Under the pieces are notes generated by a model. The model was not told the DNA's origin, did no database searches, and worked only from the letters and a program-made list of their open reading frames with translations. 64,000 nt of DNA from an uncultured Acidobacteriota bacterium (GTDB lineage: Bacteria > Acidobacteriota > Thermoanaerobaculia > Multivoradales > UBA5704). Of the stretch, positions 1 to 64,000 are shown in pieces. Made by a program: the position numbers and the translations under genes. Within the stretch, counting starts at the first letter, position 1. Each line of letters starts with the position of its first letter. Where the stretch lies: contig CAVYRF010000002.1 in the NCBI GenBank assembly GCA_963770895.1, positions 1,216,001 to 1,280,000 of the forward strand, given 5' to 3'.

Positions 1-274
1 TGGCCAGCCGCGCCATTTCCCGCCGCAGCAGGGCGGCGACGCGCAGCGAGATCCAGGTCGAAGCGGCGAGCAGCACCGTCGCCGTCGCCACCAGAGCCAT
101 CAGCGCCGGGTCGTCGATCCACTCCAGCCAGCCCTTGGCGGCGACCAGCGTCACCACCACCGCCGCCGCCCACAGCACCAGGCAGAGCGGGATGAGGACC
201 AGTGCGCGCTCGATCGTCGAGGCGCGGGACGCACTGGCTGCCGTGTCACGCGGCGGGCTGGTTGGATCAGTCAT
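1..274 (-). CDS. Membrane protein, partial (3' end beyond the window)
   Basis: ATG at 274 gives MTDPTSPPRD...ALVLIPLCLVLWAAAVVVTLVAAKGW...ALMALVATATVLLAA with two hydrophobic segments. Open to the window edge. TACAAT lies upstream at 288-293 (minus). Confidence 0.6.
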   Translation of the reverse strand, partial: MTDPTSPPRDTAASASRASTIERALVLIPLCLVLWAAAVVVTLVAAKGWLEWIDDPALMALVATATVLLAASTWISLRVAALLRREMARLA

Positions 275-308
275 GAATTTATCGAGGATTGTAGCCGATC
301 CTCAAGCG

Positions 309-1343
309 CTAGTGCCCCGCATCGGGGGGCTGCGCGAGCCCGGCGACGATCTCGCGCGCCAGCTCGACGATCGAGAGCGGCGCCGCGCCCTCGGCGTTGT
401 TGTTGACCGTCAGCAGGAAGCGGCGGCCGGCGGCGAGCGCCTGGCCGGCCAGCGCGGCCAGGGAGCGGCGGTTTTCCGGGTCGGGCGCCACCAGGCGGTT
501 GAAGGGCGCGTAGCGGTGCGACGCCTCCTCGTAGGTGCCGCTGCCCAGCAGCCAGCGGCCGGCGACGACCGGCCCGGCGGCCGGCGCCGTCAGCGCCGCC
601 TGCACCGCCACCGGCGGCATGCGCGGGTGCACGTTCAGGCAGTGGCAGGCGCCGGCGGCCGCCAGGGCGGCGGCGTAGTCGGCGGTGAGCAGCTCGCGGT
701 TGCGCAGCTCGACCGCGTAGACCGGGCCCCGCGGCAGGGCGGCCAGGAACGCATGCAGGCGGGCGGCGAAGCGCTGCGGCGGCCCGAGCGACTGCGGCGC
801 GAACTGGAACAGCAGGGCGCCGCCCTTGGCGCCAAGGCCTTCGACATAGGGCGCCACCACCTCGGCGGCGGCGTAGGCAGGGTCGAGGAAGCGCGGGTTG
901 ACCTGGCCGCGGTCGGCGCCGTACCGCGGATGATCGGGCAGGCGGGCCAGCGTGCAGGCGTCGTGCGCCTTGACCAGGAAGGCGAAGCCGGCGGGCACCG
1001 CCGCCGCGTAGTCGGCAAAGTCGGCGGCGGAGATCGGCCGGTAGTGGGTGCGATCGAGGCCCACCGCGCGCAGCAGCGGATGGCGGGCGTAGGCGTGCAG
1101 GCCCTCGCGCGCCAGGCGGGCGGTGGTGTGCTCGCGGTCGTAGACCAGCCCCGCCCAGCCGGGGAACGACCAGGTGGAGCCGCCCAGCTGGACGTCCAGG
1201 GGCAGCTGCGCCGCCAGCTCCGCCACCGCCGGCGGCTGTTCGGCGGCGCCGACCGCGGCACGCGCGCTGCCTGCCGCCGGCGCCGCCGGCGCCGGGTCGT
1301 CGCCGAAGAGGTTCAGCTGGGAGGCCTTGGCGGCGCCGGGCAT
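309..1343 (-). CDS. DUF72 domain-containing protein
   Basis: GGSTWSFPGW, GLDRTHY, FLVKAH, LLFQF, AVELRN, NNNAEG match the DUF72 pattern. Start overlaps the upstream stop (TAATG). Confidence 0.85.
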   Translation of the reverse strand: MPGAAKASQLNLFGDDPAPAAPAAGSARAAVGAAEQPPAVAELAAQLPLDVQLGGSTWSFPGWAGLVYDREHTTARLAREGLHAYARHPLLRAVGLDRTHYRPISAADFADYAAAVPAGFAFLVKAHDACTLARLPDHPRYGADRGQVNPRFLDPAYAAAEVVAPYVEGLGAKGGALLFQFAPQSLGPPQRFAARLHAFLAALPRGPVYAVELRNRELLTADYAAALAAAGACHCLNVHPRMPPVAVQAALTAPAAGPVVAGRWLLGSGTYEEASHRYAPFNRLVAPDPENRRSLAALAGQALAAGRRFLLTVNNNAEGAAPLSIVELAREIVAGLAQPPDAGH

Positions 1344-1540
1344 TATTGGAGCCGCTCGATGCGCACGTCCGGGTCGCCGTCGCGGTCGCGGGTGATGGTC
1401 AGCTGCCAGGGGTTGCAGCAGACCTCGCAGTCCTGGACCAGGGAGCCCCACACGTCGGGCTCGACGGCGATCTCCACCCGCTCGCCGCAATAGGGGCACT
1501 GCACCTCGATCGGCACGTTCCAGTAGCCGTCGCCGCTCAC
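1343..1540 (-). CDS. CPXCG motif-containing cysteine-rich protein
   Basis: 65 aa with CPYCGE and QDCEVCCNPW. GTG start overlaps the EVE stop (GTGA). Confidence 0.85.
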   Translation of the reverse strand: MSGDGYWNVPIEVQCPYCGERVEIAVEPDVWGSLVQDCEVCCNPWQLTITRDRDGDPDVRIERLQ

Positions 1541-2016
1541 GCTTTCCCCCGGCCCAGGGCCAAAACCACCAGAAAGTCGGCGCGGCTGACCGGCTGCACC
1601 GACAGGCGCGAGCCCTTTTGCACCACCATCATGGACGCCAGGTTCGGCGTCGCCTTCAGCGTCGCAAGCGGCACGATCTGCGGGAACCGCTCCGCGAACT
1701 GGATGTCCACGGTGTACCAGGTGGGGTTGGCGGGGTCGCTCGCCGCATCGTAGTAGTGGCTGGAGGCGTCGAACGCGGAGGGATCGGGATAGCCGTCTCG
1801 CACCACCGAGGCGACGCCGGTGACGCCGGAGGGTTCGGCGTTGGAGGCGTAGAACAGGACGTTGTCGCCGATCTGCACCTGGTCGCGCAGCAGGTTGCGC
1901 GCCTGGAAGTTGCGCACCCCTTCCCAGCACGTCTTGCCGTCGCTCTGCAGGTCGTCGATGCTGTAGGCGCCTGGCTCGCACTTCATCAGCCAGAACTGCC
2001 TCTGGTTGCGGGTCAT
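1537..2016 (-). CDS. EVE domain-containing protein
   Basis: FWLMKCEP...WEGVRNFQARN...YPDPSAFD...SRLSVQPV. Confidence 0.92.
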   Translation of the reverse strand: MTRNQRQFWLMKCEPGAYSIDDLQSDGKTCWEGVRNFQARNLLRDQVQIGDNVLFYASNAEPSGVTGVASVVRDGYPDPSAFDASSHYYDAASDPANPTWYTVDIQFAERFPQIVPLATLKATPNLASMMVVQKGSRLSVQPVSRADFLVVLALGRGKA

Positions 2017-2100
2017 GATCCCGTCCTCCGCCGGCCGGCCGCCACCGATAGATACTACGCGGCAGGGCGGCAGCCGACCTGAATCCGGCGTCGCCGCGCC

Positions 2101-2144
2101 TGTGACATTTGCCACAGCCCGGCCGCAGGCCTGCCTTATAGACT
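2101..2144 (+). promoter_or_regulatory. CRP/FNR-family-like box and candidate -10 upstream of the GH44 gene
   Basis: TGTGA-catttg-CCACA (2101-2116, one mismatch to TGTGA-N6-TCACA) and TAGACT at 2139-2144. Confidence 0.35.
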
Positions 2145-2288
2145 GCGCAACGAGCGAAGCTGCTCGTCCGAGCGACTCACCGCGGGTGCCCCGGCATTCG
2201 CGGCTTTTTCGCCTGTGCCGGCAGGCCACCGAATAGGAACCACGCCACGAACCAGCATCTTCCATCGGCTGCCGCCAGCGCCTGCCAG

Positions 2289-4346
2289 GTGCCGCGCCGG
2301 CGCGCCGCGTCGTTGCCTGGACCTTCCGGGTTCGCCGCGCGTGCGGCGCTGGCCGTCGCGGCGGCCGCCCTGTGCAGCGCCACCGCGGCGTTGGCCCAGG
2401 CCGGCGCGACCGTGACCGTCAACGTCGATCCCACCGCCAACCGGCATCCCATCAGCACCCTGATCTACGGGGTCAACTTCGGCGACGACACTCAGGCCGC
2501 CACCTTGCATTGGCCGGTGCGCCGCTGGGGCGGCAACGCCACCACCCGCTACTCCTGGCAGGACGACATCAACAACCGTGCCAGCGATTGGTTCTTTTAC
2601 AACATTCCCAACGCCAACGCGAATCCCGCGGCGCTGCCCGCCGGCTCTTCGTCCGACCAGTTCATCCTGGTTACGCGCGGCGACGGCACGGAACCGCTCA
2701 TCACCGTGCCGACCATCGGCTGGACGCCGATCGACCGCAACTACCGCTGGGGCTTCTCGGTCGCCAAGTACGGCGCGCAACAGCAGACCGAATGCACCGC
2801 CACCGACAACGCTTCGTGGTGCAACGGCGATGCCGGCAACGGCGTCAAACCCGACGGCACGCCGATCACCGGCAACGACCCGACCGATACCTCGCGCGCC
2901 ATCGATCCCAGCTTCGTCACCGGCTGGATGGCGCACATCGCCGGCGAAACCGGCACCGGCGCCAACGGCGGCGTGCACCTGTACGCGCTCGACAACGAGC
3001 CGACGCTGTGGAACAGCACCCATCGCGACGTCCACCCGCAGCCGACGACCTACGACGAGCTGTGGCAGCGCACGCAGCAGTACGCCGCCGCGATCAAGGC
3101 GCAGGACCCCGCGGCGCAGGTGCTCGGGCCCGCCGATTGGGGCTGGTGCGCCTACTTCTATTCGGCCGCCGACGGCTGCTCGCCCGGCAGCGACTACGCC
3201 AGCCACGGCAACCTGGCGCAGACCGACTGGTACCTGCTGCAGGCGGCCAGCTACCAGGCGGCCAACCGCGTGCGCCTGATCGACTACCTGGACGTCCACT
3301 ACTACCCGCAGGGCAACGACGTGAGTCTGTCCGACGACGAATCGGCGGCCACCTCGGCGCTGCGGCTGCGCAGCCTCAAGAGCCTGTACGACCCCACCTA
3401 CACCGACGAATCGTGGATCGCGCAGCCGGTCGACCTGATCCCGCGCATGCAGGCCTGGATCGCCGACCGCCTGCCCGGCACCAAGCTCGCCATCTCGGAG
3501 TACAACTGGGGCAACGACAACGGCTTGAGCAGCGCCCTGGCGCAGGCCGAGGCGCTGGCCATCTTTGGCCGTGAAGGGGTGGACCTGGCGTCGCGCTGGG
3601 AGGCGCCGGCGGCGGGGAGCCTGGTCGAGCAGTCCTTCCTGTTCTACCTCAACTACGACGGCAAGGGTGGGAAGGTGGCGGGCGACAGCATCCAGGCGGT
3701 CAGCAGCAACGTCGACCAGGTGGGCGCCTACGCCGTGGCCGGCGCCAGCAACCGCCTGTTCCTGCTGCTGTTCAACAAGGACACGGTGAGCCACCCGGTG
3801 GCGGTGCAGGTGGCGGGCGGGCCGACGGCGCCGCTCACCCTCTACCAGCTGTCCGGCAGCCAGTCGCTGGGCCCCGCCGGCACCTCGGCGCTCACCGCCG
3901 GGGCGGTCACCCTCACCCTGCCGGCGCGCTCCGCCACCCTGGCCGTCAGCGCCGCCGCTCCGGGGCCGGGCCGCTTCTACACCATCACCCCGTGCCGGGT
4001 GATCGACACCCGCAACCCCACCGGCGCCTGGGCCGGCCCCGCCCTGGCCGCGGCCGCAGCGCGCACCTTCGGCTTGGCCGGCCGCTGCGGCGTGCCGGCG
4101 ACGGCGCGCGCCATCTCCGGCAACGTCACGGTGACCGGCTCCACCGCCGGCGGCGATCTGCGCGCCTTCGCCGCCGACGTGGCGCAACAGCCGACCAGCA
4201 CCATCAACTTTGCCGCCGCCCAGCTGCGCGCCAACAACGTGGTCCTGGCGGTGTCGCAGGACGGCAACGCCGCGATCACCATCGACAGCGACCAGGCCAG
4301 CGGCCCGGTGCAGTTCATCCTGGACGTGAACGGCTACTTTCAGTAG
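2289..4346 (+). CDS. Secreted glycoside hydrolase family 44 (endoglucanase/xyloglucanase) with a C-terminal accessory domain
   Basis: Signal peptide; ISTLIYGVN, RWGGNATTRYSW, LDNEP (acid/base), HRDVHP, YLDVHYYPQ, ISEYNWG (nucleophile). Confidence 0.88.
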   Translation: MPRRRAASLPGPSGFAARAALAVAAAALCSATAALAQAGATVTVNVDPTANRHPISTLIYGVNFGDDTQAATLHWPVRRWGGNATTRYSWQDDINNRASDWFFYNIPNANANPAALPAGSSSDQFILVTRGDGTEPLITVPTIGWTPIDRNYRWGFSVAKYGAQQQTECTATDNASWCNGDAGNGVKPDGTPITGNDPTDTSRAIDPSFVTGWMAHIAGETGTGANGGVHLYALDNEPTLWNSTHRDVHPQPTTYDELWQRTQQYAAAIKAQDPAAQVLGPADWGWCAYFYSAADGCSPGSDYASHGNLAQTDWYLLQAASYQAANRVRLIDYLDVHYYPQGNDVSLSDDESAATSALRLRSLKSLYDPTYTDESWIAQPVDLIPRMQAWIADRLPGTKLAISEYNWGNDNGLSSALAQAEALAIFGREGVDLASRWEAPAAGSLVEQSFLFYLNYDGKGGKVAGDSIQAVSSNVDQVGAYAVAGASNRLFLLLFNKDTVSHPVAVQVAGGPTAPLTLYQLSGSQSLGPAGTSALTAGAVTLTLPARSATLAVSAAAPGPGRFYTITPCRVIDTRNPTGAWAGPALAAAAARTFGLAGRCGVPATARAISGNVTVTGSTAGGDLRAFAADVAQQPTSTINFAAAQLRANNVVLAVSQDGNAAITIDSDQASGPVQFILDVNGYFQ

Positions 4347-4352
4347 CCGCCG

Positions 4353-5636
<1,284 letters not shown>

Positions 5637-5643
5637 GACCTGC

Positions 5644-5707
5644 TAGCGTACCATCCAGAGCGGAGGTGCACCGTGTAGCGCACCATCCAGAGAAGAGGTG
5701 CACCGTC
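5644..5707. repeat. Tandem direct repeat, 2 x 32 bp (28/32 identical)
   Basis: tagcgtaccatccagagcggaggtgcaccgtg / tagcgcaccatccagagaagaggtgcaccgtc. It fills nearly the whole divergent intergenic gap. Confidence 0.9.
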
Positions 5708-6226
5708 GTGGAGATCCGGCACGCCGATTCGTTCGCCAACTACTTTGACGGCATCCGCGTCCGCACCCTGCGGGTCGCCGCCTGCATCCCGCCCGACCGC
5801 CTGGAGTGGGCGCCGGCGGGCAAGGCCGGGGCGTGGACCTTCGGCGACCTGCTGCGGCACCTGGGCGCCATCGAACGCTACATGTTCGCCGAAAACGTCC
5901 AGGGCCTCCCCAGCCGCTACCCCGGCCACGGCCGCGAGCTGGCCGACGGCTACGACCCGGTGATGGCGTTCCTGGCCCGCATGCACCAGGAGGCGGCGGC
6001 GATCTTCCGCGCCCTGACCCCCGAGGACCTGGAGCGCCGCTGCCAGACGCCGGCCGGCGTCGAGATGGCGGCGTGGAAGTGGCTGCGCGCCATGGTCGAG
6101 CACGAAGTCCACCACCGCGGCCAGATCTACCTCATGCTGGGCCAGCTCGGCATCGCCACGCCGCCGATCTACGGCCTCACCTCCGAAGAGGTGCTGGCCC
6201 GCAGCTTGCCGCCAGGGACTACCTGA
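5708..6226 (+). CDS. DinB family protein
   Basis: WTFGDLLRHL and MVEHEVHHRGQIYLML metal-binding His pattern. GAGG precedes GTG at 5708. Confidence 0.88.
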   Translation: MEIRHADSFANYFDGIRVRTLRVAACIPPDRLEWAPAGKAGAWTFGDLLRHLGAIERYMFAENVQGLPSRYPGHGRELADGYDPVMAFLARMHQEAAAIFRALTPEDLERRCQTPAGVEMAAWKWLRAMVEHEVHHRGQIYLMLGQLGIATPPIYGLTSEEVLARSLPPGTT

Positions 6227-8972
6227 ACCGCAGCCGCAGGCCCAGCCGCAGCAGGCGCGGCGCCACCACCTGGTCGACGTAGCCGGCGCGGGTGGCGCCC
6301 AGATCGGCCTCGCGCCGCAGCACCTGGCCCGCGTTGAGCAGGTTGAGCGCCTCCAGACTGAGCGAGGCGTCCAGGTCCGATAGCGCCCGCAGACGCTTCT
6401 CCAGGCGGGCGTCCAGGCTGACCAGGGCGCCGGTGCGGTAGGAGTCCACGTCGCCCACCCGCACGTCGATCGGGCCGGCGTCGTCGCGCGCCACCATGCG
6501 GTACCAGGCGAGCGGCAGGCCGGCCCGGCCGGCCAGCTGGGCGGCCGCGGCCAGCCCCCAGGGCAGCTCGACGGCGCCGCCCAGATCGAACGACCAGGGC
6601 GGCACGACGTACAGCGGCAGCCCGCCCGGCGTGGCGCCGGAGACGCCGACCGGCTCGCCCGCATAGTTGCCGTCCACCAGGGCGGGCGTGGGGTCGGTAT
6701 GGCGGCGGTAGTCGGGCCCGATCTTCCAGGTCCAGCTTTGCAGGGTGACGCGGCCGCGCAGGGTGAAGCGGCGCGCGACGCGCTGGTGCCAGCCCAGGGC
6801 GGCGCCCAGCAGCTGCTGCTGGCGGTCGCCGTTGACCAGCAGCGCGCCGCCGGTCGGCGCCAGGCCCGGCCGCAGGTCGTAATACGGCACGCTGTAGGGC
6901 GTGCCATCGGGCAGGTTGCCGGCGACGGCGCCGGCCGGCACCCAGTCGGCAGCGGTGGCGACGCCGACCGCCTGGGTGGCGGCGTCGCGCACCAGCAGGC
7001 GGTCCTCCAGGATGCCGGTGACGCGGCGCCACACCAGCTGCAGATCCAGGCCGCCTTCGGGCCCCAGCGCGTAGGCGCCGCCCACGATCGCCTCGTCGGT
7101 CATCTCGGGCCGCAGGTGCGGGTCGATGGCGTTGGCCGGCACGTTGGACGGCAGCGCCGGATCGAAGCCGGCCGGATACCAGAACGCCGCCCCTTCGGCG
7201 TCGCCCCCTTCGACGTAACCGCTGCCGGGGAAGCGGTAGCCCGCCGCCGCCGGCGCCGCCGGATTGAGCCGCAGCGGGATGTCGCTGGTCAGCGGCGAGG
7301 CGTAGCGCGCCAGCGAGGCGCGCAGCTGCAGCGACCGCAGCGGCGCGGCGACCAGGCCGATGCGCGGCGCCAGGCTCTGCCAGCGCACCCCGCCGGCGTC
7401 GTTGCCGGCGAAGGCCACCGCCGGCAGCAGCGGGTCGCCGGGCACCGCCGGAGCGATGCTCGCCAGGTTGCGCGGCGTCTGCAGGTCGTAGCGCAGGCCG
7501 AACGAAGCGGTCAGGCGGCTCCAGCTCACCGTGTCCGCCACCCACAGGCCCTGCCGCGTCACGGCGTCGCGGGTGTTGCCGTCGCGCCAGATGTCGAGCG
7601 CGTCCAGGCCGGGCGCCAGGCCCAGCAGCTCGCCGGCGGTGATCTGCGCCCACAGCGGCGCCTGCCAGGTGGCGTCCTCGGTCGTGCGGCGCCACTCGCC
7701 GCCGATCTTCGCTTCGTTGTCGCCGCCGAACAGCCGCCCCGAGGCGGCCGCCTCGGCGGTGCCGGCGCCGGTCGAGCGGTGATCGGTGTCGCCATACCAG
7801 CTGCCGTAGGCCACCCCGGCCGCATCGACATAGAGCGGCGACGTCAGCCCGCCGTTGGGCTGCTGGCGCGAGCCCGAGCCGACGGCGCCGGCGGTGGCGC
7901 TGAAGTAGAGCCGCGGCGAAACGACGCCCAGGTCCGCCAGGCGCAGCACCTGCGTCCAGGCATGGTCGTCGAGCAGCGTGCCGGGGCTGCGCTCCGGCCC
8001 CGCGCCGATATCCGTGCCGTCCTGGCTGGCGCGGGTGAACGACAGCGCGGCGCTGTTGCCCTCCGTGACGTGGGCATCCAGCTTGGCCGCACCGCTGGCG
8101 TCGGCCAGGGTGAACGGCTGGCCGCCGAACGCGGACAGCGAGGTGCGGTCGTGATCCAGCCCGCCCCAGCCCCACAGCACACCGCGCAGCAGCGGCCCGC
8201 CCGCTTCCCCCGCCAGCGCCCCGGTCGTGCGCACCCGGTCGCCGGCCACCCGCTCGCTCGCCGCCTGGCCCGGCGGCAAGCCGCCCGCGGGCGACGGGGC
8301 GCCGGCGGCCAGCGCCCCGCCGCTGCCGGCCGCCAGCCCCGAAGCGCGCCACTCGTTGGTGCCCCGCCGCTCCACCAGGTTCACCTGCGGCCCCGGCGAC
8401 AACGCCACCACGTCGGCGCCGCCGGCGGTCGTCTCCACCCCCTGGGCGATCGCGTCCAACGTGCCCGACGGCGCCCCCGGCGAAGCCGCGCCGCCGATCT
8501 CGAAGCCGTCGATGCGGAACGCCCCCTGGTCGCCGCGCGCCACCGGCCCCGCAAAAGGCTCCCCCGGCCGCACGCTGTAGCCATCGCTATAAAAATCCGG
8601 ACCCGACGCCCCCGGCGTCCGCGCCCCCCCCTGCGCCGCATCGCCCACCGCCACCGGCGCATACCCCGCAATCGCCGGATACAGCGTCGTCGCCGCCGCC
8701 GGCGGCAGCACCGGCGGCGCCGCAACCGCCGGAGCCGTCGCGCCAGGCGCCCCGCTCCCCGCGTCCGCGCCAGCATCGGCCCCGTCCGGGGGAACCACCG
8801 GCGGGGCCTGGGCAGCCGTGCCGTCCGCTGCTGCCGGCGCGGCAGCGGCGCCCAGCTGGGGGTCGAGCAGAGCGCCCAGGGTCGCCAACAGCAGCGCCGC
8901 CGCCCGTCGGCAATGGCTTTTCCGCCGGCCCTTCGGCCACGGCGCGGCGCGGGGCGGCGGGGCGGCGGTCAC
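6219..8972 (-). CDS. Oar-like TonB-dependent outer-membrane receptor, atypical N-terminus
   Basis: FRIDGFEI, QVNLVERRGTNEW, GGPLLRGVLWGW, GLRYD, LAPRIG, LNLLN and terminal PRLLRLGLRLRF beta-signal-like strand. Confidence 0.7.
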   Translation of the reverse strand: MTAAPPPRAAPWPKGRRKSHCRRAAALLLATLGALLDPQLGAAAAPAAADGTAAQAPPVVPPDGADAGADAGSGAPGATAPAVAAPPVLPPAAATTLYPAIAGYAPVAVGDAAQGGARTPGASGPDFYSDGYSVRPGEPFAGPVARGDQGAFRIDGFEIGGAASPGAPSGTLDAIAQGVETTAGGADVVALSPGPQVNLVERRGTNEWRASGLAAGSGGALAAGAPSPAGGLPPGQAASERVAGDRVRTTGALAGEAGGPLLRGVLWGWGGLDHDRTSLSAFGGQPFTLADASGAAKLDAHVTEGNSAALSFTRASQDGTDIGAGPERSPGTLLDDHAWTQVLRLADLGVVSPRLYFSATAGAVGSGSRQQPNGGLTSPLYVDAAGVAYGSWYGDTDHRSTGAGTAEAAASGRLFGGDNEAKIGGEWRRTTEDATWQAPLWAQITAGELLGLAPGLDALDIWRDGNTRDAVTRQGLWVADTVSWSRLTASFGLRYDLQTPRNLASIAPAVPGDPLLPAVAFAGNDAGGVRWQSLAPRIGLVAAPLRSLQLRASLARYASPLTSDIPLRLNPAAPAAAGYRFPGSGYVEGGDAEGAAFWYPAGFDPALPSNVPANAIDPHLRPEMTDEAIVGGAYALGPEGGLDLQLVWRRVTGILEDRLLVRDAATQAVGVATAADWVPAGAVAGNLPDGTPYSVPYYDLRPGLAPTGGALLVNGDRQQQLLGAALGWHQRVARRFTLRGRVTLQSWTWKIGPDYRRHTDPTPALVDGNYAGEPVGVSGATPGGLPLYVVPPWSFDLGGAVELPWGLAAAAQLAGRAGLPLAWYRMVARDDAGPIDVRVGDVDSYRTGALVSLDARLEKRLRALSDLDASLSLEALNLLNAGQVLRREADLGATRAGYVDQVVAPRLLRLGLRLRFR

Positions 8973-9658
8973 AGGGGCGGAGGCGGCGCCGGGGCGCCGG
9001 TGGCGTCCAGGATTCCCATGGCGGCGAGGGGCTGGGCGAGGTCGGCGGGAAGGGGTGCGTGGAGGGCCAGCGGCGCGCCGGTCGCGGGGTGGGTCAGGTG
9101 CAGGTCGGCGGCGTGCAGGGCCAGGCGGTAGAGGCCGAAGCGCGAGCGGAACAGGCGGTTGTGCTCGCCCTTGCCGTAGCGGACGTCGCCGATCAGGGGG
9201 AGCGAAAGGTGCTTCAGGTGGCGGCGGATCTGGTGCAGGCGGCCGGTTTCCGGGGTCACCTCCAGCCAGGAGTAGCGCTCAAAGGTGGCCAGGCGGCGGT
9301 AGCCGGTCACCGCCGGCACGCGCGGGCCGCCGGGGGAACGCGGGATCGGATGGTCGATGACGCCGGATTCGGGGGCGATGCCGCGCACCAGGGCCAGGTA
9401 GCGCTTGCGCACCGCGCCGGCGGCGAACGAGGCGGCCAGGCCGCGGGCGGGCTCGACCGCCAGGGCCATCACCAGCACGCCGCTGGCGCCGCGGTCCAGC
9501 CGGTGGACCGGGTAGACGCGGCAGCCGGCCAGACGGCGCATCAGGGTCAGCATGACCTCGCCGTCGCGCGCCCAGCCGCGGTGCACCGCCAGGCCCGAGG
9601 GCTTGTCCACCGCCAGCAGGTCGTCGTCCTGGTAGAGCAGCCGCAGCGGCGCGATCAC
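8969..9658 (-). CDS. truC: RluA-family pseudouridine synthase (TruC-like)
   Basis: DKPSGLAVH, VHRLDRGASG (catalytic Asp), TGRLHQIRRH, IGDVRYG; short form without an S4 domain. Confidence 0.8.
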   Translation of the reverse strand: MIAPLRLLYQDDDLLAVDKPSGLAVHRGWARDGEVMLTLMRRLAGCRVYPVHRLDRGASGVLVMALAVEPARGLAASFAAGAVRKRYLALVRGIAPESGVIDHPIPRSPGGPRVPAVTGYRRLATFERYSWLEVTPETGRLHQIRRHLKHLSLPLIGDVRYGKGEHNRLFRSRFGLYRLALHAADLHLTHPATGAPLALHAPLPADLAQPLAAMGILDATGAPAPPPPL

Positions 9659-9782
9659 GTGTCGAACGATCTCCTCGAGCTCCCGGCGGCGCCGGGCGGA
9701 CCTGTTGCATCCGGTATCCTACTCGCACGCGCGGGCCGTTGGCGGCGCGGCGGCGGGCGGCGCAGGCCCGCGGAGGTGCGGT

Positions 9783-11072
<1,290 letters not shown>

Positions 11073-11092
11073 CTTAGTGAGCTGTACCAGCC

Positions 11093-12895
11093 TCAGCTGG
11101 ACCAGCGGGTGCTGAAGCGCGGGCGGAACAGCGAAGCCGCCTTGGCGGCGCGGGCTTCGGTATCCCCCAGGCGATCCACTTCGACCGGCGGCTGGCGCGG
11201 ATCGACGGGCTGGCGTTCGCCGTCGGGCCCCTCCAGGGCGGTGAGCCTGGATTCCCGCGCATCCCGCGATTCGCGCACCAGGTTGCCGCGCGAATCGTTG
11301 TCCTGGCGTCCGGCGCCGCCACGGCCGCTCCAGGCGGGGGCATGGCCGCCGCCGTTGGAGCGATAGTCGCGACCGCCGCGCCCGGCATACGGTCCCGGCT
11401 GCCCCTGCCCACCTTGCTGCGAGTGGCTGTAGCCGGAGGGTTGCGGCCGCCTGGCGGAGCGGGCGCCATGATTCTGGCCGCCGTGGTGGCTGTTGCCGGC
11501 ATTGCTCATCGGCTGGCCGGCGCCGCCCGCGCGGCTGTCGCGCGGGTGTTGCCCGCCGCCCGGACGCACGCCCGGACGATTGGCCGCACGGCCGGCGCCC
11601 TGGCGCCCGGCCGCACGCTGCGCCGCGGCCGGCGCTCCCGGCGCCTCGCCACCGGCCTGCGCCTTGCGCGCCGCCTTTTCGCGGGCGCGCGCCCGCTCCT
11701 CGGCCTTGCGGGCGCGGATGGCGGCGATGCGTTCGGCGATGGGGATCTCCAGCCGCTCTTCGGCCGGCGCCTGGTAGTCGAAGCCGGTCAGCGTGCGCTG
11801 GGGGATGCGCCGCCCCACCGCGCGCTCGATGGCATGCAGGTCCGCCTGCTCCTGCGGCCCGACAAAGGTGAAAGCGTCGCCCACCGCACCGGCGCGGGCG
11901 GTGCGCCCGACGCGGTGGATGTAGTCCTCGGGCACGTTGGGGACGTCGAAGTTGATGACGTGGGACAGCGCCTCGACGTCGATGCCGCGCGCCGCGATGT
12001 CGGTGGCGATCAGCACCCGCAGGCGCCCGTCCTTGAAGCGCGCCAGGGCGTCGGTGCGCTGCGCCTGGCTGCGGTTGCCGTGGATGCGATCGCACGGCAT
12101 GCCGTTGCGGTCCAGGAAGTCGGCCAGCCGGTTGGCGCGATGCTTGGTGCGGGTGAACACCAGCACGTTTTTGATTTCGTCGCGCTGCAGCAGCTCGAGC
12201 AGCAGCCGCGGCTTGAGGTCGTCGCGCACCGGGTAGATCGCCTGGGTCACGCCGTCGGCGGGAAGCGAGCGGCGATCCACGTTGATCGCCACCGGGTCGT
12301 GCAGCAGGTCCTGGGACAGCTCGACGATCGGCGGCGGCAGGGTGGCCGAAAACAGCATCGTCTGGCGCTCGCCCGGCAGCGCCGCCAGCACGCGCCGCAC
12401 GTCGGGGAGGAAGCCCATGTCGAGCATGCGGTCGGCTTCGTCGAGCACCAGCACCTCGAGCCCGTCGAGCCGCGCGTAGTCGTTCTGGAAGTGGTCGAGC
12501 AGGCGCCCCGGGGTCGCCACCAGGATGGCGACGCCCTCCTTGAACGCCCGTTCCTGGGGCCCCATCGCCACGCCGCCGAACACCGCGGCGCCGGACATCG
12601 GGGTGTGCGCGGCCAGCCCGTCCAGGTGCTCGGCGATCTGCGCCGCGAGCTCGCGGGTGGGGGTCAGGATGAGCGCGCGCGTGGTGCCGGGCGGCTTGCC
12701 GGCCAGCCGCTGCAGGATGGGCAGCAGGAACGCCGCCGTCTTGCCGCTCCCCGTCATGGCACAGGCGAGCAGGTCGCGACCGGCGAGGGCCGGCGGGATC
12801 GCCTGGATCTGGATCGGGGTGGGCTCGACGAAGCCGAGCTCCTGGATGCCGCGCAACAGCTCGGCGGAAAGGCCGAAGGACGAAAAGTCATTCAT
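11093..12895 (-). CDS. rhlE: DEAD-box RNA helicase (RhlE-like)
   Basis: Q motif PTPIQ, AMTGSGKT, PTRELA, DEAD, SAT, ARGID, HRVGRTAR; long Gly/Arg-rich tail. Confidence 0.9.
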   Translation of the reverse strand: MNDFSSFGLSAELLRGIQELGFVEPTPIQIQAIPPALAGRDLLACAMTGSGKTAAFLLPILQRLAGKPPGTTRALILTPTRELAAQIAEHLDGLAAHTPMSGAAVFGGVAMGPQERAFKEGVAILVATPGRLLDHFQNDYARLDGLEVLVLDEADRMLDMGFLPDVRRVLAALPGERQTMLFSATLPPPIVELSQDLLHDPVAINVDRRSLPADGVTQAIYPVRDDLKPRLLLELLQRDEIKNVLVFTRTKHRANRLADFLDRNGMPCDRIHGNRSQAQRTDALARFKDGRLRVLIATDIAARGIDVEALSHVINFDVPNVPEDYIHRVGRTARAGAVGDAFTFVGPQEQADLHAIERAVGRRIPQRTLTGFDYQAPAEERLEIPIAERIAAIRARKAEERARAREKAARKAQAGGEAPGAPAAAQRAAGRQGAGRAANRPGVRPGGGQHPRDSRAGGAGQPMSNAGNSHHGGQNHGARSARRPQPSGYSHSQQGGQGQPGPYAGRGGRDYRSNGGGHAPAWSGRGGAGRQDNDSRGNLVRESRDARESRLTALEGPDGERQPVDPRQPPVEVDRLGDTEARAAKAASLFRPRFSTRWSS

Positions 12896-13190
12896 CTGTG
12901 TGATCTCTCTTCGGCGATCGCGGCCCTTGGGTGAGCTGCCGAACGCCTGAATGTCCCGGCTTGAAGACAGGAAAGAACGGGAGCCTTGCCGGGAGGCCTG
13001 CCGTTCATCGGTTCCCGGATGACGCTCCGGGAAACGCTACTGCAACGATTGCAAAGATTGCGGAAGCCCTGAGCAGGCGCGCCCGCCCTGTGAGCTTCTC
13101 ACATCTAGGCCAAAACACCAAGTTGACCAGCGGTGTACGCCTCCTTGGGCGTGGTCGAAGACCGACCCTGTAAACCGAGTGGCGCCGGTG

Positions 13191-13868
13191 TCACGCCGGC
13201 GATTCGGGCGGTGTGGGCACCCCGCTCGCGCCCTTCGCGGCGCGACCGGCAGTACGGCGCGCCCGCCAGATTTCGAAGACGGCGGGCAGCAGCGAAATCA
13301 CGACGATCGCCAGCAGCACCAGGCTGAAGCTCTTCTTGACCGCCGGCACGTTGCCGAACAGGTCGCCCGCCATGATGCCGATCACCACCCACAGCAGGCC
13401 GCCGGCGACGTTGTAGGCGGAGAACTTGCGGAACGACATCCGCCCCAGCCCGGCGACGAACGGCGCGATCGTGCGCACGATGGGCACGAAGCGGGTGATG
13501 ACGATCGTCTTGGCGCCGTATTTTTCGTAGAACTCGTGGGTGCGCTGCAGGTGCTCGGGCCGCACGCGCCCTCCCGCCACCAGCCGCGGTCCGATCAGGT
13601 AACCCACCCAGTAGTTGACCGTATTCCCCAGCACCGCCGCCACCAGCAGCAGGCCGATCAGGTTCCACGCCGAAAGCGCCCCCACGCCGGCAAACGCGCC
13701 GGCGGCGAACAGCAGCGAATCTCCGGGCAGGAACGGCGCCACCACCAGGCCGGTCTCGCAGAACACGATCGCGAACAGCAGCAGGTACGTCCACGCCCCG
13801 TACTGGGCGATGACGCCGCCCAACGTGCGGTCGAGGTGCAGAAAGAGATCGATGAAGTGTGTCAGCAC
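13191..13868 (-). CDS. dedA: DedA family membrane protein
   Basis: ETGLVVAPFLPGDSLLFAAG and RFVPIVRTIAPFVAG. Confidence 0.92.
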   Translation of the reverse strand: MLTHFIDLFLHLDRTLGGVIAQYGAWTYLLLFAIVFCETGLVVAPFLPGDSLLFAAGAFAGVGALSAWNLIGLLLVAAVLGNTVNYWVGYLIGPRLVAGGRVRPEHLQRTHEFYEKYGAKTIVITRFVPIVRTIAPFVAGLGRMSFRKFSAYNVAGGLLWVVIGIMAGDLFGNVPAVKKSFSLVLLAIVVISLLPAVFEIWRARRTAGRAAKGASGVPTPPESPA

Positions 13869-14043
13869 GACAGGGTGTCCCGCCGGCACCACGCGAACCA
13901 CCCGCGGGCGCGCGTCCGGCGCGGAGAGCCTAAGGGCTCGCCGCCGCGATGTCCAGCCCTGCCCCCCGCGATCGCAGGACCGCGGGGAAGCGGTCGTTGC
14001 CTGGGGTCCGGCGGCGGCGCCGCCGCCGGCTGACGGGCGGCGG

Positions 14044-16491
14044 CTACCGGAGGTAGCCCAGGGCGCGCAGCTTGGTGATGTAGCGCCACTCCAGGTAGGT
14101 GGCCCCCAGGGTGTCGCCGTGTTGCAGGTAGGTCGCCCGCGCCTTCAGGCGGGCCGCCAGCTCGCGCTCGCCGATGGCGCGCAGGGCGGCGACGGTCTGC
14201 GGCTCGCCGACGGCCAGGTTGGTGCGCTCGGCGGGATCGCGATCCAGGTTGTAGAGCTCGACCGGCAGCGCCGGGTCGCGCGCCACCACCAGCTTCCAGG
14301 GGCCGCGCCGCACCGACCAGCGCGGGCGGCCGTGCAGGATGACGTCGGCCATCGGCGTTTCGCGCGCTGCGAGCGGTTTGCCGTCGAGCAGCGGGGTGAG
14401 GTCGGTGCCCTGGCTGGGCGACGGCGCGGCGCCGACGGCGTGCAGCAGGGTCGGAAACAGGTCGACCATCTGCACGGCGTCGGGCACCACGGCGGGCTTG
14501 CGGCCTGGGATGCGCAGCAGCGCCGGCACGTGCACCAGCTCCTGGTACAGGGTGTGGCCGTGGTCGGAGTTGGGTTCGTAGCCCAGGGCCGCCTCGCGGT
14601 CCAGCCGCCCCCAGAACTCCTCGCCGTGGTCGCTCACCACCGCCACCACCGTGTGGTCGGCAAGCCCCAGGTCGCGCAGGCCGTCGAGAAAGCGGCCGAC
14701 CTGCCGGTCGGTGTAGGCGACCTCGGCGCGGTACAGCGCCTCGAACCAGGGGCGATCGCCCGGCGCCGGGATGGTGGTGCGCTCGGGATTGCGGTCGGCC
14801 TCGCAGCCCAGCGGACCGCGGTAGCCGGGCGCCAGGCGGTGCGCCACCTGGGTGCACTCCGGCTCGGGCGCGCTGTAGGGCGAATGCAGGTCGAACAGGT
14901 GCAGGTAGAGGAAGGTGCGGCGGTCGGCGGCGGTGCGGCGCAGCTCGGCCAGCGCCCGGTCCACCAGCACTTCGGCGCGGTCTTCGATCGAGGTGTAATC
15001 GTCGAAGCCCTGGTGCACGCCGAAGCCGGGCAGGATGTAGAAGTTCTGGTAGATGCCCAGGCTGTAGAAGCCCTGGTGCGCCAGCACCCCGGCAAGCGTG
15101 TGCACGCCGCCGGGCAGGCCGGTCGGGGCAAAGTCGTTCTGGCGCGGGCTGGCCGGGTCGAAGTCGCCGAAGCGCTGGCCGGCGCCGTGCGTCTGCGGCT
15201 GCAGGCCGGTCAGCAGCGAGCAGACGCTGGGCAGCGTCCAGGGGGCGGGCGACAGCATCTCGGCAAAGCGCACCCCGTCGCGCGCAAAGGCGTCCAGGCG
15301 CGGGGTCAGGCCGTGGGTATCGCCGTAGGCGCCCAGCGCGTCGGCGCGCAGCGTGTCGATCAGGATCACCACCAGGTTGTTGCCGGCGGGGGGGCCGGGG
15401 CGCACCAGCATCGGGTTGCCCCACACCGCCGCCCCCTCGGGCAGGGCGGCGCCGTCGCGCAAGGCGCCGCTTTCCAGCACCAGGCGATCGCCGGTGCGGT
15501 CGGCGCCGGCGGGCAGGTCGCGCCGCACCAGGCGCCAGGCCGGGCCGCCCTTGCCGCCGCCCGCCAGGGTCTCTTCCAGCAGGGGGCCGCCCGGCGCGGC
15601 GTCCGCCGGCTTGCCGTCCGGCCCCTCCAGGCGCACGCGGAAGGTGGCGGTCACCCCCGGCTTGTCGTATTCGGGGATGAGGCCCAGGTGGACCTCCAGG
15701 CGGGTGCCCGCCGGCAGGTCAGGCGGCAACGGCAGCGTCAGCCTGCCGCCGCCGGACAGCGCCGGCATGGTTTCGCCGCCCAGCGACATCGAACGATAGG
15801 CGTCGTCGGGCGGCGCCGCGGAGCCGCCCAGCAGGCGCACGCTGCCCGCGTCCACCTCCAGGCGCAGACCCACCACGCGCCCATGCCAGTGCGCTTCGCG
15901 CTCCAGGTCCACTTCGTACGGATGCGGCTTGCCGTCGCCGGCCAGCGGGAAGCTGACGGCGCGGAAGGGCGTGAACACGCGGTCCTGCGCCAGCCGCCAG
16001 GACAGGGTGGCCAGCCGCGCCGACCCGGCCAGAGTCAGCCGCAGCCGCCCCACCCGCGACGCCGACACGTCCACCGCCGCCTGGTAGGGTTCTTCGGGCG
16101 ACACGCTGCCGGCAACCAGCGCAGGCAAGGCGCCGCCGCCGGCGCCCGGCTCCTCGCCCCCAGCTCCCGGCGCCTGTTGTCCTCCGGGACCTCCGGGTTC
16201 GCCGGATCCGCCAAGCCCGCCGGCGCCGCCCGGCGCTCCTGGCGCTCCCGGCGCCGCGGTCTTGATCAGGTCGCCCAGGCGGACCAGCTTGGCCGCCGGC
16301 GGCGTGGCGCGGTCGGCGCCACAGCCGGCGACGCAGAGGGCCGCCGCCATCGCCGCCATCGCCGCCATCGCCGCCAACAACGCCATCGGCGCCAGCGGTG
16401 CCATCGGCGCCATCATCGCCAGCCACAGACGCGCGGTGCGTCCGGCGAAACCGCGCGGCAGACCGGCCGCCAGGGAGGGCAAAGCCCGCAT
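14044..16491 (-). CDS. Sulfatase-like hydrolase/transferase, probable lipoprotein
   Basis: LIDTLRAD, TPRLD, PWTLPSVCSLLTG, DLHSPY, SDHGEEF, DHGHTLYQE, ELYNLDRDPAE; lipobox-like VAGC. Confidence 0.8.
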   Translation of the reverse strand: MRALPSLAAGLPRGFAGRTARLWLAMMAPMAPLAPMALLAAMAAMAAMAAALCVAGCGADRATPPAAKLVRLGDLIKTAAPGAPGAPGGAGGLGGSGEPGGPGGQQAPGAGGEEPGAGGGALPALVAGSVSPEEPYQAAVDVSASRVGRLRLTLAGSARLATLSWRLAQDRVFTPFRAVSFPLAGDGKPHPYEVDLEREAHWHGRVVGLRLEVDAGSVRLLGGSAAPPDDAYRSMSLGGETMPALSGGGRLTLPLPPDLPAGTRLEVHLGLIPEYDKPGVTATFRVRLEGPDGKPADAAPGGPLLEETLAGGGKGGPAWRLVRRDLPAGADRTGDRLVLESGALRDGAALPEGAAVWGNPMLVRPGPPAGNNLVVILIDTLRADALGAYGDTHGLTPRLDAFARDGVRFAEMLSPAPWTLPSVCSLLTGLQPQTHGAGQRFGDFDPASPRQNDFAPTGLPGGVHTLAGVLAHQGFYSLGIYQNFYILPGFGVHQGFDDYTSIEDRAEVLVDRALAELRRTAADRRTFLYLHLFDLHSPYSAPEPECTQVAHRLAPGYRGPLGCEADRNPERTTIPAPGDRPWFEALYRAEVAYTDRQVGRFLDGLRDLGLADHTVVAVVSDHGEEFWGRLDREAALGYEPNSDHGHTLYQELVHVPALLRIPGRKPAVVPDAVQMVDLFPTLLHAVGAAPSPSQGTDLTPLLDGKPLAARETPMADVILHGRPRWSVRRGPWKLVVARDPALPVELYNLDRDPAERTNLAVGEPQTVAALRAIGERELAARLKARATYLQHGDTLGATYLEWRYITKLRALGYLR

Positions 16492-16492
16492 T

Positions 16493-17731
16493 TCAGGCCA
16501 GCCGGTCGCGGATCCAGCAGCCGCCCAGGACGCGGCTGCCCTGGTAGAAGACGGCGGCCTGGCCCGGCGTGACGCCGCGCTGCGGCTGCAGAAACTCCAC
16601 CTCCACCTCCACCTCCACCTCGGCCGGGGCAGCGGGGCCGCCGGCGGCAGGCGCGGGCTGCGGCGGCCGCGGGTGGATGCGGGCGGCGACGCCTGGATGC
16701 CGGGAGCGGATGCGGACTGTGGCTTCGATGCCGCCGGCCGGCGACGCCGCCGGTGCATCGCCGATCCAGTGCAGGCGCTCGCCGAGCAGGCCCGGCGCCA
16801 TCAGCTGCCGCTCCTCCCCCACCACCACGCGGTTGTCGCCGGGCTCGATCGCCAGGACGTAGAGCGGATGGCGGCTGGCCACGCCCAGGCCGCGCCGCTG
16901 CCCGACGGTGTAGCGGTAGTACGGCTGACCCTGGCCCAGCACGGCGCCGCCGGAATCGACCAGCGTCGCCGGCCGGCCGAGCGCCACGCCGGCGGTGCCG
17001 GAGCCCGCGGCGGCCTGGGCGTCGGCGGCCGGCCGGGCGGCGCGGGCGGCGGTTTCGGCTTCCACAAACTCGCGGATGCCGCCGGAGACGAAGCACACTT
17101 CCATGCTCTCGCCCTTCTCCGCCACCACCAGGCCGGCGTCGCGGGCCAGCGCGCGCACCTGCGGCTTGGTCATGGCGCCCAACGGGAAGAGCGAAGCGGC
17201 AAGCTGCTCCTGCGACAGCTCGAACAGGTAGTAGCTCTGGTCCTTGTCGGCGTCCACCGCGGTGTGCAGCTCCCACCCGCCGGCGCCGCGCACGATGCGG
17301 GCGTAGTGGCCGGTCGCCACGGTCGCCGCTCCCAGGCGGCGGGCGCGCTCGTGCAGCAGGTCGAACTTGATCCAGGTGTTGCAGCGGACGCAGGGGCTGG
17401 GAGTGCGCCCGGCCAGGTAGTCGGCGACGAACGGGTCGACCACGTGGCGGCGGAACTCCTGGTCCAGGCGCAGCGTGTAGTGGGGGATGCCGGCCTGCTG
17501 CGCCACCCGCCGCGCGTCGCCCAGGTCCAGGGCGCCGCAGCAGCGGCCGTTGCTGGACACCGCGGAGTGGTCCCACAGCAGCATCGACAGGCCGATCACC
17601 GGCTGCCCGGCGCGGGCGAGCAGCCAGGCGGTCACCGACGAATCCAGGCCGCCGCTCATCGCCACCGCGATGCGATCGGTCGCGGCGCCCGCCGCCGCAC
17701 CCGGCAGCGCCACCGGCACGCCGCCGGTCAC
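16493..17731 (-). CDS. mnmA: tRNA 2-thiouridine(34) synthase MnmA
   Basis: [63 protein letters not shown] start overlaps the iscS stop. Confidence 0.95.
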
Positions 17732-18945
17732 GCCGGAACCCGCACCCGCCGGGTCGGCGCCAGCGACTCGCGCAGAGTCGCCACTTCGACCGTCAGCGCA
17801 TCCAGGAACAGGTCCACCTCGCCGGGCAGGTTGCGCGGGCCGAAGCTGATGCGCAGCGACGCCAGCGCTTCGTCCGCGGAAATGCCCATGGCGAGCAGCG
17901 TCTTGCTGGGCTCGACGACGCCCGAGGAACAGGCCGAGCCGGTCGACACCGCAAACCCGGCAAGGTCGAGCCGGATCAGCAGCGCTTCGCCCTCGACGCC
18001 GGGAAACGCCACGTGCGAGGTGTTGGGCACCCGCGGCCAGGCGCGGCAGTGGACGATGGCGCCGGGGATGGCCGCCAGCCCGTCTTCGAAGCGGTCGCGC
18101 AACGCCGCCATCCGCGCCGCGCGCTCGGGCAGCTCGGCCTGCACCAGGGCCGCCGCCGCCCCCAGGCCGACGATCGCCGGCACGTTCTCGGTGCCGGCGC
18201 GCCGCCGCCGCTCCTGGCTGCCGCCGAGCAGCAGCGGCTCGACGGTGCACCCCTCGCGCATCCACAGCGCCGCGGCGCCGAGCGGGCCGCCGAACTTGTG
18301 CGCCCCCAGGACCAGCAGGTCGGCACCCAGGCGGGTCACGTCCACCGGAATGCGGCCCACCGCCTGCGCCGCGTCGCAGAGCAGGGGTATGCCGCGCCGC
18401 TGGCACTCCGCCGCGACCTCGGCGACCGGCTGCACCGTCCCCACCTCGTTGTTGGCGAGCATCAGGCAGACCAGGCGGGTGTCGGGGCGCAGGGCGTCGA
18501 TCATCGCCGCCGCGCTGACCACGCCCGAAGGCGCGGGCGCCACGCGCGTGACCGCCATGCCGCGGCGCTCGGCGCGCGCCGCCGCCTGGCGCAGCGACGA
18601 GTGCTCCAGCTGCGACAGCACCAGGTGGCCCCCGCCGGCGTCGCCGACGCTGGCAACCACCGTATTGTTGGCCTCCGTCCCCGAGGCGGTGAAGATCACC
18701 TCCGGCGGCCGGGCGCCCAGCAGCGCCGCCACCCGCTCGCGCGCCTCCTCGACGGCGTTGCGCGCCGCCTGGCCGAAGCGGTGGATCGAAGAGGGGTTGC
18801 CGTGCCGCTCGCCGAGCCACGGCAGCATCGCTTCGCGGACCCGCGGGTCGAGCGGCGTGGTGGCGTTGTAATCCAGATAGACGTCGGCCCGGACGGGCTG
18901 GGGGTCGCTCCCTCCGGTGCGGGGCGGCTGCGCGGGCGGCACCAT
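17728..18945 (-). CDS. iscS: Cysteine desulfurase (IscS/NifS type)
   Basis: [42 protein letters not shown]. Confidence 0.93.
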
Positions 18946-19100
18946 GGCCGCGCCATTGTAGCGCGTGGTCTCAGCGAACGATCCGCAATTGGCTCTTGCG
19001 GCAGAAGGCAAACGCCGCCACAATGAGAGCCGCTGCCGCAATCTCTTTGCGGGTTGATGCGCATCCCGCGGAGCGGCGGTTACCTCCTGGAGTCACGACG

Positions 19101-21896
19101 ATGGCCATGCCTCGGACCCTGCGCGCTCCCCTCCTGACAGCTCTCCTCGCCGCGAGCCTGGCGGCACCGGCCTTGCCGGCGCTCGCCGCCGCTACCGCCG
19201 ACCAGGGCGGTGCCAACGACCAGGGCGGCCAGAGCGCCGCCGGTGGTCAGAGCCCGCAGGGCGGCCAAAACGCCCCAGGCGGACAGGGCGCCCAAAGCGG
19301 TCAGAGCGGTCAGAGCCCGCAGGGCGGACAGGCCGGCCAGGGGGGCCAAAGCGGTCCGAGCCAGGGAGGCCAGGCCGGCCAGACCGCCCCAAGCGGTCCG
19401 AGCCAGACCGCACAGAGCGGACAGCCCGGACAGGTCGCCCAGCCGGCGGTCCAGCTGCCCAACAGCAAGCCCGCCTCGAAGAGCGACAAAAAACTGATCG
19501 CCGCGCTGCCACCCAAATACCGCGAGTGGCTGGAGTTTGTCGATCTGCTGATCACCAAGGCGGAGAAGAAGTCGTTCCTGGCGCTCGCCGAGGACTACCA
19601 GCGCGACGCCTTCATCGAGCGCTTCTGGGAGGTGCGGGACGGCAACGGTACCCCCGGCGACTTCCGCCGCAGCTGGGAGGCGCGGGTCGAGCAGGTCATC
19701 GCGCAATACGGCTCGGTCAGGGACGACCGCGCGCGGGTGTTCCTGCTCAACGGCCCGCCGGGCGGCGTGATCGCCGAGCACTGCGCCACCGTCCTGTGGC
19801 CGATCGAAGCCTGGTACTACCAGCGCAGCGAGCGTTTCGGCAACGAATTTGTCGTCGTGTTCTTTCAGCTCTGGGGCGCCGGGCCGTGGCGGATCTGGGA
19901 GCCGACCGAGGGATTGGCCGACCTGTTCATGAACAACAACCCCTCCAACGGCCTGCAGGAGATCGTCAACGAATGCCGCAACGGCGACTCCATCGCCGGA
20001 GCGCTCAGCTGGGTGAACGGCCAAGGCCTGGGCTACATGACCCTGGAAGCGACCTTCCTGTCGAACGCCAAGGGGCCCGGCACCGAATGGATCAGCTCGT
20101 TCCATTCGTATTCGACCGACCTGGCGGCGACCACCTCGCCGCTGCCGGCCAAGCTGGAAACGTCCTACCCCGGACGCCACGGCGAGCGCACCCTGTTGCA
20201 GGCGCTGCTCACCGTGCCGGCGAGCAGCCCGGCGGTCGTGCAGCTCGCCGACCGCCGGTCGTACAACCTGCTGGTGACCGGCGAGATCCTGCAGGGCAAG
20301 CACCTGTTCGAAAACTTCCGCTACAAATTCGAGTTTCCGGGCGACGAGCCGCAGACCGCCAACCTGCCGGTCGTCTTCCAGCGCCCGCTGCGTCCCGGCC
20401 AGTACACGCTCATCGTCAAGCTGGAGGATCTCAACTCCAACAAGGCGGCGCGCATTCAGCAGGAGCTGACCGTGCCGCAGGTGGACAACGAAGCGCCGGC
20501 GCCGCCGCCGAGCGACCCCGAAACGCGCGAGGTGCTCAACGAAGCCAACGCCGCGCTCGGCACCGGCGAAACCACGCTCAAACTGATCGCGCCGCGCGGC
20601 GAGCTGCAGACCGGCATGAACCGCTTCGACACCCTGGCCACCGGCCACAACATCGAGCGCGTCACCTTCTCGCTCGACGGCAAGGCGATCCTCACCAAGG
20701 TGAAACCGCCGTTCAGCGTCGAGCTCGACCTGGGCAGCCTGCCGCGGCCGCGCACCCTGCTCGCCACCGCCTTTGACAAGGGCGGCGAACAGGTAGCCAG
20801 CGACGAGCTGATCATCAACGCCGCGCCGCACCGCTTCCGCGTGCGCCTGACCGAGCCGCAGAAGGGGCGCCGTTACAGCCGCAGCCTGCTGGCGCGCGTC
20901 GAGGCCGAAGTGCCCGAAGACGAGGTCCTGGACCGGGTGGAGATCTACCTCAACGAAGACCTGGTGGCGACGCTCTACCAGCCGCCGTTCACCCAGCCGA
21001 TCGTGCTGCCCAAGGGGCAGCCGCTCGCCTACGTGCGCGCGGTCGCCTACACCGACGACGACGCTTCGACCGAAGACCTGGTGTTCGTCAATGCCTTGGA
21101 CAGCAACATCGAGCAGCTCAACGTGCAGTACGTCGAGCTCTACACCGCTGTGCTCGATCGCGCGGGGCACCCCGCCATGGGCCTGACGGCAAAGGATTTC
21201 AACGTCACCGAAGACGGCGCCAAGCAGACCATCAGCCGCTTCGAACCGGTCGCCGACCTGCCCATTCACGCCGCGGTGGTGCTGGATTCCTCGGCCTCGA
21301 TGGAAAAGAGCATCCAGGAGGCGCGCGACGCCGCGCTGGGCTTCCTGCGCGACGCCATCCAGCCCAAGGACCGCGCGGCGATCATCACCTTCAACGACCA
21401 TCCCAACATCGGCGTCAAGTTTTCCAACGACCTGACGACCCTTGCCGGCGGCCTGGCCGGCCTCAAGGCCGAGCGCGGCACCTCGCTGTGGGACACCCTC
21501 ATCTTCACCCTCTTCTACTTCAACGGCGTCAAGGGCCAGCGCGCCATCCTGCTGCTCACCGACGGCCGCGACGAAGGCAGCCGCTTCACCTTCGAAGACG
21601 CCCTGGAAGACGTCCGCCGCGCCGGCGTCACCATCTACACCATCGGCCTGGGCCAGGACATCGAGAAACACAAGCTGTCGCGCCTCAGCGAAGAGACCGG
21701 CGGCCGCGCCTTCTTCATCAAGAACGCCGCCGAGCTGCCCGCCATCTACGCCACGATCGAGCAGGATCTGCGCTCGCAATACCTGATCGCCTACCAGTCC
21801 AACAACACCACTCCGGACAACGTCTTCCGCACCGTCGACGTCAAGGTCACCCGCTCCGGCCTGGAAGCCAAGACCCTGCACGGCTACTACCCGTAG
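19101..21896 (+). CDS. GWxTD-like domain + Ig-like + VWA domain secreted protein (paralog 1)
   Basis: Signal peptide, Gly/Gln/Ser repeats, FIERFWEVRD...DDRARVFLLNGPP, MIDAS DSSAS, LLTDG, LRSQYLIAY...GYYP. Confidence 0.8.
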   Translation: MAMPRTLRAPLLTALLAASLAAPALPALAAATADQGGANDQGGQSAAGGQSPQGGQNAPGGQGAQSGQSGQSPQGGQAGQGGQSGPSQGGQAGQTAPSGPSQTAQSGQPGQVAQPAVQLPNSKPASKSDKKLIAALPPKYREWLEFVDLLITKAEKKSFLALAEDYQRDAFIERFWEVRDGNGTPGDFRRSWEARVEQVIAQYGSVRDDRARVFLLNGPPGGVIAEHCATVLWPIEAWYYQRSERFGNEFVVVFFQLWGAGPWRIWEPTEGLADLFMNNNPSNGLQEIVNECRNGDSIAGALSWVNGQGLGYMTLEATFLSNAKGPGTEWISSFHSYSTDLAATTSPLPAKLETSYPGRHGERTLLQALLTVPASSPAVVQLADRRSYNLLVTGEILQGKHLFENFRYKFEFPGDEPQTANLPVVFQRPLRPGQYTLIVKLEDLNSNKAARIQQELTVPQVDNEAPAPPPSDPETREVLNEANAALGTGETTLKLIAPRGELQTGMNRFDTLATGHNIERVTFSLDGKAILTKVKPPFSVELDLGSLPRPRTLLATAFDKGGEQVASDELIINAAPHRFRVRLTEPQKGRRYSRSLLARVEAEVPEDEVLDRVEIYLNEDLVATLYQPPFTQPIVLPKGQPLAYVRAVAYTDDDASTEDLVFVNALDSNIEQLNVQYVELYTAVLDRAGHPAMGLTAKDFNVTEDGAKQTISRFEPVADLPIHAAVVLDSSASMEKSIQEARDAALGFLRDAIQPKDRAAIITFNDHPNIGVKFSNDLTTLAGGLAGLKAERGTSLWDTLIFTLFYFNGVKGQRAILLLTDGRDEGSRFTFEDALEDVRRAGVTIYTIGLGQDIEKHKLSRLSEETGGRAFFIKNAAELPAIYATIEQDLRSQYLIAYQSNNTTPDNVFRTVDVKVTRSGLEAKTLHGYYP
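19199..19440 (+). repeat. Imperfect in-frame tandem repeats encoding a GGQS/PQGGQ low-complexity linker
   Basis: Recurring cagggcggccagagc / ggtcagagcccgcag units. Confidence 0.75.
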
Positions 21897-21946
21897 GGTC
21901 CTGGGTCAGCCAGGCCGGGGGCCGGGGGCCGCCGGGGGAGCGCCCT

Positions 21947-23299
21947 TCAACGGGACGCACGGCCGCCGGTGTAGACGGTGGTCCGCGGGTGGTAGGTGCG
22001 CCAATCGAACCAGTAGTCCTTGAAGGCGGGGATGGGCTGCAGGCGCCGGCCGGCCAGCGGGCCGCTCAGCGCTACGCCGGCGAAGCTCCAGGCGCTGCCG
22101 GTGGCGCCGTCGACCCAGGGCGCGGCGGCGGCGCCGGCCGGCCCGGCGAACAGCGACAGGCGGCGGCCGTCGACGGCGCCGGCGAAGACGCGCATGGAGC
22201 GGCCGTCGTCGCCGGTCAGGATCACCAGCGGCACGCCTCCCAGGTCGTCCATGACCGGGCCGCCCTGGAGCCGCAGAAGGTCGACCGGGTAGGCGCGGTC
22301 GGCGCCGCCCAGCGTCAGGCCGACCACCAGGGTGCGCGGCGGCAGCGGACCGGCCGCGGCGCTGACCACCGGCAGGCGGTCGGTCGTCGCCTCCCAATCA
22401 GCGCTGAAGGCCCGCCAGTCCGCGCTGGCCGCGGGGCGCAGCACGCGGCCGCCGGGGTGCTCGGACCGCCAGGTGGCGAAGCTCACCTCGTCGGCGAAGA
22501 CCGGCTGCAGGCGGGTGCCGCGCAGCGGGCCCAGGAACGCCTTGCCGTCCGCCTGCTGCCACCACGAGCCGGTCTGCTCGTCCCGCATGATGAAGTTCTG
22601 GTTGTTGATGCCGCTCAGGTGAAAGGTGAGCCGCCGGCCGCCGTCGATCGCCGCGTTCCACACCAGACCGGTGTGGCAGAGCGTTCAGTAGGTGACCGCG
22701 ACGGGCGTTCCTCCCACGGTGTCGAGAACCACGTGGTGGTAGGCGATCTGGCGCACCGGATACGCCGCGGCGTCGCCGCCGATGGCAACCGCCAGCACCA
22801 TGTCCCGCGGATCGACGAAGGCAGACGCCGACGCGGCCGGAACGTAGCCCGGATGCGGCAGCGGCTTGAACATCAGCTCGAAATGGTTCACCCGTGAGAT
22901 CCCGGCGGACAGGCCGGCGACCAGGACCAGCAGCGCCAGCGCCGTCCGCGCCGGCCAGCGCGCGCCCCGCCACTGCCGCCAGGCCAGCGCCGCGACCGCC
23001 GCCAGCGCCAGGAGCGTCGCGAGCGGCGAGATGCGGCGCAGCACGTACGCCTTGGTCACCAGCGCGGAGGTCTGGGGAGCGAAGGGCCGCAGCGCCCAGG
23101 CCGGCGACAGCACCATCCACAGGGCCGCGCCGGCGATGGCGACCAGGGCCGCCCAGCGCCACGCCCGCCAGCGGTCGCGCGCCGCCGCCGGGGCGCCGGC
23201 CACCGGGGCGCCCGACGCCGCGCCAGGAGCCGCGACCGCCAGGTCGTGCGGCGGGGTTGCGGGCGTTGCCCGGGGATCGCGCGGGTCGTGGTGCGGCAT
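21947..23299 (-). CDS. Membrane-anchored DUF3179 selenoprotein (450 aa, Sec at codon 205, UxxC)
   Basis: ORFs 22685-23299 and 21947-22663 share a frame, separated only by TAC TGA ACG CTC TGC (Y-U-T-L-C) where DUF3179 has YCPLC. AAAYP...HHVVLD precedes it and MRDEQTGSWWQQ follows. Confidence 0.88.
22651..22684 (-). promoter_or_regulatory. Bacterial SECIS-like hairpin
   Basis: mRNA after UGA: A-CGC-UCUG-CCACACC-GGUCU-GGUGUGG-AAC-GCG. Perfect 7-bp upper stem; the G-led apical loop starts 16 nt after UGA. Confidence 0.75.
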
Positions 23300-23409
23300 G
23301 CGGGCACCTCCTGGTCAAGGCATCGGCGGTCTGCCGGCCGGCACAGCTTATCGCCACCCGGATGACGGCGCGACAGCCGCTGGCAGGGTGCTTGCTTTGC
23401 TTCCCCGGC

Positions 23410-26202
23410 ATGGACGAGCGCGGCCCCTTCGAACCACCCCACGGCACCTGGCCTGACCTGCAGGCGCGGGCTCGCCTCCTGGCCGGCCGGGCATGGCGGC
23501 GGGTGCGCGGCGCCGGCGCCGACCTGTCCCGCTTCGTGGGCGAGCGGCGATGGCTGCGCCTGAGCCTGATCGCCGCCGCGGCCGCGACCGCGGCGCTGGC
23601 CGTGGCGGGAGGGGCGGCCTGGCAGACCTGCGGCTTTGCCGGCTGCCCCGACGCCGCGCGGCTCGCCGCCTACCGGCCGGACGGGGCGCCGCTGCTGCTC
23701 GACCGTCACGGTCAGGTCATCGCCACGCTGTCGCCGGACGACGGTTCCCAGGTGCGGCTGGCTTCGCTCCCCGCCCATGTCGCGGCGGCCTTCGTGGCGA
23801 TCGAGGACCGGCGCTTCTTCGAGCACGGCGCCGTGGACTGGCGCCGCGCCGTCGGCGCCTTCACCGCCAACCTGCGCGCGCACGCCATCGAGCAGGGCTT
23901 CAGCACCCTGTCGATGCAGCTGGCGCGCAACGTCTTCCCGCAGGAGATCCCGGGCAGGGAACGCACCCCGTCGCGCAAGCTGATCGAGATCCGCGTCGCG
24001 CAGCAGCTGGAAGCGCGCTACAGCAAGCCCGAGATCCTGGAGCTATACCTCAACCACATCTACTTCGGCAACGGCGCCCGCGGTATCGAGGCGGCGGCCT
24101 GGCAGTACTTCCGCGAGCCGGCGGCGCGCCTCACCCTGGCGCAGGCGGCCCTGCTCGCCGCGCTGCCCAAGGCGCCCACGCGCTACGATCCGCGGCGCCA
24201 CCCGGACCGCGCGCTGACGCGCCGCAACCTGGTCCTGGCGTGCATGGCGGCGCAGGGACGCATTGCGTCCAGCAGCGCCGCCGCGGCAAGGCACGAACCC
24301 TTGGGCGTGCGTCCGCCGCCCGAACGCCCGCCCGGCCAGCCGGTGGTCGCCTCCTATTTCGTCGAGGAGGTGCGGCACCAGCTGGAGGAGCGCTTCGGCG
24401 CCAGCCTGTACGACCAGCCGGTGCGGGTATGGACCAGCCTCGACCTGACGGCTCAACGCGCCGCCGAGGAAGAGCTGGAGCACCAGCTGCAAGCGATCGA
24501 GGCGCACGGCCTGCGGCACGCGGCGCGGGCGAAGGCGGACGACGACGACGGCGGCGACCAGCGGCTGGAGGGGGCGGTCGTGACCCTCGCCGCCGCCAGC
24601 GGCGACGTGCTGGCCTGGGTGGGAGGCCGCGACGGCGACGCGTCGCGGTTCGACCGCGTGGCCAATGCCCGGCGGCAGGTGGGCAGCGCCTGGAAGCCCT
24701 TTGTCTACGCCGCCGCCCTGGCGCGCGGCGTGCCGCTCAGCCAGAACATCGCCGACACGCCGCTGGTCGTGCCGCTGGGCGGCGGCGCCAGCTGGGAGCC
24801 GCGCAACTACGACGGTTCCTTCGACGGCCAGGTAACCCTGCGCGAAGCCCTGGTCCGCTCCAAGAACGTGCCGACCGTGCGTCTGTCGCAGGCGATCGGC
24901 TACGGCCAGATCGCCGAGCTGGCGGCCAGCGACGGCATCCCGGCGGATGGGCCCCTGGTGCCGTCGATGGCGCTCGGCACCGTCGCCGCCTCGCCGCTCA
25001 AATTGACCGCCGCGTATTCCGCCTTTGCCAACCTGGGCTGGCGCGCCACGCCGCGCCTCATCCTGCGCGTCGATCGCGCCGACGGCACGACGCTGTGGAC
25101 GGCGCCGGTGCCCAACCGGCGGCAGGTGCTCGATCCATCGGTCGCCTACCTGCTGGACGACGCGCTGCGCGACGCGATGCTGCGCGGCAGCGGCGCCCCC
25201 GGCCTGCCGCCGGGCCTGGCCGGACGCGCCGGCGGCAAGACCGGCACCAGCACCGGCGGCGACGACGTCTGGTTCGTCGGCTTCACGTCCGAGGTGGTCA
25301 CCGGCGTCTGGATCGGCTTCGACGAACCGCGACCCATCGCCAACCAGGCCACCGGCGGCCGCCTTGCCGCGCCGATCTTCCGCCGCCTGATGACCCGCTT
25401 CTACGCCGGGCGCCCCGCCCCCGCCTGGCCGGCCATGCCCGCCGGCGTCGAAACCGCGGCGATCGACCCGGTCAGCGGCCGGGTGCTGTCGGCCGGCTGC
25501 GTTCCCGCCGGCGGCGTCCCGGCCCGGCAGGAACTGTTCCTGGCCGGCCACGAGCCCGAATCCGCCTGCCCCGGCGACGTCACCGCCGATGCCGCGCTGG
25601 TGACGATCTCGCCGGCGGCGGCAACGGTGCCGGCGGCCTATCAGCAGGACGACGAATCTTCGGCAACGCGCGACGCGGCCGGCGGCGAGGCTCCGGCGGG
25701 CGATGCGGCGACGGCGCCGACCGCCCCCGCGGCAGCCGTGCCGCGGGACGGCGCGGCGGCGGCATCCGAGCAAGCGGGCGCCGGCGCTGGCGGCGGCGTC
25801 ATCGTCTCCGGCGGCGCCACCGGCATCTCGGCCAGCGCCACCAATCTCGCGGGGTGGTGGACCGTCGTCATGACCGCCGACGGCGCTTCCGGCACCGCCC
25901 GCGGCGCGCGCCAGACCTACCTGGTCGCGCTGCGCCAGCAGGGCACGGAGGTCACCGGCAGCGGCGAATGCTGGGAAGTGGACGGCCGCCAGCTCGCCGC
26001 CGGCTCGCGCAACCGCATCGACGTCGCCGGCACCATCGAAGGCCGCGAAGTCCGCCTCCACTTCACCGAGCGCGGCTCCGACCAGGGCAACGCCGGCACC
26101 CTCTTCTTCCACCTGGCACCCGGCGGCCAGGACCTGGCCGGCACCTTCACCGCCGGCGCCGACAACGCGCACGGCGTCGCAGCGGCCACGCGCCTGCGCT
26201 GA
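23410..26202 (+). CDS. Class A penicillin-binding protein (PBP1A family) with an extra C-terminal domain
   Basis: Transglycosylase motifs IEDRRFFEH, GFSTLSMQLARN, RKLIE, KPEILELYLN; transpeptidase motifs SAWK, SKN, KTGT. Confidence 0.9.
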   Translation: MDERGPFEPPHGTWPDLQARARLLAGRAWRRVRGAGADLSRFVGERRWLRLSLIAAAAATAALAVAGGAAWQTCGFAGCPDAARLAAYRPDGAPLLLDRHGQVIATLSPDDGSQVRLASLPAHVAAAFVAIEDRRFFEHGAVDWRRAVGAFTANLRAHAIEQGFSTLSMQLARNVFPQEIPGRERTPSRKLIEIRVAQQLEARYSKPEILELYLNHIYFGNGARGIEAAAWQYFREPAARLTLAQAALLAALPKAPTRYDPRRHPDRALTRRNLVLACMAAQGRIASSSAAAARHEPLGVRPPPERPPGQPVVASYFVEEVRHQLEERFGASLYDQPVRVWTSLDLTAQRAAEEELEHQLQAIEAHGLRHAARAKADDDDGGDQRLEGAVVTLAAASGDVLAWVGGRDGDASRFDRVANARRQVGSAWKPFVYAAALARGVPLSQNIADTPLVVPLGGGASWEPRNYDGSFDGQVTLREALVRSKNVPTVRLSQAIGYGQIAELAASDGIPADGPLVPSMALGTVAASPLKLTAAYSAFANLGWRATPRLILRVDRADGTTLWTAPVPNRRQVLDPSVAYLLDDALRDAMLRGSGAPGLPPGLAGRAGGKTGTSTGGDDVWFVGFTSEVVTGVWIGFDEPRPIANQATGGRLAAPIFRRLMTRFYAGRPAPAWPAMPAGVETAAIDPVSGRVLSAGCVPAGGVPARQELFLAGHEPESACPGDVTADAALVTISPAAATVPAAYQQDDESSATRDAAGGEAPAGDAATAPTAPAAAVPRDGAAAASEQAGAGAGGGVIVSGGATGISASATNLAGWWTVVMTADGASGTARGARQTYLVALRQQGTEVTGSGECWEVDGRQLAAGSRNRIDVAGTIEGREVRLHFTERGSDQGNAGTLFFHLAPGGQDLAGTFTAGADNAHGVAAATRLR

Positions 26203-26270
26203 GCGCGCGCGCCGGATCTGTAGAATGGATCTGCCGCCGGTGGGAGCCGCGGACCAGGGGGAGGTTTGTG

Positions 26271-29063
26271 ATGCGGGCAGCAGGTGCAGCCGTGGTGCTG
26301 ATGGGTTGCCTTTTGGGTGTGGCGCCGGCGGCGGCGCTGACGCCTTACATGGTCAAACAGATCAATACCACCGGCACGCCCCAAGGCTCGTCGCCGCAAT
26401 CCTTCTGGTCGGCCGAAGACTTTGCGGTGTTCACCGCCGACGACGGCGTGCACGGTCCGGCCCTGTGGCGCAGCGACGGCACCGCCGCGGGGACCTACCG
26501 GCTGAAGGTCCCGTACACGCCGTATGAGCCCACCGTGTTCGCCAGCCTGGATGACACGCTCTTTTTCACCCTCGCCGACGCGAACGGCAACGGCGGGCTC
26601 TGGGTCACGCACGGCACTTCCGCCACGACCAGGAAGCTGGTCGCTCCTTTCGACTTCCTGCCGATCGGCAACAGCTTCGCCACCTACGACCTGTGGCCGC
26701 AGGGCCTGGTGTATTTCGAGGCCTTCTCCCCACCGGTCGGCGCCCAATTGTGGCGCTCCGACGCAACGCCCGGCGGCACGTTCCCGCTCGGCGCCTGGAA
26801 CCCGGAGGAACTGGCCTTCGCCGCCGGCGACCTGTACTTTGGCGCCGTCGACGCCACCGGCCCCGGCCTGTGGAAAACAGACGGCACCGTGGCTGGCACC
26901 CGCGTCGTGCAGCGGTTCCCGACGCCGGCGGGGCAGGTCAGCGTGCCGACCTTCCCCTTTGGGCCTGCCGGCAAAGAGCTGATCTTCGGTGCCGCCACCG
27001 CGGCGCGCGGCTTCGAGCTGTGGCGCACCAACGGCACCGCCGCCGGCACGCAGCCCTTGCGCGATCTGGTGCGCGGGCCCGGTTCGCCGGGCATCTTCGA
27101 TTGGACGACGCTCGGCGCGCGGCAGCTTTTTGCCCTCGACATCGGTCAGCAACGGAACGTCTGGGCGACCAACGGCACGACGCTCGCTCAACTCACCAAC
27201 TTCGACAGCCGCGCCGTGTTTTCCGCGCAAGGCAAGGTCTTCTCGCCGGCCTCTCTGGGCCCGACCACCTTTTTCAGCGCCGACGACGGCGTGCACGGCT
27301 TCGAATTGTGGGCCACCGACGGCACCAAAACCGGCACGCACCTGGTGAGCGACGTCTGCCCCGGATCTTGCTCCAGCAACGCCTCGGGGCAGGCGATCCT
27401 GGACGGAGGGCTGCTGTTCTCAGCGGATGACGGGGTTCACGGCAACGAGCTGTGGACGACCGACGGCACCAAAGCCGGCACCCACATGGTCGCCGACGTC
27501 TGCCCCGGCTCCTGCGGCTCCTCCCCAGAGGTGATCGCGGTGCTCGGCAGCCGCGCGTTGTTCCTGGCCGACGATGCCGACCAGGTCACCCAGCTGTGGC
27601 GCACCACCGGCACCGCCGCCGGCACCTTTCGCCTCACCGGCTTCGACGACACCTACTTCTCTTCGCTCGCCGGCGATGACGCCGCCGTCAACGACGTGCT
27701 GCTCTTCCAGGGCACGGACGCCGCGCACGGCAGCGAGCTGTGGGTGAGCGACGGGACCCGCGCCGGGACCCACCTGCTGGTCGACATCAATCCTGCGGTG
27801 GTGCCCAACGGCGCCAATCCCGCGGACCTGCAAGCCGCCGGCAGCAAGCTCTACTTTTTCGCCGACGACGGCATCGACGGCACGCAGCTGTGGGTGACCG
27901 ACGGCAGCGCGGCGGGGACCGTCGAGCTGAGCAGCCCGGCGGACGGGCTGGGTAACGGCGCAGTCGCCACCGTCGCCAGCGGGAACAACCTCTTCCTGGT
28001 GACCCAGGGCCAGCAGAACAGTTCTCTTTGGATCAGCGACGGCACCCCCGGCGGACTGGTTCAGCTGACGCCCGACACCGTGGACGTGCTCGCGGACTCG
28101 CAGCTCGGGGCGCCCGCGGCGCTCGGCAGTACGGTGTTCTTTGTCGCCAACGACGGCGTGCACGGCCCCGCTCTCTGGAAGAGCGACGGCACGACGGCAG
28201 GCACCGTGCCGGTGGACGGCGTGAACTGGAGCGGCGGCGAGGCGCAGCTGCTGACCCCATTCAACGGCGAGCTGTTTTACTTCCTCCCCGACCCCGAGTT
28301 CGAGAACGACCGCGACCTGTGGCGCACCGACGGTACGCCCGGCGGCACGACGCTGGTCGCCCCCCTGAACACCGACGTCGACGACGACTACCAGCCGCTG
28401 CTGCAGGATTTCGGCGGCAGGCTCTATTTCTTCGCGGCGGACACCGACGGCACCTTCGGGCTGGCCCTGTGGTCCACCGACGGCACCGCGGCCGGGACGC
28501 GGCAGGCGGCTTCCTTCAACCTGGACGCGCAGGACGGCGCATTCGGGGAGCCGACCCGGTTCGCGGTGGCGGGCAACCGGCTCTTTCTCTTCACCTCTGC
28601 AGGCCTCTGGGCCAGCGACGGCACCCAGGCCGGCACGCAGCTCGTAAGCCCGTCGATCGAGCCCCCCTCTTCTTCTTCGTATCCCTTGTCGACTGCCGCC
28701 TTGGGGCAGAAGCTCGTGTTCCTGGGCGCCAGCGGCGCCTCGCCGCACGCAAGCATCTGGGTGAGCGATGGGACCGCCGCGGGCACCGTACCGCTCACCG
28801 ACGCGCAGGGCAACCCGATCCACACGGCCACCGCCGTGGTGGCATTTGACGGGGCCGTCGCGTTCTCGGTGGTCAGCGCCGCGGGCACCGCCCTCTGGCA
28901 GAGCGACGGCACACCGGCGGGAACTTCGCAGGTCGTCGCCTCGGGCCTGGGCGGCCCGCCGGGAAGCTACGCCGCCCCGGCACTGGTCCCGGCCGGCCAG
29001 CTCCTGTACTTCAGCGACTCCACCGCGGCGACCGGCACGCAGCTGTGGGCAGCCCGGCCGTAA
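26271..29063 (+). CDS. ELWxxDGT repeat protein (secreted beta-propeller)
   Basis: Signal peptide and more than 15 repeats such as DDGVHGFELWATDGT. GGGGAGG precedes ATG at 26271. Confidence 0.9.
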   Translation: MRAAGAAVVLMGCLLGVAPAAALTPYMVKQINTTGTPQGSSPQSFWSAEDFAVFTADDGVHGPALWRSDGTAAGTYRLKVPYTPYEPTVFASLDDTLFFTLADANGNGGLWVTHGTSATTRKLVAPFDFLPIGNSFATYDLWPQGLVYFEAFSPPVGAQLWRSDATPGGTFPLGAWNPEELAFAAGDLYFGAVDATGPGLWKTDGTVAGTRVVQRFPTPAGQVSVPTFPFGPAGKELIFGAATAARGFELWRTNGTAAGTQPLRDLVRGPGSPGIFDWTTLGARQLFALDIGQQRNVWATNGTTLAQLTNFDSRAVFSAQGKVFSPASLGPTTFFSADDGVHGFELWATDGTKTGTHLVSDVCPGSCSSNASGQAILDGGLLFSADDGVHGNELWTTDGTKAGTHMVADVCPGSCGSSPEVIAVLGSRALFLADDADQVTQLWRTTGTAAGTFRLTGFDDTYFSSLAGDDAAVNDVLLFQGTDAAHGSELWVSDGTRAGTHLLVDINPAVVPNGANPADLQAAGSKLYFFADDGIDGTQLWVTDGSAAGTVELSSPADGLGNGAVATVASGNNLFLVTQGQQNSSLWISDGTPGGLVQLTPDTVDVLADSQLGAPAALGSTVFFVANDGVHGPALWKSDGTTAGTVPVDGVNWSGGEAQLLTPFNGELFYFLPDPEFENDRDLWRTDGTPGGTTLVAPLNTDVDDDYQPLLQDFGGRLYFFAADTDGTFGLALWSTDGTAAGTRQAASFNLDAQDGAFGEPTRFAVAGNRLFLFTSAGLWASDGTQAGTQLVSPSIEPPSSSSYPLSTAALGQKLVFLGASGASPHASIWVSDGTAAGTVPLTDAQGNPIHTATAVVAFDGAVAFSVVSAAGTALWQSDGTPAGTSQVVASGLGGPPGSYAAPALVPAGQLLYFSDSTAATGTQLWAARP

Positions 29064-29124
29064 CCGCCGGGCGCGCTCTTGGCGCTTGCCGGGGACAGGC
29101 AAGGGCGGGTAGTATGTGGTCGTT

Positions 29125-31971
29125 ATGCCAATGCGTTTGCGGTTGCGGTTAGGGCAGGTTGCGCGGATCATCGCCAGCTGCGCGGCGATGCTGGTGTGCG
29201 CGGGCGGCGGCGCTCGCGGGCTGGCGGCGGGGGCGGGCGCGCCTCCTCCGACCCCTCCGACCGCGGCCACGACGCCGGCGACGGCGCCGCCAGGCGTCGC
29301 GGCGTCGCTCGACGACCTGGCCGGCGGCGGGTCCGGCGCGGGGGACCTGGATCCCAAATACAGGGCCTGGCTGGAAGAGGTGGCGCCGCTGATCAACGAG
29401 CGCGAGCGGAAGGTGTTTCTGGCGCTCAACCGGGACTACCAGCGCGACGAATTCATCCAGAAATTCTGGGACGTGCGGGACCCCTACCCCGAGACGCCGC
29501 AAAACGAGCTGCGGGACGAGTGGGAGGAGCGCATCAAGGCGGCGCGCGACCGCTACGGCAACGTCACCGAAGACCGCGCGCGGGTGCTGCTGATCCACGG
29601 CGAGCCCGCCCACGTCTTCCATTCGCGCTGCTCGGACGTGGTGCTGCCGCTGGAGATCTGGTCCTACGAAAAGATGAAGCGGTCGCGGCGCGAATACGCC
29701 GTGGTGTTCGTGCAGGACATGGGGGCGGTCCGCGGCCGCTATCGCCTGTGGGCGCCCGGCGAAGGGCTGCTGCCGCTGCTGGCGATGCAGGCGCGCTCCC
29801 GCTACGTCGAGCACGCGGACGACTCGGCCGCCCTGGCGTCCTGCCTGGAGGGGTCGGACATCGCCGGCTACCTGACCGAAGCGATCGACGAAAAGCAGCT
29901 GGAGGAAAAGGGCCACGTGCTGCCGCGGCCCAGCGACGAATGGCTGTCCAGCTTCGCCGCCGCCTCCACCGACCTGCCGGCGGGCGCGACGCCGCTGCCG
30001 GCCGATCTGGACATCTCGTTTCCGGGCCGCGCCGGCAGCCGCACGGTGATGCAGGGGCTGGTCCACGTGCCGCGCCAGGCGACGGCGCCGGAGCAGGTGG
30101 GCGACCGCTCGTTCTTCGCCTTCGTGGTCGACGGCGAAGTGTTGCGCAACGACCAGCTGTTCGAGCACTTCCGCTACCGTTTCAGCTTCCCGGTGGAGGC
30201 GCCGGCCGCCGCACCGGCGGCAAAGGCGGCAGCGTCCGCCGCGCCGGCGGCCGGGTCGGCCACGTCTGCCACATCTGCCGCGCCGGCCGCAACCAGTGCC
30301 GAAGGCGTCCCCGGCACCGGCGGCAGCGAGATCCCGCTGGTGTTTCAGCGCTACTTCCGGCCCGGCACCTACACCCTGCTGCTGAAGGTCGAAGACATCG
30401 GCGGCAAGCGCTTCTACCGCGCCGAGCGCGATCTGAACGTCCCCGCGGTGGCCGCACCGGTACAGACGGCGGCCTTGCCGGGCGCGCCGGGGACCGCCGC
30501 CACGCCGACGACGCCGGCAGCGGCGCCGGCGGCCGGCGGCGGCGCCGGCGCCACCACGGCCAGCACCGCCGCCGGGCCGGGCAGCGCCCCGGGGGCACAG
30601 CTGGCCGAAGCCAATGCCGCGATCCGCGCCGGCGACCAGACCGTGCGGCTGCTGCCACCGCAGGACGGCCTGTTGACCGGGGCGGTGCGCATCGAAGCGA
30701 TCGCCGACGGCGGCGGCATCGACCACGTGCGCTTCCAGCTCGACGGCAAGCCGGCGCTGACCAAGCGGCACTCGCCCTACAGCGTCGATCTCAACCTGGG
30801 CTCGCAGCCTCGCGCGCACGTCGTCAAGGCCTTTGCCGAGGGGGCGGACGGCAAGGTCCTGGCCGAAGACCAGCTGGTGCTCAACGCCGGCCCGCACCGT
30901 TTTTCGGTGCGCCTGATCGAGCCGCAGGCAGGCAAGATGTATCGCGCCAGCCTGCGCGCGGAGGCGCAGGTGGAGGTGCCCGAGGGCGAAAAGCTGGACC
31001 GGCTCGAGCTGTACCGCAACGACGCGCTGGTGGCGACGCTCTATCAGCCGCCCTGGACGCAGCCGATCCTGCTGCCGGCCAGCTCGCAGGTGTCCTACGT
31101 GCGCGCCGTCGCCTACCTGGCGGACGGCAATTCCTGCGAAGACCTGGTGCTGGTCAACTCGCCCAATCCGGGCGAGCGGATCGACGTGCAGATGGTGGAG
31201 CTGTACACCACCGTCACCGATCGCCGCGGCAGGCCCGTCGACGGCCTGCAACGCGACGACTTCAAGGTCTACGAAGACGGCGCCGAGCAGTCGGTGCGCC
31301 GCTTCGAGCGCGTCCAGGATCTGCCGATCTACGCCGGCGTGCTGCTCGACACCTCGGGCTCGATGCTGGATCACCTGGACACCGCGGTGCAGGCGGCGCT
31401 CAGCTTCTTCCACACCGTGATCACCCCCAAGGACCGCGCAGCGGTGATCACGTTCAACGGCGAGCCCAACCTGGCGGTGCGCTTCACCAACAACTCCGAA
31501 GTGCTCGCCGGCGGCCTGGCGGGGCTGCGCGCCGACGGCAGCACCGCGCTGTACGACAGCATCATCTACACCCTCTACTACTTTGGCGGCGTGCGCGGCA
31601 AGCGCGCGGTGGTGCTGCTGACCGACGGCAAGGACGAAGGCAGCCGCTTCCGCTACGCCGAAGCGCTCGAATATGCCAAGCACAGCGGCATCGCCTTTTA
31701 CACCATCGGCCTGGGGCTCACCGCCAAGGAGCCCGACATCCGCATGAAGCTGGTGGAGATCGCCGACCAGACGGGCGGCCGCTCGTTCTTCATCGACCGG
31801 GTGGTCGAGCTGTCGGGGGCCTATCGCCAGATCGAAGCGGAGCTGCGCTCGCAGTACCTGATCGCCTACCAGTCCACGAAGCAGGGCAGCGACGGCAAGT
31901 TCCGCAACGTCGAGGTCAAGCTGGATCGCTCCGGCATGGCCGCCCGCACGGTTCCCGGGTACTACCCCTGA
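29125..31971 (+). CDS. GWxTD-like domain + Ig-like + VWA domain secreted protein (paralog 2)
   Basis: FIQKFWDVRDP...EDRARVLLIHGEP, MIDAS DTSGS, LLTDGKD, LRSQYLIAY...GYYP; colinear with 19101-21896. Start uncertain (29116-29131). Confidence 0.8.
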   Translation: MPMRLRLRLGQVARIIASCAAMLVCAGGGARGLAAGAGAPPPTPPTAATTPATAPPGVAASLDDLAGGGSGAGDLDPKYRAWLEEVAPLINERERKVFLALNRDYQRDEFIQKFWDVRDPYPETPQNELRDEWEERIKAARDRYGNVTEDRARVLLIHGEPAHVFHSRCSDVVLPLEIWSYEKMKRSRREYAVVFVQDMGAVRGRYRLWAPGEGLLPLLAMQARSRYVEHADDSAALASCLEGSDIAGYLTEAIDEKQLEEKGHVLPRPSDEWLSSFAAASTDLPAGATPLPADLDISFPGRAGSRTVMQGLVHVPRQATAPEQVGDRSFFAFVVDGEVLRNDQLFEHFRYRFSFPVEAPAAAPAAKAAASAAPAAGSATSATSAAPAATSAEGVPGTGGSEIPLVFQRYFRPGTYTLLLKVEDIGGKRFYRAERDLNVPAVAAPVQTAALPGAPGTAATPTTPAAAPAAGGGAGATTASTAAGPGSAPGAQLAEANAAIRAGDQTVRLLPPQDGLLTGAVRIEAIADGGGIDHVRFQLDGKPALTKRHSPYSVDLNLGSQPRAHVVKAFAEGADGKVLAEDQLVLNAGPHRFSVRLIEPQAGKMYRASLRAEAQVEVPEGEKLDRLELYRNDALVATLYQPPWTQPILLPASSQVSYVRAVAYLADGNSCEDLVLVNSPNPGERIDVQMVELYTTVTDRRGRPVDGLQRDDFKVYEDGAEQSVRRFERVQDLPIYAGVLLDTSGSMLDHLDTAVQAALSFFHTVITPKDRAAVITFNGEPNLAVRFTNNSEVLAGGLAGLRADGSTALYDSIIYTLYYFGGVRGKRAVVLLTDGKDEGSRFRYAEALEYAKHSGIAFYTIGLGLTAKEPDIRMKLVEIADQTGGRSFFIDRVVELSGAYRQIEAELRSQYLIAYQSTKQGSDGKFRNVEVKLDRSGMAARTVPGYYP

Positions 31972-32591
31972 CACCGCCGCCGCGCTCTTCCCTGCCCCGC
32001 CTGGTGCTCGCCTCGGGCTCGCCGCGGCGTCGCGACCTGCTGGCCGGCCTGGGCCTGGCGTTCACGGTGCACAGCGCCGACATCGACGAAACCCCGCTCG
32101 CGGACGAGCTCCCGGCGGACTGCGTGCGCCGCCTGGCCGCCGCCAAGGCCGCCGCCCGCGCCGAGGCTGGAGCCCTGGTCCTGGCGGCCGACACCGTGGT
32201 GGTGCTCGACGGCGCGATGCTGGGCAAGCCGCGCGACGCCGCCGACGCCCGCCGCATGCTGGCGGCCATCGCCGGCCGCGAGCACACCGTGCTGACCGGC
32301 GTGTCGCTGCTGGATGCCAGCGCCGCCCGCCAGCAGTCGCTGGTCGAGGAGTCGCGGGTGCGCATGGCGCCGCTCGCCGGCGCCGAAATCGAACGCTACG
32401 TCGCCACCGGCGAGCCGCTGGACAAAGCCGGCTCCTATGCCGTGCAGGGGGTGGGGGCGCTCTACGTGGAGGCGGTCTACGGCAACTACACCAACGTCGT
32501 CGGCCTGCCGTTGCCGGCCACGCGGCGCCTGTTCAGCGCGCTGGGCTACGATCTGCTGAGCTGGACTCTTCCGGCGGCAGCGGCAGGCTAG
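31968..32591 (+). CDS. maf: Maf family nucleoside triphosphate pyrophosphatase (YhdE type)
   Basis: LVLASGSPRR, DIDE, AADTVV, LGKP, DKAGSYAVQG, NVVGLP. Start uncertain (CTG 31968 or GTG 32004). Confidence 0.88.
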   Translation: MTPPPRSSLPRLVLASGSPRRRDLLAGLGLAFTVHSADIDETPLADELPADCVRRLAAAKAAARAEAGALVLAADTVVVLDGAMLGKPRDAADARRMLAAIAGREHTVLTGVSLLDASAARQQSLVEESRVRMAPLAGAEIERYVATGEPLDKAGSYAVQGVGALYVEAVYGNYTNVVGLPLPATRRLFSALGYDLLSWTLPAAAAG

Positions 32592-32598
32592 CGGAGCA

Positions 32599-32913
32599 CT
32601 AGCCGCCGAACTTGATCGGATCGCCCAGCTCCTCGAGCGAGAAGTTGGCCATGATCTGGTGGCCGTTGAAGTCGAGGACGCGGAGGTCTTCCTCTTCTTC
32701 CAGGTCCCTGACGATATTGGGGAAGGAGTGGGAGTAGCGCGCCTTGACCGCTTCCAGATCGACCTCGTAGGCGATGAACTTGTCGATGCCCTTGTAGCGG
32801 AGCTTCCCCACCAGGCGTTCGTCGGTAAGCTCGGGGTAGGTCGACAGCACGAGAATCGGGCCGCTGCCGGTAAAGATGAGATACGCCCGAGTGGCGTTCC
32901 TGGTCAGGTTCAT
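32599..32913 (-). CDS. Hypothetical cytosolic protein (104 aa)
   Basis: GGAGG RBS, typical codon usage; IFTGSGPILVL...KGIDKFIAYEV...DLRVLDFNGH resembles a conserved uncharacterised family. Confidence 0.75.
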   Translation of the reverse strand: MNLTRNATRAYLIFTGSGPILVLSTYPELTDERLVGKLRYKGIDKFIAYEVDLEAVKARYSHSFPNIVRDLEEEEDLRVLDFNGHQIMANFSLEELGDPIKFGG

Positions 32914-33092
32914 CGCTGTCCTCCACGTCGCGTCGTGCGGATGGTCGATCGCGCAACAGTACATCACGAGGGCGCCACCGGCGGAAGTCCGCCCGGGTCG
33001 CCGGCGCCGGCCACGGCGGCCAGCGGCGGGGGCGACCCGCGGGCGTTCGACACGCATGCCAATGCCAGAATGATGCCGGGGAGGAACAGGCA

Positions 33093-33941
33093 ATGACGAT
33101 CGCTGTGGTTTTGGTGCGCCCGCGGGAAGAGGGCAACGTGGGGGCGGCGGCGCGGGCGATGGCCAACATGGGCCTCGACCGCCTGATCCTGGTGGAGCCG
33201 GCGGCGCAGCTGGGCGTCATGGCGCGCGCCTTCGCCGTCGGCGCCGGCCACATCCTGGAGGGCGCGGTCCGCGCCCCCAGCCTGCGCCAGGCGCTGGCGC
33301 CCTTCACCTGCGTGGTCGGCACCACCTCGACGCGCGACCGCCGCCAGGCCGTGCCGCTGATCGGCCCGCGCGAGCTGCCGGACGCCCTGGCGGCCGTGGG
33401 CGCCGCTGTCCCGTCCCCTGGAACCGGCGCGCGGCCGGACCCCGCGATCGCGCTGGTGTTCGGTCCCGAGGTGGGAGGGCTCACCAACGACGAGCTGGCC
33501 TTTGCCAACCTGGTGGTTTCGGTCCCCTGTGCGCCGCTCCAGCCGACGCTCAACCTGGCGCAGGCGGTGCTGATCCTGGCCTACGAGCTGTATCAGGCCG
33601 ATCTCGCCAGCCAGGCCGATCCCGCCGATCGAGCCGATCCCGCCGAGCTGGCGGATCGCGCCGAGCGGGATCGGGCTGCCGCCACCGCGCCGCCGCTCCA
33701 CCGCTTCGTCCAGCCGCCGGAAGCGGCCGCGGCCACCAGTGCCGAAGTGGACGGGCTGTTCGACCATGTGGCCGAGCTGCTGGGCCGCATCGGGTTTGAC
33801 CGCGACAGCAGCTTTGCGGGGGTGATCCGCGACCTGCGGGCCGCCGCCGCCCGCGCCCGCCTGGCCAGCCGCGAGGTCGCCATCCTGCGCGGCATCTGCC
33901 GCCGCGCCGGCCACGCGCTGGCGGGCTCGCGGCAGCCCTGA
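33093..33941 (+). CDS. trmJ: TrmJ/TrmH-family SPOUT tRNA methyltransferase
   Basis: GNVGAAARAMANMG, ALVFGPEVGGLTNDEL, TLNLAQAV, REVAILRG. Confidence 0.88.
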   Translation: MTIAVVLVRPREEGNVGAAARAMANMGLDRLILVEPAAQLGVMARAFAVGAGHILEGAVRAPSLRQALAPFTCVVGTTSTRDRRQAVPLIGPRELPDALAAVGAAVPSPGTGARPDPAIALVFGPEVGGLTNDELAFANLVVSVPCAPLQPTLNLAQAVLILAYELYQADLASQADPADRADPAELADRAERDRAAATAPPLHRFVQPPEAAAATSAEVDGLFDHVAELLGRIGFDRDSSFAGVIRDLRAAAARARLASREVAILRGICRRAGHALAGSRQP

Positions 33942-34022
33942 TCGACGGCGGTCAGGCGGAGACGATGCGGCGACATGGTAGAGGCGCCGGGGACTTCCGC
34001 GGCGCCCCGGCCGCGACCGGGG

Positions 34023-34598
34023 TCAGGCTTCGCGCTTGACCTGCTCCTGGATGAGCTCTTCGGCGTCTTCCTTGAGGAAGCCGCGCGCGACCATCTGGTA
34101 GGTCAGGGCGGCCATGCAGCGGCGCGCCACCTTGCGGACGCTGCCGGGGTGGTAGCCCATGTTGCGGGCTACTTCGCCGGGGTCGCAACCCAGGCCGTAG
34201 CGCAGGCGCAGGATCTTGCGGCAGCGCGGCGGCAGCTCTTCGAGCAGATCGTTGAGGTCCCACAGCAGCTGCGCCCGCTCCTGCGGCGCGGCGACCGGCT
34301 CGGTCAGCAGCTCCAGGATCACCGTGTCGACCGAGTCGTAGAGGGCGGCGCGGCGCTTGCGCCAGTAGACGATGCAGCGGTTGCGCAGGGTGACCAGGAT
34401 CCAGGCTTCGGGTTCCTGGATCTCCTGCCACTTCTGGATGGTGGCAACCAGCGATTCCTGCACCAGGTCTTCGGCGTCGTGAGCAGGGACGCGGTACCGC
34501 GTCAGGATCTGCTTCAGCTTGGGCCGCAGGCGGCGGAGGAGGACCTCCAGCGGCTCTTTCCCCAAAGGTTCCATGGGCGTTTGGTCTGCGACTGCCAT
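34023..34598 (-). CDS. ECF-type sigma-70 family factor
   Basis: Region 2 DAEDLVQE...PEAWI and region 4 LPPRCRKILRLRY...EVARNMG. Start may be 34574. Confidence 0.8.
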   Translation of the reverse strand: MAVADQTPMEPLGKEPLEVLLRRLRPKLKQILTRYRVPAHDAEDLVQESLVATIQKWQEIQEPEAWILVTLRNRCIVYWRKRRAALYDSVDTVILELLTEPVAAPQERAQLLWDLNDLLEELPPRCRKILRLRYGLGCDPGEVARNMGYHPGSVRKVARRCMAALTYQMVARGFLKEDAEELIQEQVKREA

Positions 34599-34702
34599 AA
34601 TCTCCAGAAGGCCGCGCTGTTTGGTGCTCTGGCTGCTAATGATAAACCCGCCGGGGCCTCTTGCACACCCCGGCCGGGCGACCTGATAGACTCGCCCCCC
34701 GC

Positions 34703-35368
34703 ATGACGACCTCTGTCGAAGCCCCGCCGCGGGTCGCCCACAGCCTCCGCCTCAAGCCGATCATCGGCGTGGTGCGCACCCACGACACGCGCCTGGCCCA
34801 CGAGCAGGCGTCGGCGCTGATGGCGGCCGGCATCCACCTGGTGGAGATCACGTTCACCGTGCCGGGGGCGGTGGACCTGACGCGGCAGCTGCTCGCCGCC
34901 CGCGGCGCCGCCGGCCCCCCCTGGATCGGCATGGGCACCATCACCACCGCGGAACGCGCCCGCCAGGCGCTGGACGCCGGCGCGGAGTTCGTGGTCAGCC
35001 CCAACGTCGACGCCGGGGTGGCGGCGGCATGCCGCCAGACCGGCCGCTTCCTGGTGATGGGCGCCCTCACCCCGACCGAGATCGCCGCCGCCCACGCTCT
35101 GGGCGCCGACCTGGTGAAGGTCTACCCCCTGCCCCCGGTCGGCGGATCCGCCTACCTGTCCGTCGTACGGCAGCCGCTCGGCGACGTGCCGATGCTGGCG
35201 GCCGGCGGCTTCGGCATCGACGACATTCCGGCCTACCGTGCGGCCGGAGCCACCGCGTTCGGCATCGGGTTTCCCATCCTCGCCGGCGCCCAACAGACTT
35301 CCCCCGACGTCCTGGCGCGGCGAATCGCCCGCGCCCTCAGCCTGGCCACCGGCGAGGAGAACTCATGA
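34703..35368 (+). CDS. eda: KDPG/KHG aldolase family protein
   Basis: IIGVVR, VEITFTVP, GMGTI, GAEFVVSP, TPTEI, VKVYP (Schiff-base Lys), AAGG. Confidence 0.8.
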   Translation: MTTSVEAPPRVAHSLRLKPIIGVVRTHDTRLAHEQASALMAAGIHLVEITFTVPGAVDLTRQLLAARGAAGPPWIGMGTITTAERARQALDAGAEFVVSPNVDAGVAAACRQTGRFLVMGALTPTEIAAAHALGADLVKVYPLPPVGGSAYLSVVRQPLGDVPMLAAGGFGIDDIPAYRAAGATAFGIGFPILAGAQQTSPDVLARRIARALSLATGEENS

Positions 35369-35787
35369 GCACCACTGCGACCCCCGCCCGCCAGGTGGTC
35401 TTCGACCCCACCCCTGAAATCTTCGCCACCGACACGGCCGGCTCGTTCAGCTATCCGCTGCTGGTAGCCACCAAGGCCTTCCTGGCGACGGCCGTCTACG
35501 ACGAAGTGCGCTTCGTCTTCTCGATCTGGCACCCGTCGGGCCAGCGCACGATCGACCTCGACCGCGCCTATGTCGAGCTGCGCGCGTCCTTCGATCCCGA
35601 AGAGGATCACTGGACCAAGATCGCCGAGATCGAACCCGTGGTACCGCCCTATGCCGGCGGCGAGAGCTTCGACGGCTGGATCGTGCTGCCGATCCTGGGC
35701 TCCTCGACCGCCTTCACCCTGGTGGGCAGCGGCTTCGAGCCGCGGGCGCGCTTGCAGATCCGCGCCAGCGGCTACTTCGTCGCCTGA
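35365..35787 (+). CDS. Hypothetical protein (140 aa, beta-rich)
   Basis: GAGGAG RBS; ATGA overlap with the aldolase stop; typical codon usage. Confidence 0.75.
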   Translation: MSTTATPARQVVFDPTPEIFATDTAGSFSYPLLVATKAFLATAVYDEVRFVFSIWHPSGQRTIDLDRAYVELRASFDPEEDHWTKIAEIEPVVPPYAGGESFDGWIVLPILGSSTAFTLVGSGFEPRARLQIRASGYFVA

Positions 35788-35818
35788 CCCCGCCATATCG
35801 ACGTTCTGGGCGCCCGGC

Positions 35819-37054
35819 ATGAACCACCTGGAGCTCCTGACGCGCCTGGCGCGGCCGCTCCCCGAAGGGGAGGGCAAGATCGTGCTGCTGGTCATGGACG
35901 GCCTGGGCGACATCCGCACCGCCGCCCAGCCTCTGACGCCGCTCGAGCACGCCGCGCTCCCCCATCTGGACGCGCTGGCCCGCCGCGCCGCCCTGGGCCG
36001 CCTGGTGCCGGTGGCGCCGGGAGTGACCCCCGGCAGCGGCCCCGGCCACCTGGCGCTCTTTGGCCACGATCCCACCCAGCCGGCGGCCGACATCGGCCGC
36101 GGCGTGCTCGAAGCCCTGGGCGAAGGCCTGCCGGTGGGGCCCGGCGACGTCGCGGCGCGCGGCAACTTCGCCACCGCCGACGCCGACGGCAACCTGACCG
36201 ACCGCCGCGCCGGCCGCATCCCCACCGAAGAGTGCCAGCGCCTGTGCACCGCCATCACCGCGGCGCTGCGCACGCAGCAGCCGGTCGAAGGAATCCAGGT
36301 GCAGGTCGCCCCCGGCGAAGGCTACCGCTTCGTGCTGCTGCTGCAGGGCCAGGGCCTGTCGCCCGACATCGACGATACCGACCCGCAGCGCCTGGGCGTG
36401 CCGCCGCTGCCGGTGACGCCGCGCCTTCCCGCCGCCGTGCGCACCGCCGCGGTGGTGCAGCGGGTGCTGGCCACGATCGAAGCGGCGCTGGCCGCGGAAC
36501 CCAAGGCCAATCGCGTCACCCTGCGCGGCTTTTCCCAGCTGCCCCACCTGCCGTCGATGCGCCAGCTCTACCGGCTGCGCTGCGGCGCCTTCGCCGGCTA
36601 TCCGCTCTACCGCGGCGCCGCCGCCGCCTGCGGCATGACGGTGGTGCCCACCGGCAAGAAGCCGGCCGACGCGGTCCAGACGGTGCGCGACCACTGGCGC
36701 GACTTCGACTACTTCTTCCTCCACGTCAAGAACACCGACGCCGCCGGTGAAGACGGCAACTTCGCCGCCAAGGTCAAGGCGATCGAAGAAGTCGACGCGG
36801 CGCTCCCGGCGCTGCTCGACCTGCAGCCCTCGGTCGTCGCGGTGACCGGCGACCACTCCACCCCGGCGCCACTCAAAGGCCACAGCTGGCACCCGGTGCC
36901 GCTGCTCCTCGCCTCGGACTGCTGCTCGATCGACGGCAGCGAAGAGTTCACCGAGCGCGCCGCCGCCCGCGGCAGCCTGGGCACCCTGCCGTCCTGCCAC
37001 CTCATGGGCCTCCTGCTGGCCAACGCCGGCCGCCTGGCCAAATACGGCGCCTGA
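35819..37054 (+). CDS. apgM: 2,3-bisphosphoglycerate-independent phosphoglycerate mutase (archaeal type)
   Basis: VMDGLGD, TPLE, PGSGPGHLALFG, DRRAGRI, HVKNTDAAGEDG, TGDHSTP, HSWHPVP. Confidence 0.9.
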   Translation: MNHLELLTRLARPLPEGEGKIVLLVMDGLGDIRTAAQPLTPLEHAALPHLDALARRAALGRLVPVAPGVTPGSGPGHLALFGHDPTQPAADIGRGVLEALGEGLPVGPGDVAARGNFATADADGNLTDRRAGRIPTEECQRLCTAITAALRTQQPVEGIQVQVAPGEGYRFVLLLQGQGLSPDIDDTDPQRLGVPPLPVTPRLPAAVRTAAVVQRVLATIEAALAAEPKANRVTLRGFSQLPHLPSMRQLYRLRCGAFAGYPLYRGAAAACGMTVVPTGKKPADAVQTVRDHWRDFDYFFLHVKNTDAAGEDGNFAAKVKAIEEVDAALPALLDLQPSVVAVTGDHSTPAPLKGHSWHPVPLLLASDCCSIDGSEEFTERAAARGSLGTLPSCHLMGLLLANAGRLAKYGA

Positions 37055-37097
37055 ACCAGGCCCCCCGTGACGGGGCACCGGCGCCGGAGGCGTTCGG

Positions 37098-37622
37098 CTA
37101 GCGGAAGCCGCGGCGCAGCTCGCGGCGGAAGACGTTGAAGGCTTCTTCGCCCCATAGGCAGACGACGACGCGATCGAGCTTGGTGCCACCTTGCAGGTAG
37201 CGGTGGATCTCGGTGAGCATGACCCGCGCCGCGCGGTCCATGGGGAAGCCGAAGACGCCGGTCGAGATGGCCGGCAGGGCGATCGATTTGAGGCCGCGGC
37301 GGTCGGCCAGGGCCAGGGCGGCGCGCACCGCCGAGGCCAGCTTTTTGTCTTCGTCGCCTTCGCCGTACTGGGGGCCGACGGCGTGGATGACCTGGCGGGC
37401 GCTGAGGTTGCCGGCACCGGTCATGACGGCGGTTCCCACCGGCGTGCTGCCGATGCGGTTGCACTCCACCTGGATGGAGGCGCCGCCCTTGTCGAGGATG
37501 GCTCCCGCCACCCCGGCGCCCAACTGCAGCCGCTCGTTGGCGGGGTTGACGATCGCATCCACCTCAAGACTGGTGATGTCGCCTTGCACCAGTTCCAGCT
37601 GGGTATTGTCGATGCTGAGCAT
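37098..37622 (-). CDS. Macro domain protein (ADP-ribose binding/hydrolase)
   Basis: GDIT, AIVNPAN, GAGVAGAI, VIHAVGP, PAISTGVFGFP. Confidence 0.92.
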   Translation of the reverse strand: MLSIDNTQLELVQGDITSLEVDAIVNPANERLQLGAGVAGAILDKGGASIQVECNRIGSTPVGTAVMTGAGNLSARQVIHAVGPQYGEGDEDKKLASAVRAALALADRRGLKSIALPAISTGVFGFPMDRAARVMLTEIHRYLQGGTKLDRVVVCLWGEEAFNVFRRELRRGFR

Positions 37623-37808
37623 GAGCTTATTTTCCGTCGTCAACGCACCCATCCCCACAAGATTTTATCAAGCCTCTGCCCATTGCCCCTAACCGCGCCC
37701 TCCAGGCGTCCCAGGCGCACGGGTCGGGCCGCCCGCGCCGCCCGTCGCCGCCGCAGGGTGCCGCCACCGCTCCGACCGTATAGGGGCTAGTGTAGACTGC
37801 TGGCCGCC

Positions 37809-39782
37809 ATGTGGACCGAGCTCAAGCAAGAGCTGGCGCGGGAGGTGGCCCGCGCCGTCGCGGAGCTTTTCGCGGTGACCCACCAGCCGATGATCGAGGT
37901 GCCGCCACGGCGCGAGCTGGGGGACCTGGCGACGCCGGCGCCGATGCAGCTGGCGCGGGTGCTCAAGCGCAACCCCAAGGCCATCGCCGCCGACCTGGCG
38001 GCGGCGATACGCCTGCCGGCGGCGGTGCGCCAGGTGGAGGTGCTGGGCGCCGGCTACCTGAACTTCTTCCTGGACCGGCCGGCCTTTGCCGCCGCCATGC
38101 TGGAGCCCCCCCCCAGCGCGGCCGGTGCTGCAGGCGCGGCCGGCGCCGCGGCCCCGGGCAAGGTCATCGTCGAGCACACCAACATCAATCCCAACAAGGC
38201 GGCGCACATCGGCCACCTGCGCAACGCCGTGCTGGGCGACGTGCTGGCGCGCTGCCTGCGCAGCCTGGGGCGCACCGTCGAGGTGCAGAACTACATCGAC
38301 GACACCGGCGTGCAGCTGGCCGACGTGGTGGTCGGCCTGCTCGACCTGCGCGGCCTGGGGCAGGCGGAGGTGGCGGCGCTGCCCGAGCCGTTCGACTATT
38401 ACTGCTGGGATCTGTACGCCGAGGTGCGGCGCTGGTACGACCAGGCCGACGCGACGGACGACGAAAAGCGGCGCCGCAAGCAGCTGGTGCGCGACACGCT
38501 GCACCAGATGGAGAGCGGCCACGGCGAGCGCGCCCAGCTGGGCCGGCTGGTGGCGACCCGCGTGGTGCATCGCCACCTGCGTACCATGCGCCGGCTGGGG
38601 ATCTCCTACGATCTGCTGACCCATGAGAGCGACATCCTGGCGCGCAACTTCTTCGCCACCGCGTTTGAGCGGCTCAAGCAGAGCGGCGCCGTGCGCCTGG
38701 AGCCGGCGGGCAAGAACCAAGGCTGCTGGGTGATGCCGCTGGCCGACAGCCAGGAGTTCGCCGGCCTCGAAGACCCCGACAAGGTGATCGTCCGTTCGGA
38801 CGGGACGGTGACCTACGTCGGCAAGGACATCGCCTACCAGCTGTGGAAGTTCGGCCTGCTCGGCCAGGATTTCCTGTACAGCTATTGGCAGCAGGAAGAG
38901 GTCTGGCAGACCGCCTCGCACGGCGAAGACGCGGCCGCGGAGCATCCCGCGTTCGGCGCCGGCGAGCAGGTGATCAACGTCATCGACGCCCGTCAGAGCT
39001 ACTTGCAGCGCATCGTCCGCGCCGGCCTGGAGGCCCTGGGGCACAGCGCCGAGGCACAACGGTCGGTGCACTTCGCCTACGAGATGGTGGCCCTGTCGCC
39101 GGCGACGGCGCGCCAGCTGGGGTTTTTGGAAGCCGGCGACGAGGGCGCCGACAAGACGCTGGAAATGTCAGGCCGCAAGGGGATCGGCGTCAAGGCCGAC
39201 GACCTGATGGACCAGCTGCAGGCCAAGAGCCGCGACGAGATCGCCAAGCGGGACCGCGACGCCGACGGCGCCGACCTGGACGAGCTGGCGCGGCAGATCG
39301 CCATCGCCGCCCTGCGCTTCTTCATGGTCAAGGCGACCACCAACCGCGTCATCGCCTTCGACCTGGACGAAGCGCTCAACTTCGAGGGCGAATCCGGCCC
39401 CTACCTGCAATATGCGCTGGTGCGCGCCGCCAACATCCGCCGCCGTCTGGCCGCCGCCGGCCTGCCGGACACCGTCACGGCCGCCGCGGTGCGCGAGCTG
39501 CCGGCCGGCCACTTCGAACAGGACCTCTGGGACCTGATCCTGGAAGTCGCCCAGATCGGCGACCTGGTGGAAAAGGCGGTCGCATCGCTGGAGCTGTCGC
39601 TGGCCGCCCGCCAGGCGCTCGACATCGCGCAGCGCTTCAACACGTTCTATCACCGCTATCCGATCCTCAAGGAGAGCGATCCGTCGCTGCGCCAGGCCCG
39701 CCTGGCCACGGTGCAGATCTTCCGCCGCGGCTTGACGACCCTGGCCGAGCTGCTCGGCATCCCGGTCCCGGAAAGGATGTGA
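37809..39782 (+). CDS. argS: Arginine--tRNA ligase
   Basis: EHTNINPNKAAHIGHLRN (HIGH), MSGRKG, GPYLQYA, terminal PERM. Confidence 0.96.
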   Translation: MWTELKQELAREVARAVAELFAVTHQPMIEVPPRRELGDLATPAPMQLARVLKRNPKAIAADLAAAIRLPAAVRQVEVLGAGYLNFFLDRPAFAAAMLEPPPSAAGAAGAAGAAAPGKVIVEHTNINPNKAAHIGHLRNAVLGDVLARCLRSLGRTVEVQNYIDDTGVQLADVVVGLLDLRGLGQAEVAALPEPFDYYCWDLYAEVRRWYDQADATDDEKRRRKQLVRDTLHQMESGHGERAQLGRLVATRVVHRHLRTMRRLGISYDLLTHESDILARNFFATAFERLKQSGAVRLEPAGKNQGCWVMPLADSQEFAGLEDPDKVIVRSDGTVTYVGKDIAYQLWKFGLLGQDFLYSYWQQEEVWQTASHGEDAAAEHPAFGAGEQVINVIDARQSYLQRIVRAGLEALGHSAEAQRSVHFAYEMVALSPATARQLGFLEAGDEGADKTLEMSGRKGIGVKADDLMDQLQAKSRDEIAKRDRDADGADLDELARQIAIAALRFFMVKATTNRVIAFDLDEALNFEGESGPYLQYALVRAANIRRRLAAAGLPDTVTAAAVRELPAGHFEQDLWDLILEVAQIGDLVEKAVASLELSLAARQALDIAQRFNTFYHRYPILKESDPSLRQARLATVQIFRRGLTTLAELLGIPVPERM

Positions 39783-39783
39783 C

Positions 39784-40548
39784 ATGGATCCCAATACCGC
39801 TTCCTACCAGGGCGGGGGCCTGTCCGCCCCGCCACCCGCCAAGCGGACGTCGCCGTGGGTCTACGTCGGCTGCGGCTGCGCCCTCGCGCTGGTGATCGGC
39901 GCCCTGGCGGTCTTCTTCATCGGCAAGGGCGTCATGAGAAGCTTCAAGCACATGGCGCAGGACATGGCAGACCCGCGCATGCGCGAGCAGCGCACGCGCG
40001 AGATGCTGGGCTACACCACGCTGCCCGACGGCTACTACGCGGGCGGCGCGATCTCGGTGCCGCTCATCTCGGACATGGCGTTCCTCACCGACCGGCAGCC
40101 CGAGGCGGGCGCTTCCGCCCACGGCGGTCCGATGGAGTTCGACCAGCGCGGCTTCATGTTCATGAAGATCCTTCTGGCCCGCATCCCCGCGGGCGACGAC
40201 GCCAGGCGGCACCTGCTGGACAAGAACGGCCAGTCGCCCTGGAACTCGTCGGTCAGGATCGATGCCAACTCCACCCTGGGCGAGGGCGACCTGCAGGCCG
40301 GCGGCGCGCACGTGTACTACCGCGCCACGCGCGGCGACGTGACCATGAACCGCAATCACCACCACGGCCTGGTCACTCCGATGCTGATCGGCTGCCCCGA
40401 CAACCGCATGCGCCTGGGCATCTGGTCGGGACCCGACCCGGACCCGGATGCGTCCGACGGCCAGCTCAACCGCGCCGGCACACCCGCCGATCCCAAGGCG
40501 ATCGCCGCGTTTCTGGACCACTTCACCCTGTGCACCGGCGGCAGCTGA
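39784..40548 (+). CDS. Hypothetical membrane-anchored protein
   Basis: Starts 1 nt after argS; PWVYVGCGC followed by one TM helix and a soluble domain. Confidence 0.75.
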   Translation: MDPNTASYQGGGLSAPPPAKRTSPWVYVGCGCALALVIGALAVFFIGKGVMRSFKHMAQDMADPRMREQRTREMLGYTTLPDGYYAGGAISVPLISDMAFLTDRQPEAGASAHGGPMEFDQRGFMFMKILLARIPAGDDARRHLLDKNGQSPWNSSVRIDANSTLGEGDLQAGGAHVYYRATRGDVTMNRNHHHGLVTPMLIGCPDNRMRLGIWSGPDPDPDASDGQLNRAGTPADPKAIAAFLDHFTLCTGGS

Positions 40549-40596
40549 TCGCCGCCGCCGCCGGCCACCGGCCGCCGGCCTGAGCCAGAGGCCAGG

Positions 40597-41517
40597 CTAA
40601 TCGTCCAGGTAGACGATCTCCATGTGGCGGATGCGCCAGGCGGAAAGGGCGACCAGGACCGCGGTCAGGAGCAGCAGGCCCAGGATCGACGCGGCGGTGC
40701 CGGGCGCGTCCGAGAGCAGGGCGAAGGGACCTTCGGAGAGCGGCACCGGGCAGAGCGCCTGCAGGTAGTGGATGACCGACAGCTGCTTGAGGAGCGGCGG
40801 CAGCAGGAAGTGGATCGCCTCCCAGCCGAAGAGGGCGAGCGCCGGCAGCGCCGGACTGCGGAAGAAGAACCCCAGGGCCAGGAAGCAGGCGCCGTAGCCG
40901 GCACACGCCAGGGCGGTCACCAGCATGTAGGAGCCCAGGTGGGCCAGCCCCGGCCCATGGAACAAAAAGGCGTCGCGCAGCCGCGCGTCGTAGGGCAGGT
41001 AGTTGAAGAAAAAGGTGGCGATCGTCGCCGTCTCGAACAGCACCAGCGCCACGACCAGGCCGGTCAGGTACTTGGCGACCAGCAGCACTTCGCGCCGCAG
41101 GGGGGCGAGAAAGTAGAAGTGGAGGCTGCGGTCCAGCACCTCGCGGCGGATCAGGTTGCCGAAGATCCAGACGCAGCCCAGAAAGAGGATCACCCGCAGG
41201 ATGAAATCCTGGTAGGCGTGGGCCATCACCTGTGTCGCCATCCCCAGGGCGCTTGGATCGCGCATCGGAAAGGGCAGGATCAGCTGCAGCGAGAAAATCG
41301 CCGGCGTCGCCAGGGCCAGCAGCCACAACCCGATGGCGCGCCGGCCCAGAAAGCCCTTGCGCAGCTCGAGCCGCATGACCGCCGCGACCTGCTGGCGCCG
41401 CAGCCGCCAGAGCTGGGCCGCGGGCCGCGGCGTCGCGCCTCCCGCGGCGCCGCCGGCCGTGCCGGCCGCCAGACCGCCGGTTGCGCCGTCCGCCGCGGCG
41501 GGCGCCGTGTGCGTCAT
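40597..41517 (-). CDS. ABC transporter permease
   Basis: About six TM helices; REVLDRSLHFYFLAPLRREVLLVAKY ABC-2-type motif. Confidence 0.85.
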   Translation of the reverse strand: MTHTAPAAADGATGGLAAGTAGGAAGGATPRPAAQLWRLRRQQVAAVMRLELRKGFLGRRAIGLWLLALATPAIFSLQLILPFPMRDPSALGMATQVMAHAYQDFILRVILFLGCVWIFGNLIRREVLDRSLHFYFLAPLRREVLLVAKYLTGLVVALVLFETATIATFFFNYLPYDARLRDAFLFHGPGLAHLGSYMLVTALACAGYGACFLALGFFFRSPALPALALFGWEAIHFLLPPLLKQLSVIHYLQALCPVPLSEGPFALLSDAPGTAASILGLLLLTAVLVALSAWRIRHMEIVYLDD

Positions 41518-42563
41518 GACTCACCTCCGGGCAGGATGGGCGTATCGATGAGATAGCGGTAGACCGCCTCGACGTCGGCGTCGGCCGGCGTCACCGAATC
41601 GACCCGCAGCTGCTGCTCGACCACCACGCGGTTCAGCATCTGGTAGAAGCTGGCGGCGTCGCGGGTGCGCAGCAGCAGGCCGTGCCCGCCGACCCCTCCC
41701 ACCCCGCCGATCAACCGCGCCTCGACCACGTGATCCTCCGCGAAGGCGCGCGCCGCCAGCAGCTGCGGCCGGTCGCAGCGGATCAGCACCTGCGCCGGAT
41801 GCTCGGCGTCCATGCCGTCGCGCACCTCCGCGATGTCGCCTTCGGCCACCACGTAGCCGCCGTTGAGCATCACCACCTGGTCGGAGATGAGGTTGACCTC
41901 GTGCAGGATGTGGCTGGAGACGACCACGTGCAGGCCGCTTGCCGCCACCTCGCGCAGCAGCGCGATGAGCTCGGCGCGCGCCATCGGGTCCAGGCCGTTG
42001 AGCGGCTCGTCCAGGATCAGCACCTGCGGCCGGTGGGCCAGCGCCTGGGCCAGCTTGACCCGCTGCCGCATGCCCTTGCTGTAGCCGGCGATCTTGCGGC
42101 CGCCGGCCTCGCTCAGGCCGACGCGCGCCAGCGCCTGGTCCGCCAGGGCGGCGGCCTGCCGCGCGTCGCAGCCGTGCACCCGCAGCAGCGACTCGATCAT
42201 CTGGTAGCCGGTGAGCCCGGCGGGAAACGAGTCGAACTGCGTGGCGTAGCCGACCAGGCGCAGCAGCGCCTCGGGATCGTCGGGGCGCACCCCGAGCACG
42301 CGCACCGTGCCGCGGCTGGGAGCGAGCAGGCCGGCCATCAGGTTCATCAGCGTGGTCTTGCCCGAACCGTTGGGCCCCACCAGGCTGGTGATGCCGGGCG
42401 GGATCGACAGGTCGACGCGGTTGACGCCCAGCACCTCGCCGTAGAATTTGGAGACGTTGTCGAAGACGATCCGGTCCTGGCCGGCCACCGAGCCCGCATG
42501 GCCCCCCTGGCTCGCCTGGCGCTGATCCTTCGCGTCGTCCGCATGCCCCCGAGCGGCGCTCAT
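41514..42563 (-). CDS. ABC transporter ATP-binding protein
   Basis: GPNGSGKT, YSKGMRQR, LILDEP, SSH; ATGA overlaps at both ends. Confidence 0.93.
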   Translation of the reverse strand: MSAARGHADDAKDQRQASQGGHAGSVAGQDRIVFDNVSKFYGEVLGVNRVDLSIPPGITSLVGPNGSGKTTLMNLMAGLLAPSRGTVRVLGVRPDDPEALLRLVGYATQFDSFPAGLTGYQMIESLLRVHGCDARQAAALADQALARVGLSEAGGRKIAGYSKGMRQRVKLAQALAHRPQVLILDEPLNGLDPMARAELIALLREVAASGLHVVVSSHILHEVNLISDQVVMLNGGYVVAEGDIAEVRDGMDAEHPAQVLIRCDRPQLLAARAFAEDHVVEARLIGGVGGVGGHGLLLRTRDAASFYQMLNRVVVEQQLRVDSVTPADADVEAVYRYLIDTPILPGGES

Positions 42564-43429
42564 CGCACCACCTCGTAGGCGCGCAGCCGCCGCCACAGCA
42601 GCGCCATGCAGACGCCCGTCCCGGCGATCAGCGCCACCCATGCGGCGCCGACCGGCAGCTGCGTCGGCAGGTCCAGGCCGAAGAGGCCCGCCCAGATGGT
42701 TTCGATCACCTGCCACACGCTGAGCATCCCTCCCCACCAGGTGCCCAGGGCCAGCTCCAGGATGTGGGCGAAGGCCTGCATCACGAACAGCAGGATGATC
42801 AGGACGATGCGCGCCAGCGGCTTCCATTTCACCCACGCCGACACCGCCAGGGCCAGGAGCGACAGCGAGACGATCCACACCGCGCTGCCGGCCAGCAGCG
42901 CCGCTCCCAGGCGCAGGTGGGTGCCGAACCAGCCGCCGCCTTCCAGGTAGGCCTGCAGCAGAAACAGCGCCAGGCCCGGCACCCAGGTGATCGCCGACAT
43001 GAGGAGCGCCAGCACCGACAGCTTCCCCAGCACGTAGGAGGGGCGCGTGATCGGCCGCGACAGGTAGAGCGCCAGGCCGTTGTTGCGCAGGTCGGGCGAG
43101 ATCAGCGCCGGCGCCACGGCAACCGCCACCAGGAAGGCGCAAAAGCCGGTGATCTGCAGCACCGGCGCAAAGAAATGGCCGTCGATCGGCAGCGACTGCT
43201 GGATCTTCTCCGGCGGCAGGCCGATCACCGCCAGCGCCGCCAGGTTGTGGCGCAGGTAGATCATGATCAGGCCCACGAACGACGGCAGGAAGCAGAGCAG
43301 GTAGAAGCTGAGAAACATGCGGCTGCGAAAGACGTCCATCAAGGCATAGCGCGGCACCACCCAAAAGCGCGCCGCGGGGCCGGAGAGCGGCCCCTGGTAA
43401 CGCCGCCAGGTGCGCTCATGGACGGCCAT
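42560..43429 (-). CDS. ABC transporter permease
   Basis: Multiple TM helices; [24 protein letters not shown]. Confidence 0.85.
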
Positions 43430-44507
43430 CGGCGTCCCCTTCCATGGCCTTCAAGAAGATGTCCTCCAGAGAATCCCGCTTGTAGTCGAGGCGCCGGATC
43501 TGCAGCTGCGCGCCGGCCGCCAGGCGGAACATGTCCGCCACCTCGACCCCTTCGGGCAGCACCAGCTTGAGGCGATGGCGCGCCCCGGCGGCGGTCTCGC
43601 AGCCGATCCCGGCCGCCATCCGGGCGAACTCCGGCCCCGCCATGGCGCCGTCCGCGGTGCGCACTTCCAGCTCCAGCAGCCGCTTGTTGGCGCGCCGCTC
43701 TTCGTCGAGGTTGGCGTACACCGCCACCTGGCCGTCCTTGAGCACCAGGACCTCTTCGCAGCACTCCTCGACGTCGCGCAGCAGGTGCGACGAAAGGATC
43801 AGGCGCGCCTGACCGCTGTCGCGGATGCCGCGGATCAGGTCCAGCATGCGCCGGCGCGCGGGCGGGTCCAGGCCGTTGGTGGGTTCGTCCAGGAACAGCA
43901 GGCGCGGACCGTGGGCGATGGCCTGGGCCAGCTTGGCCAGCTGCTTCATGCCCAGCGAATAGCTTTCGACCGGGCGGTAGCGGGCTTCCCCCAGGCCGAC
44001 GAAGAACAGCGCTTCGTGCGCCCGTTCGAGCGCCGCCGGCGCCGGCAGCCCGGACAGTTCCGCCATCAGGCAGACGAAGCGCACACCGGACAGGCCGGCG
44101 ATGAACGAATCGCGCTCGGGCATGTACCCCATCTCGGCGCGGATCGCCGCCGGCTCGCTGAGGATGTCGCGGCCCAGGACGCGCGCCGTGCCGGACGCCG
44201 GCGCGTGAAAGCCCAGCAGGGTGTGGAGCAGCGTCGTCTTGCCGGCGCCGTTCGGTCCCAGCAGGCCGATGCACCGGCCGGTGAGCGACGCCGAAAGGCC
44301 GCGCAGCACCGGCCGGCCGCCGAGCGCGACGGTGAGACGGTCGAGCTCGACGACCGGCGGGGAGGGAGGGGCGGGAGGGGTCGTCGAAGCCGGGGCGGTC
44401 GCCGGTGACGGGACCGGCGGCCCTGGAAGGGTCGCCGGAGTGGCCGAGGCCGGCGAGCCCGCCGGTGGGGACGCGTGGGGCAGCTGCTGGGGCTCGACCG
44501 GTTGCAT
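43416..44507 (-). CDS. ABC transporter ATP-binding protein
   Basis: [29 protein letters not shown]; Pro-rich N-terminus, start uncertain. Confidence 0.9.
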
Positions 44508-44589
44508 GGCGTCAGCGTTTCCTGGTTGCCGTCGGTTTGGTTGCGCTCGCTGCCCGTGTCTCGATTGCCGATGGGAACGTGGCGGCAGC

Positions 44590-47500
44590 CTAGACGCTGC
44601 CGGGCACCTGCTGGATGCCGGCACCGGCGCCGGCCTGGTGAGACCGGCCCGCCTTGCTGGCGGCGGCGCCGTGGGCGCTGTCGATCCGTCCGAGCACCCC
44701 GCCGAAGCCCGCCAGCACCGCCAGGTTGCGCCCCAGGGGGCCCCCCTGCCCATGGCCGGCGATGACGATGCGGTCGGTTTCGCCATAGGCGTACAGCAGC
44801 GACGGGCCGCTGACCATGCCGGCCAGCAAGCCGCGGAACGACGGCGGTACTGGCGGCGACGGCGGCGACGGCACGCCGGTGGCGCGTTGGCCGGGGGAGC
44901 CGGCGGCGGCGCCCTCCGACCCGGCGCCGGCGCCCATGGCGGCGCCGAGCGAACCCATGAGCGGCGCCAGGTTCTGGTAGAAGAGCGCCGACACGTTGAC
45001 CTGGCCGTCGCGGCCGAGCAGGTTCTTCAACCCCGCGGCGGTGGCAAGGGTGGTGCCGGCGGCGCGCTGCGCCAGCGCCGCCGCCACCAGCGCGCGCGTC
45101 GGAGCCGCCACCAGGTAGCCGTCGGCATAGACGTAGCACAGCGAGATCTGCGGCTGCGAGGAGCTGATGGTGTACCACGTCTGACCGCCCGAGCTGTCCT
45201 GGGCCAGGGTGACGCCGGGGCGCCCCTGCGCGATCAGGTCGGCGTTGAGCTGCGTCACCGCGCCGGCAACCGTCTGCTGCAAGCGCACCGGGTCGTACAC
45301 CTCCACCACCAGCTTCCAGGACGGCGTGGGCAAGACCGGCCCGTCCATGCCCAGGGCGATCTCGCCGCCGAGCGGCGCCGCCAGGTCGTCACGCAGGTTG
45401 AAGCCGTGCTGGGCTTCGGCCTTGGCCAGGTTGGCCGCCATCTCGGGAGACAGGGCGAGCAGTTCGTCGAGCAGGTCCACCGGGCTCTTTACGACGAACG
45501 CGGCGACCAGGTTTGCGTCGGCCGAAAAGAAGCCCAGGCTGCCCATCGGCGCCGGCGCCGCCAGCCACGAGGCGATGCCGCGCCGCGACTGGCTGAAGGT
45601 GAGCGCGGCGCGCAGATCCGAGGCGCCGCCGTTGCCGCCGTCCGCCGCCGCTGCCGCGCCCGGCGCAGCGGAGTTGTGGCGTTCGACGATGAAGTCCTGC
45701 AGATCGGCAAGTCCCATCGCCGCCATGCGCTGCGCCGCCACCGAGGTCCGGGAGGAGGCGCTGGCCGCCATCAGCTGCTGCAGGTCGACGCCGAACAGCC
45801 AGCCCGCCCCGTCGCTGTACGCCTGCGTCATGCGGGCATGGAAGGCCGACGAGACGAACGGATTGAAGGCGCCGCTTTGCACGTTGGCGACCACCGTCGC
45901 GATCTGCGCCGGGCTGGGCGAAGCCACCAGCAGGCCCTGGCCGACCCACACCGAAACCGCCGAAACCTTGCCGCCGGCCGGCGGTGCGGCCGGCTGGCCG
46001 GCCGCCGGGAGCTGCGACAGCAGCACCAGCGCGGTACGCCCCAGGCGCTGGTTGATGGCGGCGATCTGTTGCGTCAGGGTGGCGCGCAACGCCGCCTCCT
46101 GGCTGGTTTCGGCCAGCAGCACCACGGACGAAGCCGCGGCGGCCGCCGCGCTGCCGGCGCTACCGGCGCCGCCCGAATTGCCCGCACTGCCAGCAGGGGT
46201 CGAGCTGCCGCCGCTGCCGGCGCTGATCACCACTTCGTTGCCCAGGTAGCCGCCGACGTCGCCGATCTGCTGCACCAGCTGGTTGAGCTGTGCCTGGGCC
46301 GCCGGCGATCCCAGAACCTGGTTCCACCACTGCGCCAAAACCGGGTCGTCGGCCAGCCGCTGCTCCAGCAGCTGCTGCGCCTGCACCAGGTTGGCGCTCA
46401 CGTTGGGCAGCGAGATGTAGAACTGCGTCCCCGCCGGCACCAGGTCCAGCAGCCGGCTGGTGGTGCGCAGCGCCGGCGCCGCGATCTGGCCGTCGATCTG
46501 GCGGCCCGCGGCGGTGATCGCGGGCAGCGCGGCCAGCAGGGCGTTGTAGCGCTGCGCATCGCGGCTCCAGGACACCTCCTGGGCAACCGGCACGGCGGTG
46601 ACGCTGGCGCGGGTGGTCACCTGCTGACCGGGGTCGAGCACGCTGACCGCCGGCACGATGGCCCGGTGATCTCCAGGAGCGCCGGGAGCGCCGAAGGCGC
46701 CAAGGTCGGAGGGAGAGGCCGGCGCCGATCGTTCGACGCGCACCTGCCCCTGGATGACCGACACCCGCGATCCCCGGATGCCGTGGTTGACGGCGAAGAT
46801 GGTGCCGGTCACCGCCACGCGGCAATCGGCGGTGGTGACGTACAGATGGTGGGGGCGTTGGTGGGCGGCCTGGACGATGATGCGGCCGTGATCCAGCTCG
46901 ATGGTGTTGCCGCCGCGGCCCTGGGACAGCGACAGACCGGCGCGCTCGGCCATTTCGATGCGCGAACCGTCGGTCATGCGCAGCACCGCGTGCGACGTCT
47001 TGGCGGTGCGCAGCTGCTCGCCGGCGGTGACCACGTCACCGTTGACGACCGGCACGCTGGTCGCTCCCTGCACCCGGTACATGCGCCCGTCGACGGCTTC
47101 GACGCTGGCCATGCGCGCCGGTGCGGCACCCCACGGCCCGGCGGTGAAGGCCCAGGTCAATGCCAATCCCAGGCCCGCCACCAGCAGCGCCGCGAGCGGC
47201 AGCCAGCGCCGCGCCGGCGAGGCGCCCGGCCCGAGCGCCGGAGGCGCGCCCCAGGCAGGCGACGACCAGACCGGGGCGTCGCCCTCCCCCAGCGCGGCAT
47301 CGGGAAAGTTGGCCGCTGCGCCGGCCTCCCTGGAAGCATCGTGCGCGATGCGTCCCTGGCGAGCGGTGGCGAGCGCTCGCCGGCAGGGGATGCACTCCCG
47401 CGCATGGTCTTCGACCAGCGCCCGGCGCGCCGCGGTCAACCCGCCCTGCAGGTAGACGGGGATGTCGCGCCCCAGGTCGCTGCCGCAGCCGGTCAGGCCG

Positions 47501-47643
47501 GCGGCGGCGGCGGCCGTCAGCCGCTGCCAGACCCGCTGCGCCGACGCCTCGACATCGTGGTCGTCCAGCCGATCGGCGAGCACTTCCGCCACCGCAAGAT
47601 TGAGAGGGGTCTGCTTGGAGTCTTCGTTGGTAAAGCGGCTCAT
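44590..47643 (-). CDS. Large anti-sigma factor: zinc finger (HxxxCxxC), TM helix, FecR domain and large periplasmic domain
   Basis: [11 protein letters not shown] helix, DGSRIEM...[10 protein letters not shown]...[10 protein letters not shown] (FecR); ATGA overlap with the sigma gene. Confidence 0.82.
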
Positions 47644-48218
47644 GACCTGTCTCCTTGCCACGACTGCAGCTCACCCTGGAGCCGGCGACGCGCGCGGTGC
47701 AAGATAACGGCGATCGCGGTCTGCGTGCTGCCCAGCAGGCGTGCGATCTCCAGGTTGCCCATCCCTTCGAGGTAACGCAGCGCGAAGATCTCCGCCTGGC
47801 GCGGCGGCAGCTGCGACAGCGCCGCGCGCAGGCGGCGGCTGAGCTCGCGGTTGCGGCTGGCGTGCTCGGGGCCGCGCTGGCCCCCGTCGACAAGATCCGT
47901 TTCCACGTCGTCCAGCGCCACGGTGCGGGCGCGGCGGCGCGAGCGCAGCAGGTCGAGCGCGGCGTTGACCGCCGCGCGGTGCAGATAGCTGGCCGCCGTC
48001 TCCTCCAACACGATCGGGCCGTCTTGAGGCCGGCGGCGAATCAGGCGGGTGAAGACGGTCTGCAGCACGTCCTCGGCATCCATGGCGTTGCCGGTGACGC
48101 GGTACGCCGCCCGCAGCACCGCCGCGTGATGTCTGGAGAAGATTGCTTCGAGGCCGCTCGATGAGCCGCCGCTTGGGGCGGGCAGCGCGGCGATACTTTC
48201 GCGGGCAACGGCTGGCAC
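47640..48218 (-). CDS. ECF sigma-70 factor
   Basis: AYRVTGNAMDAEDVLQTVF, YLHRAAVNAALDLLR, LPPRQAEIFALRY...EIARLLG. AAGGAGG precedes GTG at 48218. Confidence 0.92.
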   Translation of the reverse strand: MPAVARESIAALPAPSGGSSSGLEAIFSRHHAAVLRAAYRVTGNAMDAEDVLQTVFTRLIRRRPQDGPIVLEETAASYLHRAAVNAALDLLRSRRRARTVALDDVETDLVDGGQRGPEHASRNRELSRRLRAALSQLPPRQAEIFALRYLEGMGNLEIARLLGSTQTAIAVILHRARRRLQGELQSWQGDRS

Positions 48219-48289
48219 GGGTTCGTCCCTCCTTGGAACGTCGGCGACCCGCTGGGCGGCCGCGGCGTCCTCGATGTCCTCAGACAAGG

Positions 48290-48315
48290 AACGATCCTGT
48301 GGCGCAATTCTTACA
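48290..48315 (-). promoter_or_regulatory. Candidate ECF-type promoter, TGTAAG-N16-CGTT
   Basis: Minus strand TGTAAG-aattgcgccacaggat-CGTT, about 70 nt upstream of the sigma start. Confidence 0.5.
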
Positions 48316-48362
48316 TGCACTCTGCCGCCGGACGCGCCCCGGCATCCCACCGGGCCGTGGCA

Positions 48363-49613
48363 TCAGGCGTTTTCGACCCGCTGCAGGAACTCGTCGAGCA
48401 CCCGGTTGAACAGCTCGGGCCGGTCCATCATCAGCCAGTGACCGGTGCCGCGCATCAGGTGGACAGGCAGATCCGGCACCAGCGTGTGGAGACTGTAGGG
48501 CAGGCTGTTCATCTCGCTGATCACCGCCAGCTTCGGTCCCCGGTAGGCGGCCAGGGCGGGGATGGGCGAGAAATGGACGCCCCCTTCCACCGCCGCGGCG
48601 ATGGCCTCTTCGTGGGTGAGGCGCAGGTCGTCCATCACCCACCGTGCCGCGTCGCGGTCGCCCCCCATCGCCAGCTGGCGGAAGTACGCCTCCAGCTCGC
48701 GCAGCGGGTCGGCGCGCAGCGCCTCCAGGAAGGGCTCGATCTGCTGGCGCGGGATGCGGGTCTGATCGCCGTTGGGATCGACCAGCAGCAGCCCGGCCAC
48801 CCTGGGGGCGTGCGCCGCGGCATACGCCATCGCCACCGTCGCGCCCAGGCTGTGGCCGACCAGCACAAAGCGCCGCAGCGCAAAGTGATCGGCGACCGCC
48901 GCCACGTCGCCGGCCAGCGCCGCCGGCGCGTAGGGGCCGCCGGGCAAGGCGTCGGGAGCGCCGGACGCGGGATCGGACTCGCCGTGACCGCGCAGATCCA
49001 GGGCCAGGGCGCGCCGGGAGCGCCGCAGGTGGTCGAGCTGCAACGACCACTGGCCGCCGTTGCCGGCCAGGCTGTGGATGAACAGGACCGGCAGGCTGCC
49101 CACCTCGCCGACAGCGCCGACAGCGCCGGCCACGCCGCCGGCACTGGCGGCGCCGGCACCACCGAGGCCGCCGGGGCCGCCGGCGCGCACGAACAGCGTC
49201 CCCGCCGGACCGGCGATCCAGGCCTGCTCCAGGTCGACCGGCGCCCCTGCCGCACCATCGAGATCCGCGGCCGGCTGAGGCTGGTCGAAGCCCTGGTCCT
49301 GGCTCCCCTGCGCCCCCGCGACCCGCCGAGCCGCGCCGTGGCGCGGACGGGCGCCTTCCCGGCCGGCAGCCGCCGGCGGCGCCGCTCCCGCCACACCGGG
49401 CCGGTCGTCGGCGTCGTCGTCGGTGTCGTCGCGCTCCTGGCGCCGGCCGCCAGCAAGCACTGCCGCCGCCGCGCCCACCACCGCCAGCCCGAGGACCGCC
49501 GGCCACAGCAGGCGCCCCCGGCGTCGCCGCCCGCGGGCGCGGCGGCGCCGCCCAGGCTTGGCGCCGCCCGTCGTCGTGGTCGTACCGGTTCCGTCTGGCG
49601 ATGGTGTCCGCAT
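48363..49613 (-). CDS. Alpha/beta fold hydrolase with N-terminal membrane anchor
   Basis: LDLRGHGES, GHSLG nucleophile elbow, GTGHWLMMDRP; TM helix and low-complexity linker at the N-terminus. Confidence 0.85.
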   Translation of the reverse strand: MRTPSPDGTGTTTTTGGAKPGRRRRARGRRRRGRLLWPAVLGLAVVGAAAAVLAGGRRQERDDTDDDADDRPGVAGAAPPAAAGREGARPRHGAARRVAGAQGSQDQGFDQPQPAADLDGAAGAPVDLEQAWIAGPAGTLFVRAGGPGGLGGAGAASAGGVAGAVGAVGEVGSLPVLFIHSLAGNGGQWSLQLDHLRRSRRALALDLRGHGESDPASGAPDALPGGPYAPAALAGDVAAVADHFALRRFVLVGHSLGATVAMAYAAAHAPRVAGLLLVDPNGDQTRIPRQQIEPFLEALRADPLRELEAYFRQLAMGGDRDAARWVMDDLRLTHEEAIAAAVEGGVHFSPIPALAAYRGPKLAVISEMNSLPYSLHTLVPDLPVHLMRGTGHWLMMDRPELFNRVLDEFLQRVENA

Positions 49614-49796
49614 GTTCACCCGGTGTGCTCGAAGCTGGGCTTGCTGCCGCCGAACGCGGGAGGTTTGGCCGCCCTTCCCTGGCCGGCCAGGGCGTCGGCA
49701 AGTTGACATCCCGATGGCGATTCTAGTATCAATCGCGCCTTACGTCCGCAGCCGTGGGCCGACGCCTGGTAACGAGGAAACTCGGGAGGGGTGCCA

Positions 49797-50843
49797 ATGT
49801 CTGTGCCTGAACATCGCCATCGCTGTCCGCCAGACCGCTTCCGGCTGGCTGCGCCGGCGGCTTCCGGTCCCGGTTTCCTGCTGTGCTGCGCCCTGCTGCT
49901 GGTGTTCGGCCTGTGCGGCGGTTTCAGCGCCCAGGCGGCCGAACCCTCCCAGCCGTCTCGCCCCGATCCGCGCGGCAATCTGCCGGCGGCGCCGGCAGCG
50001 GCGCAGGCGGCAACCACCGCCGACACCGCCGATGGCGCCTGCCGCCCGCTGGCCGAGGCGGCGCCTGCCGGCACCTCGCCGGGGGTCGACGGCACCGCCG
50101 GGCTGCTGGCGGGGGCCTTTGCCGGCTTCGCCGACCAGGCGCCCACCGCCGCCGAGCCGCCGCCCGCCGGCGCAACCAGCGCCGCGGGCGCCGCCGACAT
50201 GGCGCCGCAGCTGGTCAACCGCGCCGCCGCGCCTGTCCCGCAGGCGCCCGCCGCCGCGGCCGGCCCGCCAGGAGCGCCCGACCTGGCCACCGCGGTCGCC
50301 GCCGCCGCGCCGCCGGAGCCGCTGCCGGTCCCCTCCCTGGCTTTCGATCCTTCCTTCGGCATCCCCCCCACCCGTTTCGGCAAGCTCATCTACCAGATCG
50401 CCAGCCGCTACGCGCTCAACCCGCTGCTGGTCGCGGCGCTGGTCGAAGCGGAATCGGATTTCAATCCGCGCGCCAGGTCCCGCAAGGGAGCCTGCGGGCT
50501 GATGCAGCTGCTGCCGGCGACCGCCCGCCGCTTCGGCGTGTGGCGTCGCCGCGACCTGTTCAACCCCAAGAAGAACCTGGAAGTGGGCAGCCGTTACCTG
50601 CGTTGGCTGATCGACCGCTTTGGCGCCGACCCCGCGCGCGTGCTGGCCGCCTACAACGCCGGCGAGGGCGCCGTGGACCGCTTCGGCGGCGTGCCGCCGT
50701 TCGCCGAAACGCGCGACTACGTGACGCGCATCTTCGCCGAGCTGGGCTTCTCGGTGCTGCTGGACGCATCGCCCGCGGCGCTGAGCGGGACGGGCGGGGT
50801 CGCCGCTGCCGCCGGTCTCGACGCGGTCAGCGGCACCAAGTAG
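49797..50843 (+). CDS. Lytic transglycosylase (SLT domain)
   Basis: EAESDFNPRARS, GLMQL, AAYNAG, PPFAETRDYV; signal peptide and Ala/Pro linker. Confidence 0.9.
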   Translation: MSVPEHRHRCPPDRFRLAAPAASGPGFLLCCALLLVFGLCGGFSAQAAEPSQPSRPDPRGNLPAAPAAAQAATTADTADGACRPLAEAAPAGTSPGVDGTAGLLAGAFAGFADQAPTAAEPPPAGATSAAGAADMAPQLVNRAAAPVPQAPAAAAGPPGAPDLATAVAAAAPPEPLPVPSLAFDPSFGIPPTRFGKLIYQIASRYALNPLLVAALVEAESDFNPRARSRKGACGLMQLLPATARRFGVWRRRDLFNPKKNLEVGSRYLRWLIDRFGADPARVLAAYNAGEGAVDRFGGVPPFAETRDYVTRIFAELGFSVLLDASPAALSGTGGVAAAAGLDAVSGTK

Positions 50844-50907
50844 CGGTCGCGGTCAATTTCCGGGTTTCCTGGTTTCCGGGCCGCCGGGGAGGCTGGCGCC
50901 GCCCGTT

Positions 50908-52125
50908 TCAGCCGGGACGGCCCTTGGCGGCCAGGGCGTCCTTCCCCTGGGAAGCGCCGCCATGGCCGCCGGAGCGCGACGCGCGGGCGACGGCGGTGAT
51001 CCCCACACGGTGCCAGGCGTTGTTCATGTAGCCCTTGAAATTCCACAGCTGGGCGGGGCTTTCGGGCTGGGTCTGCGCGGCGCTGTCCCAGGCGCGGCAG
51101 ATCAGCTGGTGCCGGCCGGCGCCCAGCGGCACCACGATGCGCCACAGCCGCCATGCCCAGAGTCCCCGCTGCTTGAGGATCTCGGCCGTGCTCCAGCTGG
51201 CGCCGCCGTCGACGGAGACGTCGACACGGGACAGGCGCTTGCCCGCCCCGGCGACGGCAACGCCGCTCACTTCGACCTGGCCGGCGCGCACCGCCTCGCC
51301 TTCGGCTGGCGAGGTGATCAGCGAGTTGAGCGACTGTTCGCCCAGCATCATGCCCCGCTCCCAGCCGGACTCTTCGGTCGGCGCGGTCAGCACGCCGGGA
51401 GGGAACAGGCGGTAGGCGCGCGCCTGAAAGTAGTTGGTGGACGGAGCATCCTGAATGACGATGCTGGACAGCCACTTGACGCTGCGGGCGCCGATGTAGC
51501 CGGGCACCAGGGCGCGCAACGGCGCCCCGTGCTCGGGCGGCAGCGGCTGGCCGTTCATCTCGTAGGCCAGCAGGACTTCCGGCGCCAGCGCCTTGGTGAG
51601 CGGGATGGAGCCGCCGAAATTGAAGCGGTGTCCGTGCCGCTCCGTGTCGTCCAGGGCTTCGAACGCGGCGTGCAGGCCGCCGGCGGCGGGATCGGAGTCG
51701 GAGCCGGAGTCGGAGTCGGGCGCCGGGGCCACCTGCGCCATCGCCAGCACGTCGCTCAGCCGCGCGCCGCCCCAGACGGCGTTGCTCACCGCCTCGGAGC
51801 CCCAGGGGAGCTCACCCGGAATGGGCGCCACCGCGCCCAGCTCGGCGCGGCGGTTGCCGGCGCATGCCAGGGTGGCGGTGACCTCCACCTTGGGCAGCCG
51901 TCGCAGATCGTCCAGGCTGAGCGAAAGCGGGCGGCCGACCAGCCCGCTGACGCTCAGCCGGTGGCTTGCCGGGTCGACCTGCGGCACGTCGCCGTGGTTG
52001 CGGATGAAAAACAGCTCGTTGGGGGTGAGGAAGCTGGCGCCCAGGTGATCCAGGCCAGGGCCCGCGTTGAGCGGGCTCTGCTGGCGGATGATCAGGCCTG
52101 GGTGCGGTGGGCGCTGCTCACTCAT
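50908..52125 (-). CDS. Sulfite oxidase family molybdoenzyme, no signal peptide or heme domain
   Basis: FFIRNHG, ACAGNRR (Mo-ligand Cys), LAYEMNG, HGAPLR, PGYIGARSVKW, WNFKGYMNNAWHR. Confidence 0.88.
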   Translation of the reverse strand: MSEQRPPHPGLIIRQQSPLNAGPGLDHLGASFLTPNELFFIRNHGDVPQVDPASHRLSVSGLVGRPLSLSLDDLRRLPKVEVTATLACAGNRRAELGAVAPIPGELPWGSEAVSNAVWGGARLSDVLAMAQVAPAPDSDSGSDSDPAAGGLHAAFEALDDTERHGHRFNFGGSIPLTKALAPEVLLAYEMNGQPLPPEHGAPLRALVPGYIGARSVKWLSSIVIQDAPSTNYFQARAYRLFPPGVLTAPTEESGWERGMMLGEQSLNSLITSPAEGEAVRAGQVEVSGVAVAGAGKRLSRVDVSVDGGASWSTAEILKQRGLWAWRLWRIVVPLGAGRHQLICRAWDSAAQTQPESPAQLWNFKGYMNNAWHRVGITAVARASRSGGHGGASQGKDALAAKGRPG

Positions 52126-52693
52126 CGTCGTACGAAAGCTGCCGTCGCTGACGCCGGTAGAGACCCTCCGCCTCGGGCATGAACACCGAACAGTGGTCCA
52201 TTTCGCCGCCGTAGACGTGCAGCGTCAGCGCGATCTGGTCGCGGCTGGCGTTGGCCAGGACGTGATGCTCGAACGGCGGGATGAGCGCGCCCGCCGACCC
52301 CGCGGTCGCCCGCACACATCCCCGCTGCTCGAAGCGGCACAGCCCGTCGGCGCGCTCCTCCTGCAGCTCGTAGCGCGTCACCTCCAGGTGCCCCTCGACC
52401 ACCCCCTCGACGCACCAGATGCCGGCGTGGTCGTGCAGCGAGGTGCGCTGGCCCGGGCCCCAGGTCATGATCAGGGCGGTGAAGCCAAGCTCTTCGTCGC
52501 GATGCAGCAGGCGGCGGCAGTAGCGATCGGGGTGGGCGGCGCGAAAGCGGTCCGGCAGCTCCAGCCCCTGGGCCGGGATGAAGTGTTCCAGGTCTTCCTT
52601 GATCTGCACCACGATAGCCTCGGGCTCGCGCAGGCGCGCGGCGGCGCGCAGGCTGGCGATCAGGGGCTCGACGTCGAGAGCTGGCGCTTTCAT
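52118..52693 (-). CDS. Cysteine dioxygenase family protein
   Basis: YCRRLL, WGPGQ.TSLHDHAGIWC, HHVLAN, TLHVY; 3-His cupin. GGGGAG RBS. Confidence 0.88.
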   Translation of the reverse strand: MKAPALDVEPLIASLRAAARLREPEAIVVQIKEDLEHFIPAQGLELPDRFRAAHPDRYCRRLLHRDEELGFTALIMTWGPGQRTSLHDHAGIWCVEGVVEGHLEVTRYELQEERADGLCRFEQRGCVRATAGSAGALIPPFEHHVLANASRDQIALTLHVYGGEMDHCSVFMPEAEGLYRRQRRQLSYDDE

Positions 52694-52713
52694 GTGGTTC
52701 TCCCCTGGAAGGA

Positions 52714-54644
<1,931 letters not shown>

Positions 54645-54841
54645 CTCGCTTCGCGCAGGCGCTCCCTCAATAGAGCCATGGTGATGTTTGCATACCGTGC
54701 GTCGTCCGCTTCGTCGGGGCCTTGGGGTTGGACTGGAGAGGGCGGAGCGCACTCCGCACCGGCGCGGAACTCTACCATGAAGCCTGCGCACCGGCGGCGT
54801 TTGACAGCCGCGGCGCGGCGCTATTAAGCTTCCAATGAGCC

Positions 54842-55270
54842 ATGAAACAGACGCAGCAGTTCCCAAGCCCGCTGGTGGAGCAGGAGCTGGTCAAGCTGGA
54901 AAACGAATGGGCGCGAGCGTGGCAGCTGCCCGACCCGGCTGCTTTGGAAAACCTCATCGCCGACGATTTCACGCTGACCAGCGCGCTCTCCAAGGGTGAG
55001 GTCACCAACAAGCGGCAATACATCGACACGGTCATCCGCCTGGTGCGCGGCGAAAGCTACAGCTTCGAGCGGATGAACGTGCGCATTTACGGCGATACGG
55101 CGGTGATCACCGCCTGCTTCCAGCAGTCCGCCACCTTCGCCGGCAGCGATTGGAGCGGCGACTTCCTGGTCACCGACGTATGGGTCAAGCGCGGCGGCCA
55201 GTGGCGGGTGGTGGCCCGCCACGCCAGCCAGCCCAGCACCGCGCCGCTGACGGCCGATCAGCCGCTGTAA
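54842..55270 (+). CDS. Nuclear transport factor 2 family protein (DUF4440-like)
   Basis: LIADDFT, VRIYGDTAVIT, TDVWVKRGGQWRVVARH. Confidence 0.85.
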   Translation: MKQTQQFPSPLVEQELVKLENEWARAWQLPDPAALENLIADDFTLTSALSKGEVTNKRQYIDTVIRLVRGESYSFERMNVRIYGDTAVITACFQQSATFAGSDWSGDFLVTDVWVKRGGQWRVVARHASQPSTAPLTADQPL

Positions 55271-56982
55271 GTTTCGTCCTGCTCGATCTTGCTCAGCACC
55301 CAGTCAAACTCACCGCTGGTGATCTTGGCGTCGCAGTGGGCGCAGCGGCCCGCCATGCTGACCTCCAGCGGCGCGCCGCAGTTGGGGCATGCCTTGTCGG
55401 TGCGCGGCGCGCCCTTGACCGAGGCACCGCGGATCAACGTCCAGTACTCCGAGTAGTCGCGGTCGGCGTTGGGATTGCCGCCGACCACCTGGCCGGTGGC
55501 GTCCAGGACGGTGAAGTCGCGGCCGCTCGCCCAGATGCGGAAGGTCACCGCATCGAAGTGCTTGTCGCGGATGACCTTGGCCAGCTGATAGCGGGACAGG
55601 CGCATCTCGCGTAGCTGGTTGCGCAATCCCTGGTGGCGGTAGGCGGTGATCCAGTACTGCAGGTAGTCGAACAGCCCGTCCGATACCAGCCCGCGCACCG
55701 GCGTCAGGTCGAGCGCCGTCCACGCCGGGTTCAACTCGGTGTAGATCAGCTGCAGGCGGCCGATGATCGCCTCTTCGCCGCTCGCCGGATCGGCGGCCGT
55801 CAGCTCCGCCATGCGCGACGCCGCCTCGGGGTGCACCACGGTCGGCAGGTCGTTGCCCACCTCTTCGGTGGTGCCGGTCAGCGCCGGCGGGCGCGATTCG
55901 ATCTCCAGCGCTTGCGTGACCTCGACGCTCCAGTCGAAGCGGCCGCCCGAAACCACTTCGCCGCAGTACTCGCAGCGGTCGCCGCCCGACGGGCCGAAGG
56001 GCGCGCCGCAGTTGGGACAGTGGAAGCTGCGCACCGCCTCGGGCGGCTTGGTGCGCACGCTGGCGCCACGCACCAGGTGCCACCGCTCGCGGACGTAATG
56101 GGTCGCGTCGCCGGTGCCGGCGCCCACCGTCATGTTCGACTCAAATTCCAACACCACCGCGATGCGCGCCTGGACCGGGTCGGCGCCCTCGCCAGGCAGC
56201 CGCAGGTCCACCGCCCGCATGGCGCCGATCACCACCCCCGACACCGGCGCTCCCACCGGCTGGCGGTTGGCCAGCTCGTTGCGCGCCGCCTCCGAGAGGT
56301 ACGGCGCCAGCGAGTCCAGCTGATGGCGGTCGGAGCGCGATTCGTGCGCCTTGGCGTACAGCGCGTAGGCAAAGTCTTCGAACAGCACCACCGAGAACTC
56401 CGGGTCCAGGTTGCGGATCTCGTCCAGGTCGCGCGCCGGTGGCGGCCCGTCCGGCACGGACGGTCCGTCCCCACCGCCGCCCGGGAACATCGGCGGCACC
56501 GCGGGAGGACCGCCGCCGCCGCGGGACTTGTTGATCGCGTACAGCACCAGGATCACGATGACGATGACCACCAGCAGCATGAAGCAGCCGCCGACGCCGC
56601 ACCCGGACCCGCCGCCGCCGCGGCCGATGAACCCCGGCCGCGAAGACGAGCTACCGAACGAAAAAGAGCTGCCGCTCCGCGAGCTGCCGCTGCTGTGCGA
56701 ACCGCCCGAAAACGTGTGCCCGCCGCCCGGCCGCAGCGCCGCCATCCGGATGCCCGCCGACCCGCCGGACCTCCCCAGGCCGCGGCCGGGGTTGAGGCCG
56801 TCGGTCGCAGCGGTGCGGATCCAGGCGGCGGAGCCAACCCCCGTGGTCCGAGCGTCACCCAACCGCTGCGCCTGAGCGCTGCCGTGGACCAAAAGGGGCA
56901 CAAGGGCGACAAGGCTGACCGCCAGCCAGACGCGGCGTGCCGCCGCGAAGCAGGATCGAAGCCGCAGGTCTCGATTTTTCAT
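55258..56982 (-). CDS. TIM44-like domain protein with zinc ribbons
   Basis: RPGGGHTFSGGS Gly/Ser tract, TM helix, LDPEFS, ERWHLVR, CPNCGAP/CEYCG, YSEYWTLIR, CPNCGAP/CAHC, FDWVLSKIEQ. Start uncertain. Confidence 0.8.
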   Translation of the reverse strand: MKNRDLRLRSCFAAARRVWLAVSLVALVPLLVHGSAQAQRLGDARTTGVGSAAWIRTAATDGLNPGRGLGRSGGSAGIRMAALRPGGGHTFSGGSHSSGSSRSGSSFSFGSSSSRPGFIGRGGGGSGCGVGGCFMLLVVIVIVILVLYAINKSRGGGGPPAVPPMFPGGGGDGPSVPDGPPPARDLDEIRNLDPEFSVVLFEDFAYALYAKAHESRSDRHQLDSLAPYLSEAARNELANRQPVGAPVSGVVIGAMRAVDLRLPGEGADPVQARIAVVLEFESNMTVGAGTGDATHYVRERWHLVRGASVRTKPPEAVRSFHCPNCGAPFGPSGGDRCEYCGEVVSGGRFDWSVEVTQALEIESRPPALTGTTEEVGNDLPTVVHPEAASRMAELTAADPASGEEAIIGRLQLIYTELNPAWTALDLTPVRGLVSDGLFDYLQYWITAYRHQGLRNQLREMRLSRYQLAKVIRDKHFDAVTFRIWASGRDFTVLDATGQVVGGNPNADRDYSEYWTLIRGASVKGAPRTDKACPNCGAPLEVSMAGRCAHCDAKITSGEFDWVLSKIEQDETYSG

Positions 56983-57091
56983 AGGTGGTGGGCAGGCGGC
57001 AGAGGCACGAAACGTTGGGCTGCGGGTCGGCGGCTCGGGCGCGGGGCGCGAATCGGCGGTCTCGGCGTGACAGACGGTACGGATCAGGGCG

Positions 57092-58111
57092 TTGACGGCA
57101 GAGGCAGCGCCTATTGTAGACGACTCAGCGCCCGCCGGAGACAATGGCCGCGTGCGCCGCCCGCAGCCACCAGCCCCCCAGCACCCAACCCCCGCCGCCC
57201 CCGCCGCCCCACCGCAACCGAGCCCGCCAAATCCAAACCCGCAGAACCCGAGCCCAAACCCGCCAGGTCCGAACGCGCCGAGCCCGAGGCCACCGAACCT
57301 GCGCGTGCCACGGATCGAAGACCCGTCGCTTAGCGGCAGCGCCTGGGCCGGAGCGGCGGGCGTCGCTCCGTTCACGCTCGCTGACGGCAGCGCCGCCGCC
57401 AAACAGGCGACCCGGGCGCTGCTCGCCTGGGACGCGCGGGCGCTGTACGTGCGCTTCGAGTGCGCCGATCGCGATGCCTGGGGGACGCTCTACCGGCGCA
57501 ACGATCCGGTGTACAGCGAGGAAGCGGTGGAAATCTTCCTGGCGCCGGGGGCGGAGGCGCCGCGGCGCTACCTGGAAATCGAAATCAGCCCCCTGGGAAC
57601 GGTGTTCGCCGCCGTCATCGACAATCCGACCGGCAGGCGGGCCGACCTGGTGGCGGACACCACCTGGCCCTGCGCCGGCCTGCAATCGCAGGTCGGCCCC
57701 GGCGGCGCTAACCAGGACTGGTGGGCGGCGCTGGCCATCCCATGGGCAACCCTCCTGGCGGCGCTGGACGCTGGGCCCGCGGCAGCGGCTGCCGGGGACG
57801 ATCCGGGCCGTCTGTCCGCCACCGGCAACGATCCGGACCGCCAGGACGCCGCACACCTCGATCCGGTCCGCCAGGCCGCCGCTCACCTCGACCCGGGCCA
57901 GGAGGCCGCCGCTTGCCACCCCCTGGGGGACGCCAGCGATAGACGCGCGGTCGAGGCGCCGCCTCTCCTGTGGCGGGCAAACCTCTATCGGATTGAGCGG
58001 CCGCGCGATGGCGGCGCCGCCGAGTTCAGCTGTTGGTCGCCCACCTTCACCAACCCGCCGGACTTCCACCGCCCGGAACGGTTCGGTTTGTTACAGCTCG
58101 TACGAGGGTAG
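57092..58111 (+). CDS. Carbohydrate-binding family 9-like protein
   Basis: LAWDARALYVRFEC, EEAVEIFL, YLEIEISPLG, AIPW, WRANLYR, WSPT....DFHRPERFG; Pro/Asn-rich N-terminus. Start uncertain. Confidence 0.78.
   Translation: MTAEAAPIVDDSAPAGDNGRVRRPQPPAPQHPTPAAPAAPPQPSPPNPNPQNPSPNPPGPNAPSPRPPNLRVPRIEDPSLSGSAWAGAAGVAPFTLADGSAAAKQATRALLAWDARALYVRFECADRDAWGTLYRRNDPVYSEEAVEIFLAPGAEAPRRYLEIEISPLGTVFAAVIDNPTGRRADLVADTTWPCAGLQSQVGPGGANQDWWAALAIPWATLLAALDAGPAAAAAGDDPGRLSATGNDPDRQDAAHLDPVRQAAAHLDPGQEAAACHPLGDASDRRAVEAPPLLWRANLYRIERPRDGGAAEFSCWSPTFTNPPDFHRPERFGLLQLVRG
57797..57916 (+). repeat. 4 x 30 bp imperfect in-frame tandem repeat inside the CBM9-like gene
   Basis: Units xxcgatccgg...gccgc encode DDPGRLSATG / NDPDRQDAAH / LDPVRQAAAH / LDPGQEAAAC. 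Confidence 0.8.
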
Positions 58112-58235
58112 CGCCGCTCCCCGACTGCCGTGCATGCGACGCGGCCATCCGGCCTCGCCGGCGGCGGGCGGCGGGCCGCATGGAGCCGCCCTCAGCTACC
58201 AGGTCTGCCCTCAGATCTGCCCTGTGGTCGCGCAA

Positions 58236-58640
58236 TCAGGCGGTTTCCGGATCGAGGGCGTAGCGGCCGGCGCCGTCGGCGTAGAACTTGAGGAGGCCGC
58301 CGATGAGGGCGATGTTCTTCAGAATGTGCGCCATCTGGTCCTGCTTCGACGCCGGGTCCTTGGCATTCGCCAGGAACGCCCCATGGATGCCGAAAGTGGC
58401 GGGCAGCAGGAAGACGATCAGCGCCAGAGCCGCCAGGCGGGTGCGGAAGCCAAAGGCCAGGGCCAGGCCGCCGCCCAGCTCGAAGACGATCGCGGCCACC
58501 ACCCAGAGCGACGGCGCCGGCCAGCCCAGGCCGGCGAGCAGCTGGGCGGTGCTGGCAAAGCCGACGATTTTCATGCCGCCGGACAGGATGAAGATCAGCG
58601 CCATCAGGACGCGGGCCAGCCACTGTGCATGGACTCTCAT
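58236..58640 (-). CDS. DoxX family membrane protein
   Basis: ARVLMALIFILSG..K, ELGGGL, GFRTRLAA, KNIALIGGLL, GAGRYALD. AAGGAG RBS. Confidence 0.9.
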   Translation of the reverse strand: MRVHAQWLARVLMALIFILSGGMKIVGFASTAQLLAGLGWPAPSLWVVAAIVFELGGGLALAFGFRTRLAALALIVFLLPATFGIHGAFLANAKDPASKQDQMAHILKNIALIGGLLKFYADGAGRYALDPETA

Positions 58641-58654
58641 CGCGAGCTCCTTTT

Positions 58655-58680
58655 TGTTGACACATAATGTGTCGCAACAC
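58655..58680. promoter_or_regulatory. Palindromic putative MarR operator upstream of doxX
   Basis: GACACAT-A-ATGTGTC perfect inverted repeat (58659-58673) flanked by TGTT/AACA. Confidence 0.6.
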
Positions 58681-58725
58681 GCATCGTAGCGCGAAGCGGC
58701 GCCGCGCCGCAAGGGCGTCCACGCC

Positions 58726-59190
58726 TCAAGCCTCGCCGTAGATCTGCTCGCAGAGACGCGACAGTTCGTGGCAATCGCCGCGTGACAACCTCGCGGCGAA
58801 GTCGCGCTCGACCTGCTCGGCATCCGGGGTCATGCGCGCCAGCAGCTCGATCCCTGCCGGAGTGATTCGACTTATTGACAATCGTCGATCTCGCTCCGAG
58901 CGATCGCGCTCAACCAGGCCGCGCTTTTCCAGCCGATCGATCAGGCGGGTCACGTCGGGCGACCGCTCCAGCATGCGGCGCACGATCTCGCATCGCGAGT
59001 GCCCTTCGGGGTGCACCCCGCGCAAGATGCGCAACACGTTGTACTGCGTCCCCGAAACGCCAAATTGCGAGCAGATACGTTCGAACTGTTCGCGCAGGTG
59101 GCCGGCCGTCACCAGCACGTTCAGGAACGCTTCCTGCGCCGAGCTCTCAAACCGCTCCTGCTGGATGCGCTTGCGAAGTGCATCTCCCAT
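58726..59190 (-). CDS. MarR family transcriptional regulator
   Basis: QYNVLRILRG, PDVTRLIDRLEKRGLVER, DRR....ITPAG. TATGAT lies 6 nt before the ATG. Confidence 0.92.
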   Translation of the reverse strand: MGDALRKRIQQERFESSAQEAFLNVLVTAGHLREQFERICSQFGVSGTQYNVLRILRGVHPEGHSRCEIVRRMLERSPDVTRLIDRLEKRGLVERDRSERDRRLSISRITPAGIELLARMTPDAEQVERDFAARLSRGDCHELSRLCEQIYGEA

Positions 59191-59211
59191 GAGACGATCA
59201 TACCATGGCAT

Positions 59212-59238
59212 ATGTTGTTGCAACACATAATGTCTCGC
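59212..59238. promoter_or_regulatory. Second copy of the putative MarR operator upstream of marR
   Basis: ATGTTGTTGCAACACATAATGTCTCGC shares ACACATAATGT(G/C)TCGC with the doxX site. Confidence 0.6.
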
Positions 59239-59555
59239 CGAACGGCGCACCAGCAGCAGCACGCGCACTTCCCGACGCCGCCGCCGCGCAGAACCATCCA
59301 CCGTTGAGGCAGTAAATAGCGGGGCGCAGTCTACCAGCTTGCCGGCAAGCGGCTACGTGCCGGGCGCCGGCCGCGGCGCCAAGCGGCGCGATCGCCGCCA
59401 CCCTGGAAGCAGGGAGCAGGCCATCCTGCGGCCCAACCGCCGCGGCTACTCGCCCATGCTGCTGTGCCGCGCCTACGGCGCGGCGATGCGCTGTCCCGAC
59501 CGCGGCCTGCCGTGCGTACCGGGCGCCGGGCACCGGCGCACTACAATAGGTGGAG

Positions 59556-60619
59556 ATGACCACTGTGAACCTTGCCGCGCCGCCTGCGTTTCGTCTGACC
59601 GGGTGCGCCAAGACCGGGGGCTGCGCCGCCAAGGTCGGCCCCGGCGACCTGGCGCAGCTGATCGGGCCGCTGGCCGGCCGGCTGCGCGGCGGCGACGCGC
59701 GCGTCCTGGTCGGTCCCGAAACGGGCGACGACGCCGGGGTGTTTCTGCTGGACGGGCGCGCCCTGATCGCCACCACCGATTTCATCCCACCGCTGTGCGA
59801 CGACCCGTTCCGCTTCGGCCGCATCGCCGCCGCCAACGCCCTGTCCGATGTCTACGCCATGGGTGGCAAGCCGCTGTTCGCCCTCAACCTGTGCTGCTTC
59901 CCCCCACCGGCATCCCTGAGGGCGTCCTGGCGGCAATCCTGGAAGGCGGCGCCGCGGCGCTGGCCGAAGCGGGAGCAGCGCTGCTGGGCGGCCATTCGGT
60001 GCGCGATCCCGAGCTCAAGTTCGGCTTGGCGGTGATCGGCGAGGCGGCACCCGACCGCCTGCTCACCAACGCCGGCGCCCGCGCCGGCGACCACCTGGTC
60101 CTCACCAAGCCCCTTGGCGCCGGCGTCCTGGTCAACGCCTTCAAGATCGGCCGCCTGGACGACGTCGGCCTCGAACCCGTCCTGGTAGAGATGGAGCGGC
60201 TCAACGCCACGGCCTCGCGCCTGGCCCTGGAACACGGCGCCCACGCCGCCGTGGACGTCACCGGCTTCGGCCTGGTCGGCCACGCCCTGGGCATGGCCCG
60301 CGCCTCGGACGTCGCCATGCGCTTCGACTTTGCCAGCCTGCCGGTGCAGGCCGACTTCTATCGCATGGCCGCCGCCGGCGTCACCACCGGCTGCACCGAA
60401 GCCAACCGCAAATACTCCAGCGCCGTCTTCACCGCCCGCGACGATCTCAGCTCGATCCAGCACGAGCTGCTCTTCGATCCCCAAACCTCCGGCGGCCTCC
60501 TGATCGTCCTGCCCGCCGGAGCCGCCCCCAACCTCCTGGAAGCCCTGCACGCCACCGGCCACCGCGCCGCCCAGATCGGCCAGGTGCTCCCCGGCCCCCC
60601 ACACATCCAGATCGCCTAG
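59556..60619 (+). CDS. selD: Selenide, water dikinase SelD (Cys form); one frameshift in a C-run at about 59900-59905
   Basis: [31 protein letters not shown], then in the other frame [35 protein letters not shown]. Confidence 0.92.
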
Positions 60620-60641
60620 CTCCGGAATCAGCAGCCGTCGC

Positions 60642-60662
60642 CCGCCGCGCATCCCGCGGCGG
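60642..60662. terminator. GC hairpin between convergent selD and DUF480 genes
   Basis: CCGCCGCG-catcc-CGCGGCGG, 8-bp stem, no clear U-tract. Confidence 0.3.
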
Positions 60663-60791
60663 TTGCACGGGTAGGAAGGCCGGAACCGACCGCAAACTCG
60701 GATCTTGCCAGAGAAGGGCGGGAAAAAGGGCGGGCGCGTCGGTGCGTCCGGGCCGAGCGTCACCCCTGCGACGAGCGACCCGGCCGGGCTC

Positions 60792-61598
60792 CTATTCTTC
60801 GGGCGCCGGCGCGTCCGACCTCGCGAGGAGTCGTGTTTCCAGCCTCTCCATCCGACGCTCCAGGGCCTCGATGCGGGCCAGAAGCTGGGCAACCGAAGGC
60901 GCCGCGGCCGGCGGTCCGGACGCCGGCGTCGCGTACGTGGAGTGTGCTGTGGTCGCGACCCGCGCGGCGCTCCCGCCGCCACCGGCTCTCCCGGCAGCAG
61001 GGGCGCTCGCGGCGTTGCCACTTACCGTGCTCACCGCCGTACGGAGCGCCGGCCAGGCCGGCGATTCCGCTCCGGAGGTCGATTCGGGCGCCGCCGGTGG
61101 GTCGCCCAGCAGGTGGCACCAGCGGAGCTCGCGCTGGCCGACGCGGCGCGGCAGCTGGCCCACCAGGGGCTCGTCCTGCGCGGAAAGGCGCTCCAGCAGC
61201 TGCTCCACCTGGGCGAGCGAGTCGAAGCGGTGCATGCGCTCGCTGCGTTCGCCCAACTGGCCGGTGGTCTGCGGTCCGCGCAGCAGCAGCTGGGTCAGCA
61301 GCGCCTTGCTCGGCGGGTCCAGGTCCCAGCGCCGGTCGACGCTCTGCTTGAAGCGTTCCACGCGGGCGCCCTCGGTGCGCCAGACCAGCACGTCCTGGCG
61401 CAGGCGCTCGACCGCCGCGGCCACCTCGGATTCGGTGAGCTGCATCACCGGCTCGCGGTTGGTCTTCTGGTCGCAGGCGGCCACCAGCGCATTGAGCGAG
61501 AGCGGGTAGGCCTCCGGCGTGGTCTGCTCCTTTTCGAGCAGCGCCCCCAACACCCGGATCTCCACCGGGTCGAGCAGACGAGGGATGCGGCGAGACAT
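60792..61598 (-). CDS. DUF480 (YceH) family protein
   Basis: EIRVLGALLEKEQTTPEAYPLSLNALVAACDQKTNREPVM, LLLRGPQT, GQRELRWCHLL. Confidence 0.92.
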   Translation of the reverse strand: MSRRIPRLLDPVEIRVLGALLEKEQTTPEAYPLSLNALVAACDQKTNREPVMQLTESEVAAAVERLRQDVLVWRTEGARVERFKQSVDRRWDLDPPSKALLTQLLLRGPQTTGQLGERSERMHRFDSLAQVEQLLERLSAQDEPLVGQLPRRVGQRELRWCHLLGDPPAAPESTSGAESPAWPALRTAVSTVSGNAASAPAAGRAGGGGSAARVATTAHSTYATPASGPPAAAPSVAQLLARIEALERRMERLETRLLARSDAPAPEE

Positions 61599-61646
61599 TG
61601 CAAAGTCCTCCTGACGACAACCCCGGAATCTATTGTCGATCGGGGC

Positions 61647-61675
61647 TTGCGCTTGCAAAGCGATAGTGCCATACT
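61647..61675 (+). promoter_or_regulatory. Candidate sigma-70 promoter for the cold-shock gene
   Basis: TTGCGC-N17-CATACT with TG one base before the -10 (extended -10). Confidence 0.45.
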
Positions 61676-62063
61676 CCCGCCTAATTCCTGTGCCTTACGG
61701 ATTCGTACTCTAGCGACACACTTTTGGACCTTGCTCTGCACTCTATTTGCAGGTGAAGCCGTTGATCCGAGCAGGTGCAGTGCCCCACTACCGACGATCT
61801 CTTGCCCAGCGCTGTGATCGCACGCTCCCACAATTCGACTTTTTGAACTTTGTAACCCCGACGGACTCGCCGGATACCCCATAACCCCATAGCGCCGTTT
61901 GCTATCACCAAAACTACAACGTGGTCAGTCTGGGGGAAGCCGGGTACTTGTCGAACGAGGGGTGATCGATTGGATCTGTCCTCCCCCGGCATGAGGGGGG
62001 TGGGGCGATAATGCCGTTCTGCATCGCGGCGATCATCAACAACCTGTTTCAAGGAGCAAGAGT

Positions 62064-62270
62064 ATGCCCGAGCAAGGAACCGTGAAGTGGTTCAACGACG
62101 CCAAGGGATACGGATTCATCGTGCGGGAGCGCGGCGCGGATGTGTTCGTCCATCACGCCTCGATCATCGCCGAGGGTTTCCGCACCCTGAACGAAGGAGA
62201 CCGCGTCTCCTTCGAGGTCGTCGAGGGACCCAAGGGCTTGCAGGCGAAGAACGTCGTCAAGATTTCCTGA
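62064..62270 (+). CDS. cspA: Cold-shock protein (CspA family)
   Basis: [36 protein letters not shown]. Confidence 0.95.
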
Positions 62271-62440
62271 GCCACTTCCGCAACCCATAATCCCGCGCCC
62301 TGCCGGCACTCCACCGGCCGGGCGCAGCGGTCCCTCACCGCCCTGCAAGGGCGGAGCGCGCGGTTGCGTCCTCCACGGCGCTCCTAGCGTTCAACCAGGA
62401 CGCCCTGGCGACACTGCCGTGTCGCGGCACGCGAACCAAT

Positions 62441-63658
62441 TTATCGGAACATCGGGCAACCGCTCGTGCACCGGACGACGCGACCGTCGAACGGGCTCTT
62501 GCTGTCCGTGCAGACACCGAAGTCCAGCATAAACGTCTCGGCAGCGAGCGCAAAGAAGGATTGGCAATCGGCACAGCTTCCCGGCGCGGGCTCTGCGCGC
62601 GGGCTTCCCCAGCGCAAGGCAGTCGCCTCCTCGAAGGCCGAAGCGGCGGCCTCCTCGTCGGACAGGCCCAGCGCCCCGTCGTCTCCCAGCCAGAGGCCGC
62701 CCGCCTCGGGGAGAATCCATGCTGTTTTGGAGAGGCGGATATCCCATTGCGGGTCGCGAGCGGCCATCACCATGGACAGGAGACGCTGCCCGTTGGAGAA
62801 GCGGATTACAAGCTCAGGGATGGGGCCGCTGATCGAGATGCTCTCAATCACCGCGCCGGTCAGGCCGTCGACTCCGTCTCGGATCACAAAACCCTGCTCG
62901 GAGCTGCCATACAAGACTGCTGCCGCATCTTCGACCCGCCAGTCCCAGGATATGGAGATGGTCGCTTCTCCGGCGCCGTACGTCCTGTCCTTTCCTTTCG
63001 GCGGTCGCAGGCGGCCCAGCTCCAGATGGATCATCGTGCCGTAGCTCTTGGATGCCCGCGACACTTTCATTCCGATCAGCGGCTCGATCAGGATTTCAAA
63101 ATCCGTAGCCGACAGCGGACGCTTCTGCCTGCGGCGTCTTCCAGCTGACGGATCCTGGCGGTAGAGCTCGCGCAGCACCTCGAAGTTCGACGCGCCTCGC
63201 TCGACCGCATCCCACGTGAGCACCACGGCGCCGCGGGCCGACACCTCGCCGGGGCGCACCGAATCGCTGGCGACGACAGGTTCGTCAAATTTCTGGCGCT
63301 TGTTCTTGGCGACGTACGCACTCGGGTAGACCGAGATCGAATCGAGCCCGGGGTAGCCGTCGGTCTCGCGGTGCAAGAGCAGAATGCAGGCTTGCGCGGC
63401 GATGGTGAGCTTGATCTCGTCCGTCATCACCAGCCCGCCGCAACCTTCGAAAGTCTTTTCAGCAAGAAAAACCTGAACGTGCCCTTCCAGCTCACGCTGG
63501 TCCTCTGCGGATAACGAGGCGGCGCCAGGGACATTGCGCCGAACCGTCGCGCGCTGCTCGGCGGAGAGCGGCCGCTGGCGAAGCTTTTCGCGGCGCTTCT
63601 CCTTGAAATGGAAGTCGACCACGTGGAAAGGGTACCATCGCTGCGACTGCCGGGACAC
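62441..63658 (-). CDS. Chimeric ORF: internally deleted MtfA/M90 peptidase fused to an unknown domain and a DUF3027-like Cys cluster
   Basis: FLAEKTFEGCGG, TIAAQACILLL, VYPSAY, GAVVLTW and YRQDP are present but HEXXH is not; C-terminal CADC...DFGVC...SPFDGRVV...GC. Start may be near 63622. Confidence 0.6.
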   Translation of the reverse strand: MSRQSQRWYPFHVVDFHFKEKRREKLRQRPLSAEQRATVRRNVPGAASLSAEDQRELEGHVQVFLAEKTFEGCGGLVMTDEIKLTIAAQACILLLHRETDGYPGLDSISVYPSAYVAKNKRQKFDEPVVASDSVRPGEVSARGAVVLTWDAVERGASNFEVLRELYRQDPSAGRRRRQKRPLSATDFEILIEPLIGMKVSRASKSYGTMIHLELGRLRPPKGKDRTYGAGEATISISWDWRVEDAAAVLYGSSEQGFVIRDGVDGLTGAVIESISISGPIPELVIRFSNGQRLLSMVMAARDPQWDIRLSKTAWILPEAGGLWLGDDGALGLSDEEAAASAFEEATALRWGSPRAEPAPGSCADCQSFFALAAETFMLDFGVCTDSKSPFDGRVVRCTSGCPMFR

Positions 63659-63668
63659 TAGGTCAAAG

Positions 63669-64000
63669 TCACGGGACCGCCTGCCATATCTTTACGCCGT
63701 GGTCAGCGCCGGCCGGCTGCAACCAGCGCACCGGCGGCAGCGGCGCCACCAGGCCCGCCGGCCGCGAGCGCAGGTCGAGCGGTCCGATGACCAGGTAACG
63801 GATGCGCTCCTGGCGCACCAGCTGTTGCAAGGCGGCGTAGTACAGGTCGGGAGTGGTGATCTGGTTGCCGAAGGCATCCGGCAATGACACATAGCGGTGG
63901 CGCAGGTAGCGACCCAAGAAGGGCGAGCTGCCGGCGAACACCGCGTCCGGCGGCGCTGCCGCATCCAGCTGCCGCAGCAGCCGCACCTCCGTATAGGGGT
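63669..64000 (-). CDS. Hypothetical protein, C-terminal part (start beyond the window)
   Basis: Frame open to the window edge; ...VRQERIRYLVIG...VKIWQAVP. Confidence 0.5.
   Translation of the reverse strand, partial: PYTEVRLLRQLDAAAPPDAVFAGSSPFLGRYLRHRYVSLPDAFGNQITTPDLYYAALQQLVRQERIRYLVIGPLDLRSRPAGLVAPLPPVRWLQPAGADHGVKIWQAVP

Follow-up and report, generated by a model that had tools for sequence, protein, structure and literature searches.

Two open reading frames (ORFs) follow each other in one frame on the minus strand of a contig from an uncultured Acidobacteriota bacterium, with a single TGA at the end of the first. Is this TGA a stop codon that separates a membrane protein from a downstream fragment, or is it a selenocysteine (Sec) codon inside a single gene, and, if the latter, what would the protein do? 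We addressed both questions in the window, i.e. the whole 64,000-nt stretch of DNA that was analysed, with the help of homologues, predicted structures and the rest of the genome.

Results

A single reading frame continues through an in-frame TGA

The ORF list of the window holds two minus-strand ORFs that share one frame, 22685..23299 (204 aa, ATG start) and 21947..22663 (238 aa, GTG start). When the TGA is translated as U, the two fuse into a protein of 450 residues that reads PVAVTY-U205-TLCHTG and has U205 and C208 as its only Sec/Cys residues. The Pfam domain DUF3179 (PF11376) matches residues 149-440 of this product (E 1.5e-61, 208.9 bits against a cut-off of 27), covers profile positions 9-292 of 292 and spans the TGA; NCBIfam contains no matching family. 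The initial annotation had joined the two ORFs into one gene, and the single frame, the domain that runs across the TGA at 22685-22687 and the occurrence of the same TGA in all 12 close relatives bear this out. The gene, its signals and its neighbours are placed as follows.

23299..21947, minus strand: DUF3179 selenoprotein gene (predicted Sec), 450 codons plus a terminal TGA stop at 21949-21947
22687-22685, minus strand: Sec codon UGA, codon 205, which opens U-T-L-C-H (translation and orthologue alignment)
23307..23312, minus strand: Shine-Dalgarno-like AGGAGG, 7 nt 5' of the ATG at 23299-23297 (read from the sequence)
23410..26202, plus strand: class A penicillin-binding protein, divergent neighbour (Transgly 1.3e-57 and Transpeptidase 3.5e-23 in ORF 22894-26202)
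18996..21896, plus strand: 966-aa protein with VWA and bacterial Ig domains, convergent neighbour (domain matches)

The start of the penicillin-binding protein gene at 23410 is provisional, being the first in-frame ATG past the intergenic gap. Divergent transcription from PBP1A had been proposed, and the Transgly and Transpeptidase domains of this neighbour agree with a class A penicillin-binding protein. Across 17 orthologous loci we found no conserved neighbour gene: Sua5, Ddl and arginase recur near the gene in close kin only, and a Mo-hydroxylase is found in two of the 17. It had also been claimed that gene callers split the gene, and the databases confirm it, since 51 of 88 homologues are recorded as fragments of 248-306 aa, starting just past the TGA; one database piece (P0165) ends at residue 204. 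The two ORFs of the window should be merged into one predicted selenoprotein gene, and the same split error is common in databases.

The TGA is retained at one codon among orthologues

We found TGA at the position of codon 205 in 92 of 93 orthologues, the remaining one carrying TGC (Cys). Among close relatives (51-63% identity; 41 genomes searched), all 12 genes contain exactly one in-frame TGA, so that together with the window gene the codon is present at this position in all 13; among species-representative genomes, the best 80 of 493 relatives comprise 79 with TGA and one with TGC. In more distant paralogues TGC (Cys) is aligned with codon 205 in 14 of 17 cases, and the same alignment column holds Cys in at least 90% of the 127 DUF3179 family members. 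The 92 Sec-form orthologues span a gene G+C content of 47 to 78%. Because the TGA is conserved in 92 of 93 orthologues, the U205 codon is real and beyond chance, and since 92 genes share it at the same codon, an assembly error does not explain it. The TGA of the orthologues and the Cys of the distant paralogues support, at the level of sequence comparison, the proposal that UGA is read as Sec in a UxxC motif.

A near-invariant hairpin follows the UGA

A SECIS hairpin downstream had been predicted as a perfect stem with a G-led loop. The element lies within the coding region.

22658..22676, minus strand: SECIS-type hairpin CCACACC-GGUCU-GGUGUGG, within codons C208-W214 (folding and conservation)

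Eight nucleotides (ACGCUCUG) separate the UGA from the first arm, CCACACC (22676-22670), which is joined through the loop GGUCU (22669-22665) to the second, GGUGUGG (22664-22658). As a 25-nt hairpin the element folds at -12.3 kcal/mol (z -3.14) with none of 200 shuffles as stable; the wider 81-nt context is unremarkable (z -0.63, 51 of 200 shuffles equally good). The passages of PMC13188914 that describe the bacterial SECIS (bSECIS) consensus model of Zhang & Gladyshev give a loop of 3-9 nt, a stem of 4-16 bp, a G in the first two loop positions, a free energy of at most -7.5 kcal/mol and a spacing of 16-37 nt from the UGA to the apical loop. With its 5-nt loop, 7-bp stem, G at loop position 1 and -12.3 kcal/mol, the window hairpin falls within the first four of these ranges; its spacing is at the model's lower limit, the gap between UGA and loop being 15 nt and the first loop G the 16th base, so that the verdict hinges on the counting convention. 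Scanned against Rfam with E up to 10, the stretch 22400-22900 gave no SECIS family and one chance sRNA match (E 0.11).

Conservation at the nucleotide level sets the element apart from the surrounding gene. Only three variants of the 19-mer occur among the 92 Sec forms (in 72, 19 and 1 genes), one of them being a compensatory change of a C-G to an A-U pair in a single gene (L100), and the one Cys (TGC) form (L130) has no hairpin. Four positions of the hairpin have codons with 4-fold or higher degeneracy; at all four, one codon accounts for at least 98.9% of the 92 Sec genes, whereas none of 33 comparable codons outside the hairpin reaches that value (maximum 84.8%). In the 13-gene set the count of frozen codons is 4 of 4 inside the hairpin versus 1 of 55 elsewhere. 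The Fisher p for the hairpin codon test (about 1e-5) overstates independence, as the orthologues share kinship. Judged from these orthologues, the frozen synonymous sites show that the hairpin evolves as an RNA element, beyond the coding sequence alone. The prediction of the hairpin is upheld, and so is the expectation that homologues would combine a UGA with a conserved hairpin.

Like bacterial SECIS elements in general, the hairpin sits directly 3' of the UGA and inside the coding region. It differs from the model in a spacing at the short limit, and it stands out in being near-invariant over a phylum-level gene set while matching no Rfam family. The GGUC of its loop presumably resembles the apical loop of the E. 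coli fdhF SECIS. By analogy with the established bacterial mechanism, a SelB-GTP-Sec-tRNA(Sec) complex would bind the hairpin and bring Sec to the UGA.

Genes of the Sec machinery, with selD in two frames as assembled

The presence of selA, selB and selC had been named as a check on the Sec reading. The genome has selA (443.6 bits) and selB (286.4 bits), both free of stops, as well as tRNA-Sec (75.2 bits), which ARAGORN calls tRNA-SeC(tca); all three score above the cut-off. It also has selD, in a sole copy that lies in two frames as assembled, offset by 1 nt within a run of C at about 59900-59905. The extra C was seen in one low-depth contig only, from a 98.5%-identical source, and the frameshift may be an assembly error. 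In same-genus relatives selD has a Sec codon followed by a hairpin. The ORF that adjoins selD (60705-61817) has no NCBIfam match.

Could the TGA nonetheless be a true stop, by way of a pseudogene, a sequencing error or a pair of genes, leaving a 204-residue membrane protein and a separately started fragment of about 238 residues? Standard ORF calling does yield exactly these two ORFs and the databases are full of such pieces, but the first start codon past the TGA differs among homologues (query residues 212-238), and the TGA falls inside both the Pfam domain and repeat 1 of the model. The gene's own terminator is likewise a TGA, and selD shows that this genome contains a frameshift as assembled; however, the internal TGA is kept at one codon in all but one of the orthologues across the whole range of G+C content, the frame is intact on both sides and the nucleotide-frozen hairpin is lost solely in the Cys form. 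We consider a true stop highly improbable. Even less credence is due to a recoding of UGA to Trp, Gly or Cys by a variant code or near-cognate readthrough, in favour of which there is nothing specific, merely the open frame when TGA is read as a residue, and against which stand termination of the same gene at TGA, selA, selB and tRNA-Sec(tca) in the genome, Cys at position 205 in homologues, the conserved SelB-type hairpin and the Sec codon with hairpin in selD of same-genus relatives.

It is very likely, on the combined evidence of the sequences, that 23299..21947 is one intact gene for a 450-residue membrane-anchored DUF3179 selenoprotein, with its UGA read as Sec via the hairpin.

Three predicted helices would place the domain on the outer face

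Three hydrophobic segments precede the DUF3179 domain, as had been claimed from the single sequence, and they are recovered both in the hydropathy over 92 orthologues and as three long helices in the predicted structure.

23093..23155, minus strand: hydrophobic segment 1, residues ~49-69 (mean Kyte-Doolittle 2.47 and 0.03 K+R over 92 orthologues; modelled helix 38-69)
22979..23032, minus strand: hydrophobic segment 2, residues ~90-107 (mean Kyte-Doolittle 2.01, no charges; modelled helix 78-110)
22895..22945, minus strand: hydrophobic segment 3, residues ~119-135 (mean Kyte-Doolittle 2.21; modelled helix 115-134)

Segment 3 is followed by the motif N138-x-F-E-x-M-F-x-P146, whose residues at least 95% of the sequences share. 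Counted per residue, K+R are most frequent in the N-terminal tail (3.61 over 14.6 aa) and loop 2 (3.86 over 11.4 aa) and scarcest past helix 3 (1.39 over 15 aa). Canonical DUF3179 proteins have one hydrophobic, signal-like N-terminal segment instead. From hydropathy, charge distribution and homologues we infer that the three N-terminal helices anchor the protein with its N-terminus inside and would hold DUF3179 on the outer (periplasmic) face.

The DUF3179 domain is modelled as two tandem Rieske-like repeats

The DUF3179 domain contains an internal repeat (E 2e-17), which coincides with two similar units in the predicted structure.

22454..22831, minus strand: DUF3179 repeat 1, residues ~157-282, Rieske-like, holding H188, H189, U205, C208 and H209 (internal repeat and model)
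21986..22360, minus strand: DUF3179 repeat 2, residues ~314-438, Rieske-like, without those His/Sec/Cys residues (internal repeat and model)

The pLDDT is 92.0 for the whole model and 94.4 for repeat 1, which was folded alone because matches of the anchor to helical bundles dominated a wide structure search with the complete model. In the search with repeat 1, rows 1-45 of 50 are Rieske-type chains bar one with an uninformative title (best Z 8.1), and for repeat 2, 47 of 50 rows are Rieske-type chains, aligned to residues ~330-440. Each repeat superposes on near-whole Rieske ferredoxins: 1vm9_A aligns over 92 of 109 residues (Z 8.1, rmsd 2.8), and 3gce aligns with repeat 2 over 92 of 104 (Z 8.2, rmsd 3.0). 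The scores of both repeats are middling, with Z up to 8.2 and a TM of 0.57 by target, and Foldseek against the PDB gave nothing at E <=0.001 for either the whole model or repeat 1 (best E 0.04).

We also looked for sequence-level homology to Rieske proteins, a group that includes ferredoxins, bc1/b6f, the N-domains of oxygenase alpha-subunits and cluster-less NirD-like proteins, and found it unsupported: neither repeat matches Pfam PF00355 (Rieske) at E up to 10, and when the DUF3179 alignment was compared with 24 Rieske domains in hhalign, the probability came to 1.3%. The four Rieske ligands, which do not vary among 24 Rieske domains of this genome and related ones, have no counterpart in the DUF3179 protein; the CxH...(15-17 residues)...CxxH cluster ligands are absent, U205 and C208 being its sole Sec/Cys residues. 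By linear correspondence, its His/Sec/Cys residues would sit N-terminal to the place of the Rieske cluster loop. As modelled, the domain consists of two tandem Rieske-like repeats without Rieske ligands, which is a resemblance of fold, not family membership.

A candidate Sec/Cys/His site in repeat 1

At H188, C205 and C208, at least 90% of the 127 DUF3179 family members agree, and in the Sec subfamily H189 and H209 are shared as well, by at least 97% of the 93 orthologues. This set of near-invariant H188, Sec205 and C208 with the subfamily-specific H189 and H209 would fit a metal site equally well. In the model of repeat 1, U-x-x-C is predicted at a turn between two strands, not at a helix N-terminus, and the window protein has no thioredoxin-type Pfam match. 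A CxxCH haem c reading of U-T-L-C-H was set aside: His209 is subfamily-specific, and the motif is modelled in the strand-turn-strand of a beta-fold.

Among 17 long DUF3179 homologues, five have a single hydrophobic anchor and, following it, an N-terminal AhpC-TSA/Redoxin domain that contains W-C-x-x-C, i.e. a fusion of anchor, TlpA/ResA/CcmG-type redoxin and DUF3179. The window protein differs in having no redoxin domain, which occurs only as a fusion in other homologues. These fusions in other subfamilies suggest that DUF3179 and TlpA/ResA/CcmG-type reductases may act as a reductase-client or relay pair on the outer face of the membrane. The Se-dependent thiol oxidoreductase role proposed in the initial annotation is made more plausible by the TlpA/ResA-type fusions; it stays a proposal, to be weighed against a metal role. 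Other Sec forms read U-P-I-D-H and U-P-A-A-Q, without a second Cys, and a nucleophile therefore fits better than a Cys2 metal knuckle. In the mechanism we regard as most likely, and in which we place roughly half our confidence, U205 would be the nucleophile and cycle with C208 via a selenenylsulfide, which a TlpA/ResA-type periplasmic thiol-disulfide reductase would re-reduce.

Alternatively, Sec205, Cys208 and two His could ligate a metal centre (for example Cu, Fe, Ni, Zn or an Fe-S cluster), in which case the protein would use a Rieske-like scaffold for extracytoplasmic metal handling or electron transfer. We rate this as a tentative reading, somewhat doubtful but credible. It is consistent with the conservation of H188, C205 and C208 throughout the family and of H189 and H209 in the Sec subfamily, with U205 and C208 being the only Sec/Cys of the protein and with the modelled scaffold, whereas the canonical Rieske CxH...CxxH ligands are absent, Pfam Rieske has no match at E up to 10 and no metal-related genes recur beside the gene. 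The U-x-x-C at a strand-strand turn presumably resembles a metal knuckle. TlpA-type reductases keep metal-binding cysteines reduced, and the redoxin-DUF3179 fusions are compatible with a metal site as well. The family tables and passages of two reviews (PMC9312934, PMC13188914) place Sec in UxxC motifs of metal-binding families, but they also give UxxT for DUF3179, and members without a second Cys, i.e. CPLTGT in P0089 and the two Sec forms named above, argue against metal ligation.

Discussion

In this study we have examined a predicted selenoprotein gene that is a well-supported new member of an already listed selenoprotein family, and is not a discovery of Sec use, which has been in print since 2007. 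DUF3179, with the motif UxxC/T, is tabulated as a 'predicted' selenoprotein family in PMC9312934 (2022) and PMC13188914 (2026), both of which, in the parts concerned, credit Zhang & Gladyshev 2007 (PMC1976440); the tables and passages on DUF3179 in these three papers give no fold, topology or function. NCBI likewise names a 51%-identical homologue (P0007) 'DUF3179 domain-containing (seleno)protein'. The initial description of the selenoprotein as hidden holds for gene callers, but not for the literature and NCBI. The window gene agrees with the family in its Pfam domain, in Sec as the first residue of UxxC, in Cys homologues at the same column and in the downstream hairpin. It departs from canonical DUF3179 proteins, which have C-P-L-C-N and one signal-like segment, in its conserved three-helix anchor, invariant U-T-L-C-H and H188-H189. 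The family is large: at E up to 0.001 it counts 8375 cluster representatives.

A more speculative view, which we think probably goes too far, is that DUF3179 is a tandem Rieske-fold module, not recognised as such before, which lost its cluster and gained a new His/Sec/Cys(/His) centre elsewhere in repeat 1. The Acidobacteriota-type centre would then be nearly always Se-based and mounted on a three-helix bundle, and would serve either as a Se-ligated metal/Fe-S site or as a selenenylsulfide relay fed by TlpA-type reductases. If true, such a centre on a cluster-less Rieske fold would represent a new type of redox cofactor site in the periplasm.

For the SelB of soil Acidobacteriota-type bacteria, the near-invariant hairpin offers a SECIS that is both natural and clean. 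For the DUF3179 family, our analysis adds three leads, namely the predicted tandem Rieske-like fold, a putative outer-face Sec/Cys pair beside conserved His, and the recurrent fusion to a TlpA/ResA-type redoxin, and these make the function of the family testable.

RESULTS

An in-frame UGA joins two open reading frames

The initial annotation described two same-frame ORFs, divergent from PBP1A, that form one hidden selenoprotein gene split by gene callers, and we judge both its observation and its core reading correct. The features are the following:

22685..23299, minus strand: ORF 1, 204 aa, ATG start
21947..22663, minus strand: ORF 2, same frame as ORF 1, 238 aa, GTG start
22687-22685, minus strand: in-frame TGA, the Sec codon (UGA)
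21949-21947, minus strand: terminal stop of the DUF3179 gene, also TGA

With the first TGA read as U, both ORFs translate into a single 450-residue protein containing PVAVTY-U205-TLCHTG. The Pfam DUF3179 match spans the TGA (residues 149-440, E 1.5e-61), AGGAGG lies 7 nt 5' of the ATG, and no NCBIfam model matches the 450-residue protein. The gene is mis-split by gene callers: 51 of 88 database homologues are post-TGA pieces of 248-306 aa, and a further homologue, P0165, stops at residue 204.

UGA pairs with cysteine codons among relatives

DUF3179 was matched in 32 of the 41 genomes searched (own, genus, family and order). A single in-frame TGA occurs in the window gene and in each of 12 close relatives (51-63% identity), located at codon 205 in 13/13 genes; 14 of 17 more distant loci have TGC at this column. 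The other three (L041, L044 and L052, from same-order genomes) have TGA within W-U-P-I-D-H or W-U-P-A-A-Q; they constitute a second Sec-containing subfamily that lacks the second Cys.

A scan of species-representative genomes yielded 493 relatives, and in the best 80 of these the codon is TGA in 79 and TGC in one (L130). These 80 come from MAGs labelled mostly Pyrinomonadaceae, Blastocatellia, Thermoanaerobaculia or Acidobacteriota, with one labelled Gemmatimonadales and several labelled Heliomicrobium. The Cys form L130, from an Acidobacteriaceae MAG, retains C-T-L-C-H-T-G-L, but four sites of what was the hairpin have changed, all synonymous or nearly so; it represents a natural switch from Sec to Cys (or from Cys to Sec) that would merit dating on a tree.

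The hairpin downstream of UGA is near-frozen

SelB binds SECIS-type hairpins and brings Sec-tRNA(Sec) to UGA. In the mRNA, ACGCUCUG separates the UGA from the hairpin CCACACC-GGUCU-GGUGUGG (22676-22658), the GGUC of which, we presume, resembles the E. coli fdhF loop. The folding energy of the 25-nt hairpin is -12.3 kcal/mol (z -3.14; 0/200 shuffles as good) and a 43-nt stretch has a z of -2.71; the 81-nt context is unremarkable (z -0.63). Loop, stem, loop G and energy all agree with the bSECIS criteria as laid out in section 5 of PMC13188914, with the UGA-to-loop spacing at their lower limit. Rfam gave no match for the hairpin.

Variants of the 19-nt hairpin among the 92 Sec forms of the 93-gene orthologue set
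UCACACC-GGUCU-GGUGUGG: 72/92
CCACACC-GGUCU-GGUGUGG: 19/92; C-G / U-G change at the stem base relative to the 72-gene variant
CCACACA-GGUCU-UGUGUGG: 1/92 (orthologue L100); compensatory C-G to A-U change

Gene G+C ranges from 47 to 78% across these Sec forms. At each of the four hairpin codons with at least four-fold degeneracy (Thr ACC, Gly GGT, Leu CTG, Val GTG), no fewer than 98.9% of the 92 genes share a single codon; among 33 equally conserved codons outside the hairpin, none exceeds 84.8% single-codon use (median 53%). In the set of 13 close genes, codon use is frozen in 4/4 hairpin codons as compared to 1/55 elsewhere. The Fisher p values of ~1e-5 overstate independence because of kinship among the genes; even so, the contrast between the hairpin and the rest of one gene is plain. 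Judged by these comparisons, the hairpin evolves as RNA. The Cys form has UCACACGGGGUUGAUCUGG at this site and forms no hairpin. The SECIS-type element postulated in the initial annotation is upheld by its folding energy, its near-invariance and its absence from L130. The second Sec subfamily (L041, L044) has a different stem around the same loop letters, GCGU-GGUCU-ACGC.

Selenocysteine machinery

The presence of selA, selB and selC had been named as a check on the selenoprotein reading. The genome (8.16 Mb, 3 contigs) has selA (443.6 bits), selB (286.4 bits, 718-aa open frame) and tRNA-Sec (75.2 bits; called tRNA-SeC, anticodon tca, by ARAGORN), and its sole selD, which sits inside the window, is in two frames as assembled:

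59556-60619, plus strand: selD, ATG at 59556, one frame to about 59906 and another on to 60619

The apparent 1-nt frame shift lies at a run of six C (about 59900-59905), whereas selD is single-frame in 9/9 same-genus genomes. At this run a single public contig of 278 nt (depth 2.8, 4 differences) carries one extra C, which weakly hints at a homopolymer error in assembly or at an intact strain variant. The apparent frameshift in selD casts some doubt on the Sec machinery of this genome.

The same-genus SelD proteins (L133-L141) are themselves selenoproteins: the codon that is Cys in the window's genome (TGC, GG-C-AAK) is Sec in 9/9 (TGA, GG-U-AAK), and a GGUCC-GGG-GGACC hairpin begins 12 nt past the UGA.

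Conserved residues and fold

Across 127 family members H188, D193, C205 (the Sec column), C208, D240, T243, W247 and Q249, as well as several Gly/Pro residues, are kept in at least 90%. In the 93 orthologues conservation extends to H189, H209, all of T203-W214 and the anchor residues P66, P72, F73, Q76, N138, F140, E141, M143, F144 and P146. The protein has no Sec/Cys residues other than U205 and C208.

The AlphaFold model (pLDDT 92.0, pTM 0.87) has three long helices (38-69, 78-110, 115-134), as anticipated from three hydrophobic segments ahead of the domain, and then two beta-rich halves that are internal repeats of each other (34% identical across 127 columns, E 2e-17). For repeat 2, a second-look structure list has 50 matches, of which 47 are Rieske-type chains that align at residues about 330-440 (3gce: Z 8.2, rmsd 3.0, 92/104 residues aligned). 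Repeat 1, modelled by itself (pLDDT 94.4), was searched against 48,161 chains; among the 50 matches listed, the first 45 are Rieske ferredoxins, Rieske proteins, Rieske oxygenases or nitrite-reductase small subunits, except for 7yls_B, whose title is uninformative. At the top stands 1vm9_A (Z 8.1, rmsd 2.8, 92/109 residues aligned), and Z drops to 3.9 or lower in matches 46-50. Foldseek also ranks Rieske-type chains first for repeat 1, though its scores fall short of significance (best E 0.04, TM 0.57 by target).

The repeats have no PF00355 (Rieske) match at E up to 10, hhalign of DUF3179 against Rieske gives a probability of 1.3% with no sequence-level similarity, and the four Rieske ligands, shared without exception by 24 Rieske domains from these genomes, are absent. 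Since both ligands and sequence similarity are missing, we reject a Rieske protein; the DUF3179 domain would nevertheless adopt a Rieske-like fold in two copies.

In modelled repeat 1, H188/H189 close a short helix that leads directly into a beta hairpin, and the turn following the second strand of this hairpin consists of U205-x-x-C208-H209; the two elements may touch. Some database homologues have several DUF3179 copies (P0096, P0102); one of 1587 aa combines five DUF3179 stretches with fibronectin type III domains, and another of 1004 aa combines a redoxin domain with two copies, with motifs CPLCG and CPLCH.

Topology, fusions and neighbours

Across orthologues K+R are densest in the N-terminal tail (3.61 in 14.6 residues) and loop 2 (3.86 in 11.4). 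Loop 1 is intermediate (3.18 in 20), and the stretch after helix 3 has the lowest density (1.39 in 15). By the positive-inside rule, this distribution favours an N-terminus inside and a DUF3179 domain outside. Unlike this three-helix protein, canonical DUF3179 proteins have a single N-terminal hydrophobic segment, which reads as signal-peptide or lipoprotein type. An AhpC-TSA/Redoxin domain occupies the N-terminus of 5/17 long homologues, with NFWA[ST]WCxxC, which we take to be the signature of TlpA/ResA/CcmG-type periplasmic reductases, behind one hydrophobic anchor.

Several neighbours were located:

16493-19041, minus strand: MnmA-type tRNA 2-thiouridylase, immediately 3' of a NifS/IscS-like cysteine desulfurase
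18996-21896 and 29116-31971, both plus strand: two large, paralogous-looking bacterial Ig-domain proteins with C-terminal VWA, flanking the DUF3179-PBP1A pair

PBP1A is indeed the divergent neighbour, and the first VWA/Ig gene is convergent. Among these genes, Maf and a SpoU methylase, we saw no functional link to the DUF3179 gene; neighbours vary among 17 orthologous loci, and the gene appears to stand alone. The desulfurase scores 390 bits to NifS, below the NifS cut-off, and the listed MnmA ORF is over-long, its domain beginning at residue 383; the two are possibly a sulfur-relay pair.

DISCUSSION

The window gene genuinely adds a member to the DUF3179 selenoprotein family, a kind already catalogued. 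Two reviews that tabulate the family as predicted (PMC9312934, PMC13188914) both cite Zhang & Gladyshev 2007 (PMC1976440), which reports the new families OS_HP1-3; these have Cys homologues as well as SECIS-like hairpins. A homologue of 433 aa with 51% identity (P0007) carries the NCBI name 'DUF3179 domain-containing (seleno)protein [Vicinamibacteria bacterium]'.

The window sequence is one gene with UGA at a Cys column, an RNA-constrained hairpin and Sec machinery genes in its genome. SelB bound to the hairpin would carry Sec-tRNA(Sec) to the UGA. In the outward-facing domain U205 would act as nucleophile, with C208 resolving it via a selenenylsulfide, H188 nearby and a TlpA-type reductase recycling the site. 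We give this mechanism about an even chance because Sec occupies the first position of the motif, because the second Cys is missing from some Sec or Cys forms (the reviews' tables give UxxT forms) and because redoxin fusions recur. The Se-dependent extracytoplasmic thiol oxidoreductase of the initial annotation gains plausibility from these fusions.

Alternatively, Sec, Cys and His could build a metal site, a tentative reading to which we assign a lower probability: the site gathers three to five conserved residues of ligand type, and TlpA-type enzymes serve metal sites too. At a codon paired with Cys and followed by such a hairpin, a true stop is highly improbable, and so is recoding of UGA to something other than Sec.

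For a family without a function, four fold-level and comparative leads may be useful: a probable twofold Rieske-like fold, a single Sec/Cys pair with conserved histidines, redoxin fusions and a near-invariant SECIS.
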